From assembly GCF_964194155.1 (NCBI RefSeq), contig NC_135897.1:50778001-50842000 (forward strand): 64,000 nucleotides of DNA. Reading direction: 5' to 3'. The notes beneath the pieces were generated by a model. It searched no databases. It was given only the letters and a program-made list of their open reading frames with translations, and had not been told where the DNA came from. Origin of the DNA: Cetorhinus maximus. Taxonomy: Eukaryota. This document shows, one piece after another, positions 1 to 64,000 of the stretch (positions within the stretch are counted from its first letter, which is position 1; each line of letters begins with the position of its first letter). A program made the position numbers and the translations under genes.

Positions 1-466
1 ATATAATGTATGTGTAATATATTCATAACCTCAAGTACATCCAAATAGTTCCTTTCTCTTGAGCAAAATTACCCATGTAAACAAAACTATAATGAGCTAG
101 TTTGTCAGTCATCCGAGTGCATGTGTGAGACATGGGTTTTTGCACAACGTATCAACCCTTCAGCATTTTCAACTGCCTTCATTTAACTGCATTCAAAACA
201 GATAGTTTTGGTTGTGTGGAAAGCTTCTTCATGATGTAGCGCTGTTTTTATAACAAAGTCACTCCTACAGAACATCAAGTAGTTCATTTGAAAAATGACT
301 AATCACAGCTTCATTGTTGCAGCATTTCAAGTAATTTAGCTGTAATTACTTTGCTACTTACTACTTTCAACCCCAGTGTTTTAATGTACAACAGAGTACG
401 CTTCCTTTTTTTTTGATGTTGCAGTAATTTTCTATTGACCCTTTCCAAGGTTAGAGATGGCTTACA

Positions 467-502
467 AGGGGCTGAATGGTCTACTCCTGTTCCTATTTCT
501 TA
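467..502 (+). mobile_element. CR1 LINE 3' tail fragment
   Basis: aggggctgaatggtctactcctgttcctatttctta matches the CR1 tails at 26838-26872 and ~58695-58730. Confidence 0.75.
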
Positions 503-995
503 CCCTGCCGACCAAAGCTGGAAAGTATCTGGTGGCAGGTCACATTTTTTTTTGTTCCACCATATCCAGTTTCCTGTGTTGCTTTGTGTTCTTTATCTTC
601 ATCTGAACATTTTTTTGAATTTTTGCAGCCTTTCGAGAACTCATTAACTATATCTCCTCAAATATACGGAAGTATTTAATTCCTTCTCAGAAATAATTTA
701 TTTACATTTTTAAAAATTGGTACCTGACCAGTTAAGATGGAAACAAAGATTCCTAATTGCCAGTTGATGACTAATTTTAAAGATTGTGTCCAGTACACAA
801 AAAGCTAATTATACTGTTAGTAATATTAGACAATGAGCATTTTACATGTTGGTGTGATATTTGTTTGCTATGCATTTTTCTTTCTCTCATCTCTACATTG
901 CCGTGTCCTATGTCTTTGATTCACACTTTCTGTTTAAATAACATAAAAACACATCCTCATAGAAGGAGGCACAAGAGAAGATAAGATTACAAGAT

Positions 996-1319
996 TAGAA
1001 GGACAAGGGCAGCAGACACATGGGAGCACCACCACCTAGAACTTTCCAGCATCTGCAGTTTTTTGCTTTTACCACCACCTAGAAGTTCCCCTCGAAGTCA
1101 CTCATCATCCTGACTTGGAAATATATCACTGTTCCTTCACTGTTGCTGGGTCAAAATCTTGGAACTCCCTTCCTAACAGCACTGTGAGTGTACCTACACC
1201 ACATGGACTGCAGCAGTTCAAGAAGGCAGTTCACCACCACCTTCTCAAGGGCAACTAGGGATGGGCAATAAATTCTGACCCAGCCAGCGAAGCCAACATC
1301 CCATGAATGAATAAAAAAA
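996..1319 (+). mobile_element. 3' end of a CR1/L2-group LINE
   Basis: ORF2 C-terminal motif SFTVAGSKSWNSLPNSTV...LQQFKKAVHHHL; tail gggcaataaa...catgaatgaataaaaaaa; related copies at 3300-3577 and 29770-30302. Confidence 0.85.
1042..1070 (+). mobile_element. 29-nt PLE terminal micro-insertion
   Basis: ctttccagcatctgcagttttttgctttt matches the PLE 3' end; flanked by perfect 14-bp duplication accaccacctagaa (1028-1041, 1071-1084). Confidence 0.8.
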
Positions 1320-1759
1320 TCCCTCAATCACCACAAAAATAGCAGTTCTTACTTCTATGGCCAGTGCCAACAAAATTACATAATCCTCATGCTTGGTAAC
1401 ACACAACAAGTATATGGAACTGTGCTAACAGAATCTTTCCATTTGTGCTCCCACATATTCTGTGTAAGTAAAAAGTACAGGGATTCTTCTACTCTGTAAG
1501 ATAGCACACTGCTCTGCAAAATTAAAAAGCTTGTTTGCATTGTATGACACAGTGGTTTTCAAACTGAGGTTTGTAGAGACTTGCCACAGTGTCCAAAAAA
1601 TAATCTCTCTAGTATCTGTGAGAGAGAGTAAAATAGAAGGGGGACAAAGAGAAGAAACACAAAGCAAGTCACCCATTTTAGATGAATTATTGGTAGTTGG
1701 TGTTACTTCCGCGCAAGTATCTGACTGGATGTCTACCTACGAAGCTCCTGAATAATCTT

Positions 1760-2472
1760 GACCTGGAATTTCTGCTTTGGGTGCAATTGGCAATCTAGGC
1801 ACAATTACGCCCAAAATTGGGCTTGTTTTCCAAAGTGCTTTTTTTAACCTCAAGATTTTGCTCAAACACATTTGTATATACCAAATGGAAAATTTGCCAT
1901 GAACCTATGCAATTGGTCAGCATTTTAGAATGTAATTTTTAAAAATTGTTTACTTTTAAAAACACTCCTTGGTGTAATTTAGGAGTGGTGACTTGGTGCA
2001 GCTTTATTAATACAGCTGAAAATGGTTATCACAGAGAATAAGCATTTTTAATCAATATCTAATACACCAACTGTGAGTAATCTTATTTTAAATAACTGAA
2101 AATGACTTTAATGAAACTATTAAGAAACATTTGCTCATTATATTGGTGAACAATCATTAATTTCTCTGGTTTTTAAGTATTCCAAATCTTTTAACATGTG
2201 CCTTGCGCCTAAAAAAAAAAGCTTAATTTTATAAGGCCCCCCCCCCCCAAAAGCCCGCAAACGATGATTAATATGATCGGGGGTGTATCCAGTTTTGTGA
2301 ATGGGGCCAGCTTCTGGCACACTATTTCTTAAACTAACACATACAACTGCGGAAACTCGATTTCTGCTGGATCTAATTTGCGCTTGAAATTCCACAACCT
2401 TTTGCATTGGTTTGGCAAATATTGTATAAATTGCACTGAAAAAGCAGCCCAACCCAGTGGAAACTCCTGCCC
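1760..2472. mobile_element. Non-autonomous PIF/Harbinger-like element (MITE)
   Basis: Degenerate TIRs gacctggaatttc...gaaactcctgccc; 3-bp duplication CTT (1757-1759, 2473-2475). Confidence 0.65.
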
Positions 2473-2762
2473 CTTGACTTCAGGATGGTGTTGGATGAAC
2501 TTGGATGACTGAGGCTAGATCCACCTGCAATGAGTGTTACATATACTTTCATCCATGAATATGGATATTTTATGTACCCGCATATTTAAATAATCTTCAT
2601 ATAGCATACTTGATGCTCTGTGAAGTTGGTAGAATAGAGCTGCACCTGCTGAATTGGGGAGAAGCAGCTGTGAACAAGTTGCTTGTAGCTGAAATGTGAT
2701 TTTTCTCTCTTCATTCTGGTCACTATAGCATAACTATTTTGACAAAATAATAACATTGCATA

Positions 2763-3135
2763 GGGAAGAATTTTTCCTGTGGTGGGCGGGAGCAGGCAGG
2801 GGTGGGTGTGGAACCGATCGCTGCCCACGATCGGCTGCACGCCGCCATTCCACATGGGCGGGCCAATTAAGGCCCGCTCAGCATAACGTGTGGCCAGTAG
2901 CACGCAGCGCTACCCGTGCGGGTGGGGGGAGGAAGGAGAGTCGGAGCCTGCGCTCTTTCGCTCATGCTGCCTCAGGGAGTTTGAATGGATTAGAAAACTT
3001 TTGAATAAATAAAGTAAAAAATTATTTAAACCTGTCCTCTCATGTGACAGTGTCACATGAGCTGGGACATGTTTGTGAAGTTAGGAACATTTATTTATTT
3101 ATTTTATAAAAGCTTCAGGAAACCTCATCCAACCC
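2763..3135 (-). mobile_element. Partial Harbinger-like MITE, same family as 16559-17225
   Basis: Starts gggaagaattttt; shares gggccaattaaggc, tgcctcagggag and catgtcc..catgtga blocks in reverse orientation. Confidence 0.75.
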
Positions 3136-3299
3136 CTTAAAATTCCTATAGTGTTGCTCACAGCCAAAAAATGCAAGAATTTATATTTCTGTTTTATTTC
3201 ACTGTTTTTGCTCAGTCCTTCAATTCTATTTACCAATCTGTCTTCCTTTTTCTTCCACTCTTCAAAACTCTATTACATATGGCTCCGACATGCTTTCCC

Positions 3300-3577
3300 T
3301 TTTTATTCTATCTGTATCGCTTTGTACATTCTTCAACAGCACCTTCCAAACCCGTGACCTCTACCACCTAGAAGAACAAGGACAGCAGATGTATGGGAAC
3401 ACCACCGCCTGCAAGTTCCCTTCCAAGTCACACACCATCCTGATTTGGAAATGTATCGCCGTTCCTTCACTGTCACTGGGTCAAAATCCTGGAACTCCCT
3501 TCCCAACAGGACTGTGGATGTACCTGCATCACATGGACTGCAGCGGTTCAAGAAGGAGGCTCATCACCACCTTCTCG
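3300..3577 (+). mobile_element. CR1/L2-group LINE 3' fragment
   Basis: Homologous to 996-1319; cut at cttctc by the L2 tail. Confidence 0.85.
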
Positions 3578-3599
3578 ACAACAACTTGCATTTATAATC

Positions 3600-4302
3600 A
3601 AAAACAAAAATAAAAATACCTGGAAAAACTTAGCATCTGCGGAGAGGAATACAGTTAACGTTTCTAGTCCGTATGACTCTTCAACAGAACTAAGGAAAAA
3701 TAGAAGAGAGGTGAAATATAAGCTGGTTTAAGGGGGGGTGGGACAGGTTGAGCTGGATAGAGGGCCAGTGATAGGTGGAGATTGCCAAAAGATGTCATAG
3801 ACAAAAGGACAAAGAGGTGTTGATGGTGGTGATATTAGCTAAGAAATGTGCTAATAGGTGACATTAAGGGTAGAAAGCAGGATGAGCAAGGTACAGATAG
3901 CCCTAGTGGGGGTGGGGTGGGGGGAAGGGGTTGAAATAGGTTAAAAGGTGGAGATAAAACAATGGATGGAAATATATTTAAAAATAATGGAAATAGGTGG
4001 GAAAAGAAAAGTATATATAAATTATTGGAAAAAAGGGGGATCGGAAAGGGGGTGGGGATGGAGGAGGGAGTTCAAGATCTAAAGTTGTTGAACTGAATAT
4101 TCAGTCCGGAAGGCTGTAAAGTGCCTAGTCGGAAGATGAGGTGCTGTTCCTCCAGTTTGCGTTGAGCTTCACTGGAACATTGCAGCAGGCCAAGGACGGA
4201 CATGTGGGCATGAGAGCAGGGTGGTGTATTGAAATGGCAAGCGACAGGGAGGTCTGGGTCACGCTTGCAGACAGACCGAAGGTGTTCCGCAAAGCGGTCA
4301 CC
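3600..4302 (-). mobile_element. Penelope-like element 3' part (GIY-YIG C-terminus, UTR, terminal repeat)
   Basis: GDRFAEHLRSV...PVACHFN...QRKLEEQHLIFRLGTLQPSGLN; 11-bp TSD catttataatc (3589-3599, 4303-4313). Confidence 0.92.
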
Positions 4303-5023
4303 CATTTATAATCGCTCTGAAGAATGCACTTCAGAGGAACATTATAAAGCAAAGTTTGACAACGAGCCACGTGAGGTGATATTAGGGCAGAGACCGAAAC
4401 CTTCATCAAATAACAGGTTTTAAGCAGCATCTTAAAGGATGAAAGAGAAGCAAAGCGGTTTAGGAGAGAATTCCAGAGCTTAGGGCCTTGGCAGCTGAAG
4501 ATATGACCATCCATGATGGAGCAATTAAAATCAGGGATGCACAAGAAGCCAGAATTAGAGGAGTGCAGAGATCTCAAAAGGGTTGTAAAGACTGGAGGAG
4601 ATTACAGAGATAGGGAAGGGTAAGGCCATGGAGGAATTTGAAAACAAAGATGAGCGTTTTAAAATTGAAGTATTGCTTAACTGGGAGCCAGTGTAGGTCA
4701 GCAAGCACGAGTGATGGATGGATGGGATTTGATGTGAGTAAGGACACATGCAGCAAAGTTTTTGTTGACCTTAGGTTTACGGAGGGTAGACTGTGGGAGG
4801 CCGGCAAGGAATGTCTCAAAATAGTCAAGTCTAGAGGTAACAAAGGAATGAAGGAGGGTTTCAGCAGCAAATGAGCTGAAGCAGGTGATGTTACAGAGGT
4901 GGAAATAGGTGGTTTTAGTGATAGCGTAAATATGTGGTTGGAAGCTCATTTCATGGTCAAATATGATGCTAAGATGAAGTAAGTAGCTGGGAAATGGAGT
5001 TTATAGCGGGTGCCGAAGACAGT

Positions 5024-6638
5024 GGGTGGAATTTTCTGTCCAAGTAGTGAGACCATTTGTGGGTCAGTATGGTGAAGGAGAGGGCTTTGCTGAGGCTTTT
5101 TATCTGAGCCACAGCATTAACATCCCTGCCAGTCAGGGAGGGTGGGTGGGTTGTTGTGCTTGATCTGTCAAAAGAAGAATTTCTCATTAAAGAGACCATG
5201 ACATAGGTTATAATGAGTCACTAGCACTTGGATGTTTACAACAACCATAAGACTGGAGAGGAGACCTGGGAAGATTGTTCCTTGGTTCTCTCACTCGTAT
5301 CTCAAGGTCCTGCTGCGGGACCAGAGGGACTGCAGAGAAGTGAGCTCTCCCAGGGACAGGAGCTTGGATAGTCTCTCCAACCAAATAGATGTGGATTAAA
5401 GTGGCCAAGGAAGTCAGCAGCAGGAATGTGGTCCCTTTAAGCTGGAAACAGTGCACCAAGAGAATCCAGGAGCACAGGAAAACTGAATGACATAACACTT
5501 TCAGTGCCAAATCCATGCTCTAACTTACCCAGCATTTTCCTGTACAGCACTCAAACCAACAAAATTTCCGGACCCACTGATGGTTCTTGCTTCAGACACC
5601 TCACATTCCCATCTGAGGAGCCATTCACACTCACCCTCAGCCTATTGCTCCCTTGCACCCATGCCTCACAGCCACTGTCTACAAATGTTCTCCTCCCATC
5701 CTCTCTACACAAACCATTTCTAACAGCCACACCTCTGCTTTCTCTCCTTGGAGGAGAAGAGCGCACACAACTTTGCAGTGAGCCAGGGCTCTGGTGCGGT
5801 GGGGAGTGGAGGGGGGAGCGGTGTGGGGGTGGCCCTCCAATGATGGAGACCTTGGCAACGTGTGCCCACCTGGTCCACTGGGGAGGAGGTCTTGTTCCAA
5901 GAAGCTGAAAATGTCAGCAACAACCTGCCATGAAAGCCTCAGCATCCTGAGGCACTGGTGCTCACGTGTGTCGTGGGATCTGATCCTGTGCCTGTGTTGA
6001 GAGCCTCGCCTCCCTTCATATGGATCTCAGTGTCCATTCCCTCCGGCCAGTGGAGGGGAATGTGGCTGAGCAGGCAATGGCTTTTGCTGATAATGATGAT
6101 GTTACTTCTTCCCTTGTTCCTCGTCAGAGATACAAGGTGCAGCTGCATAAGCTGCTTCCATTCCATGGCGAAGGCTGACAACAGGGAAGTGCAATAAGTG
6201 AAGTGACTTCCAAGAAGTTGGCAATCACCTGTCAAGCAGTGAACTCACTCTCTGAGAAGGTGTTCTGTGAGCACCAGCTTCTCACTTGGTCATGGCTGGA
6301 GCTCTTCAGTTTCACCGTTCAAAGCCTTCCCAATTTGTCAGTTTCACTGAAGAAGCTCTTCCCACTGCGCACTCACCCGGGCAAGCCGCTACCAGGTCAG
6401 GAAAGAGGTGCCTTGAGTGGAGAATGTAAAATTGAGGGTTAAAACAATATTTAATAACCTACTTGATTACTTTAATTACTTGCCCTACAGCTGCATGTGA
6501 GTTCCGTGCCTTCACTCCTAGCCCAGCGAATACTGGAAGGGGGCAGGATCATGTCAAGATTCCAAACCAATGTCACTTTTTGGGGATTTAACTCGCTGCA
6601 TGCAGCCAAACCTGGCTTTCCTTGTCTGGGAAGATTCT
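5024..6638 (+). mobile_element. PIF/Harbinger derivative with decayed Myb/SANT-like ORF
   Basis: Left TIR gggtggaatttt; ~5295-5475 reads LKVLL...WIKVAKEVSSRNVVPLSWKQCTKR (trihelix pattern); L2 resumes after it. Confidence 0.75.
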
Positions 6639-8105
6639 AGTCTTCCCAATATCTAATTGGAGTACATTTCTGCTCATCCAGTACTAGATGTCAGGTAAAA
6701 AGTTCGACAGTTTACACAGTGTAGGGATCAAGAGAGGTGGTGGTGAGGTAGAGCTGGGCGTCACCAGTGCATTTATGAAAACTGGTGTTGTGATTCCGAA
6801 TGATGTTATCAAGGGTAGCATATGGATGGGAAATAGGAGGGGGCCAAGGATAGATCCTTGTGGGACACTGGAAGTAACAATGTGGAAGTGGGAAAAGAAG
6901 CCATGGAAGGTAATTCTGTGGCTAAGCTTAGATGGATAAGAAGGAAACCAGGCAAGTGATGTCCCTTCCAGCCGGAAAACAGTGGAGAGGAGTTGAAAGT
7001 AGATGGTGTGGTCAACTATATCAAAGGCTGCAGATAGGTCGAAAAGGATGAGGAATAATAGTTTATCTTTGTCACAGTCACACAGTATGTCATTTATGAC
7101 TTTGGAGAGAGCTGTTTCACTACTGGGGCAGAGTTGAAAACCTGATTGGAGGGATTCAATCATGGAGTTCCAGGGAAGATGGAAGGTGACACATGGTGAA
7201 AGGAAGGGGAGGTTGGAGATGGGTTGGCAGCTTGCAGGGGTAGTGGTTTTTTTCAGAAGTGGGTTGATTATCGCAGATTTGAAGGAGGGTGGAGCAGTAC
7301 TTGAGGAGAAAGAACTTTGAACAATGTCAGCAGACATGAGAATCAGGAAGGGAAGTTGGTGGTCAGCAGTTTACTGGGAATAGGATCGAATGAGCAGGAG
7401 CTGAATCTAATGGGCGCAATAAGCTTAAAGTGGGCATGAGGGGAGATAGGAGAGAAACTAGTGAAAGGTGAGCGTTCAGAGCTAGGGCAGGGAGGAACCT
7501 TAGAGGAACTTTGACCTGGTGGGCTAGAGGAAGGGAGAGAGTAGTCTGAGGAAATGGATTGAATGGTCTCAATCATAACGATAAAGTAGTCCATGAGCTC
7601 CTCGCATTTGTTGGTGGAGGAGATGGGAGAGAAGGGTTCAAGAAAATAGTTTGCCATAGAGCAAAGACGCTGGGGACAAAGTGAATCATTTTGTTTTAAT
7701 TTTGTTGCATTGTGTTGATGCACACACAAGATAGCAAGGAAAAGAAAGGTCTTTGACAACAGCATATTCTGTTGACTTCATAATGACTTCATAATTAGCC
7801 AGTTTTTAAATGACCAATCACATAAGAAATCTGGCAGTTACCTGCTCTCTGATTGGATTAAGTTCCAATCAACTTATGGAAATAGAAAAACAGAACAGAG
7901 AGCTGAGATTTTATAAATATAATATGGACTCTCATGCTGAGTAGCAGTCATTTGCTATTAGTTAACGATATACTAATATTTATTTTGCAAAATGTAAAAA
8001 CTAAATCATTTTTCCAGGACTTAACACTGAAGATTGGAGTAAAATTAAACCTTGCATGCTCTAAGTACACTGTCTACGCTCTGAAGTAAATAATATGTTT
8101 CATAG

Positions 8106-8177
8106 ATTCAGAAGCTCTTGAAGCTAGGCTCAAAACTTCTGGCACACTCGATAGAAAGCTCCTCTTAAATAATAAAA
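8106..8177 (+). CDS. Candidate 72-nt phase 1-1 coding exon of an unidentified host gene, (D)SEALEARLKTSGTLDRKLLLNNK
   Basis: tttcatag| acceptor (weak pyrimidine tract) and |gtaagt donor; length divisible by 3; only the phase-1 frame is open; lies in a ~2 kb repeat-free island; TGCATG at 8053-8058. Confidence 0.55.
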
Positions 8178-8335
8178 GTAAGTGGAGAGAATTAATATTT
8201 AGGAGAATTCAGGCCACTTGAGCAGCACTCAGCATGAAATTAGCTCATTCTTTTCTATGATTGATGGTTTTTCGCTGCCTTCTCTCTTTCTATCTTCCCT
8301 CTTCTTCCCTTCCCTTTCTAATTGGACCTGTGCAG

Positions 8336-8346
8336 ATGTTAACTAA
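8336..8346 (+). CDS. Candidate terminal exon start (phase 1: N/D-V-N-stop) followed by possible AU-rich 3' UTR
   Basis: Long pyrimidine tract 8278-8319, ctaat, then tgcag|at gtt aac taa; repeat-free sequence continues to ~9720; no clear polyA signal found. Confidence 0.35.
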
Positions 8347-9837
8347 ATCAGACTGTCACAGCGCAGAGAAAACGTCCTGTTTTCAAAATGGACAATCGCA
8401 AATATTTAGAGCTTCCTTCTTTGAATAACTGGTTAGCATTATTAACTTGGATTGAAGAAATCGATTCATTTTAGTTGTTGTTGGACCTATTGTCATAAGC
8501 TCTGGCAGGCACCAAAGCCCAGAATTCTTTGCCAGTAGGATAAAGTAAGCGCCAGGATCAGAAAACAGTTTAATTCCCGGGTGTCTCAAAGAAGATACCC
8601 ATGAGGGTACATAAATTTCAATGAACAGTTTTATTAATAAGTCAAATATTTTTTGTACATTTGAGATTTGTTCTGTGTCTGTTACATTATAACGGTATTT
8701 TTGGTATATATAATTGAGTGGGTGAGGAATCAACATGGCTTGTCAAAGAATTTGGTACAAATTGAGCAATTTGATTTATTAATTTTGTCTTTAAGTTGTA
8801 GGTATTCCAGACATTTCCTCTATGCTTCCAAGCAAATTAGTTTTTTTTAAAGTAATGGTAAATTTGAGCCTGTCACCACGGTTAATGATTTGCATTCTGC
8901 TTTTTCATTACTAGAGTATTTATGCCAGTCAAGATTTTTTGCATGGTTGAAACTTTTGGGGCGTGATACCTCATGGTTACATGCTTGATACAAGCCTTTT
9001 ACTGAAATCAATATGTCGCTGATTGCTAACACTATTAATCTGAGAGATAATTTAGATTTTTAGACAGAATTGAATTCATGTAAATTTTTAATGATTATGG
9101 AACTGCCTTATCATCAAAACCAGAAGTCAACGAGGACCTTTTAAGATGCACTTTGTTTCTTTAAGCAAAATGATTTGTATCCTCCTCCTTATAGATGGTA
9201 ACCTTGAGGTAATATTTTTGAAATCTCATTTAAATCAGGCTTTGAAAATTCCATCTCTTTGTTTTAAACTTGTTTAATTTATGACAAGATGTGAGAAATT
9301 CAAACCGGTTTTGCATGTTAATTTAACACCATTGACAGGTATGCCTACTCAGTGGGGAAAAAATATGTCTCTTGGGTTATTTAGAAATCTTGTTCTGTGT
9401 TGTGAAGTGCCATTGCCATATGCTTTCAAATTTACATTCCTCTTTGAATATTGCATACTTTTGGGAGTTGTCATTCCAACCCGTTTCATTGAATGTGTGG
9501 CTGCTTTGACTACTTTTTAAAAAAAGAGAATATGACTGAGCATTGTAATTGATAATAACTTAATATACTGGTAAACCTGAGACCTGAAACCACTTAGATT
9601 TATGGGTGTTTATGTGCTATATATTAACACTCCTATCCTGGGTATGAGTGTTCTTCTGAGTACTGGCACCAGTTCCATTACATTTCTTTCCATTAAGCCA
9701 GGCACTTGGTTGACATTAGCCAGCCAAGAACTGTGAATATATATAAAAACAAAAAACTACTGCGGATGCTGGAAATCCAAAACAAAAACAGAATTACCTG
9801 GAAAAACTCAGCAGGTCTGGCAGCATCGGTGGAGAAG

Positions 9838-9881
9838 AAAAGAGTCGACATTTCGGGTCCACACGACCCTTCAACAGAACT
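9838..9881 (-). ncRNA. Degenerate minimal hammerhead motif (CUGUUGA core)
   Basis: Reverse complement agtt-ctgttga-a-gggtc-gtgtg-gaccc-gaaat-gtc-gact. Confidence 0.55.
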
Positions 9882-10483
9882 TTTATTTTTGCGTTCCTTA
9901 GCACTTGAGAGAAAGAGAAAAAGTTTCTTGTTGAGGCGTCGGATGAGGCGAAGAATAAAATGAAACTGGGGGCACGCGCAGCTTTGAAAAAGGGTGCAGC
10001 GGTGCTGCTGGAGGGAGAGGTCGAGTGTGTTCATATGGCGGCGCATGGCACTGAGTGTGGATCTCAGAATGCGACGGGAACAGCAGTCCGAGAAACGTTT
10101 TATGTCCCGGAGATACCTGTAATCCTGGGTGGGTTCGAAACAAGAGGGATGGAATTTCAGTTGAAATCCATGTGGGGTGAGTCGGAGACGGAGACAGTCA
10201 CTGAGAAAGGAAATATGGCTGTGAAAGCGGGTTTTAGTAAACACCTTGTCAAACACCAGGAGAGAAATGGAAAGCAATGAAGGTGCACAAGGCAGAAGAG
10301 ACAGGCGGAAATCCTGTCGGAGAACAGAGTAATACTTCTTCAAGGAAGGCATTTCTTGAAGAGAAGTGGCAGTCAATTAAACACAGAGATGAAAACAAAA
10401 AACTACTGCGGATGCTAGAAATCCAAAACAAAAACAGAATTACCTGGAAAAACTCAGCAGGTCTGGCAGCATCGGTGGAGAAG

Positions 10484-10527
10484 AAAAGAGTCAACGTTTC
10501 GGGTCCACATGACCCTTCAACAGAACT
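10484..10527 (-). ncRNA. Minimal hammerhead motif, CUGUUGA core variant
   Basis: Reverse complement agtt-ctgttga-a-gggtc-atgtg-gaccc-gaaac-gtt-gact; stems I and II intact. Confidence 0.65.
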
Positions 10528-10924
10528 GTGAATATATGCCATCTAAAGAAATAGGAAGTCATCAGAATTATCAAGGGCTTCCTGTATGCATAGTCTAGCA
10601 CGGTTACTACTAGCAAAAGTGTTTCCTCCACAACAAACATGTAGAACATCAATAGGATATTAGTAGTTTGAGTACATGATGTTCAACTTTCATTTGAGAC
10701 TCAGAAGGTATCAAGCAGTTTGTGCCCACTGCTGAACATCCCAAAGCCAGAGGAGCAAGCAAGAAGGTAGATAAGAGCCTTGTTTAGTAATCAAAATCAA
10801 ATTAACCCTTTGATAGTATGCCAATGATAATTGATTTAATACAATGTTTAGCATGGAACAGAGACATGTAATTATAGATAGCATCTAGAGACATGGGTAT
10901 ATTTCCCTCTACCCAAAATCATTG

Positions 10925-11468
10925 GAGCATAGGAGCATTGGACTTAGGAGCAGGTCATTTGGCCCTTTGAGCCTGCTCTGCCATTCGATAAGGCCATGGC
11001 TGATCTGATTTTATCTCAACTCCACTTTCCTGTCTGTTCCCTGTAACTCTTGACTCATTTGTCTATCAAAAAAAACCTAACTCAGCCTTGAATAAATTCA
11101 ATGATCCAGCCTCCAATGCCCTCTGAGGAAGAGATTTCCACAGATTAACAACCCTCTGAGAGAAAAAAAATCTCATCACCTCTGCCTTAAAAGGGAGACC
11201 TTTTATTTTTAACATGTGTACCCTAGTTCTAGCTTCTCCCCACAACAGGAAACATCTTCCCAGCATCCAAGTCCCCCCAGCATCTTATATGTTTCAATAA
11301 GGCCACCTCTCATTCTTCTAAACTCCAATGGGTAAAGGCCCAAGCTGTTCAATCTTTCTTCATAAGATAAACGCTTCGCCCCAGGGATGAGTCAAGTGAA
11401 CCTTCTATGAACTGCTTCTAACACAATTATATCCTTTTTCAAATAAAGAGAACAAAACTGTACACAGC
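10925..11468 (-). mobile_element. CR1 LINE 3' end
   Basis: FFFSQRVVNLWKSLPQRALEA...FKAEL; CR1 3' UTR. Confidence 0.9.
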
Positions 11469-12739
11469 TAGCGTTCACAAAGAAATTTATGTGAGATTAT
11501 TGTATAGCTTTCCCTATTTTTGCTCATGGCAACATTTTTGTTAATAGTGAATGGGGAAAATATGCACCATGGAAGTCTGTAAGCTTTTCCCATGTAACTG
11601 TGTGGTACTATATATTCTGGGAATAATGAGGATCCATACTAAAGCAATACATCTTTCCCACAAATAGCTTAAAATATTTTGATCAGTTGAATTTTGCAAT
11701 TTACTTATAGTTTGAAACTCACTCTCATACAGTATGGGGAAATAACGCTAATGCCTTAATATTTTTAGAACTAAATATTGCTTGTACTTCAAAGATTCAA
11801 TGATTTTCTGTCAGATCATATTTGAAATGCAATATACCTCATATAGTTTAATGCCATAAAACTGTATGAGATCACGGAACAGTTGCCCTAATTCACAGAG
11901 TAAACGAAAACCAATTTTTGTAGTAGTTTCTTAAAACCATTTGTTTTCTCGAAATACACTTTTAGGCTGAAAGTAAATGAGTCACCTTTCCTCACTGCAT
12001 ATAGTTCCAATCATGATAGTTGGTGATCAGGTGTTGAAGTAATACTCCTGGATAAAACAGTGGTATAATGATTGCATCAGAAAAATATTCTTTCACCGCT
12101 GATCCATATAAAGGTCTTGCATTTGGCATACATCTATCATACTTGAGGCATCACACACACAATGTTACACTTTTTATTACTAGGGTAAAACTGGAAAGTA
12201 AGAAGACAGTCATTGACCTGGAACCTTATTGTACAAGCAGCAAAAATATCCTTTATCCTCTGACTGAAAGTAGCAGGCTGCAAGTCGCTGCAATTACCTG
12301 GCTTTAGCTGTTAAGAGCTCTGCCTTAAAGACACAGACCAACTTGCCAGTTAGACATATTTCAGGCTCTAAACTACATGTGAACAATGCTAAGGGAGATC
12401 TGCTAGAATGTTTTTAAAATTCCAATTTGAAATTTTTGACTTAGTCTTGTAATGTTTGGTTTTCAAATTAGAACCTCACCTTCATGGCAGTACAGAGACA
12501 GGCTGCCTAACCTAACATTTCTTGGCACAACTTCAGTTTGACAAATTCTTTGCTGCTCTTTGCTTTCAGTGAACAGCCTGTCAGTTCTATTGATAAGATA
12601 TTTAATGAGATGCTGATGTTTTTGAGTCTCCCCCAAAAAATGTACTCTCGTCCTGAGGCTTTGCCCTTTTGGAAAGCTGCCAAACTTTATTTTCCCATGT
12701 AGTATTTGACAGAAAACACGAAGGGTCTTTATGAAACCC

Positions 12740-13290
12740 GGTTTTGGCCTCAATTGGAGTATTTTCCTCAATTCTGGGCACTGCACTTAAGGAAGGATGT
12801 TAAGGCTTTAGAAAGATGTAGAAAAGATTTATGAGAATGGTTAAATGGATGAGACACTTCATTAAGTGAACAGGTTGGAGGAGTTGGGATTGTTCTTAGA
12901 GAAGGGAAGGCAGAGAGGAAATTTGATAGAGGCATTCAAAATCATGAGGGGTCCAGACTGAGTAGATAGAAACTGTTCACATTGGCAGAAGGGTTAAAAA
13001 CTAAAGGACACAGATTTAAGATGATTGACAAAAGAACCAAAAGGTGACATGGGGGAACATTTTTTTACATAGCAAGTGGTAACAATTTGGAGTACTCTAT
13101 CTGAAAGGGTAGTGGAGGAAAATACATTTGTGGCTTTCGAAAGGAAATTAGATGAGCAGCTGAAGGGAAAAAGTAGTGCCGAGCTACTTTGGAAAGGGCC
13201 GTGGAGTGGGACTAGCTAAATTGGTGTAGTAGAGAGCCAGTGCAGACTCTATGGGCCAAATAGCCTCCAGTGCTGTAACTTCTGTGATTA
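12740..13290 (+). mobile_element. CR1 LINE 3' end (older)
   Basis: Decayed LEY..QFW.LHLRKD and LIEAFKIM motifs; tail gggccaaatagcctcc..tgctgtaacttctgtgatt. Confidence 0.85.
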
Positions 13291-13599
13291 TTAACATACA
13301 GTGTTTGAAAAGGTACCCTATTTGTACTTGGGTATCTAAACTTTTATCAGAAGCAGGATTAATACATTTCACTCAACAAAACCTGTCAAGTTATATTATT
13401 CATTGAATTCTATTTGTTAAAATGGTCAGAAATCAAAAGACACCTGCCTGTTTTCTCTCAGAGACAAAGCAAGAACTTTCAATAATAAAACACCTCAAGC
13501 TGCCTCATAACCATGAATTCCCTTTGAAATTCAGATTTTTTCAGTTATATTTTCTCATCAACCTCTGTAGAATATGCATCAAACTTGAAGCACAAATCA

Positions 13600-14260
13600 G
13601 AGCTGGATAGAGTTTTTGGCTTGATTTAAAGGGGAGAGCTGGGTGGCCATGCGCATAAGCCCTGAAGTAGGCAGTAGACATGGGGAGTCTGGGACATGAA
13701 GGCTGTCTGATCTTAGTGGGCAGGCCTCATTCCTATAAATTTTCTCTGACTCCTGCCTGAACCTGGCCAGATCGACCATCTGGCCTGTAAGCAGGAGCAG
13801 GAATTCGGTTGGCAGGATGGCACAGCTGAGGGCACAGCTGGGGACCTGAAGGATCAGCAGTAGTTTGTCGCTGAACTTCACCCAGCACTAAGTGAGCAAT
13901 CTGAGTGTGGAGGAGGGTAGAGGGGTTCTTTAATGCCAGTTCCCCCATTGGAAAACTGATAGGATTGAAATGGTCACCTGTTTTACACTCCATCTGATTT
14001 TTTTCATCAAAGTGTTAAATTGATCTTACCCCATCATTCACCCACCAGGAAAGTTAGCTAAAATTAAGAATAGTTTCTGTCAGGCAGTTGCATGCAATTT
14101 TCTGTTTGTCAGGTACAAACGCCAGAAAGTTAAAAGTGGAAATTTGAGTGCTCTCCCAGGTCAGAATAGGAACAAAATATGAATGCCCATTTTTATTTTA
14201 CTGTTTTAAATCCATTTTTAGCTGCATTTTGGGAGCAGGGCAAAGAATAAAATCCTGCTC
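13600..14260. mobile_element. Probable Harbinger-like non-autonomous element
   Basis: Termini gagctggat...aaaatcctgctc; GC-richer interior; no clean TSD. Confidence 0.5.
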
Positions 14261-14484
14261 CTGTCTTCATAAATGTGTTTTTGGAAAGCATAGGGGCCAG
14301 AAGAACTGTGCATGATATTCATTGTGAACAAATGCACATTTTTGTGCATGCAGGTGGCACCCTATAACTAGTTGCATTTTTCAATCTGCCAATGTTCATG
14401 TTATAAACAAGGAGTGTCCCACTGTAAACCCCTCTGCCTGTCTACCCTACACCACCCTCCCTCACCCAGACTGCTCAGAACCTA

Positions 14485-14540
14485 CCCCCCCCCTCCACAC
14501 ACACACACACACACACACCACCATCACCACGCCCCCCCCA
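14485..14540. repeat. Poly-C / (CA)n / (CAC)n low-complexity tract
   Basis: Direct read; flanked by duplicated gctcagaacctacc. Confidence 0.9.
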
Positions 14541-14549
14541 CAGGCCGCT

Positions 14550-14703
14550 CAGAACCTACCTCTTTAAAACCAAGCCTTTAGTCATCTCCCCGAATATCAC
14601 CCTGTGTGGCTCAATGTCAGATTTTATATCATACTGTTCCAGTAAATTAATTTGGGGCATTTTATGGCATTAAAGGTGCAGTACAAATGCAAGTTGTTGT
14701 TGC
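14550..14703 (+). mobile_element. L2 3' tail
   Basis: ccaagcctttagtcatct...gtggctcaatgtcag...aaatgcaagttgttgttg. Confidence 0.8.
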
Positions 14704-15220
14704 TGATTAAATTTATTTCAAGTTGTTTTCTAAAAGTTACATGAAAAATTTCATATTTGGGCTTATTTAGCCTGATTGTTCAGCACTGGACCAGTGTTAT
14801 TTCATGTTAGTACTTGGGCCTTCAAAGATTCATTCTAAGTGAGGGCAGCGGAAACTGTTATTTTACATTGTCTGATGTTTATTAATTTCAGTAAGTTCCT
14901 CTGCATCAACTATTAGATATATGGTAGTTTCTCCAAATTTAAAAGCCCATAAATCCAGCTTAGTGCATACTTTGCAGCCAGCAACTTTTAATAATTGACT
15001 TGTTACCATGTACTCCAAAGTAGTCTTGGTGCTCAAGTAACTATTTTGTAAATTGATTCAACTTTATTTGCTTCATTGTCTTTTGCGGTCTAAAGTTTTA
15101 CATCTAATAAATATTTTGCAGTTCAAGGTGTTGCATGTTCTTTCTTATTCATGGTCTTTGAGCCACCTTGTAAGAAATCACCAAATAATAACTTCATAAA
15201 ATCCTAAGAAATTTATTGAA

Positions 15221-16440
15221 TATTATAGGAATAACCCTCTTTCTCTCATAAAGAAAGCTTCATGGTAGCATCCTGGGCTGACAAGCACAAGGTAGTGAAG
15301 GCTGTTATCTCTGCCATGGATATGTCTCTAGCACGAGCACTAAAAACAAGGCATTGCTAATCCTGCTAGGCAGTGGTGGGTGGGGGAGGTAGTTGGAGGT
15401 CACCTCATGATCCTACTATAAACCAACTGCCTGAAGGTTAAATAGCATGTCCTAACAGGCATGAGCTACAAGATGACTTTATGGAATTCTGATAGAAGTA
15501 GGAAGGATTACCTTGAATATCTGCCCCTTGCCAATGAACAATTGAATAAATGATTGGCATAAGCCTCCCATAAATAAGGTATATAAGCAAACTCTTGAGA
15601 GGGAGAAAGTACTTCGGACAGAAGAGAGCTTCTTGAAGTGGGCCAGTGCTGCCTCCAGCCTAACAACTTGGTTAGCTCAAGAACACTTTGGACAGAGGAG
15701 AGAATTTCAAAATTATCCATGCTGGCTCCAGTTGCACACCTTGGTTAGCTCAAGAAGACTGAATAAACTGCCACTTCCAGTCAAAGATCAGCTTCATCCA
15801 CCCGTTTGCCCAATCTGAGACTAGTAAACCATCCTTAGTAAACTGCCATTAGCCATGGAGATCAACATCCCCAGTTTCATCCATCCATTTATCTGACCTG
15901 GGACCAGTAAACCTTTCTCACCAATTATGGGTTGTATGGTTTTTCTGTCTATTTAGATTATGTATTATATCTAAAATTGTTGCTTCCTAATAAACTTAAT
16001 AAACTTAAGATCATATGAATTCTTGACCACCTATTTTGGGTAAGCTGTGACTCCGGAATCCTAAATCTTATAAATTGGTGTCAGGAGTGGGATCACCAAG
16101 GTCGCAATATCATAGCTTTGAGGCTTGAGAAGCAACAATTATAAGTCTTAATTAAACGTGTGTGGAATATTTCTCAAGTTAAACCAGGAGTCACAATGGC
16201 ATTGACATATGCTAGGGAACGATTTATAGAAAGCCTGGTTGAGGAAGCAGATGTGCCTGAAGTGACAGATAACCTCCATCACACTCTTCCACAGCTCTCA
16301 GGTTATGAGTGTATTCTTGATAGACTTTCTAAAGAAGTTCAGAAAGGAAAGATTAAGTTGAAGAAAGTTCAAAATAAATTGGCCCATGGTGCACGTGTGT
16401 GACTTATAGCTGAATAAAAAGTACAAAGAATGAATGGGCA
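15221..16440 (+). mobile_element. LTR retroelement 5' relic: LTR, tRNA-Leu PBS and start of a gag-position ORF
   Basis: aataaa signals near 15990; LTR end ~16073; PBS follows; ORF MALTYARERFIESLVEE... from 16196; LTR start approximate. Confidence 0.7.
16076..16093 (+). other. Primer-binding site, tRNA-Leu(CAG)
   Basis: tggtgtcaggagtgggat is complementary over 18 nt to the vertebrate tRNA-Leu(CAG) 3' end including CCA. Confidence 0.85.
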
Positions 16441-16558
16441 GCAAAGATAACAAGTGATAATGTTTGTCCAGCTGTTGTTGTATTACAAATCTGTCGACAA
16501 AGACTTTATGACTTTTAAATCACATTCAGCTGCTTTTAGAGGTGGTATTCTTTTCCTT

Positions 16559-17225
16559 GGGCAGGATTTTCATGCTCGGCCAGTGGGCGCGCGCCTGACC
16601 CGCTCGAGCATGAAATGACGCGCGTTGATGTTGGCTAAGCGTGCAGACGTCAATGCGCAGTCGCGCAATAGTTGGGTCGGCGGCAGCGTGCCCGTCAACA
16701 ATTAACAGGCCCGTTATGGCCATTAAGTTAGCAATTAACGTAAATTTTTTGCCGCCTGTCCAGCCTAATGGCTGGTGGGCAGGCAAAAAGGCCAAGCGGC
16801 CTTTGCATTTTTTTAGAAACTTCATCCACGTGCTTGATGAGGTTTTCAAAAGCAAATAAAAATTTATTTTTTCATTAAAAACATGTCCTTGCTCATGTGA
16901 TGGAGCCGCATGAGGGGACATGTTTTATTACATTTTTATGTTTTTTTTTAATATCTCTTCATCTCCCTGAGGCAGCTCTGTGCCTCAGGGAGATTATGCA
17001 GCGCTCAGCCGCGCGCATGCGCGAAATTTGTGCTCAGCCCGCTCGCCCCCACCCCCTCCCACACAGACAGTGCTCAGCGCTACCGCTCACATGTAATGCT
17101 GGGCATGCCTTAATTGGCCCGCCAACGTGAAATCGTGGTGTGGTGTTGATCGCGGTCAGTGATCGGCTTCCTGACCGCCCTGCCCACTACCACCAATCCC
17201 GCACACCAAGGGCAAAATTCTGCCC
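16559..17225. mobile_element. Complete CpG-rich Harbinger-like MITE
   Basis: TIRs gggcaggatttt / aaaattctgccc; TSD CTT on both sides; internal palindromes. Confidence 0.88.
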
Positions 17226-17889
17226 CTTGTCTGGTATAAATTATTGTCTTGTCAGCATTAGACATCACTATTCTATAAGGGGTCGGCGGCCCTTGCGTTA
17301 CATGATTTTCAAAGTGAGTCATGAAGAGCAACATGGCAACATTATGAACCATGCTGTTCTTGATGCCTATTTACATCAAAATCTGATATACTATTACCCC
17401 TATAGCAGATGTATTCTGGGATGTTGTTCGCTACATTCATTGGTATGTGCTTTAATAATCTATGTTGTGTTATTCTTGCCTGCTTGTTTCTCGCTTTTTG
17501 CTCGAAGCCACTGGATATTGATGGAATACTATTTCACTGGTGCCTGCAGCTCAGTGACACCTATTCCAAGTGGCTGTTCTTTAGCTGTGTGTTAATATCT
17601 ATTTAACTATAGTGGCACCGCAGTCATGGTTTCATTCATGTTCTGCATTCACACTTCCCAGCTGGGTCAGCAGGTAAAGGTCATATTTGAAAACCATGGG
17701 TGGCTTTCATCTGCTCTCAATACTCAGAACATGGAGACCAATTGTAGCATGTCAGCTGAGATACAATAATTCAACATTCACCTGGACCTTCTGATCTGCA
17801 TGGTTTAGCAGTGATATGTTTATCCACAGAGGAGCTTCTTAATGGAACTTTTTATTGGAACTGAATATAACTCTGAAAGAGATGCAGCA

Positions 17890-18430
17890 GATGATCTGCA
17901 ATTTTATATCAAGAAATCATTTGTCAAAAGCTCACAGCTGAAGTAATAGATCAAGGGTAAGTTACTTGTCAGATAGGAAATTGACTTGACAAAGAAACTA
18001 CCAGTAGTTATTAATAGTAATTGTTCAGTTGGTCTAGTGAAATCACAAAGGATCATTCCTATGATCTCTTCTGTTACAATGACCTTGATGAGGTAAACCT
18101 AAAGACTATTACCTCTGCTGCTTTTATGTAATTTTGCAAGTAGCCAGAATGTGCCAATCATTCTCATTGAAAATTTATTGAATGATATTCAAAGATCTTC
18201 CCTCTAGATGGATAAGTTGCACATAACATTTAGCATTAAAATAAGTAAGTTAATTAAAATGTGCTAAATTTTTTTGTTATTTATAATAAGGGGTTTAATG
18301 TTTAAGAATGTGGAAGGAGAGAAACTGCATGATAAACAGTCATTCAGTATGTGTTTACAGTCTAAGGTTATGGTTGTCAAAACAAACAAAAGATTGGTGT
18401 ATATAGCTCAATGATATAAATCCAGGGAAG
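17890..18430 (+). mobile_element. Highly decayed CR1 RT fragment
   Basis: Remnants resembling DFxKAFDKV (17905-17930) and QGSxLGPxLF (18045-18075). Confidence 0.45.
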
Positions 18431-18497
18431 TAATTTTAATACAGCCTCCCCTCCAGTCAACATTTTAGTTTGGACCTTCACATGGGCAGCCCAGAAG

Positions 18498-19094
18498 CCA
18501 ATGTTTCCTTAAATAACTTACCAATTTCTTTTAAATTTTAAGCACCAGTATTTCAATTAATTCCTTACAAATATCTTTACTTGGAGCAGGCCAACTAAGC
18601 TTTCCATGCTTTTCCTGATAGAACTTAATCCAAATATACCTATTTCAGGTGTGAGTTAAATTCTAGTATACCAGTCAAAGTCTTATGATGTACGTTTAGA
18701 CCCCGACACAGTTTGTAGGTACCAGTGGAATGGCACACACGTGAAACCAGATGTTGAGTGATCCAACCAGTGGTTCTTAAGTGGACCGCTGCCAAGGTTA
18801 CAATGAAGATGGGCCCACATATGGATTTCAAGTCAAGTACATTGACCAGTAAGGCAATTGCAGTGCCTGCCCACTCTACCCTCAGTTGTCAAGAGAGCAA
18901 ATATTTAAAAGGGAACAAAGAGTGAAAACAACAATGATCTTTGGACATATTCTAGTATTTGGATTAAGTTCTGTCAGGAAAAGCATGGAAAGCTTAGTTG
19001 GCCTGCTCTAAGTAAAGATATTTGTAAGGAATTAATTGAAATACTGGTGCTTAAAATTTAAAAGAAATTGGTAAGTTATTTGAGGAAACATTGG
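18498..19094. repeat. 139-bp inverted repeat with 319-nt spacer
   Basis: Arms 18498-18636 and 18956-19094, 136/139 complementary. Confidence 0.95.
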
Positions 19095-19309
19095 AATTGC
19101 TTTGTCTATAACATTGTCGTGAGGATTGCCTGACTTTTCTTTTTAATTTCTTTCAAGAATAAGGAAAACAAAGACATGATTTCCCAATGTACACTCCCAG
19201 TGGGTGCGATTCCTGAAAGCACCATACATTCTTAAAATTGTCCATTTGTAGTAAACTGCTGCACTCAGTCAGTGTAGAAGTTATCAAGCATCTGAGAAAA
19301 AGGTAATGG

Positions 19310-20162
19310 GTTTCTGATTCCCCTCTTGTCACTGTGCATGCGGACTTACGTTGGCTCTCGGTTAAGCAATGTCTCAATTTTAAAGTTACAAGCTTGTTTT
19401 CAAATCACTCCATGACCTCGTTCCTCCCTACCTCAATAATTTCCCCTGGCCCTACAACCTTCCGAGATATTTGCGTTCCTCCAACTCTGGCCTCATGTAC
19501 ATCCATGATCTTAATCTGTCTGCCAATGGCAGCCGTGCTTTCAGCTGTCTGGATCCTAAGCTTTGGAATTTCCTCCCTAAATCTTTTTGTACCTCTGTAT
19601 CTCCTCCTTTAAGGTGATTTTTTTTTTTAGCTACCTGTTTGACCAAGCTTTTGGCCTTCTATCCTAATATCTGCTCAGGTGGTTCAGTATCAAATTTTGT
19701 TTGATAATGCTCCCCTTAAGTGCCTTGGGACATTTTGCTCTGTTAAAATTGCTAAATAAATACAACTTTCTGTTCTAGGAAGGAGGTAGGGGGATATACA
19801 GGCTTGCATTTGCCATAAAGTTGTCTGTCTCCACCTCTGCATCAGCCAATCTGCTGTTGAAACTCTCTTTTGTCACTTCCAGCCTTGACTATTCCAATAC
19901 ACTCCTGGCCAGCCTCTCATCCATTACAGTCTCTAAACTTCAGCTCATCCAAACCTCGGTTGCCCGCACCCATTCTAGTTTATTTAGCACTCCAGTCCCT
20001 GCTAATCTAGATTACCTCCTGATTACCATCACCTCTAATTTAATTCTAACCCTTGTGTTTACATGGACTTGGCCATCTCTGTAGCCTTTTTTAACCTGAC
20101 AAACAACTTATCCCAGAACTCTCTTCATAATCTTGTCATGTGTATAAATGCAAATTATTGTT
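19310..20162 (+). mobile_element. Two L2 3' fragments (about 19310-19770 and 19820-20162)
   Basis: HADLRWLSVKQ and VTSSLDYSNTLLASL...KLQLIQ motifs; L2 tails. Confidence 0.8.
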
Positions 20163-20710
20163 GGCCTGCATTTTGCAGTAGATGGTGAACAAACAACTAG
20201 GAAATGCAAGTTAAAATATTTAATTGAATGTAAAACAATCTACAGAAAGTGAAATAGAGATAATAAGAAAAATGGAATTGAGAGATATAAAATAAACAGA
20301 TAATGTAGAAAGGATATGTTTTCATTTCAACTTTTTAAAAATCTTCAACAATAATTAAAATCTGAAGGAATGAGACTCCACCCTTGTAAAAATATATGTT
20401 CAGCATGGAGAGAGATTGTTAGCATTTAGGACATCACACTGTGTGAAAATTCACACCTAAACTGCTCGCCGTAACTTTTTCTGGTGTGCTGAGTGGGCCT
20501 ATAACAGGTAATTATTGCAACTTCATGCCCTTCTTGTCATGAATGTCAAGTCTCTCCATGAGATTCAAGCGTAGCAAAGCTTATGGAGGAGCAGGGCAAA
20601 TGACAGAACTTACCTGGTTTCTGCATTTAACTTTGCATGTGAGGATACCAGAGATTGCTGTCCAAATTTATTCCATAATAATGGAATGCTGATAGCTGTA
20701 AAATCCAAGC
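20163..20710. mobile_element. Old Harbinger-like MITE
   Basis: Termini ggcctgcattttgcag...ctgtaaaatccaagc. Confidence 0.5.
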
Positions 20711-21345
20711 TATTTGTCTTGTCATTGTATTTTCATGCTGTTACATTTCCAGCATTAAGGTGTTTATTCTAAACTGCACATGTTTCATGGAGGTTAATGA
20801 CGTGTTCTGACTAATCAGCTGGTCATTTCAAATGGAATGCAGTTAATTAGCATTGACGTCATTCCTCTCAGAATTTACACACTATTTAAAATATTGAATG
20901 TTACACAAGGTGAACGCTATTGTATACCTTAAGGTACAGAAGTAATTTTTCTGATAGAGGAAATAAGAATTTTAACAGCATAGCTATATTGATACTCGTT
21001 TACCCATATTAATATTTTGTAGAACAAAATTTTCCTTTAGGTTCCAAAATAGTCAACATTTGTCACCATTATCTGCAAGCATATAAGTTTGGGAAATGAT
21101 GTTCTTGTGCAATTAAAGGGGCTATATGGTGCTTTATGAGCATTTTGTGACTGCACTTGTATAACCATTTTCCCCTGATATTTGTGATATAAATATTTGG
21201 TTGAATTTGTATGAGCATCCACCTGCATAATGGACAACCTAGTAGAATACTCTGTCTCTGAAGCTGATTTAAGGAATTCCTGCAGCTTATGAACTGCACA
21301 CTGTCAGGTTTACTGATGTTGCACTGGAGCACATGCTGCAGGAAG

Positions 21346-23447
21346 CAGTGGTGGATTTACAGTTAGTGGGGCCCTGTGCTCAGCTTCATTCCCTTACCAA
21401 CCCCCACCACCCCCTCCCACCCCGCCCCACCAGCCTAGGGATCCTAAAGGCGAAGCCAAGAAAATACACAAATTAATCAGTGCTTCTTCACTTGTAAAAA
21501 CCTGCCTGTATGAATAATTGCCTTGTTGAAATCCGAGTTTACCTCTTGTCTGAATGATGATAAAGATGGTAAATATTACGATGCGAGGCGATCGAACATG
21601 GAACTTGCTGACGACAAAAGCCAAGGACAGATTATATGTGGAGAGAGATGGAGAGAGAATGTCTGAAGGTAGGAGAGGGAAGCTGACTAGATGCCCACTT
21701 GAACATTGATATGTCAGTCTGTTGGTATAATTTTGTTCAGAGACGGAGACAGCAGACTGGAGCCCTGCTCCAGTGCCAACAGTTACTGAGGCAAAACAGC
21801 GCTGACAATACATCCGTTACCTAGGAGACCCAAGAGCCATTGCACTTTACTGAGATCTCATTACTCACTGGAAAATCTCATGATAGGGTGCTCAGTGGAA
21901 GAGCACGAGCTGCTGTTGTGGCTTTAGCTGGCCCGTGTTACAATCATTTAAATTAAAATCAAATTAAAACTCAGCTCGAGGTCAATGTTTCAACCTCTGA
22001 CCAAACTGGCCAAGATTTTACTGAAACTCCTCTCCCCATCAAAGCTTGCTGATTATTAAGAGAGACTGGGAATGTATGCAGTGAAGCTCTGGGACTGCCC
22101 AGCATCTTCCCTCCAACATCCAACCACAGTCCATTTTCCAGTCCAGTTTCTGGTGTGTCTCTGTGCTGGACACGATGTCTGGACTGAGAGTCAAGGAATG
22201 ATTCTGAAGATGTGACTGTGAAACCAGCTGATAAGATGTAGCCCAGAGCAGTGCCAGGCAAATCTCTATTTATTTCCTGTCATTTAGTGTAACTTGGCAT
22301 TGTTGAGGTAAGAAGCTAGCCGTAAGTGTGTGTGTGGACTACAATTCCTCCTGTCCCAACATTGTGGGATGGTACTTTTAAAACCACCCGATAGCCATAG
22401 CAAAATTTAAATACTTGCATTTATATAGTGCCTTTCATGATCACCAGAAGCCCCAATGTTGTACAGCCAATGAAGTACTTTTGAAGTGGGAATGTGGGAA
22501 ACGCCGGAGCCAGTTTGCATCCAGGAAGCTTCCACAAACAATGTGATAATGACAAGAATCTGTTTTGTGTGATGTTGATTGAGGGATAAATATTGGCCAG
22601 GAGATCAAGGGTAACTCACCTGCTCTTCTTCAAAATAACCTCATGGGATCTTTTACATCCGAAGGTGGCATCTCTGACAGATCAGCACCTCTCTGGAGTG
22701 TCTGGATGGGAATGGGACTTGAACCCACAACTGTATGACTGTCAGCACAGAGCCACCGCTGATACCTTTAACCTGTGGCCCTTGCTATTCGTTCAAACAA
22801 CTCCCTACTTGCATTGGCGATCGTGGGATTTGGGTAGCTAACGGACTTCACTATTGTTGGGTCAAGTGAGTTGGCTCACCGTGTGCCCCTAGTGGTCTGC
22901 TCCAGGCTTGTTAGCAAGTGGTACACCTTGTATCAGACAGAGAGTGTATGCAGGAGGAGAGGGATTTATCAAAAAAAAGGGGAAGTATAATTGCTGCGGC
23001 AACCTGGTTAGAAAAGGAGCAATTCCTAGCTGTCTGTTAATATCATTTCTGAACATTTCATTCCCATTTCAAATTTACTTTTCTAGGCAACGCTTTCCTG
23101 GTGGAATAACAGAGTCCTACCTCAGACAGAGACTGAGATAGACCCACTTTGCGAAATGTTCATTTGTCAGTAAAGCGAGTGCATCTGAAAAGTGCTTTCT
23201 TTAGGTGTGATTTTGTAGCTGATCAGAATCAGAGACGTTGTCAAGACCGTCCCGGGTGTCTGTCATTCCCATCACACATGGGACTAGGTCCCAAAAATAA
23301 CTAATTTACTCGGCACTTCCCTTTTAAACTTTGCAAATGCAGCATCAGTTCGCGCACCCAGTTTGAATGTTTTGAAACTCATTCATTTTGCGACTCCCCC
23401 TGTTGTTTAGTGGCCCCAGGGTGTGTTTCATTATAAATCTGCCCCTG
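21346..23447. mobile_element. Non-autonomous hAT (Tip100-like) element
   Basis: TIRs cagtggtggattta / taaatctgcccctg; subterminal ggggccc/ggcccc; 8-bp TSD gcaggaag (21338-21345) / gcaggagg (23448-23455). Confidence 0.8.
22413..22766 (-). mobile_element. DeuSINE (SacSINE1-like) tRNA-derived SINE
   Basis: Reverse strand shows tRNA head (ggttcaagtccca), Deu domain (gatgtaaaagatcccatg...gaagaagagcagg...cctggccaatatttatccctcaa) and L2-type tail ctatataaatgcaagt. Confidence 0.85.
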
Positions 23448-23529
23448 GCAGGAGGTGAGGAAAAGTAGAACTCTCATATTGAAGGCCACTCTCCACAGAA
23501 GTGACTGCTGCACCAAACCTTGCAGATGC

Positions 23530-24598
23530 GCTGTTCAGCCCATCAAACCTACTCCGTCATTCAGTTAGATCATGGCTGATCATCTACCACAATGCCACTT
23601 TCTCGCACTATCTCCATATCTCTTGATGTCATTGGTCTTCAGAAATCTATCGTTGTCTGTCTTGAACATGCTCAATGATTGAGCTTCCACAGCCCTCTGA
23701 GGTAGAGAATTCCAAAGATTCACCACCCTCTGAGTGAAGAAATCCCTCCTCACCTCAGTCTTAAATGGCCTACCCCTTATTCTGAGATTATGTCCCCTGG
23801 TTTTAGACTCACCAGCCAGGGGAGACATCTTATCTATATCCACCCTGTCACGCCCTGTAAGAATTTTGAAAGTTTCAATGATGCCACCCCTCATTCTTCG
23901 AAACTCTAGGGAATACAGACCCAGTCTCCTCATAAAACAATCCCGCCATCCCAGGGATTCATCTGGTGAATCTCTGTTGCACTCCTTCTAGGGCAAGTAT
24001 ATCCTTAGATAAGGGGACCAAAACTGTATGCAATACTCTAGGCGAGGTCTCACCAAAGCTCTATACAACTACACCAAGATATCTTTACTCCTGTACTCAA
24101 ATCCTCTTGTGATGAAGGCCAGCATATCATTTTCCTTCCTAATTGCTTGCTGCACCTGCATGCTAACTCATGAACAAGGACACCCAGGTCCCTTTGGACA
24201 CCTGCACTTTCCAACCTCTCACCATTTAAGAAATATTTTGCCTCTCTTACTATTTACTTTGTGAAGGTTTGCCTTTTTCTCCCAAAGTGAAGAACTTCAC
24301 ACTTATTCACATCTGCCATGTTCTAGCCCATTCACTTAGCTTGTCCAAGTCCTCTTGAAGCCTTTTTGCATCCACCTCATAATTTACGTTCCCACCCAGT
24401 TTCGTGTCATCAGCAAATTTGGAAATATTACTTTTGGTTCCCACATCCAAACCATTTATATAGATTGTGAACAGCTGTGGACCTGGCTCTGATCCTTGTG
24501 GTATCCCACCAGTAACAGCCTTCCATCCTGAGAATGATCTGTTTATTCCTACTCTTTGCTTTCTGTCTGTTAACCAATTCTCAATCCATATTAGTATG
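23530..24598 (-). mobile_element. CR1 LINE 3' part
   Basis: LGLYSLEFRRMRG...FFTQRVVNLWNSLPQ; KFADD motif (tcatcagcaaattt) near 24410. Confidence 0.92.
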
Positions 24599-24769
24599 GA
24601 TTACAAATGGTGATAGCAAATAGATGAGTGCTGCCATCAACAGCCAAACAACAGGATCTAAACAGGTAAGAAGATGCCTTACCTGAAAGAATGGTCAAGG
24701 CAAGACGCCCAATATTTTTCTATGCTAATTAGCCATCCTCCGTGTGTATGCCACAACCTGTTTCATTCT

Positions 24770-24868
24770 GATGATCTGGAAGATTAACATTAACTCAGTT
24801 TCTCTCTCTACAGTTGCTGCCTGGTCTACTGAATACTACAAGCATTTTCTTTTCTGTTTGAGATTTCT
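24770..24868 (+). mobile_element. Old PLE terminal-repeat fragment
   Basis: aacattaactcagtttctctctctacagttgctgcc...gcattttcttttctgtttgagattt. Confidence 0.6.
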
Positions 24869-25587
24869 TTCATATTGATGGTTTCTCATAGTCTGTTGGT
24901 CTCTTACTGCTGTGCCATCCAAAGCATTGCATGACTTTACATCCCTCTGAACACTTACCATGCATGACCATAATGCAGGAATGCCAGAAAGATGCACAAT
25001 AATCTGCAACTGAAACTGAAACTTCCCCACCTGGTTATACCTTTCATCCCAAGCCCCAACAAAACTGTTGCAGTGCCATGGTGGCAATTAAATCCAAATC
25101 ACACCCTGGTCTATTCCCCCACTCCTCTGGCACTTTTCCTCTTTCACCACCTCACCTTGTTCCACCCCTCTGACCTTTTCATTTAAAATCCACATTCTCT
25201 ACTGCCTACCCAATTACAGTAAAAATGTTCTCACCAAGATATCTTTTGTCACTTCCCTCCCTCAGCCTGTGCGTGGATGACTTCTCATCCTCAGTGATTT
25301 CAACATCCATTTCAACAACTCATGCTCTCTCTCCTCTGAGTTCACTGCCCTTCTATCCTCCACCAATCTCTCACTCCATATAAACTCCATCCCTTTGCCC
25401 TTGCCATCTCACCTGAGCCTCATTACCCCATCATGTCAATCACAGATAAGACCACCTCTGATCACTTCCTTATACCACTTTTCAGGTGTATTTCCCTTAC
25501 CCCTCCCACCCCTTCTTCCTGCTTTGTCTGCTCCTCTCTCTCAATTTACTTACAACTAATTATTGGCCCACTATTCACCATTACATT

Positions 25588-25739
25588 GAGGTGTCAGCTG
25601 TGGCTCAGTTCATAGCACCCTCGCCTTTTAATCAGAGGGTTGTGGGTTCATGTCCCACTCCCGGAAACCAAGAACTGTGATTGTACTCGAAAGAGTTGCA
25701 ATCTGTGACTGTTGATAACTCGAAAGAGTTTCAAAAATA
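25588..25739 (+). mobile_element. Short tRNA-derived SINE with double GAAA-hairpin tail, copy 1
   Basis: A box tggctcagttca, B box ggttcatgtcc; short A tract; perfect 16-bp TSD tattcaccattacatt (25572-25587, 25740-25755). Confidence 0.88.
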
Positions 25740-26110
25740 TATTCACCATTACATTCCTGCAGTGACTGATTTTCACAGCCGCACCTTTGATGCCCTGATC
25801 CTAAATGAAACCATTACTCTCTCTCACACTGGTCATTCCCCTCATCATCAGCCCTCATTTTTGCTCGCTAAAGTCTGAGGGACGCAGACTTGAATGGATA
25901 TGACAGACAACTGGTTTAGCTATTCGCTGCCATATCTGGCTGGATCGCATAAAACGTAATCAATTCATGCTTTGTCTACCAAAATCCTCAATCTTGATTG
26001 CTTCATCATTGGTGGTCATATCTTCAGCAGTCATGCCCTAAACTGTGGAATTCTCTCCCTAAACAGTCCATCTTTCCTTCTTTAAGATGCTGCTTAAAGA
26101 TGACCTCTTT

Positions 26111-26878
26111 GGAGTTTAACGTGGATAAGTGAGAGGTTATCCATTTTGGTCAGAAGAATAAAAAGGCGACTTATTATTTAAATGGAGACAAACTTCAGAA
26201 TGCTTCAGTGCAGAGGGATCTGGGTGTCCTCGTGCATGAATCGCTGAAAGCTAGTATGCAGGTACAGCAGGTAATAAGGAAGGCAAATGGAATTTTGGCA
26301 TTTATTGCCAAAGGAATAGAGTATAAAAATAGGGAAGTGTTGTCACCACTGTACAAGGCATTGGTGAGACCGCACCTGGAGTACTGTGCACAGTTTTGGT
26401 TCCCTTACTTGAGGAAGGATGTAGTTGCATTGGAGACGGTTCAGAGGAGGTTCACTAGATTGATTCCAGAGATGCGGGGCTTGTCTTACGAGGAGAGATT
26501 GAGCAGTTTAGGCCTATACTCGCTAGAGTTTAGAAGGATGAGAGGAGATCTAATTGAGGTATATAAGATGCTAAAGGGGATAGACAAAGTAGACATGGAG
26601 GGGATGTTTCCCCTTGTGGGGCATTCTAGAACAAGAGGCCATAGTTTTGGTTGTGAATCTGTGGAATTCACTACCTCAGAGTGCAGTGGATGCCGGGATG
26701 CTGAATAAGTTTAAGGAGGAGATAGACAGATTTTTAATTAGTAACGGGTTGAAAGGTTATGGGGAGAGGGTGGGAAATTGGAGTTGAGGCCGAAATGATA
26801 TCAGCCATGATCATATTGAATGGCGGGGCAGGCTCGAGGGGCTGAATTGCCTACTCCTGCTCCTAGTTCTTAAATTCT
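26111..26878 (+). mobile_element. Young CR1 LINE 3' end
   Basis: ORF 26208-26708: RDLGVLV...LYKALVRPHLEYCAQFW...RRMRGDLIEVYK; intact tail. Confidence 0.95.
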
Positions 26879-26984
26879 TTGCTTAAGCTTTTAATCATCT
26901 GCCCTAATAAATCCTTATGTCACAGTGTCAAATTTGATAATGCTTCTGTGAAGTGCTTTGAGATGTTTGCTATGTTATAGGTGC

Positions 26985-27655
26985 TGTCCCATCAGGGAGG
27001 CTTTGTTCCCTTCTACTACAACCAATGGGAAGTAATAGGATGCACCATTGTATTCCACTCTAACACTAACTTCACCTGACACTGGAATACTGTTATTGGA
27101 ATAACTAGTCAGTTTCATACCAGTTTTGCGTAAGTGAGTGTAACTTAGGGACTTCTGTATTCTCCTTCTGAGAACAGACACTGTGCCAATGATGAAAGTA
27201 AGTTGTGAATGTCTGACTTTCATTTTTACTGTGGGCCCTGTAAATTATATATTCAGCCCAATTACTCTCATTTTCCATGTGCTGTTTTTCTTGCTCTCTG
27301 ACCAAGTACAACTCTTGATCTTCCTGTTCAATAGCATCAACTCCTGTTCCTACATCTAGCATATGTGCATTCGAGGATTTCCAGATCTCCTCAACTAACT
27401 TTAGATCTACACGAACTCGACCTGTTGCATGGCTGTGACCTGGAGCTTTACCATGATCTGGAACATTACTGTTTCCTCCTGCATGCCATCTGGATATGAC
27501 CAACTTTCCCACAGGCATAGCACTTTGACTAGAAATGGGGGCATTTATGTGGTTGGTGGCTACCATGGCAACATTTAAATTTCAAATTTAAATTTCTGAC
27601 TCTGAGACTATGAACTGGGTTGCTGTGGCCTGGATCTCACGGAAACCTGGTGGAC
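26985..27655 (-). mobile_element. Gypsy gag/protease fragment, inverted
   Basis: CCHC knuckle CYACGKVGHIQMAC (~27480-27520); post-protease LTSYS...V.V.Y...PLVVVEG...LMG. Confidence 0.8.
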
Positions 27656-29400
27656 CTTAGCGACCATCTATGGTATTACTAAGTTCCACAAGTACTTGCA
27701 TGGTACGAACTTCACTTTGTTAACTGATCACCAAGCATTTATGATCATATTTGGTTCAAAGAAGGGAGTATCTTCCCTAGCAGCAGCATGGCTTCAGAGA
27801 TGGGCATTGATGGCCCTTCAGTACGATATTAAATATTGTATGTCAGCAGATCATGCAAATGCGAAATCTTTCAAGATTTCTCTTGAATACTGATGCATTT
27901 CTAGCCACTGAGTTATCTATCAACCACCTGCATAGACAAATGACATGCCACTGTCTGCCAGAGAAATTAGTGAAGAAACTCACAAGGAAGTAGTGCTGAG
28001 TAAAGTGCTCAATTAATTCATGAATGGCCGGCCTAAGAAGTATGATGATGAGAAAATGCAGGAGTATTTCACACATAGAAATGAACTGGGTGTAGATCAA
28101 GATCTCCTATGGGGTATAAGAGTCATCATTATGCTAAGGTTTGGAGAGCGATTGTAGAGAACTTCATCTAGAGCACTCAGTGATAGTCCAAATGAAAGCA
28201 GTAGCAAGAAGCTATGTAGAAGAGTTGGTGAAAAGTTATGAAGTGTGTCTCAGGATGAGGAATGATCCAATGAAGGTTCCTTGCATTCCAGGGTCAAAAC
28301 CAAGAAAACTGTGGGAACAAGTACATGTCAATTTCTTTGAAGTGGAAGGGGAAGCATACTTTGTTTCGGTCGATAGCTGTAGCAAGTGGATAAATGTTGA
28401 GTCTATGCCCAACACCACAAGTGCCAAAACAATTGAGGTTTTGAGAAGTTGGTTTGCAGTATATGGGTTGCCAGAGGTGTTGGTGTCAAATAATGGTCCA
28501 CAATTTACATCAGAAGAGTATGAAAAATTTCTGAGTAAGATTGGGGTCAAACACACTCTAATACGACCATATCACCCATCATCGAATGGTGTTACAGAAA
28601 GAGGTGTACAAATTGTGAAGAGGTCTTTGTGGAAGTATTTGCTAGGTGACAAGCTAGGCAGTAATTTCCATGTTTTGTAGTCCAAAGTGAAAGTCAGGAA
28701 GAAACTGAAAGTTTTCTGGGACCACAGAATCCACCGGTAGAGAAAGTGAGTCAGGGTCTTTAATTAAAACAAATCAGTCAATGTCACAGTCCCAACCTTT
28801 AGTAGAGTTTGTAGTCCAGGTCAAAGTTCAGATTTGACAGTCAGAGATGCTGAGGGAGCAAAGTCAAGCTAATGGAAGTGGAAGGAGATACCCAGACAGA
28901 AAGAAAATGTAGCCACAATTGAAAGTATACAGAAAGAAAGAAGAAAAAAGCTGTTATTTTCATTGTTTCTGATGATATTTTTGTTAAAGTCATACTAGTG
29001 TTAAGGAAAGACAATTTTTACATGTAAATTACTCTGGAAGTATCACTCATATATATTTTGGTTGTGATTATAGTAGAAGAAAATAAGTAGTGCAAGCTGT
29101 TAAATTTTCAGGTATTATTGCTGTTTGTCTAGTTATTTTTGTATTCTGAGAAATTATGTACATGTACCATTTTACATTTTAATATATGTTGTTTTTTTGA
29201 GTGGGGAGGAAGTGTAGTATATTACAAGATCTGAGCATTTTGTCACATTGCCTTCTTTGCTGCCCTTTCTGTTGGAGAGGTGTAAATAATTTTGCTCAAT
29301 AATGGCTGCCAGCAGTTAAGCATGTGTTAGTTTTGCTCAGTGCAAACAACAGGACTGACCTGCGTACTATTGCCAATGATTGTTGATGAGGTGCATATTG
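27656..29400 (+). mobile_element. Gypsy RNase H/integrase relic with PPT and 3' LTR start
   Basis: FTLLTDHQ...LQRWAL; integrase GLPEVLVSNNGPQFTS...PYHPSSNGVTER; PPT ggggaggaag then tgtagta at 29213; right end approximate. Confidence 0.88.
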
Positions 29401-29769
29401 TTGGAGGAAACCCCCTTCTGTTCATGTAGGCCATTGCAATGAGCCTAAAGACCCCAACAACCACAAAAGGGATATTACTGACCCACTATAATTATGCTGT
29501 TGTGATTACAGGAATTTTTTAACTACATTTTTATTTCAAATTTCCAGCATCCACAGTATTTTGCATATATTGCATTGTAAAGCTGTGAGTCATCCTGAAC
29601 TGAAACATCGCAATATATAAGAATGCGGGGTTAATTTTCATCCCACTTTACCACTCCATCACCTATCATCCCAGTCTATGTTGAGTGGTGCATGTCTTAC
29701 TTGGGCCCAATTTAAATTCCATTGAATCTGGTCCGTTTTCCAAGTTAAAGATCCCAATCCCTCAGGATA

Positions 29770-30302
29770 TTCTGTGACCAGAAACTCAACTGGTCCACAT
29801 TAATGCCATGGCCACTAGAGCATGTCAGCGACTGAGTAATCTGCAGCAAGTGGCTTATTTTTGGATTCCCCAAAGCCTCTCATTTTCCACTTGTCTGGAT
29901 GGGTGCAGATGCGATAACACTCAATGCAGTCAGCTTGATTGGCACCCCATCTGTCAGCTTAAACGTCTGCTCAGTCCGTCACTGGCATATTGTGGCTGCA
30001 GTGTGTACTATCTACAAGGTACTCAGCAGGAAATCACCAAAGCTTCTGCACCATCACCTCCTAAACCTGTAACCTCCACTACCTAGAAGGACAAGTAAAG
30101 TGGGTGCATGGGAACAACATCAGCTTCAGTTACACACCATCCTTCACCATGATTACATCAAAATCCTAAGACTCACTAATTACTAGTGTTGTGGAAGCAC
30201 CGTAACTACATGGACTGCAATGGTTTAAGAAGAAATCTCATCAATGAAGGGCAATTTGCCTTGACAGCGATGCCCAGATTCAGACAGTAAATGGTGAAAA
30301 AA
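29770..30302 (+). mobile_element. Decayed CR1/L2-group LINE 3' end
   Basis: Homologous to 996-1319. Confidence 0.8.
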
Positions 30303-31280
30303 ATGTTAGTCACAAAAGCGATGGCTGCCACTTCAAAAAAAAACTTTGAAATATAGCAATCACATTTATTGGCAAAATTAAATCACTAAGTACACAGAAA
30401 CAATGGCTTTGGGACATATTTGAACTTACAATGTACTGACTATGTAAGAAATTACTAATCCCCCAGACATGCTAATATGTACAGTGTACTTGTTAATATT
30501 TTATTAAATGTAGCTGTTTTATTGATGTGGTTGTGGCTGATGTTCTAAAGATAGTATTCTGGCTTTAAAACACATTTTGTTTAATTGAGAAACCAAGCTG
30601 AAGAGCCAAAGCCTAATATGCAGGATAGCAGCAAGGTTAAAAAGAGTAAGAGAGGACACAGTAATTAGGAAAGTAGCAGCTATATTTGATTGCAAAAGTA
30701 GATTGTGTGAAACCTCTCCAGTGTATGCCATAATCTGACTTCAGAGCTTGAAAATATTAGTTGTTTTTGCACATATTCAATTTAGTCTGATGGTAAAGAA
30801 ATCACTTTTTTTAAATGAAACAACATGCATAATTTTGAATTATACTGACTTTCCTACTTGTCTCAAATTGGTTTATGTTGACATCTGTCTTATGTTGACA
30901 AAAAGAGAATTCCCAGTCCTTTCTCTGCACAATATCAAATATTTACCATGTATGAATATATCAACAACATAAACTCTGGCACATTTTAATTCAATCATTT
31001 TTTTTAAGATCCAATAGTATTAAAGGCTTCATTTATTACTATTTATGTTATGGGCCTTATCTATGTGTGACACGGGATTGCAATGCCCATAAGAGAGCCT
31101 TGTTTTTTAATTGCACCTGAGACAAACTTGGTGTCAAGCAACAATTGTGTATGGGGGAGGAGTGGGGAGGCAAACAACATGAGTGTTTCCATTTTTGTCA
31201 CCACCAACATGATGGGAATCTTAAGCTACAGCCTGTAAATCAAAAAATATACAATATGCTTATACAAAAAATATAAGCTG

Positions 31281-32386
31281 AGGATTGCTGAAAAAAGAGA
31301 CATGTTGAATTGATGGCGACTGACAGTTAACTGCCAAGCATTGTTTGAAATTTAAACCAGGCAGCTTAACCCTGATTGGTCAAGGCATTGCCCTGAGGAA
31401 TGAGGCAGCGAATGGCTGTCACTTATTTTGTTTAGCTGAAACAGGCACAATGTGTCTACATATTCTTTCTGTCTGCAAAGAACAGGGCCTTGTGTATTAA
31501 TTTATGTAGCTTCCAGTACATGCAAATGCACCACACTGCGAGCCTGGCTGACAATCTTAAATCGGTTGTCACTGTCATTCTTTGCACAATGAGGGTTATT
31601 TAGCAAATGTTGTCCAACCGCAGAACCAAATCTCATGTTGGACACTGTGTTTTGAGTTTTGCAAGCACGGGCTGGTTGGGGTCTGTACCTTGCCCGTTGC
31701 GAACAGCAGCTGGGACATGCCGTTTGATATGATCTGCCAGTCTTTGGGATGTACGGCCTGCATACCTAGCATCACACCGGCACTGAAATTCATATACCAC
31801 AATTACTCATTTGTGTAATCGGCAGAATATCTTTTTGGCTTGATGGCAGCGCCCTGCTCGTGGCGAATTCAACTTATGTTGCTACTGTATAGTAGCAGTG
31901 TCAAACAGCTAGCTTCACCTGTTGCTCAAATCTTTGAGATACCTTGCCCTTCCAGGGTAACCTGGGATAGACTGGGCACTCTTCAGGGCCAAAAGTCATG
32001 GCCTTTAGGCTCATTCATGCAGACAGAAAAAACATGCAGACACATTGTGCCTGTTTCAGCTAAACAAAATAAGTGACATGTATTCGCTGCCTCATTCCTC
32101 AGGACACTTCCTTGAACATTCAGGGTCAAGCTGCCTGGTTTAAATTTCAAGCAATGTTTGGCAGTTAACTGTCAGTCACCATGAATTGGTGTATTCTCCA
32201 TGGCAATGCCTCTACCAATCAGAGTCCACTTGCCAACCAATCAGCACTCCCTTCTCATACAGCATAAATTGTTGTTTTGCCCTTATATTGGTATTCTTGT
32301 GAAGTGTCCGGATGAGTGTAAGACGAAAAGCTTCAATATGTCTCTTTTTTCAGCATTACTCAAGTTTTGTCCTACCAAATAACTAT
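31281..32386. mobile_element. Second Penelope-like family with inverted terminal repeats
   Basis: Minus-strand GIY-YIG VVYEFQCRCDARYAGRTSQRLADHIKRHVP (~31715-31800); inverted arms ~31316-31490 / 32007-32181; TSD aaatataagctg / aaatatatgctg. Confidence 0.88.
32304..32340 (+). ncRNA. Mutated minimal hammerhead of the second PLE family
   Basis: gtgtc-cggatga-gt-gtaag-ac-gaaa-agct-tc; core CUGAUGA changed to CGGAUGA; palindromic aagctt at helix III. Confidence 0.55.
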
Positions 32387-32849
32387 AAATATATGCTGCT
32401 TATGTCAACAAAATTAGAATGGTCCCAATATGCTGAAAATTATTTTAGAATTATTTTATTTTATTTTAGGGCTATTTTAGAATATCTATTCTAAACTTTA
32501 GGTATATTTTCTGTATACTGTGAAGACAGAAGTGTTCTGTGTTCAGGAAGTTTCCCATAGTCCCCAAAGTCTTATTACGTGGTAGCACACCCTGGGGGCT
32601 TAACACTATGATCCCCTTATGTTCTGAACAGCATACTATATCCTTCACAGGTGGCCCCTCTATCTTTCCAAATTTGGTCTGAAATATTCAGGAAGGTAAA
32701 GCTAGGTGAGAATGATTTACAGGCAGAAAATGAATGAACAGATACGGATGCAACAAAATGTTACCTTCATTCCGCTAACTACAGTATGCTGTTTGAAAAC
32801 AAGGAAAAAAGTGCTTTAAAACAAATTTTTACCCCATCTGTAATGCTTA

Positions 32850-34070
32850 AATGAGCTGCTCTGCGCTTGAGTTCAGTACGTTTCCCATTGCTAGGTCAGA
32901 CTTCATTTCCATAACTTTCTGGCTGACTAACTGCTCATGTGTCTCTTTGCACCCTTTCACTGGGTACCCAGCGAGTGAACGAATTGCCTCTCTGACTCCT
33001 CCCCCAATCAATGATTCAGCAGTTTGGATGATGTGCCTACCACAGCTGAATAGCTGGAGGTATGTGCAAAAGGTGGGTGTGAGGTTGTCATCATTGGTAT
33101 AAGTGTGAGGGTGAGGTGGAACATCTGGCTGTTGGACTGGATTCCTGACTGCCAGGGAATGCTTCTAGGCGAGTGATGAAGCTGTGTAGTGCACTGAGCA
33201 GCATGAGAGGTTGGTGAACCAGTGAGTCTGAACATACAAATATACGAATTAGGAGCAGGAGTAGGCCACCCGGCCCCTCGAGCCTGCTTCACGATTCAAT
33301 AAGATCATGGCTGATCCGATTGTAACCCTCAACTCCACATTCCCACCTACTCCTGATAACCTTCCACCTCCTTGTTAATCAAGAATCCATCTAGCTCTGC
33401 CTTCAAAATATTCAAAGACTCTGCTTCCATCGCCTTTTGAGGAAGAGAGTTCCAAAGACTCACTACCTCACTACCCTCTGAGAAAAAAAATTCTTCTCAC
33501 CTTTGTCTTAACCCCATATGAAGATGGATACACTGATGACCAACTGTATGAGGTCATTACACTTCCTGTGACATTGCTGCCAGGCCCTTGGTGCCAGGCT
33601 CCAGGAATTGGCTTTGCTGGCCCCTGCTCCGAATCCTTTCTGAGGGTAATCTTTGAGGGTTTCCTGATCTTCCACTCCCACCCCAGTGGAAACATGGTAT
33701 CTCTCCTCCTGTCTACCTACATCAATAAGGCCTCCAGCACCACATCCAAGAATCTGCAATCCCCTCTCTTCCCTGGTGCTTCTTTTGTGTAGCCGCTACA
33801 TTCAACCAGTGTCAGCACTGGCAACGAGCAGCAGCTTCCTATCACTGAGTGCAGCTCCCTTGAAGAGGGGCAGCCTGCCTTGAAGGGAGTGGAGTGGTTG
33901 TGCCACATGAAATGAGCAAATGTTGCTTGACCCCCTGCTGAACGATCAGACAGCGTGGACCCTTGCTCTGACCAATGCTACAATTAGATAAATAAGGAGG
34001 CAGCACCAAAAGATGTGTGCTGCCAACCTCCATGGCAGAGGGCAGGTCACTAATCACAATACCCTATGCT
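32850..34070 (-). mobile_element. Harbinger relic with Myb/SANT-like ORF
   Basis: 33520-33780 minus: RFLDVVLEALL..VDRRRDTMFP...NSWSLAPRAWQQCHRKCNDL; boundaries approximate. Confidence 0.7.
33228..33510 (-). mobile_element. CR1 3' tail
   Basis: gaacatacaaatatacgaattaggagcaggagtaggcc...ccctctgagaaaaaaaattc. Confidence 0.9.
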
Positions 34071-35539
34071 CAAAAAATGGCACAGACCAAATTTTATCCC
34101 TACATTTAATTTGTAACTATGAAGGCCGGATAGATCTAAAAACACACTGGTCTCAGTTATATATTACCTCTGGCATAGGTTTCTTTTTAAAAATGATAAA
34201 AAATCTTGCTTGGAATTTTTCTCCAAAGCATCTGATTAAACAGCATTGTTAATGTATATGCAAAAATTTTTCTTGTGAAATGCAGGGCTCACCTGCAGAA
34301 TCTGTCATTCCTTGTCTTCTGACTAAGGATTCTGCTTTGTGAGAAATTCCACTGGGAACAACAATTGACAACAAAGGTAGATTATAGTGGGCATTATCTA
34401 ATAGAAGATCATTTTTGCAAGCAAATCCCAGTGCAAATTTTGATCAACCAGTGAGCTGTCAACAATTCCGAAAGTGAAAGATGACACTGCTCCACAGCAG
34501 CATTTGCTATCTTTGTTTTTGCTTTGAACACACCCATCTGAGCTTCAAATATTTAAACCGAGCAAATTTCCATCATTCCAGTTAATTTCAAATGAATAGG
34601 CTCTCACTATCTACCTCTGGTTATGATTTTGAACTAAATATCCTCATTACTTCTCCCTTGTGATTTGAAATGCTTAATTATCACTGTTTTCAGAATATTA
34701 CTTGGCAATAATCTGAACCTTGGTGAATGCCGTTTTAGGATTTTTATACTTTTTCTCTGCACAATTTAACATGTGCATAGTGAGCCTGTGTTCAGTGCCA
34801 CCTTGAATGCATTCCATATTATTGTTTCCTGACTTCTTTCCTAGAAGGGATTAAAAAAGCTATTGTGGCAATTTGTGCACAAAGCAGCTGAAACCAATAG
34901 CTACTTTTCAACAAAGCCAGTTTGAATTTATATTGCATTTAATTGAGAGCAATGAAGTCCAGGTAGCCAGGAGAGAGTGGAAGACACAGGATCAGTGCAG
35001 AGGGAGCCGGGCTGAGGAATGGTTGCGGGAAGGCAAGGCAAACACAAGATCAGAAGCAGCAGTAGGAGCTTGAGGAGCTGATTGAGCTCAGCCCAGCGAA
35101 ATGTAATGGAGGAGCTCTGAAGTTTGAGTGGAGTAATTGCCTGGGTAAGCAAGCAGAAAGCAGCCAACCAAGGAATATTTTCCAACATGGTTTTGGTGCT
35201 TCACGCACAAAATTAAAATGTTGACGCAGAAGAAATGTGGCCATGTAAATTACCTTCAGATTCTGTAAATTCTGCTCCAGTGATTGATCTTGTTAAAAAA
35301 AGAATTTTGAAAACAGGATTAAGGAGCATATTCAAGTTACCAGGGAAAGTGACTCAATGATACTTTGATGAAATTTCCTCCACTGAACTATTGGAAAGAA
35401 CAAAGCCTTTGTCTTTGGTCCTCACCACAAACTCCATTCCCTAGCAATCAACTCCACCCACCCCCCCCCCTCCCTGACTACTTCCTAAGCATCAACCAGA
35501 CTTTTCGCAATCTTGGTGTCCTATTTGACCAGTGTCTGG

Positions 35540-36678
35540 GAGTGAGGAGTCTCGGGGGAGTGGTGGGCAGGGGAGGGGTGGGTAAGCCATGTTGGGTGTG
35601 CTGGAGTGCTTTGACACTCCTCTTGATTTAAAGGACAGCATTGCTAACTGGCATTATGTCTGTTCGGAACAGCACTAATAGGCTAAAACAAACTGGGTAA
35701 ATATCAGGGAAACAGCCCATGTTAAGGCGCTGACAGGTCCTGAGGGAACCATCACTCCCATGAAGCCATTTCTGGCAAACCGTGAGTTCTGGTTTTGGGC
35801 ATAATACGGCACCTTGGAAGTTCTGATGCCTTTGCGGCCTTAATAGCAGCGAACCTTTCAGCATTTGCCTAAATTGGCTCATGAAGATCTGGGCAAATAT
35901 TTCTTTGTAAGGCTTGGTGTCAAATCTTAGCTGATAATATCTTGTGAAGTGTTGTAAAGAGGTTTTACTACATTCAAGATCTAAGCCCCCTCCCCCACCA
36001 ACTGCCCCCCTATGCCCCCACCCAAACCCCCCAAGCTTTGGATGGCTGCCCTGCAGCCATTTCACACTCTTGAGGAGCCAACTCAATGGGCCTTCTGCAC
36101 CCATCTGGGGAGGAAGACCTGCCTCTGAGAGTTGTTGGCTATCTGATTGGCTGGCAGCTCTCTGCTCCCAGTAACGCCAACGGGAGAGGTGTTCACTCCT
36201 GGAACTGCATCCAGTCCCAGAAAATGAGCCGGGAGGCAGGTGAAAGGTAAACCTGGGATATCTTGCTGGGAGCAGGACAGGCAACCTTGTGGGGTGCGAG
36301 GTGCTAAGACCACAAGACCAGGGGGGAGGGAACACCCAGGGATAGGCAGACCTTGGGGTGGGGCGTCTCATTGGGCCTATCAGAAAAGGAGGTCCGTGAA
36401 GGAGGCACCCACCCCTTTCCTCTCTGAAGCCCAAGCAGTCTAACCTGCGGGGCTTCCTTGCTCCTGTCACTAACCAAAGATCTGGCTAATAATGTTAATT
36501 ATTAATTAAGACCGGGGCAGGAAATGGCCCTTAACTGGTTATTAATTGGCCTCTTAAGGGCATCAATTGAGTCGAGGGTAAATGGGGATGGATGGATAGG
36601 CTGCAGGAAAATCACCTCCAGAACTTTATGGATGCCCCAGCCTGTTAAGCCACCCATAGGGGACCATAAAATTCTGCC
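35540..36678. mobile_element. Cluster of Harbinger-like MITE pieces interleaved with L2 fragments
   Basis: GC-rich blocks ending gaagatctgggc (~35894) and ccataaaattctgcc (36678); L2 tail at 35895-35975. Confidence 0.55.
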
Positions 36679-36758
36679 TATAAATTTTCTACTGCATATA
36701 CTTTCAAAAATTCCAAATGGTAGCAACCATTTGGCCCTATTGTGCATTGGTGTGTTTC

Positions 36759-36902
36759 GGTGTCAGCTGTGGCTCAGTTCATAGCACCCTTGCCTTTGAA
36801 TCAGAAGGTTGTGGGTTCATGTCCCACTCCCGGAAACCAAGAACTGTGAATGTACTCGAAAGAGTTACAATCTGTGACTGTTGATAACTCGAAAGGGTTA
36901 CA
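36759..36902 (+). mobile_element. Short tRNA-derived SINE with double GAAA-hairpin tail, copy 2
   Basis: 7 mismatches in 144 nt against 25590-25733; no TSD seen. Confidence 0.88.
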
Positions 36903-37343
36903 CTAAGAATTTCTACACAATATGGGACTATTTTTATTACACATCAAAGTCATGGACCTAGGCTAGTATTTGAGATATAAATAGAATCATAAAATGAAAA
37001 TGCTTTGCCATATATTTGAAATGTAATGTTTCTTAAAGTCAGCAGCTTTTTTGTTTTGCATTTAATGTCTTTTCACAATGTTGTAAGTGAAAACAAGGGC
37101 TTTTTCAGAAATATACTTTCAAACTTACTATAAACTGAAACTATACTATAAAACTTGCATTATTTGTTTCCTATATCTTATGCTCACAGTATTATGTACT
37201 GTAGTTTCCACTCTAAACTAATCCTTTTCTCTCTCCTTTTCTGTATCTCCATCTTTTTGTATGATCACTGTTCCATATTCATCCTTCCTGAACTGGATTT
37301 CCACACTGAGTGTCTATTCTCTTCTAAATCAATCCTGTCACAG

Positions 37344-37396
37344 CAGTATGAACAGACATGTGATGTCAGAAAGTGCTTGCAGTAATACTTATTGAT
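37344..37396 (+). other. Candidate alternatively spliced exon with stops in all frames
   Basis: actaat at ~37218, long pyrimidine tract, cagcag tandem acceptor, gtaagt donor at 37397; repeat-free context. Confidence 0.35.
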
Positions 37397-37919
37397 GTAA
37401 GTACACCTCTATCCTTATAAGCTGTATGCATTAATTGATTTAACAAATGTAACTTGTAAAATAAAAAGTATGAACATTATGTAGTTGGGATGAGGGAAGT
37501 TTAATCTACTTTAAATTAACATTTTTTATGATATGCCTGTTTTTGGATTAGAAAATAAAATTCCAACACACTTGTTTTGCTCCATAATTCTTGTACTTTT
37601 GAAAATGTTTAGGTAAGCTACGTTCAAGATTATAATTATCTGAAGATAGATATGAGAAAGAAATTAATTAACATTATTAGCCAGACCTTTCAAACGTGGC
37701 AATATGGCATTTCAGTTTAGATGATTTGGAATTTATGTGCAACTTTCCTTCAGACTTATTTTTCATGTACTGCAGAATATTATGTGGCAGGATGCTTATG
37801 AATGGTAACCTGCTATATAGCCAAAGGGACCACAGCACACATGATAGATTTTGAACATAGAAGGCATTATCATAAGAACATTATATCATGGTCAACTCCT
37901 CTTCAAGTATGTCAAGTAT

Positions 37920-38520
37920 GTAAGTGATTTAATCATCTTCTCTGGGTCCTTTCATGACCAAAGAGTCCAAAGCGGGATTGGCGTGGACATCCATAGAACA
38001 GGTGGTTCATATTGTCGCTGTTGGTACTTTGGGGAACTTCTGCATCCATGCCACCTCTGGCCTTCCTTTCCTCTAAGGTACATTAAACATTGCAAGTTCG
38101 GCATAGATGGTCTTCAAAACACACTGAACTATGCTTCAGTGCCTGCCTCCATATGGGTTGGCTGACATCAGTGTTTTCCCAAGACAGGAAGTCAGCAATG
38201 CAATTTGTAAGGCTCTTTTTTTAGGGAGTCCTTGTATCGTTTGTCCTGACTAGCTTGATGTCATTTGTCCTGACACAGTTGCCCATAAAAAATCTGCTTG
38301 GGGATCCTGTACCCAATCACATGGGAGACTTGGTCTGTCCATCCAAATTGAATTTTATGGAGTGTGGTCAACATGCTGTTGAGTCCAGCACAATGAAGGA
38401 CCTCGTTGATTGTGATTTTGTCCTGTCATCAAATTCTAATGATGGATCTCAAGTGCCTTTGGTTCTAGAACTTTGATGTATATCTGCCCATAGCAGACCT
38501 AGGATTCTGTGGCATGAAAG
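37920..38520 (-). mobile_element. RTE (BovB-like) LINE 3' fragment
   Basis: Minus strand RIPKQIF.GQL...GQ.RYKDSL, typical RTE C-terminus. Confidence 0.75.
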
Positions 38521-39191
38521 CATACTAACACTTATGTAGAAAGCTCCCAACGTGTCTCAGAGTTGGAAATTAAACTGGATGCTGGGCTGAATAAGCAGTT
38601 AACAGGGGAGGTGACTATCGGCTTGATCCAAGAGATGAACTTTAAAGAAGATCTTAAAGGGGATAATAGAGTCATTAGGGGACAGAACAAGGCCATTCAA
38701 CCCGTCAAGTCCATATCAGCCATCTGTAGAGCAATCCAGTCAATTCTAAACCCCTGTCCTATTCCCTTAGCCCTGCAAGCTTATTTCCTTCAAATGTCCA
38801 TTCAGCTTCCTTTTGAAATCATTGATCACCTCCATCACACTCATAGTCAGTGAATTCCAGATCACTACCACCTGCTATGTAAAAAAGCTCTTCCTCGTGT
38901 TCCCCCGCATCATTTGCCCAAACTGTGTCCCCTAGTCCTTGTATCATTAACTATTGGGAACAGCTTTTCTTTGTCTAATCCTGTCATAATTTTCTACATA
39001 TCTATCAGATCTCCCCTCAACCACCTTTACTCCAAAGAGAACAGCCCCAGCTTCTCCAAATCTAACCTTGTAGCTAAACTTTCTCATCCCTGGAACTATT
39101 TTGGTAAGCCTTCTCTGCATCTTTCCAAGGATTTTCAAATTCTTCCTAAATTGTGGTGTCCAGAACTGGACACAAAACTCTAGTTGCGGCC

Positions 39192-39425
39192 TGTAGTAAT
39201 TATGGTTTTGGGAAACGTTGGACTGAAGCTTTAAGAGTAATCCTGTGATGTGAGATCATATGATCTGTGTAAACCAATGTGTTAACAGCATGGGGAACCT
39301 CTACAGAGAGGACAGTACTTCTTAGTTGTGGAGTTTGCTGAACGTGTGTAATTGCTACTGCTGTCTTGTAAATAAAGCCAAATGTTTCCACTAAGAATTG
39401 TTGCCTGAAGATCAACTCTATAACA
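39192..39425 (+). mobile_element. Solo LTR, 234 bp
   Basis: tgtagta...tataaca; aataaa at 39370; 4-bp TSD ggcc/ggtc inside the CR1. Confidence 0.8.
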
Positions 39426-39639
39426 GGTCTAAACTAACTACTCTCTCAATATGTCCTGCCACTTTCAAAAATCAATGCAAATGAACCACTGGTCCCTCTG
39501 TCCCTGCACACTCTTTGGAACTTTGCCATTAAGTGTATGTTGCCTCTCCCTATCCCTCCTGCTATAATGCATTGCCTCACACTTTTTTGTATCAAATTTA
39601 ATCTGCCATTTATCTGCTGAGAATGGTGGAGGCCCATGA

Positions 39640-39910
39640 GGCTCAAGATGGGTAGAGGAATAGGGAAAACACAGGAGGCTGAAATTGGAGGAATGGAGAG
39701 ATTGCAGAGATGAAGAGAAATTAGGCTTTGGAGGGGTTTAAACAAGGGATTGAGAATCTTAAAGTTGAGCCAGTGGACCATGAACTAATGAACTGTAGGT
39801 CAGCAAGGACAGAACTTTATATGGTCAGCAAGATAAGATTTTGGATGAAGTACAGTTCATAGAGAATGGGGAGAACATTGTTAAACAGCATTGACAAGCT
39901 CTTTTGTGGT
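39640..39910 (-). mobile_element. L2 fragment
   Basis: VHWLNFKILNPLFKPLQSL...LCNL. Confidence 0.7.
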
Positions 39911-40994
39911 TAGAGTTAAGGAAAATTGTTCTGCAAAGTAATAGGACCAAGTTATGAAATGAGAAAACATCATTCAGCCTATTGAGCCTATTCCCACTGC
40001 AGATCATACACAATTTGTCTCATCATGTCAAACCAAACTCTCAATAAGTCTGACCTTCCAGCTCTAATAGTCTCACTCCTGCCACTCCTCTCAATGGTTG
40101 GCTACTGTTTACTCCTCTTCCGTTGCACATTTTCTCATAGTTACTATTTTGCAATCGGGTGTCAGATTTTTTATTCAAATGTATGTGACTACTTTTATTC
40201 AAATTAAAAATAATCTGCCATTCCTTAGCTCATCCCTTTACTTTGTCAAGATCTTCTAAATATTTTCAATTTGCTTATGTTAGTCATCCAACCACATAAA
40301 TTTGTGGCTAAGTCCTGAATTTCCACCAGGACGGAGAGGGTCTCTGGCTTGGCCAGAATGGCTCCAGAGCCCCGATTCCAGAAGTCCCGCCCCCAAAGCT
40401 GGCACCCACCATTTTTGCTGGGAGGTGATTAATGGGGAGGGACTGTGCTTTGGACATGCAGGGTTTATGGAGGCAGCCGCACATAAAGCTGCAGCTGCTT
40501 TCGGTCAGATGTGACTTTTGTCAGCAAGCAATGTGAAATACGATCTGTGGGCTTTACACTTTTCAGGAGAAGGTTTAAACTTACTGGAGTTCTTTTGGAG
40601 ATGTAGGGTACCCCGTTGGAGAGCTCAAGACCCCTTTAGGAGTTGCAACAACTGCCACACAGTTCAAAAAAATCAATCACGCGTGTGTGGCTGACACCCA
40701 AGGGAACTGGAGGGTGGAGCCAATGCCCTTAGAAGAGCAAAGGTTTTTGCCCTAGTGACCCAGGCACCCAGCTGGCAGGAAGGAGAGTGTGCCAGAGAAA
40801 GAAGCAGTGCATATTATGCCAAAGAGGAGCCAAAATGGGGATGGCACCTTCACACATTCACGCCATAGAGGCAAGCGGACATGACCAATGTGAGGCCAGG
40901 CGGAGCACACCAGGACAGGCGCTATAGCCAGCGCTGCGGGCTCCAGGAAGGAGGAGTAGGAAGACAACCAGGTATTACCCTGACGTTAAGGTCT

Positions 40995-41345
40995 GTTGAC
41001 ACGTAGGTTATTTCTCAAAATGATTGAGGGACAATGTAGAAGGCGGCTAAGGTTAAGCCAGAAATTGGCCGCCAACATATGTGGCACTATCCAACAACAC
41101 CTGGAACCACAGCCTGTCAATCCTCATACCCTGCCAGTGCCTCGCAAGGTCACCTGAATTTTTATGCAGCCAGCTCTTTCCAGGGCTCAGCAGGAGACTG
41201 CTGTGGAATTTCACAGCCACACACAACTATATCAGGGCAGTCACTGATGCCCTCTTGGGTGAGGGGCAGCACATTAACTTCCCAAAGGGGATTGCATTAT
41301 TAGCAGGATTTTCTCAGGTACAGGAGGCTATGGATTTCACCACTA
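40995..41345 (+). pseudogene. HARBI1-like Harbinger transposase remnant
   Basis: QCRRRLRLS...LNFYAASSFQGSAGDCCGISQ...IRAVTDALL...INFP...AGFSQVQEAMDFT (degenerate GAIDCT), frameshifted. Confidence 0.85.
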
Positions 41346-41375
41346 TGCAGTGCACCTACTTAGTTGACTACATAA

Positions 41376-41710
41376 GGGGGAGGTGGTGGCATAGTGATAT
41401 TGTCACTGGACTGGTAATCCAGAGACCCAGGTTAATGCTCTGGGGACCCGGGTTTGAATCCCACATGGAATTTGAATTCAATAAATACCTTGAATTAAAA
41501 GTCGAATGATGGCCATGAAACCATTGTCAATTGTTGTAAAAACCCATTTGGTTAATGGGTAATTAAGGTAATTTCTTTCCTTTAGGGAAGGAAATCTGCC
41601 ATCCTCACCTGGTCTGGCCTACATGTGACTCCAGACTCACAACAATGTGGTTAACTCTTAAAAATGCCCTCTGACCAAGGGCATGGGCAATAAATGCTAG
41701 CCAGCAACAT
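41376..41710 (+). mobile_element. tRNA-derived SINE sharing its tail with the CR1/L2-group LINE
   Basis: A box tggcatagtg, B box ggtttgaatcc; tail gggcaataaatgctagccagc as at 1260-1290. Confidence 0.85.
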
Positions 41711-41837
41711 TAGACTTTTAATTCCAGACTTTTCTTGAATTCTGCTGTGGCGGGATTCGAACCTGGGTCCCCAGGGCATTACCCTGGGTTTCTGGGTTAC
41801 TAGTCCAGCAACAATACCAGTACGCCATCACCTCCCC
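41711..41837 (-). mobile_element. 5' part of the same SINE family, opposite orientation
   Basis: gggattcgaacctgggtccccag...actagtccag...cgccatcacctcccc. Confidence 0.85.
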
Positions 41838-42149
41838 TATATCCTAATTACCCGTGGCCTCGCAGTCCAACCCCCAGACAGGGCCATCTCACTGAAGCTC
41901 TTGGCCCTCTTCATCTGCAAGCACAACATAACCTAATGTTAGCTTAATTTATAGTGCTGCTAGGGAGAAATGTCTTGAATGTGTCAATGCATCACAATGT
42001 TCACTGACATCTCTACTGTGTGCTCCTAAAGGAGTAGCTTAGATATACAAACTCCTATGCTAATAGCAGAGCTCTGTGCCAGCTCTCACATCCTAGGTGC
42101 AACATTCAGATGAGAACCATCACTTGGACCTCTGTGTGCTTGTGCTGAA

Positions 42150-42370
42150 CAACTCATCTTGCCTGAATGCAGCAGGTCATAGAACCTCTTTCTACACTGC
42201 ATCCGCGATCTTCTATGGCCCCCTGTTGTGTTCACAGTGGCTGATATATCTTGCCAGGCCTTCTTTGTGGTTGCAGACGGGTTATGGTACAATATTTTTT
42301 TCCATCTCTGGGCCTCCTCCACCAGTATCTGGAGGTCCTGGTCACTGAAGCACATTGCAACACCACTCAT
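42150..42370 (-). pseudogene. Harbinger Myb/SANT-like DNA-binding protein remnant
   Basis: FSDQDLQILVEEAQRWKKIL...KKAWQDISATVN...RSRMQCRKRFYDL. Confidence 0.85.
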
Positions 42371-42940
42371 TACTTTTCCACTCTCTCCTTAGTGAGACGT
42401 TGTGGCAGGAAACAATTAAAACAAAAAGGCTGCTAAAGTATCCAGCTTTGAATAGTCTCCCACGCTTTTCTGTGCATGCATACCCTAATCATGTTCTCTA
42501 TCTTATCAATGATGCTGTCATTGGTTGTGTGTGTGGTAACTAGATCTGTACAAATGCATGGTAGCCTGGATTTTATTGATGTCACCCAGATGGCATGATG
42601 TGCTCCCCACCACAAACTATCATACTGGATTACTCCCTCTGAATCACGCTGCTGTGTCATGACAGCGTTTAGCTGTGAAGGACCTTGGCAATGGTCAATT
42701 GAGTGAGCACACTTGAAGATCAGTGGCAAGAGAGTAGGTGTATGGGCAAAGGATTGTGGCAAATGTGGTGTGTATCAGACATCCCCTGAGGCATAATAGT
42801 CATCTGCATCAATGAAGAATATCGTGAGCAGCTAATGGTGCCAATTCTGTGTCTTGTGACTCTTTTCTATTCTTAATGTGATTGAGTGTACTCCTTCATT
42901 ACCATGTGAACAGACAGAAGCAATTACTATTTTTTCCTAT

Positions 42941-44148
42941 TGTTACAACCGGCGAGGACATATGTCAGAACTTGCCCTTTCGTTCCCACTCCTTGATTGA
43001 TCGTAACAGGGTTTTTTGTAATGTATAGGGTTGAAGGTATTAATTGAAAGTCTGTGCTTAACCATTTACATTCTGATTGCAAAGAACTCAGTCCAACAGG
43101 CTTCCCTGAATTTAAAACAAAAAGGGGTTAGTTTTTATTGAGCTAACAACCCAGCCAGGCAAAGCTATAAAGATATTTAAAAACATAAACCCTCATGCTG
43201 ACCTTTGCAACTCAAACAGATGCACAAGCCTGCAAAATTACAAGTTATACAGTAGGAGGTTGCATTTTGGCCAAATTAAAATTGAATGATAAAAGGCAAA
43301 AATTAGAGAGCTCACTGTTTGAGTCCTCTGTTGGTATCCGTGGCTGAGGCAGAATTTTTCCACAACTTGAGTTGAAGCCGATGTAAACTGCAATTTCTGG
43401 AATAGTCTCTTTTTTTAAACGTAAACCGTCTTTTCCTAAATTCGATGATTTTTTGCACCTGATGTTCCTTTCGTTTGAAAATTCTCTTTCTGTGATGGGC
43501 TTCAAACTGTAACAGAGATAGTTTCCTGAACTTGAGAGCGAGGGGAGACAGGACTGGTGTTCCCATTCCCTCGGCAGATTTCTTCCAGACCCCTTTTAGT
43601 AGCCTGGGTGCTGTTAGAAGACATTTCATAATGATTATTCTAGTCACATGGCCTCTCTCCTTGTAGTAATTTCAGAAGGCAATTGATTAGCTCATGTCTG
43701 GATAGACCTCGGTTATTGTTATGACCTAGGTGATTAGATTCTTTAAAGTCCCAGCCATTAGCTCCTGAATGATCCATCCTCCATTTCAATGAGGTAGGAA
43801 GGACACCTATATAGCCATTGTCCTGGTAGACTTTCTGCCTCCGCTTGAGAGGTAGCTTTATAGAAATGCAAATGGTGAGGATCAGTACAGTTTCAGTAAA
43901 ATTTTGAAGTAATTCTTGACATCAACAGATGTGAAATTCCATAGGAGGTTGTCTTGTCATGACTTAATTGTAATTCACATAAAAACTTCCTGAAACTGGC
44001 CAATTTGTAACACCAGATAATCTGTGGCAGCCATCTTAAGTCAGTATCTTTGCTTGCTTTTTAATAGTTCTTTTAAAGCAGTTCAATATATATTTGACCA
44101 ACCTATGAAATTAAAGATTAATATCACACATGCCACATCATCGTAACA
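42941..44148. mobile_element. Probable solo LTR, ~1.2 kb
   Basis: Termini tgttac...gtaaca; no matching TSD. Confidence 0.6.
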
Positions 44149-44559
44149 TTAGGATAGGCCATCTGTTCCAGTGTCATCAATCAGTTGGACAACCATTACA
44201 ATTTGCATTCACCTGACTACTCAATGATGTTTCCACAAAGGCACTGCAGCACCACCATCAACTTCCTGCCTCACACTGGACCTCCTTACCAGCCTGCTTT
44301 TCATTCACGATTGAGGTGCCCAACCCACGCTGGGCCTGCCTCTGCCTCTCCAATATTTCTGGGGTCAGCGGGCCTGAATCGTGTTGCACCACCCACCGCC
44401 CCCCAGCCCACCGCCCACCGGAGTTGGGTTTGCAGAGTCAGGACTCTGTGAGCCAGGACTCTGTTGTGAGAGCGCAAATCCAGGTCTAATTTGCTAAGGC
44501 TGCTGATTCTGCCCCCTTCTCTGAGGCTACTCTAATGTTCACACAGAATCTTTGCATCC

Positions 44560-44830
44560 TTGATAAAGCACGCAAGTGATGAAAAGGCAGAGTGGTTTAG
44601 GAGTGGGTTTATTAAAGAACTGGGCCGTGACAACTGAGCCAAAAATCTGCTGCCAAAAGAGGAGTGGAGAGGATGAACAATGGATAAGAGGCTGGAGTCA
44701 GAGAGTCTTGATGTGGAAGATATATGAATGGATGGATAAGTGTACATTGGTAGAATGGACCCAAGGGGAGTCTTAAAGGAAAGAGTAAGGATTTTAAATT
44801 TGAGCCAATAAAGATTTGGAAGTTCAAGGT
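44560..44830 (-). mobile_element. L2 fragment
   Basis: LYWLKFKILTLSFK. Confidence 0.65.
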
Positions 44831-45507
44831 AGAAAAGTGACCAATTATTAATCAAAGTACACCTGTTTTACTTTGAGGTATCCAAGTAACAAATGCAGCT
44901 ATTATGCAAAAACATTGGAGACATAACTAAAGGTGGAAAACATCATCGTTATCCTTTCAACTTGTTCCAGTCAGGAGTCAAGTATAGTTTTTCAGAGAAA
45001 AATCTAATTTCCATCTGAATTCTTCTTAATTTATTTCATTCACACTTTGATTCAATTGAACTGGTGCCTTATTGCATTTGATGGTACGTAGCTGAAGACA
45101 ACTTTAATCTGAAATAGGTTCAGTTTGTTATTTTCATAATTCTTTTTAAATTTAAATATAAGTGCTGGAAGTTTTCTTGAAGCTTCTCATGTTTCACCCT
45201 GTTTTACACATGCAAACTGAATTTCCTCTAAACTTTCACCAAAGTTGGTGCAGGAGCAAGAAACCATGATGAAATATCCAGTACGGGACGAATCCAAAAA
45301 TCATTTTGATTACTCTTAAAGTAAAGAGTTCCATATTTTGAACCCGTGCTTCTCATTTCCACTGCACAACATCTGTGATTTTTTTAAAACAAAGTATAAA
45401 TGTATTTTTGACGTTATTTTCTTGCCACAATATTATTGATATTGTCCACCTTTAACTCTGCACCTACTATTAATTCTTCAAATCTTTACATGCTATGGAG
45501 AGCTATT

Positions 45508-45629
45508 GGGCGGAATTTTACGGCCTCGTTGCAGGCAGGGCTGGAAAAAGTGGTGAGCCATTCAAATGTCCATTGACTTCAGTGTGACTGGAAGATCCCG
45601 CTGATGTGAGGGGCAGTAAAATTCTGCCC
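45508..45629. mobile_element. 122-bp Harbinger-like MITE
   Basis: TIRs gggcggaattttac / gtaaaattctgccc; TSD ATT. Confidence 0.88.
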
Positions 45630-46289
45630 ATTGAGTGCGTGGCTAGTTTTCCTTAACTTGCCTGAGTTTAAGAACATTGGAACTTTTTATCTTGCTTCGC
45701 AATTCTGTAATAGCATTGCAAGTCTGGGAACAGTTGCTTCCATTGCAAGCTGTTTACATTGCCTCCAGTTGATGGTTATCTTCAACTCACTTTCATCTTT
45801 TGATTGTTAGCTCAAGTAAAAACATTAAAAAATCACAGCTCTAAGCTATTCTTTTAAGAAGCTTCTGTCAAAACCCACACTTTAAGCTGTAAAAATGAGA
45901 GAGAACATTTAAATAATTAGGTTTTGGAAATGGCAATGGGAATGTTGTGAGCATAGCTTAGCCCTTGATGTTTTAGCTTTATTTTATATTTTCTGGATAC
46001 ATTTGCATGTGAATAAAGAAAAGCTATTAATGAGGAATGTTGATGTTAAAAGAAAGAATCTTCTATTAGTTTACTATATTTTAATTCTATCATGCTGATC
46101 GAAATCAACATTTTTTTGTATATTCTATTGGTCAGTAACCTAATATTAACGTGTCACCCAAATAACTCCAAGAGATATCGTGCAATTTTAGCTAAGCTTT
46201 TCACAACTGATTGCCTTTCATATGTGCATACTTCCAATTCCAATCGCAACACTCTTTGAACAATCTAAATTTTAATCGGGCAGAACCCA

Positions 46290-47072
46290 CATCCTGAAGC
46301 AACTCCAATTTTAATTGCTCCACAATTGACAGCTGTGCCTTCAGCTGACAAGGCGCTAAACTCTTAGGGATCCGCGCTAATACCCCCTTGTGCGGCTTGG
46401 TGTTAAGCTTTTGTTTTATAATGCTCCTGAGAAGGGGATATTTTGGTTAAAAGCAGTTTAGAAGTACATCCGATTAGGCACTTTACAGTCTTCCGGACTC
46501 AACATTGAGTTCAACAACTTCAGATCATGAACTCTCTCCTCCATCCTCACCCCCTTTTTGATCCCCTTTTTTCTAATAATTATTATATATATATATTTTT
46601 TTCTTTTCCTATTTCTATTATTATTTCTAAAATTTATTTCCATCCATTGTTTTATCTCCACCTTTTAGCCCATTTCGATCCCTTCCCCCCACCGCACCCC
46701 CACTAGGGCTATCTGTCACTTGCACATCCTGCTTTCTACCCTTAATGTCACCATTAGCACATCCTATAGCTAATATCACCACTGTCAACACCACTTTGTC
46801 TTTTTGTTTATGACATATTTGGCAATCTCTCCTTTGCCTCCATCTATCACTGGCCCTCTATCCAGCTCCACCTATCCCACCCCGATCAAACAGCTTATAC
46901 TTCACTACATTTCTTATTCCTCTGAGTCATATGGACTCGAAACGTTAACTCTGTCTTCCTTTCCACTGATGCTGTCAGACCTGCTGAGCTTTTCCAGCAA
47001 TTTTTGTTTTTGTTTCAGATTTCCAGCATCCGCAGTATTTTGCTTTTGTCTTAGAAGTACAAGTTGTTGTTG
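46290..47072 (+). mobile_element. L2 3' tail split by a PLE
   Basis: gctgtgccttcagctg...ataatgctcctg; tail caagttgttgttg at 47060-47072. Confidence 0.75.
46469..47050 (+). mobile_element. PLE 3' end
   Basis: RLGTLQSSGLNIEFNNFRS; UTR; terminal repeat with hammerhead core deleted; TSD ttagaagtaca (46458-46468, 47051-47061). Confidence 0.92.
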
Positions 47073-47397
47073 AAGCATTTCTGTGATACCAACTGTATCT
47101 CATTGCTGTTGAAATAGCCCCATTTATATTTTGGGCCACTTGCTGAAGAAACTGGATCTATATTAAAAAGACTGCGCATGTGCAAGCTGGTTTTGTGACA
47201 GTAACCTGCACCTGTGGCTGCAACCTAAAACGTAACAAGAGCAAAGTTGCCTCCCGGCCATGAGTACTTAAAATTTATGATGCCACAATGATATCACTTG
47301 CGGTCCTAAGGAATGCCAAAATCACCGCCATTCATTAAGGAGGGAACTAAACACACGCTCTGCAGAGCTACAGAGATTGATTTAAAGAATTGCCAGC

Positions 47398-49892
47398 TGT
47401 GGTAAAGTGGAGTACCATGCACCTTTTAAGAGAATGCAAGTGGACTAACCATGTGACAGTACTGACCAATCACTGTACAGCACGAACTACTGGTTAACTG
47501 TAAATCTAGAGCTGGAGGTGGTTGTGAGAGCACGCACGGATTTAGTCATCTGCCTTCTTTTGCAATAAACAATCAAAGTTTGTTCTTATGTCGGTCTCTC
47601 TCTGTTATTGATAGCGAGCATCAACCAGCAAGTGTTTATGAAGGTGTGCAATTCGAGTTAACTTGACCAGTGAACTCATAGACTCAAGACATAAAACTGG
47701 CGAGGAGGATGAAAATAGCAAAATTGTAAGACCCAAGTGAGAATCCACAAGACGGGTGAGCAAAACGTTAGAAAGAGAATCTGTAATTATGTTGCAAAGT
47801 AGCAGTAATCAGAGTAGAAAGCAGTGCTGCAGTTTTAAATTTGAAAAAAAAGAGAAAAGAAAATAAAACCCTGCAGAATCGCGATTGCTGGGATCCCATC
47901 AAAACTTGAAAAGAACGTGAAACACAGCACAGAAAAGCCGACAGCTGCAGAGATGGAGTTAAAAAAACAGTGACTGCTCTTAAAACGGCAATACATTGAA
48001 AGTGGTACAAACAAGAAAAATGACTGTAGACAGAAAATTATAAGAGACCCCAGAGAGAGGGCAACTCTGAGGAAGGCAAAACATGAATCGATAGACAGCA
48101 GTCATGAAAGCCGTGGTAAGCCAAACACCTGAATTCGTCATTAACTGGGAAGCCCATCGGAAGCGCAGTCCCCATGCAGTCATTCACGATGCCACAGTTC
48201 GGGCATGTCAATCCATTCGACCCCATTTCAAATGAACGGTCTCAGTATGTCGAATGACTTGCATTCTTTTTTAACCGCTAATGACATCATGGGGGAGGAA
48301 AAGAAGGGGGTGACTCTTTTGTACACACGTGGGAGCAAGATGTACGGGCTGATCCACAGCCTCATGTTACCTAACACCCCTGACTTGAAGACTTTCAACA
48401 AGTTAATAAAAATTGTACAAACCACCTGAGACCAAAACCCTCAGTCACTATGCAGCTTCAAGCTCAATTCAAGGAATAGGCTTCCAGGGAGACAATAGCT
48501 GACTATATTGCCACTTTAAAGGCATTAACTGGACATTGCGAATTCAGAATGTCCATTAGTGATATGTTGAGAGACCGACTGATATGCGGGACTGGAGATG
48601 ATACTATTCAAAAGCATTTGCTAGCCGAAGCTAATTTAGACTCCAATAAGGCATTAGAATTAACCACAACCATGGAGAGTGCTGTTAGAAATTTGGAAGC
48701 TATAAGAGATGCAAAAAATGGCGCCTTCCATCTGGTAGGGCGGGACAGATCGGCAACAAAAATTGCAAAAACATCGGACCCCACAGAAAGGCGGGAAGCA
48801 TCCTTTATGTACAGATCAGTAAAAAGTAGCAGTACTACAGTGAAAACCCACAAAATTAATGAGAGCAATGCATCCAGTGGGTGCTCGACAATTCAAACAA
48901 GTCGAATGCTTTTACTGCCACCACTATGGCCACATAATGCAGCACTGTAGAGTTAGGCTGAGACAGCATTTTAAAGACAAAGGATTAAATCGTGAAATAC
49001 GTCTCATTGAAAAATAAGAATAGAATCTGACATTCATTCATTATATAACCTGAAAATGGCTAGAACCAAGCCAATCCAAGTAGTCATTATAGTCAATGGA
49101 CAACCCATTAAGATGGAAGTTGATACTGGAGTGTCAATGTCCATCATTGGAGAACGTACATTCAGATACTTTAATAAAGGAACCAAGCCTTTAAGATTGG
49201 AAGTTGCGGACACTAAACTGAGAACACACACGGGTGAAGAAATTAGACTGAAAGGGTTATGTCAAGTCCCAGTGATGTATGGAGATCAATTTGAAAGGTT
49301 GCCCTTGATAGTGGTAGCTGGATAGGGCCCCAGCTTAATAAGCCGCGATTGGCTTGAAAATATTAAATTGAAATGGGCTGAAATTTTTCAAATTACAATG
49401 AAAGGCTTACAGGAAGTGTTGCAAAAGTATGCTTCCATTTTCAATGGTGAGTTAGGACAGATTTGAAGACTACAGGCCAGAATCCATGTGGACTCAAATG
49501 CAGCCCCCAGATTTATAAGAGTCTTATGCTCTAAGGGACAGGGTTGAAACCAAACTGAGCAGACTGGAAAAATTGGGCATCCTACAACTGGTGCAATTTT
49601 TTTGAGTAGGCGACACCCATCGTACCTGTACTGAAAACAGACCAAAGCATGCATTTATATGGTGTCTGTAAGCTAACTGTCAATAAAGTAGCCAAACTTG
49701 ATAGGCACCTGATACCCAAGATTGAGGAATTGTATTCGAAGTTGGCAGGGGGCACCACATATTCGAAATTAGACATGAGCCATGCCTACCAGCAGATAGA
49801 GTTGGATAAGGAATCTAGGAACTTCGTCATCATTAATACACACCAAGGACTTTATCAATATACATGTCTACCCTTTGGAGTCTCTTCAGCGT
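47398..49892 (+). mobile_element. Gypsy element 5' half: LTR, PBS, gag, protease, RT start
   Basis: LTR 47398-47697; PBS tggcgaggaggatg (tRNA-Ser-like, 1 mismatch) at 47698; MLRDRLICG; CFYCHHYGHIMQHC; MEVDTG; SKLDMSHAYQQ...LPFGVSSA; many stops and frameshifts. Confidence 0.92.
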
Positions 49893-49952
49893 GTGGATTG
49901 TGGATTTTTTAACATACGGAAAGGTGCCATGAAGAGATATTAATGTCTATAA

Positions 49953-50761
49953 TGTTATTGGAAATTATTTTTAAAATAGGGTTCTCGTAGGGTCTGTGTC
50001 TATGTGTGTGTCTGTGTATGTTCTAACTGGATTAAAGCCAGCTAGTCTGGTTGCTTTGATGTATAGTAGTTTTGAGATATTAATTAGATAAATGTAAGGA
50101 GGACAGAAGATAAAGTGTAAATTTGCATTTGTTGAATAAACCATTCAAGAGTGGGAGTAAAATCTTGCATCTAGCTAGAAGACACCAAGCAATGTGTTTA
50201 TTTTTTTTCAGTTTACTAATAAAATTGGTGGAATGAAAGAATATTATTGTTAGGAGATGTAACATTAAAAGCCTGGTGATACAATGGAAAATTTACATTC
50301 AAAGGAAAAAATTGGTATAAACAGAAAGGAGTTTGTTTGTGTAAGGCAGAGGCATTTAAGACCTAACCAAACTGTAAGCCTACAACTGTGTCTTCAAAGG
50401 AACCAAATTGCAAGGAACCTCATTTTGAATCCGTAAGGTCAAATGTGCTTTGCCTGGTGTCTGTTTAAAATCTATGGGTTATTGTTGCCTTGGTTAAGAT
50501 TTACCTGGGAGTATTAATTTGGGGATTTGTTTAAAATTTATTATGGTAGTAATTTGTAGACATGTGTGTGTATTTAATTTGTTAAATTAATAAATGTTTA
50601 ATTTAGTTTTATTTAAAAAACCTTTTGAGGCTTGGCGGTCTTATTCCTAATTCAGAGCTGTATCTCAAACATACCAATTGAAAATATGGGTTATGACAGT
50701 TTCTCAAGTTCCCCTCTGGGATTTAAATAGCTTAGCCTTTACCAACTGCTGTGTTATAACA
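49953..50761 (+). mobile_element. Probable solo LTR
   Basis: tgttat...ataaca termini; aataaa near 50590; no clear TSD. Confidence 0.55.
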
Positions 50762-53700
50762 AAGGTGTAGCTTATCTCTTCCAGTCATGGCGTTAGCTGG
50801 GTAACAGTTTTGGGTTAATGTAAGAGACTAAGATTTAAAGAGTTAATCAGGATAGCAGCAGGCCTTATTAATGCCTCTCAGACCTGTTAACGTGGTATTT
50901 TGTACTGTTTTTATATTGTAACTCTATCAAATGTTAACCTTTCTTTTGAAGAATATCGTAATAGAGTTTAGGCCATAATATTTTAAAATACCCAAGCAAT
51001 GTCTGGAATGCCTGAGCAGATGGGGCGATGAAGCCCATGGAAACAAATTAGACAGTGTGCAGATGCTTCTCTGGGAAATACTGAGATTGGATGTATGAAT
51101 GAATCCTGTAAGTTGAATAATTGTAATGTTGCAAGGGAGACAACGTGTTGAGTGAAAGGTAGCGTGGTTATTGTTTACCAATGCTGCTTGCCAGGAGGTT
51201 GCACCTGCTCAGAGAAGTGTAATAAAGTTCCTGTGAAAGTAGAGGAAGCAAAAGGGAGTTGCATTCGGGTTGTCAGGTTGAAAGAAAGAAATGTCACAGT
51301 GATAAAAAGAGATAGTAAATGATCAGTACCTAGAGAGAGAGAGCTACAAAGAATCCTCCATGGAGGAAAGAAACCCTTAGATGGCTGCTTTCCTAGGACA
51401 GATGTATCCTCTTGCTCAAGTTTCCCAATATTGGGAATGTAGTGCTAGGATCATATCACTGCCACACTTGTAAACTTGAAATATGTCATACAGATATGAC
51501 TTATGTTATGTCATATTTTAAAAATATTTTAAATACATAATGATGTGTATGCATTTCTGATCCATCAGGCTCTGAATCCAAATTATATTTTAAGATATTT
51601 GTCTAACAGCAATAATTACAATTACATGCAGCAAATTTTATCTGGGTGCACTTAAAAAACAAGGCTTCCTGACTTGCAGAATAAATATGGGCAAAATTGT
51701 ATTACTGTATTGAGCGTGAGGTTAAAGGCCATTTGACTTAAGTGATATTAACTGTTACATTCAACAGTTAAGATTATTCTTTGGTGAGACACCCAAAGAA
51801 AGTATGGAACATTTTGCATGACCTGCCAAGTATTTTCAGCATTTTCTGTATTTCTTTCAGAAGGAATATGCTTGAGCATTTAGAACTATGAAGGCATTGG
51901 ATAGAAGACTTAAATAATCAAAATATATAAGGTAGTAGTAGATGATGTGCCTACAAAAATGTAGACGTAGAGTCAGGTTTCAGGACTTATTTTTCTTGTA
52001 GGCTTGGGCTCTCTGGAATAGGCTACCAGCAGGTGTGCATGTATGGGATGTTGCATTCCTTTCAGAAAGGACCTCACAAGTCTTTAGTGAGGAGGACTTT
52101 GTTTATTGGTGCATCATGACAGCAGTTGTTTCCTGGATTTTAGTGAGTCAGACTGGAAATTACCAGATTTTTACTTGAAAGAAGTCAAGTTTTTTTTGCT
52201 TTGCTTTTTACTTCTTGGGTCATTAAGAATTGCTCCATCCTTTTTTTTGTTAGTTTGATGGTCAAAATGGGGAAAAATAAATAGACTGCAGCGATAGAAA
52301 TTTTAAACAAATTGCGGCCTATTTGGATTACATGGAGCACACGATATATATTAATAGAATGTGAAGTCACAACTACAAGGGTAACCAAAGGCAAGTGACA
52401 TTTACAACAATAATAATTCCACAGGGAAACATCCAAGTACTCACTGCTGAATATAATTACCAGAGAAAGGTTACACGGCACAATCTGAGGATACCATAAC
52501 GCTTCTTATTGATGTATAATACATCTGATACATCATTACGTAGCTTAATCGATACTTATCCTTAAGGGGAATTGTGATGTTTATTTTCAGATTAGGCAAA
52601 GCCATCATTTGCCATATAATTCCTGAGTTACGGGAACGCACAGAAAGGAGACTGCACCAGAGTGAGACATAGACACTGTGTAGTTGGGAATTTGGTTGAG
52701 GTGGGAATTTGGTGCAGAGGGATACAAAGGCGCTCCTATTTCTGCTTCATTTTTTAGTCTCCAGTAGTTGGTGAGTTTTCTTCACTTGTCTCCAAGCCAG
52801 GTGAGTGCAACTTTCTATTACTTTATCAGTGTAAGTTATTAACTAATTGGCTTAGTAAATAAATAAGGTTGGACAGAAAGGGGAGGGCTGATGGTGTGCC
52901 ATGACTGCATGTGGGTATTTGTGGAATACACTGGAATCCTGGACTACTAAATCTATAGTAAGTGTCTGCAGCTTAGGCAACTTCAGCTCAGAGTTGCTGA
53001 GCTGCAGTCTGAGTTGTGGACATTGTGGGGTATCAGGGAGAGGGAGAGTTGCCTGGATACTTTGTTCCAGGAGGCAGTCACGCCCCTTAGGTTAGGCAAA
53101 GCCTTACAGATGTTCACTGGTCAGGGACAGGAGGGTGTGACTGAGAGTCAGGCAGGTATGGGGAATCATTATGTAGTGATGGAGGAGCTTCAGCCTCTGA
53201 CTTTGTCCAGCAGGTATGAGATGCTTGCCAACTGTGTGGATGAGGACAATAACTGCAAGGTGGATGAGTGGACTAACCATAACACTATGGTGAAGGATCC
53301 CATTCAAGTGCGATGAGGGAAGAGGAATATAGTAGTGATGGGGGACAATATAGTCAGGGGGTATAGATCTGCTGCCATGACCGGGAGCTCCGAAGGTTGT
53401 GTTACCTGCCCAATGCTAGGGTTAAGGACATCGCCTCGCGGCTGCAGAGGAATTTGAAATGGGAAGGGGAGGATCCAGTTGCCATGGTCCATGTGGGAAC
53501 CCACAGCATAGGTAGAACTAGAAATGATATACTGCTAAGGGAGTTTGAGGAGTTATGGTCCAAATTAAAAAGCAGAACATCAAAGGTAATCATCTCTGGA
53601 TTGTTATCTGAGCCATGCACCAATTGGCATAGAGTCAAGTAAATTAGAGAATTAAACACGTGGCAGTGTGGGAAGAAGGGATTTTTGTTCATGGGGCACT

Positions 53701-55403
53701 GGCATCAGTACTCAGGAAAGAGTGAGCTATTCCACTGGGATGGGCTCCACGTGAACTGGCTGGAACCAACATCCAATCATATGCCTTGGGCTCTGGACAG
53801 GACTTTAAACTAATGGGAGTCAGGTGCAGGGTGATTTAGAAATCCAAAGAGAGAGGCCAAGACATCAGAACAGCATAGCAATGTAGATAAAGACAAGCAG
53901 AGTGGGACAGAGAACTTAACCAAATTTGTACATCGGCAAATAAGGTCATTGCAGGGAATAAAAGTTTTTTTTTAAATGAAATTAATGTTTCTTTACCTAA
54001 ATGCACAAAGCATGTGCAGTAAGATAAATGAACTGGTGGCACAAATAGAGGTATATGACATAGATCTAATTGCCATTACAGAGTCGTGGTTACAAGGTGG
54101 GCAAGGTTGGGAAATAAATGTTCCAGGGTACACAATGTTTGGTAAGACAGACAGAATGGCATAGGAGGAGGGGTAACCCTGGTAGTAAAGGATAACATAA
54201 GGACATTAGTGAGAAAGGATCTGGCCTCAGAAGATAATGAAGTAGAATCAGTATGGGTGGAAATTAGGAAGAGCAAGAGTCAGAAAACACTAGTGGGAGT
54301 AGGTAATAGACCCCCTAACAGTAGTTATGCCATTGGGCAGAGCATTAAACAAAAAATTACTGAAGCTTATAACAAAGCACATATAATAATTGTTGGGGGC
54401 TTTAATCTTCATATAGACTAGGACAATCAAATTGGCAAGAGCGGTTTAGAAGATCAGTTTGTAGAATGTTTTCATGACAGTTTCTTGGAGCAATATGTTG
54501 TGTAACTGACCAGGGATAAAGCTATCTAGATCTAGTATTGTGTAGTGAAGTAGGGCCACTTAGTAATGTCATAGCAGAAGATTCACTGGGAAATAGTGAT
54601 CATAATACCATTGAATCCCATGTTAAGTTTGATTGTGACATACTCCAATCACAAGCAAGAATCTTAAACTTAAACAAAGCCAAGTACATAGGTATGAGGG
54701 AGGAAGTGGCTAAGGTTAATTTGGTAAATAGGCTGAAAGATATGGAGCTAAATGAACAGGGGGAAACATTTAAAGAAAGAATTGAAAATGTTCAACAAAA
54801 ACACATTCCACTGAAAAGCAAAAGTTCTGCAGAAAGACACGTACATGGCTCACTCAGGAAGTTAAGGATGATATTAGATTAAGAGAAGAGGTTTACATTG
54901 TTGCAAAAAACCGTAGCAAGTCTGAGGATTTGGAGTATTTTGGAAACCAGCAGATGGCCACCAAAAAGTTGATAAAAAGGGAAAAATAGACTATGAGAGT
55001 AAACTAGCTAGAAATATAAAAACAGATTATGAGAGCTCTTGTAAGTATATGAAAGGAAGAAATTGCTAAAGTAAAACTTGGTCCCTCAGAAGCAGAGACA
55101 GCAGAGATTATCCTGGGGAATGAGGAAATGACAGAGGCATCGAACAATTATTTTGTGCCTGTCTTCACAGTAGCCGGCCCAAGTTTCATACCAGAAATAG
55201 ATGGTAATCCAGGGGCTAAAAAGAGGGAGCAAGTTAATATCAGCAGAGAAAAAGTGTTGGAGAAACTTAAGGGACTAAGATTCGACAAATCCCTGGGACC
55301 TGATGGCCTACACCCTAAAAGAGATAACTGCAGAAATAGTGGGTGTGCTGGTTTTAATTTTCCAAAATACCTTAGATTCGGGAACATTCCCATTAAATTG
55401 GAT

Positions 55404-57176
55404 AAAAGTAAAATACTGCGGATGCTGGAAATCTGAAATAAAAACAGAAAATGCTGGAAAAACTCAGCAGGTCTGACAGCATCTGTGGAATCCATATGAG
55501 TCTTCCAAACTAAAGAGAAGTAGAAATGTGATGGAATTTATATCGTTGGTCAGCGATATTTGGGTGCTGAGGAGAGATTGACAAAGATGTCATGGACACG
55601 AGACAAAGGGACTGTTAATGGTAGTGGTGAAGACTAAAGAAGGTATTGATAGTGACATGAAGGTAAGATAGCAGAACAAGGGTCAGCACTCTGCAAAAGA
55701 ACAACATAGAACAAGTGACAGGTGGCCCTTTTGGGGGAATGAGGCATTGGGGAAAGGGGGCAGTTCTATCCTTTGGGCAAAAAGGATAGAAAAATTGATT
55801 TTAAAAAGGGGATTAAGCAATGAATAAATGAATAAAAACAAGTGAATAAAAAATAAAAATAAATTTTAAGAAAGGGATTAAAAAAGGAGCGAGGATGGAG
55901 GAGAGAGAGTTCATGGTCTGAAGTTGTTGAACTCAATATTCAGTCCGGAAGGCTGTAAAGTGCCTAGTCAGAAGATGAGGTGCTGTTCCTCCAGTTTGCG
56001 TTGAGCTTCACTGGAACAATGCAGCAGGCCAAGGACGGACATGTGGGCACGGGAGCAGGATGGTGTGTTGAAATGGCAAGCGACACGAAGGTCTGGGTCA
56101 TGCTTGTGGTGAAGGTGTTCCGCAAAGCGGTCACCCAGTCTGCGTTTGGTCTCCCCAATGTAGAGAGCGCATTGGCAGCAGCAATTGCAGTAGACCAAAT
56201 TAAAGGAGGTGCAAGTGAAACGCTGCTTCACCTGAAAGGAGTGTTTGGGCCCTTGGACGTTGAGGAGGGAGGAGGTAAAGGGGCAGGTGTTGCACCTTCT
56301 GCGATTGCATGGGAAGGTGCCGTGGGAAGGGGATGAGGTGTTGGGGGTGTTGGAGGAGTGGACCAGGGTGTCTCGGAGGGAACGGTCCCTACGGAATTCT
56401 GACAGGGTTGGGGGGGTGGTGTGAGGGGAAAATGTGTTTGGTAGTGGCATCATGCTGGAGTTGGCAGAAATGGTGGAGGATGATCCTTTTGATGCAGAGG
56501 CTGATGGGGTGAAAAGTGAAGACAATAGGAACCCTATTATGGTTCTGGGAGGGGAAAGTGTGAGGGCGGAGGGCGCGGGAGATGGGTCGGACACGGTTGA
56601 GGGCCCTGTCAACCACAGTGTTGGTGGGGAGGGGAACCTTGGTTAAGAAAGCCCCATTTTGGAAAGTGACATTATCAGAACAGATGCAACAGAAGCAAAG
56701 GAACTGAGAGAATGGGATGGAGTCCTTACAGGAAGCAGGGTGTTGAGGAGCTGTAGTCCAGGTAGCAGTAGGAGTCGGTGGGCTTAGACTGTCCACCAAG
56801 ATTCTTTACATCACTAGAAATGGAGACAGAGAGGTCAAGGAAGGGAAGGGAAGTGTCGGAGATGGACCATGTGAAGGTGATAGAGGGGTGAAAATTGGAA
56901 GCAGAATTGATAAAAACTTTTCCAGGTCCGAACAAGAGCATGAAGCAGCACCGAAACAGCCATCGATGTACCGCAAAAAAGAGTTGTGGGAGGAAGCCTG
57001 AGTGGGACTGGAGCAAGGAATGTTCCACATTCCCCATAAAGAGACAGGCATAACTGGGGCCCATGCGGGCACCCACAGCCACACATTTTATTAGGAGGAA
57101 GTGAGACAAGTTAAAGGAGAAGTTGTTCAGTGAGGGAACAAGTTCAGCCAGACGGAGGAGAGTGGTGGTGTGTGGG
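55404..57176 (-). mobile_element. PLE with RT C-half and GIY-YIG endonuclease
   Basis: MGPSYACLFMG, FLRYIDG, LPFLDL, NLVYC...LYIGETKRRLGDRFAEH; degenerate TSD attaaattggat / attagagtggat. Confidence 0.93.
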
Positions 57177-58264
57177 ATTAGAGTGGATGTTGGCAAATGT
57201 TAGACTGCTTTTCAAGAAGGGACGGAGAGAGAAAACAGTGAAGTACAGGCAAGTTAGGTTGACGTCAGTTGTTGGGAAAATGGTGGAATCTATTATAAAG
57301 AAAATTTCAACAATGCACTGAGAAAAGCATAGTATGACTAGAACAACTCATTATAGTTTTACTAAAAGGAAATCCTATTTGACAAATTTGTTAGAGTTTT
57401 CTGAGGATGTGACTAGTAGGGTAAAAGGAACCAGTAGATGCAATATTCCTGTATTTCCAAAAGGTATTCGATAAAGTGTCACGCAAAAGGTTAATAGGCA
57501 AAGTAAGGGCTCATGGAGTTGGGGGTAAAACTTTAGCATAGAAAGAGGATTGGTTAACGGATAGAAAGCAGAAAATGGGCATAAACAGGGCATTTTCAAG
57601 TTGGCAGGCAGTGATTAGTGGAGTGCTGCAGGGATCAATGCTGGGGTCTCAGCTATTTACAATCTATATTAATAACGTGGATGAAGAGACTGAGAGTAAT
57701 ATATCATAGTTTGTTGATGATGCCATACTATGTGGGAAAGACATAGAGAGGCTACAAAGAGATATAGACAGGTTAAGTGAGTGGACAACAAGATGGTAGA
57801 TGGAATATAATATAGGCAAGTGTGAAGTTATTCACTTTGGTCAAAAGAATGGAAAAGCAGAATATTTTTTAAAAGGTGTGAAACTTGTAAGTCTTGATAT
57901 TCAAAGAGACTTGGGTGTGCTCATGTAAGGAACACAGAAAGTTAGCACGCAGGTACTGCAAGCAATTAGGAAGGCAAATGGCATGTTGGCTTTTATTGCA
58001 AGAGGATTGGAGTATAGGAATAAAGAAGTGTTGTTACAATTGTCCAGGGTTTTGGTGAGACCACATCTGGAATACTGTACGTAGTTTTGGTCTCCACACT
58101 TAAGAAAGGATTTACTTGCATTGGAGGTGGTACAGCAAAGGTTTGCTAAATTGAACCCTGGGATGAAGGGGTTGTCTTATGATGAGGCTGAGTGAATTGA
58201 GTTTCTCTTCCCTGAAGTTCAGAAGAATGTGAGGCAATCTCATTGAAACCTACAAAGCCCTGAA

Positions 58265-58377
58265 AAGAAACCAGTTTTTTTTAGGTGTGAGATGAGACGA
58301 AGAATAAAATGAAACTGGGGCCAAGGACACAGATGCTGCCAGACCTGCTGAGTTGTTCCAGCAATTTTGTTCTTTTT
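58265..58377. mobile_element. 113-nt PLE insertion with internal inversion
   Basis: Minus-strand ORF piece (PQFHFILRLI) joined to plus-strand terminal repeat; TSD caaagccctgaa / caaaatcctgaa. Confidence 0.8.
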
Positions 58378-59239
58378 CAAAATCCTGAAGGGGCTTGATA
58401 GGGGAGACACTGAAAAATTGTTCCGCTGATCGGAGAGTCTAAAACATGGGGGCACAGTCTCAGGATGACCAATGGTGACCATTTAGAACTAAGATGAGGA
58501 GAAAGTACTTCACTTGAAGGATTATGAATCTTTGGAATTCTTTACTCCAGAGGGTTGTGGATACTCTATCATGTATGGCTGGACTAGACAGATTTTTGGT
58601 CTCAAGGAATTAAGGGATATGGGGAGCAGGCGAGAAAATGGAGTTGAAGCCCAAGATCAGCCATGATTGTATTGAATGATGGAGCAGGCTCAAAGGGCCA
58701 TATGATCCACTCCTGCTCCTATTTCTTGTGTTCTTGTGAAAGCAGCCTAAGAACAATGGACATTGAAACTATCTGGTGTGAGTCTGGGTTTGCTAATCCA
58801 GGCTTTAGTGTTCAAAAGTAGGTAATCACTATAATTTGGTGCAGCTCCTCAGGTCTTCATCATGGCTCCTCTCATCCACAATTCTGTCTAGGTAGATGAA
58901 AATCATTTTTATTGATCCAAACCTATGCATATATTAACAATTGAATCGCAAGGCTAGCAACATGCAAGAGCTATTCAAAGGGATTCTGTTGACTAGTGTC
59001 AATGGCAAGGGTTTTAACGTGAAAAAAATGACACTAAGATGACAACATTTGGAATTACAAGATCCAATGTGATAGAAATGTATAAGAATGTTTACCCTTT
59101 AAACCTCTGCTTAGTCCTCTAACTTTGTACTTCTGTCCTAATTACAGTTTCCATCAGTTTTCCTTTCAAATGGCAATCTATTTATTTTCTCAGTAGGCGA
59201 TCTATTGTTCAGTGGAAGATGAAACCAGACAGTAAATGT

Positions 59240-61150
59240 CCGAAATATAAACAGAAATTGCTGGAAATACTTAGGACTGGTAACATCTGTGGAGAGAGAA
59301 ACAGAGTTTACGGGGTGGGGGGATGGGGTTAATGTGATAAAGTGGGCGGGTTTGTGAGCGCGCAGCTGGTTAAAAGAGCATAAATTGCTGGTGTGTTGGG
59401 AAGCTGACAGAATCCGCCAACATCCACCTATGAACTGAGCGCAATCTGCAGCAGGCGGGAAACTACCCTGAGACAAGTGGGCTGTCTATTTACAAATGTA
59501 AATGACTAATTATCTGCCTCTTTACCCCTGAATTCTGACTTTAACATTATATGCATGGGTTTCCCAGGGCTCCTGGAGCTTGCCAGGGAAAACAAGGCAA
59601 AAGAGCAGCAGGGGTTGAGGGGTCTGAACAATTAACAGGCAAGAAATGCTTTAAATATTGAGATCATGCACCCGCTTCCTTGCCTAGGTGAAAGGCTTTT
59701 GCTCACTGATCTCGTTCTGAGACTGTGCTTTCACTGTTTTGGAGGTGATTTCCAACATTTTGGAGGTCATTTCTACTATCTTAGTGTTTACTGCCTTTGA
59801 TCTACACTTTCCAGCTGTCACTCTTCAGATCAGCATGGGAACTGCTTAAGCTGCTTCACCTTAGATCTCAGGTGAATAACAAGATGAGCAGCAGCAACAA
59901 GTTTTCTCCTCAACATTTGAAGGGATTGTGGGAGGTGAAAGAGATGAAGCACAGGGTGGGAGGGTGCGGACTCATCAATGTGCACATTATTATTTTTCAG
60001 TGGCTGCTGACATCAAGTCAACTTGAATGAGTGTTCTGTGCCATGTGGCTGCTTGATTGTTTATTCCGTGACAAAATATCTAGGAGACTCCCATCTTTCC
60101 ATCTCCAGTGGGTAGGTATGCCGAGATCTACCTTATGTCCAGTACTGCGACCTCTGCTATGGTTAAAGTGGAGATGACTGGAGGGCCACCTCCAGTTCTC
60201 TGTCTCTCCCTGGTGTTATATGCTTTCTTCTGCAAGGAGAGAAAGAAGAGATTTATGAATGTGAGAAAAGGCATGTGTTGTGAGGGTGAAGAGGCAACAT
60301 TTGTGGAAGGTCACTAAGTGATGGGTGTGACGTTACATCAAGATGAGAGGTGATTGTCAGTGGTGGCTGATCAGATGGGTTTGGGAAGTTTCTCAAGAGA
60401 GAGGGATGGGTGCACCTGCATGTTATATTGGTTTAAGGAGTGATGTGCAGGAGAAGGCTTGTCAAAGTCAAGTGAGGGTGCTTGGGGTTAGACATGCATC
60501 AGCGTATACTTAAAAGTAGCAGGCAACTCACCTTTCCTGCCCGGATTTGGTCATTGATCCCCTTGCGGCACTATACGCAGAAGCATGAAACAACATTCCA
60601 ACTATGCACCTTGTCTGCTTCTTTGAACCAAGCCTGCTCACTTTCAGAGGCAGCCCTTTTCTTTCTGTCACAGGGAACCGAATCTGTCTGCCAGATTCTT
60701 AGAGCCTACAGCATCATGTCCAGAGACACATTACTGAAATATAGTGCTGCCTTGTCTCAACATGTCTCCATTCCTTTAGCTTTTGGCTCTGTCTGAAGAT
60801 CTCTACAATACTTCAAGCTTGATCCTTGCATGTTCCCTTTAAATATTCCTGCTGAATTGAACTGCTGCGGGTCATCGACTGGCTGCAATTTGTCAGAAAA
60901 ACCAGAAGTCGGATGCAAATGCAGTATCTGTTTGAAAAGGCATTGACAAATGGGCTGTCAAAACCTCCATGTTCCCAACTCATTGCTGGTTTCCCCTTCT
61001 GTGAACAGAAGGGTATGCTGAAATTCAGCCCAGTGTTTCAAGTCAATGACCTTTTGTCAGAACTGGAAAACATTACAATGTAACAGGTTTTGAGTAAATA
61101 CAGAGGCAGGGAAAGTGAGAGGAGAGGACAGAACGAAAGGAAGGGAGAAG
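59240..61150 (-). mobile_element. Old PLE terminus split by a Harbinger (pieces 59240-59310 and 61032-61150)
   Basis: gcatctgtggagagagaaacagagttt-like piece resumes as gtttcaagtcaatgaccttttgtcagaact. Confidence 0.7.
59311..61031 (-). mobile_element. Harbinger derivative with Myb/SANT-like remnant
   Basis: Right TIR gaaattcagccc; 60530-60750 minus: FSNVSLDMML...QAWFKEADKVHSWNVV...CRKGINDQIRAGK. Confidence 0.75.
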
Positions 61151-62145
61151 TCTAGTTTCATTAATGATTTATGAATGTGTTCAACATGGGTTTCTGACAG
61201 ACATGGAGTGGGAATTCTTAAGTCAGTTTGTGGTCTACGAAATTAGTTAATCGCCCCTAATGTTTCTATAACCATTTGCTTGTCCAGTAAACAAGCAACC
61301 ACTGAATGAGTTGTGAATCTCCACCTTGGCTGTTTTTTGGGAAGAAGATTCCTATTATGCTGCATTAGTGACAAGATTCCATCATATATCTTAACTTCTT
61401 GGTTGATTAGTTATTTGGAATTTTTCATTTCCGTGCTATCCATTGTCATTGTCCTGATTGTAAATCGGGAAACTCATATAAATCTCTTGTATATTCATTC
61501 TAAATTTAGATTTGAACACAGGAGTATGGGAATTAAGAACAGCAGTAGGCCATTTGGCCCTTTGTGTCTGCTCCACCATTTGATAAGATCATGGCTGATC
61601 TAATTGTGGTCTCAACTCTACCTTCCTATCTGTCCCCCATAATTCTTGAGACCTTTGTCTATCAAAAATCTATCTAACTCAGTCTGTAAGAATTTGGACC
61701 TGATTGAAATTTATAGCTGCTGGTATCTTTAGTCAATTTAACTTCACAATTTCTACAGATGCTAAGCTGATCTACAAGGTACAATCAGGTGTAGTGAATT
61801 TATTGAGCAAGAATGATAAATATACTTAACAGTGAAGACAGCATGGATTAACTCTCAAACACTGTGGACCCCCTGAGCAGTGACAACACAGGCGAAGTCT
61901 TTGTCCTGATTGATGTTGAGTTGTGTCTCAGGAGAGTTGTCACCATAGAAGCAATGGTGTGACTGTACTAATTTTGTCTTGAAATCTTCAATACTTATCC
62001 TTAATTCTGAGTTTCCTTGTGTCATAATTGGACATAGCTTGTGTGCACCCTTTCAATTGGTTAAAAGTGAGGTCATTAGCTTTATCCCCACCGACATGGC
62101 TCAAGTCATGTAACCAGTAATTGAAAACAGATGTTCATTCTTTGT

Positions 62146-62811
62146 CCGTCCTTGGCCTGCTGCAATGTTCCAGTGAAGCTCAACGCAAACTGGAGGAACA
62201 GCACCTCATCTTCTGACTAGGCACTTTACAGCCTTCTGGACTTAATACCGAGTTCAACAACTTCAGATCATGAACTCTCTCCTCCATCCCCACCCCCTTT
62301 CCGATCCCTCTTTTTCCAATAACTTATAATTTTTTATGTATATTTTTCTTTTCCCACCTATTTCCATTATTTTTAAATGTATTTCCATCCATTGTTTTAT
62401 CTCCACCTTTTAGCCTATTTTGATCCCTTCCCCCCCACCCCACCCCCACTAGGGCTATCTGTCACTTGCTTGTCCTGCTGTCTACCCTTAATGTCATCAT
62501 TAGCACATTCCTCAGCTAATATCACCACCGTCAAAACCCCTTTGTCCTTTTTGTCTATGACATCTTTGGCAATCTCTTCTTTGCCTCCAACTATCACTGG
62601 CCCTCTATCCAGCTCTACCTGTCCCACCCCCCTCAACCAGCTTATATTCCACCTCATTTCTATATTTCATAGTTCTGATGAAGAGTCATACGGACTCGAA
62701 ACGTTAACTGTGTTCCTCGCCGCAGATGCTGCCAGACCTGTTGAGTTTTTCCAGCTATTTTTGTTTTTATTTCAGATTTCCAGCGTCCGCAGTATTTTGC
62801 TTTTAGCTTAG
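62146..62811 (+). mobile_element. PLE 3' end
   Basis: QRKLEEQHLIF; UTR; terminal repeat; TSD tgttcattctttgt / tgttcaatctttgt (62132-62145, 62812-62825). Confidence 0.93.
62668..62712 (+). ncRNA. Minimal type I hammerhead ribozyme with canonical core
   Basis: catagtt-CTGATGA-a-gagtc(atacg)gactc-GAAAC-GTT^aactgtg: 7-bp helix I, 5-bp helix II, loopless palindromic helix III (aacgtt); predicted cut after 62705. Confidence 0.8.
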
Positions 62812-64000
62812 TGTTCAATCTTTGTACTCAGTGCTATCTCCAGATGTGACATGAATTAAAATACAATGACACTGCCATAAACCATGTTGTATCCTTGTCA
62901 GAAAATACGGCTAGTTGATCTTCTCAAGCTGTTTCCATATACAGATAGGAACTGAAAATTGAAATGACTCTATTGATATACTTAAGTGATCAATGTGTTA
63001 GAAAACTATTCTAATTAAAAGGTATGTGTGTGGTGCTAGCGTTATCACTATAGGGAGGGATTCGTGCTGAGGGTAGAATTATTATTCTTTAAAAAGGCCT
63101 TGAGCTGGTTCTTACAGTGACTTTAAAGCAAAGAGGTGCTGTGAACACTTCAGACAAGCAGGCAACCTAGCTCTTATCAATAGCTGTTTCTCATACCACT
63201 GACAGTTTGAGCTGATTTAAACTGTCTCACAGCTGCAAATTGCTAGCAGCCTGAATTAACTGTTTAATTACCCCTCAGAAAAGAACTTAAGCTAGCCTAT
63301 TTAAAGTGTGGTCAGTCTGAGATCCCAAAATGTTAGTCCTAATTAATATAAAATCCTAAAATTTGTATATTATCGAAATCTTACAAGCCTCAAATAAATT
63401 CAATGACCCAGACTCCATTGTTTTCTGGGGAATAGAATTCCATGTACCAACCCTCTGAGAAAAAAAATTTTCTCTGTCTTAAAAGGGAGACCTCTTATTT
63501 TCAAGCTGTGCCCCCAAGATCTAGTCTTTCCCACAAGAGGAAAAATCTGTCCAGTATCCACCCTATCAAGTCCCTTCAGGATTTTATACATTTCAAGAAG
63601 ATAAGTTTTCATTCTTTTAAATTCCATCGTGTATAGATGGGCCCAATCTGTTCCACCTTTCTTCACAAGATAAGCCCTTCATCCAAGGAATGAGTCGAGT
63701 GAACCTTCTCTACTCCTAACACAATTATATCATTCTTCAAATAAGGAGACCAAAACTGTACACAATATTCCAGATGTGGTGTCACCAAGGCCCTGTACAA
63801 CTGTAGCAAAACTTCCCTACATTTATATTCCATTCCCCTTGCAATAAACACCAAAATTCAATTTGCCTTCTTAATCACTTGCTGTACCTGCATACTAATT
63901 TTATGTGATCCATGTATCAGGACACACATACCCCTCTGTACCCTAGAGTCCTGCAGTCTCTCCATTTAAATAATATACTGATTTTCTATTATTCCTGTCA

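Follow-up and report, generated by a model that had tools for sequence, protein, structure and literature searches.

A young shark SINE with Tx1-type hairpin ends whose insertion sites vary with the RNA bases behind the hairpin

The closest described counterpart of the elements analysed here is the SINEU/Tx1-Mar pair of crocodilians, in which a Tx1-clade LINE mobilises a SINE and the two have a preference for a DNA transposon in common (Kojima 2015, PMC4494074). The sections of that paper drawn on here also describe tandem copies that sandwich a duplication, template switching that adds 5' sequence, and subfamilies that vary in target strictness, and they attribute the differences between SINEU subfamilies to different LINE partners and not to bases of the RNA. 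Another relative is Tx1L of Xenopus, which inserts into a DNA transposon and has AGTT downstream of its nick; the excerpts available of that report (PMC1950540) make no mention of a partner SINE, unlike the situation in the shark. The alligator family Tx1-9_AMi is, by its description in PMC4494074, a Tx1 family that favours Harbinger transposons and inserts about 300 bp from the 5' end. For the contribution of RNA to target choice, it is established for L1 that the last about 4 bases of the primer pair with the RNA, the snap-velcro arrangement (PMC4014453, as excerpted), and for SART1Bm and R1Bm primer-template pairing has been proposed, with target-like bases past a stem-loop setting the start of reverse transcription (PMC7265360, as excerpted). 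In sharks, the part of PMC5499810 consulted describes SacSINE1/DeuSINE elements with a tRNA-related head, and the rows of PMC3747384 consulted hold shark SINE/LINE pairs with CR1-type partners only.

Against this background, the shark SINE resembles SINEU in its Tx1 partner and differs from it, as far as the cited sections go, in three respects: its head is tRNA-like and not derived from U1 or U2 (Rfam returns no snRNA match), its target is Harbinger-like and not Mariner-N4, and the link to the partner consists of a common 3' hairpin in addition to common targets. Like SacSINE1/DeuSINE elements, it has a tRNA-related head. Unlike DeuSINEs as described in the same excerpt, it is 141 nt long, lacks a central Deu domain and an L2 tail, and has a Tx1 and not an L2 partner. 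The pairing bases of L1, SART1Bm and R1Bm are, in the sources at hand, fixed (poly(A), telomeric and rDNA, respectively), whereas in the shark the bases, and with them the sites occupied, differ between subfamilies. The literature covered, which excludes Repbase, Dfam and most subscription papers, holds no account of the present SINE or of retargeting of SINE subfamilies through their 3' bases. Since the pairing of a SINE with a Tx1 LINE, the targeting of DNA transposons and the stacking of copies are already known from crocodilians, these features alone would make a modest new family. What is added here is that the base beside the inferred nick follows the RNA.

Anatomy, copy number and age of the SINE

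The window analysed is a 64-kb stretch of Cetorhinus maximus DNA, in which the first-pass annotation had pointed out a compact element with a tRNA-like head, two tandem hairpins and a perfect 16-bp target-site duplication. All of these parts were located in copy 1 (Table 1). In a contig from run X10 of organism B, a related organism, precisely positions 25572-25739 are absent, and the repeat at copy 1 is therefore a true target-site duplication. The second copy is 95% identical to the first across 144 nt. The tails of the two differ at the four positions that had been noticed before, two of which are A/G changes yielding U-G pairs, but copy 1 belongs to a subfamily that we call type A and copy 2 is of an intermediate subfamily, so that the earlier "consensus of both copies" blends two subfamilies. 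The predicted fold of copy 1 beats 200 of 200 shuffles (z -3.2) and that of the type-A tail 199 of 200; the fold of copy 2 is not better than its shuffles (z -1.0). The core stem measures 4-6 bp and shows no compensatory change.

Table 1. Positions in the window of copy 1, its parts and its target, and of copy 2
Feature	Position	Strand	Remark
Upstream target motif	25565..25572	+	last T doubles as first base of the apparent duplication
5' copy of target-site duplication	25572..25587	+	16 bp; site empty in organism B
GA dinucleotide	25588..25589	+	precedes most full-length copies; element 5' end or non-templated
tRNA-like head	25590..25662	+	A box 25601-25612, B box 25645-25655; aligned to 10 older copies
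Hairpin 1	25679..25703	+	from the fold; Tx1-type core 25685-25696; rarely used insertion end in type A
Hairpin 2	25712..25734	+	core 25718-25729; usual 3' end of the element
Putative 3-4-nt guide of type A	25731-25733	+	within hairpin 2
Short A-rich stretch	25734..25739	+	after hairpin 2
3' copy of target-site duplication	25740..25755	+	16 bp
Copy 2	36759..36902	+	intermediate subfamily: type-B-like hairpin 1, ACA end; no duplication visible

As had been stated, the tail is unlike the other tails in the window, which holds no match to it outside copies 1 and 2. Nor did we find a piece of Tx1 ORF2 in the 64 kb, or a tRNA when the window was run through ARAGORN. Rfam, at E up to 10, gave no match over the element, be it ribozyme, hammerhead, snRNA or tRNA, and only two chance snoRNA matches elsewhere in the window. 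A decayed copy of an older tRNA-headed SINE related to the head of copy 1 lies at 22700-22770 on the minus strand. The window also contains three long inverted-repeat pairs (9743-10527, 18498-19094 and 31308-32187; arms of 139-170 bp, 91-98% identical, spanning 600-900 bp), which are probably non-autonomous DNA transposons.

The worry that only these two copies might exist is put to rest by the genome of 3.99 Gb, where a 20-nt head motif has 13,465 exact matches, spread across many contigs. A 43-nt motif of the type-A tail is matched 4,192 times genome-wide and a 27-nt motif of a further subfamily, type B, 1,129 times. The element is thus a short, non-coding sequence interspersed at high copy number, with the footprint of retroposition: duplications, 5' truncations and two loci with empty orthologous sites in organism B. 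The suggestion that the SINE is young is confirmed as well. Heads of single-copy type-A elements differ from their majority sequence at 0.76 of 73 positions on average (n=50) and those of type B at 1.07 (n=28/29; one copy with an indel was dropped), and with so few differences both subfamilies must be young. At 90% likeness, hairpin 2 has no cover in organism B, which would fit a type A younger than the split. The RNA runs on record include none listed with the SINE; run X20 holds SINE contigs, and its RNA nature being a guess, it was counted neither way.

Like a SINE2 head, the tRNA-like head has an A box and a B box, each with family-wide changes, and it aligns with copies of an older tRNA-headed SINE. 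For this alignment we took the majority sequence of 10 older copies from the retrieved DNA; the likeness is ~84% by eye, in keeping with the previous description of a DeuSINE-like head with altered boxes, and stops at about position 75, the remainder consisting of a linker and two Tx1-type hairpins. Judged by sequence, then, the head is derived from an older tRNA-headed SINE of the same genome. That older SINE is probably of the SacSINE1/DeuSINE family, a name owed to the shark literature introduced above and not to sequence comparison.

Several of the details first proposed as marks of the family do not extend to it. The A tract is present in copy 1, but AAAA within 12 nt of the hairpin occurs in only 4 of 67 single type-A copies and in 0 of 45 single copies of the type-B sample. 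GAAA loops are indeed found in both copies and yet vary elsewhere, so that A tract and GAAA loop together are no family signature. Likewise, the CTGTGA said to precede each hairpin is missing before hairpin 2 of type B. Because AAAA is rare in the family and other copies carry the flanks of other loci, the A-rich stretch at 25734..25739 is likely to be flank brought along from the parent locus and not a poly(A) tail.

A number of variants were met along the way. One has a changed last stem and a terminal T run that would serve as its own Pol III terminator (L012, L054, L060, L066, L153 and L288), and often no spacer separates it from the next unit or from a truncated LINE. Single-hairpin units with an A-rich linker closer to the older SINE (L033, L034 and L053) are possibly the ancestral form. 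A has been replaced by G in the hairpin-2 5' arm of a sub-lineage of ~1,300 copies (L298-L327), which also has TCC more commonly at its 3' junction; TCC would keep the lower stem paired with the changed 5' arm.

The Tx1 partner

In the window and the first 60 loci, the hairpin was found outside the SINE at four loci, each time at the 3' terminus of a LINE piece that a SINE follows immediately. Six long stretches with full-length elements were read, and four of them hold an unbroken ORF2 of 1,296 aa together with an ORF1 of ~715 aa. ORF2 has endonuclease and reverse transcriptase domains and a weak zf-RVT match below the Pfam cut-off; the zinc knuckle, expected in ORF1, also scores below it. 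Among solved structures it is L1-like; it is 49% identical to the Xenopus Tx1L protein (YTX2_XENLA, P0004) over its full length of 1,300 aligned columns, and about 35% identical to most of the full-length fish proteins that it matched. By sequence, we assign the LINE to the Tx1 clade and there to the Tx1L lineage, which bears out the earlier guess, made from the long duplication, of a Tx1/L1-like partner: an intact LINE of this lineage carries the same hairpin core at its 3' end.

SINE and LINE ends have ~20 nt in common, including the hairpin core. Shuffled sequences fold about as well as the tail of the LINE itself (z -0.2), and the loop there reads AAAA in 92 of the first 100 ends listed. 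Given the shortness of the common tail, the weak LINE hairpin and its mostly AAAA loop, the signal is not a GAAA tetraloop as such. Both elements end at the same hairpin base upon insertion, their duplications have the same median length of 14, and a SINE head lies at most 35 nt downstream of 10 of 30 LINE 3' ends. The LINE itself has a clear target preference, with 26 of 30 3' junctions starting TAC and many copies in a Harbinger-like site. At least two LINE subfamilies have the hairpin, one about 96-99% and one about 80% like the LINE at locus L061. Taken together, it is likely that the SINE is copied by the enzyme of the Tx1 LINE, and we are highly confident that the young SINE and its Tx1 partner are both real.

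One array, at locus L061, consists of three SINE units, then a 5'-truncated ORF2 and another four units, all at one site. There, on the minus strand, the first two SINE units before the LINE recur as the first two after it, a private mutation included, as if the insertion had duplicated ~310 bp via SINE homology. Elsewhere, full-length and truncated Tx1 elements stand head to tail at one site with spacers of ~12 bp (L231-L234 and L236; L207-L209). The 5' UTR of full-length Tx1 elements (L231:213-1060, plus strand; L232, L233, L234 and L236) contains a length-variable array of CTG triplets broken by a fixed 6-mer, about 600-1,000 nt long and open in all three frames.

Insertion sites and the bases behind the hairpin

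To sample target sites, we used patterns that break off short of the element's 3' end. They supplied 90 type-A loci from contig C1 and 70 type-B loci from C1 and the beginning of C2; loci were taken in the order of the listing, and some tandem neighbours were passed over. Three and five of these, respectively, were dropped for a repeated 3' flank (among them L122, a separate locus with the flank of L121), leaving 87 type-A and 65 type-B arrays. A target consensus of TTCAAA was rejected, as the query itself ended in those letters and had selected for them. The search for duplications placed no constraint on positions -1 to +2. It gave a duplication anchored at the hairpin base for 46 of 87 type-A and 30 of 65 type-B arrays and a displaced one for five of each; ~43% of the loci had no duplication under the rule used (36/87 and 30/65) and stand outside the base test.

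By the standard model, the 5' copy of the duplication is the original target DNA. In it, the first base after the T that both subfamilies have in common (+1) is T for 30 of 35 single type-A copies, and all 21 single type-B copies have A (Fisher p 1e-13), and the preference fades past +3 or +4. Two type-B copies have TAT in the 5' copy and TAC, the letters of the RNA, in the 3' copy. Upstream, by contrast, the two subfamilies agree: an 8-bp motif is common to type-A and type-B sites and, more broadly, to the LINE and all SINE subfamilies. The sequence upstream of copy 1 agrees with it by eye at 6 of 8 positions, and the motif there is likely to be read by the Tx1 endonuclease. On the bottom strand the motif begins AGTT. 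If the nick is placed at this AGTT, as we infer, the arrangement resembles that of Xenopus Tx1L, where, in the cited part of the report, AGTT stands beside the bottom-strand nick (PMC1950540).

The preferred site of the LINE lies in a repeat in which DDE_Tnp_4 scores above the cut-off in 3 of 3 upstream fragments; on the other side are Myb matches below the cut-off (E 0.035 and 0.052). It is for this combination that we call the site Harbinger-like. Insertion occurs 550-900 bp beyond the transposase fragments, on the stretch that separates them from the Myb-like gene, and this position differs from that of Tx1-9_AMi. Single type-A copies use it less often than single type-B copies (6/67 versus 12/44, p 0.016). 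Type A was also seen at a second site within the Harbinger-like repeat, at TCA behind a good upstream motif (L047 and L127). Several units are present in 20 of 87 type-A and 20 of 65 type-B arrays, with LINE and SINE stacked at one site.

Further populations of ends bear on whether the RNA bases steer insertion. LINE-type ends are followed by TAC 1,133 times and by TTC 7 times, and six of these seven belong to a diverged subfamily; a slightly narrower LINE-end pattern gave 31 ends with a non-A base. A broader TTC pattern had 1,307 matches, of which all 30 inspected were SINEs. A population of LINEs ending in TTC was thus not found with these patterns, which require the same hairpin core.

Type-A elements that end at hairpin 1 offered a prediction made beforehand: the RNA continues with GCA past this hairpin, so such insertions should lie at G sites. 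The corresponding pattern occurs 60 times genome-wide; 42 loci remained once matches that had a second hairpin or were followed by another unit had been removed, and 21 of these have a duplication. Base +1 is G in 13 of the 21, as compared to 2 of 37 ordinary type-A insertions (p 5e-6; rate of false duplications, 2/300), and A or T in the remaining eight. Relative to the upstream motif, five of the 13 G cases are in register, five fit better with a slip of one base upstream and three are ambiguous, one of them mislocated. In the five slipped cases the endonuclease would still meet a T next to the nick, so that its preference for A or T there may persist and the RNA may slip to pair. One hairpin-1-ending locus (L350) is empty in four of four runs of organism B, with no listed difference there in a table that hides minor ones. 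The G variant of the hairpin-2 5' arm differs significantly from its counterpart only at the 3' junction (17/28 versus 7/38); its 5' duplication copies give 4/7 versus 5/19 (p 0.2).

Altogether, the 3-4 RNA bases behind the hairpin likely help to choose the insertion site: they are seen to covary with it, presumably by way of pairing. The same bases are predicted to be paired in the lower stem of the hairpin, so that release would be needed before they could pair with a primer. Copy 1 itself is an exception to the target rule. Its target is an ATT site behind a good upstream motif, and it has carried along extra bases beyond the usual end, which fits read-through.

A possible RNA guide and its alternatives

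We consider it probable, as an account of the whole, that a SINE with a Tx1-type hairpin is copied by the LINE enzyme and that the 3-4 bases behind the hairpin match and select the site. Pol III would transcribe the SINE and run on into the flank, as suggested by the lack of a terminator after the hairpin. The first T4 is a median 130-214 nt downstream, and the transduced flanks support read-through: L018 carries 63 nt of the flank of L006, ending just before a T run, and L014 and L021 have a carried flank of 31 nt. The ORF2 protein would then bind the hairpin and start copying at its base, the latter being where insertions are seen to end. At the target, the endonuclease would read the observed 8-bp motif and nick at the position proposed above, after which the RNA bases behind the hairpin may pair with the nicked DNA end, ACA with ACA sites, UCA with TCA sites and GCA with GC sites, in line with the covariation. 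These guide bases probably derive from the beginning of the target-site duplication of the parent itself, and the preference would then be inherited; acquisition of the guide in this way is likely how type A moved off the preferred Harbinger-like site of the LINE. The 5' copy of the duplication would remain a valid target, which is likely to explain the stacked arrays, and template jumps may add units without spacers where SINE units abut truncated LINEs.

An obvious alternative keeps the same SINE/Tx1 pair and leaves targeting to protein only. Type A would be moved by other, TCA-preferring Tx1 elements, and its matching 3' bases would be nothing but target duplication, much as Kojima (2015), in the section cited, ascribes the different sites of SINEU-1/2 and SINEU-3 to different Tx1-Mar partners (PMC4494074). 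That at least two LINE subfamilies carry the hairpin (those about 96-99% and about 80% like L061) would suit such a scheme, and a slip in register at T sites may account for five of the 13 G cases. We nevertheless regard it as rather unlikely. A population of the TTC-ending LINEs that it predicts did not turn up among ends with the same hairpin core (7 against 1,133, with the 30 inspected broader matches all SINEs), type A and the LINE occur in the same arrays and have the upstream motif in common, and one and the same type-A head, when it ends at hairpin 1, has a third preference, again in step with the RNA. Even the slipped G cases agree with the letters of the RNA.

Two more distant readings do without the Tx1 partner. 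The likeness of the hairpins could be incidental and the SINE be moved by an RTE, L2, CR1 or Penelope-like element through ordinary 3' microhomology, as might be argued from the ~20 nt that SINE and LINE tails have in common, from a core stem of 4-6 bp that lacks compensatory change and from a LINE tail with a z of -0.2. It is hard, however, to reconcile with an identical insertion end, the upstream motif, the median duplication length of 14 and the Harbinger-like site, nor with direct LINE-SINE junctions, and we think it improbable. Still less credible is a function for the element as a Pol III RNA or as a ribozyme that cleaves itself, with GAAA tetraloops as structural elements. The type-A tail fold, better than 199 of 200 shuffles, speaks for it. 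So would CTGTGA...GAAA, which looks superficially like a hammerhead core. Against it stand the empty Rfam result over the element at E up to 10, the lineage-restricted insertions with duplications and the AAAA loop of most LINE ends.

Returning to the RNA bases as selectors of the site, a further step is to see in them a heritable guide, an idea to which we give somewhat better than an even chance. The protein would fix the upstream half of the target; the downstream half would be set by the 3-4 bases that follow the hairpin and stem from the site of the parent's last insertion. One change would then have let a SINE subfamily quit the safe-harbour site of its LINE and outnumber the LINE, and the enzyme could be re-aimed by a change of base.

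In conclusion, the shares of protein and RNA in the target choice of site-specific retrotransposons are known mostly from engineered tests with L1, R1 and SART1. The shark provides a natural experiment, in which one young and intact enzyme meets RNA ends of three kinds, each with its matching target preference, and the SINE sites with empty orthologues in a relative number in the thousands. It puts an intact enzyme of the Tx1L type on offer for insertion tools, and it suggests a route by which SINEs escape the target limits of their LINE.
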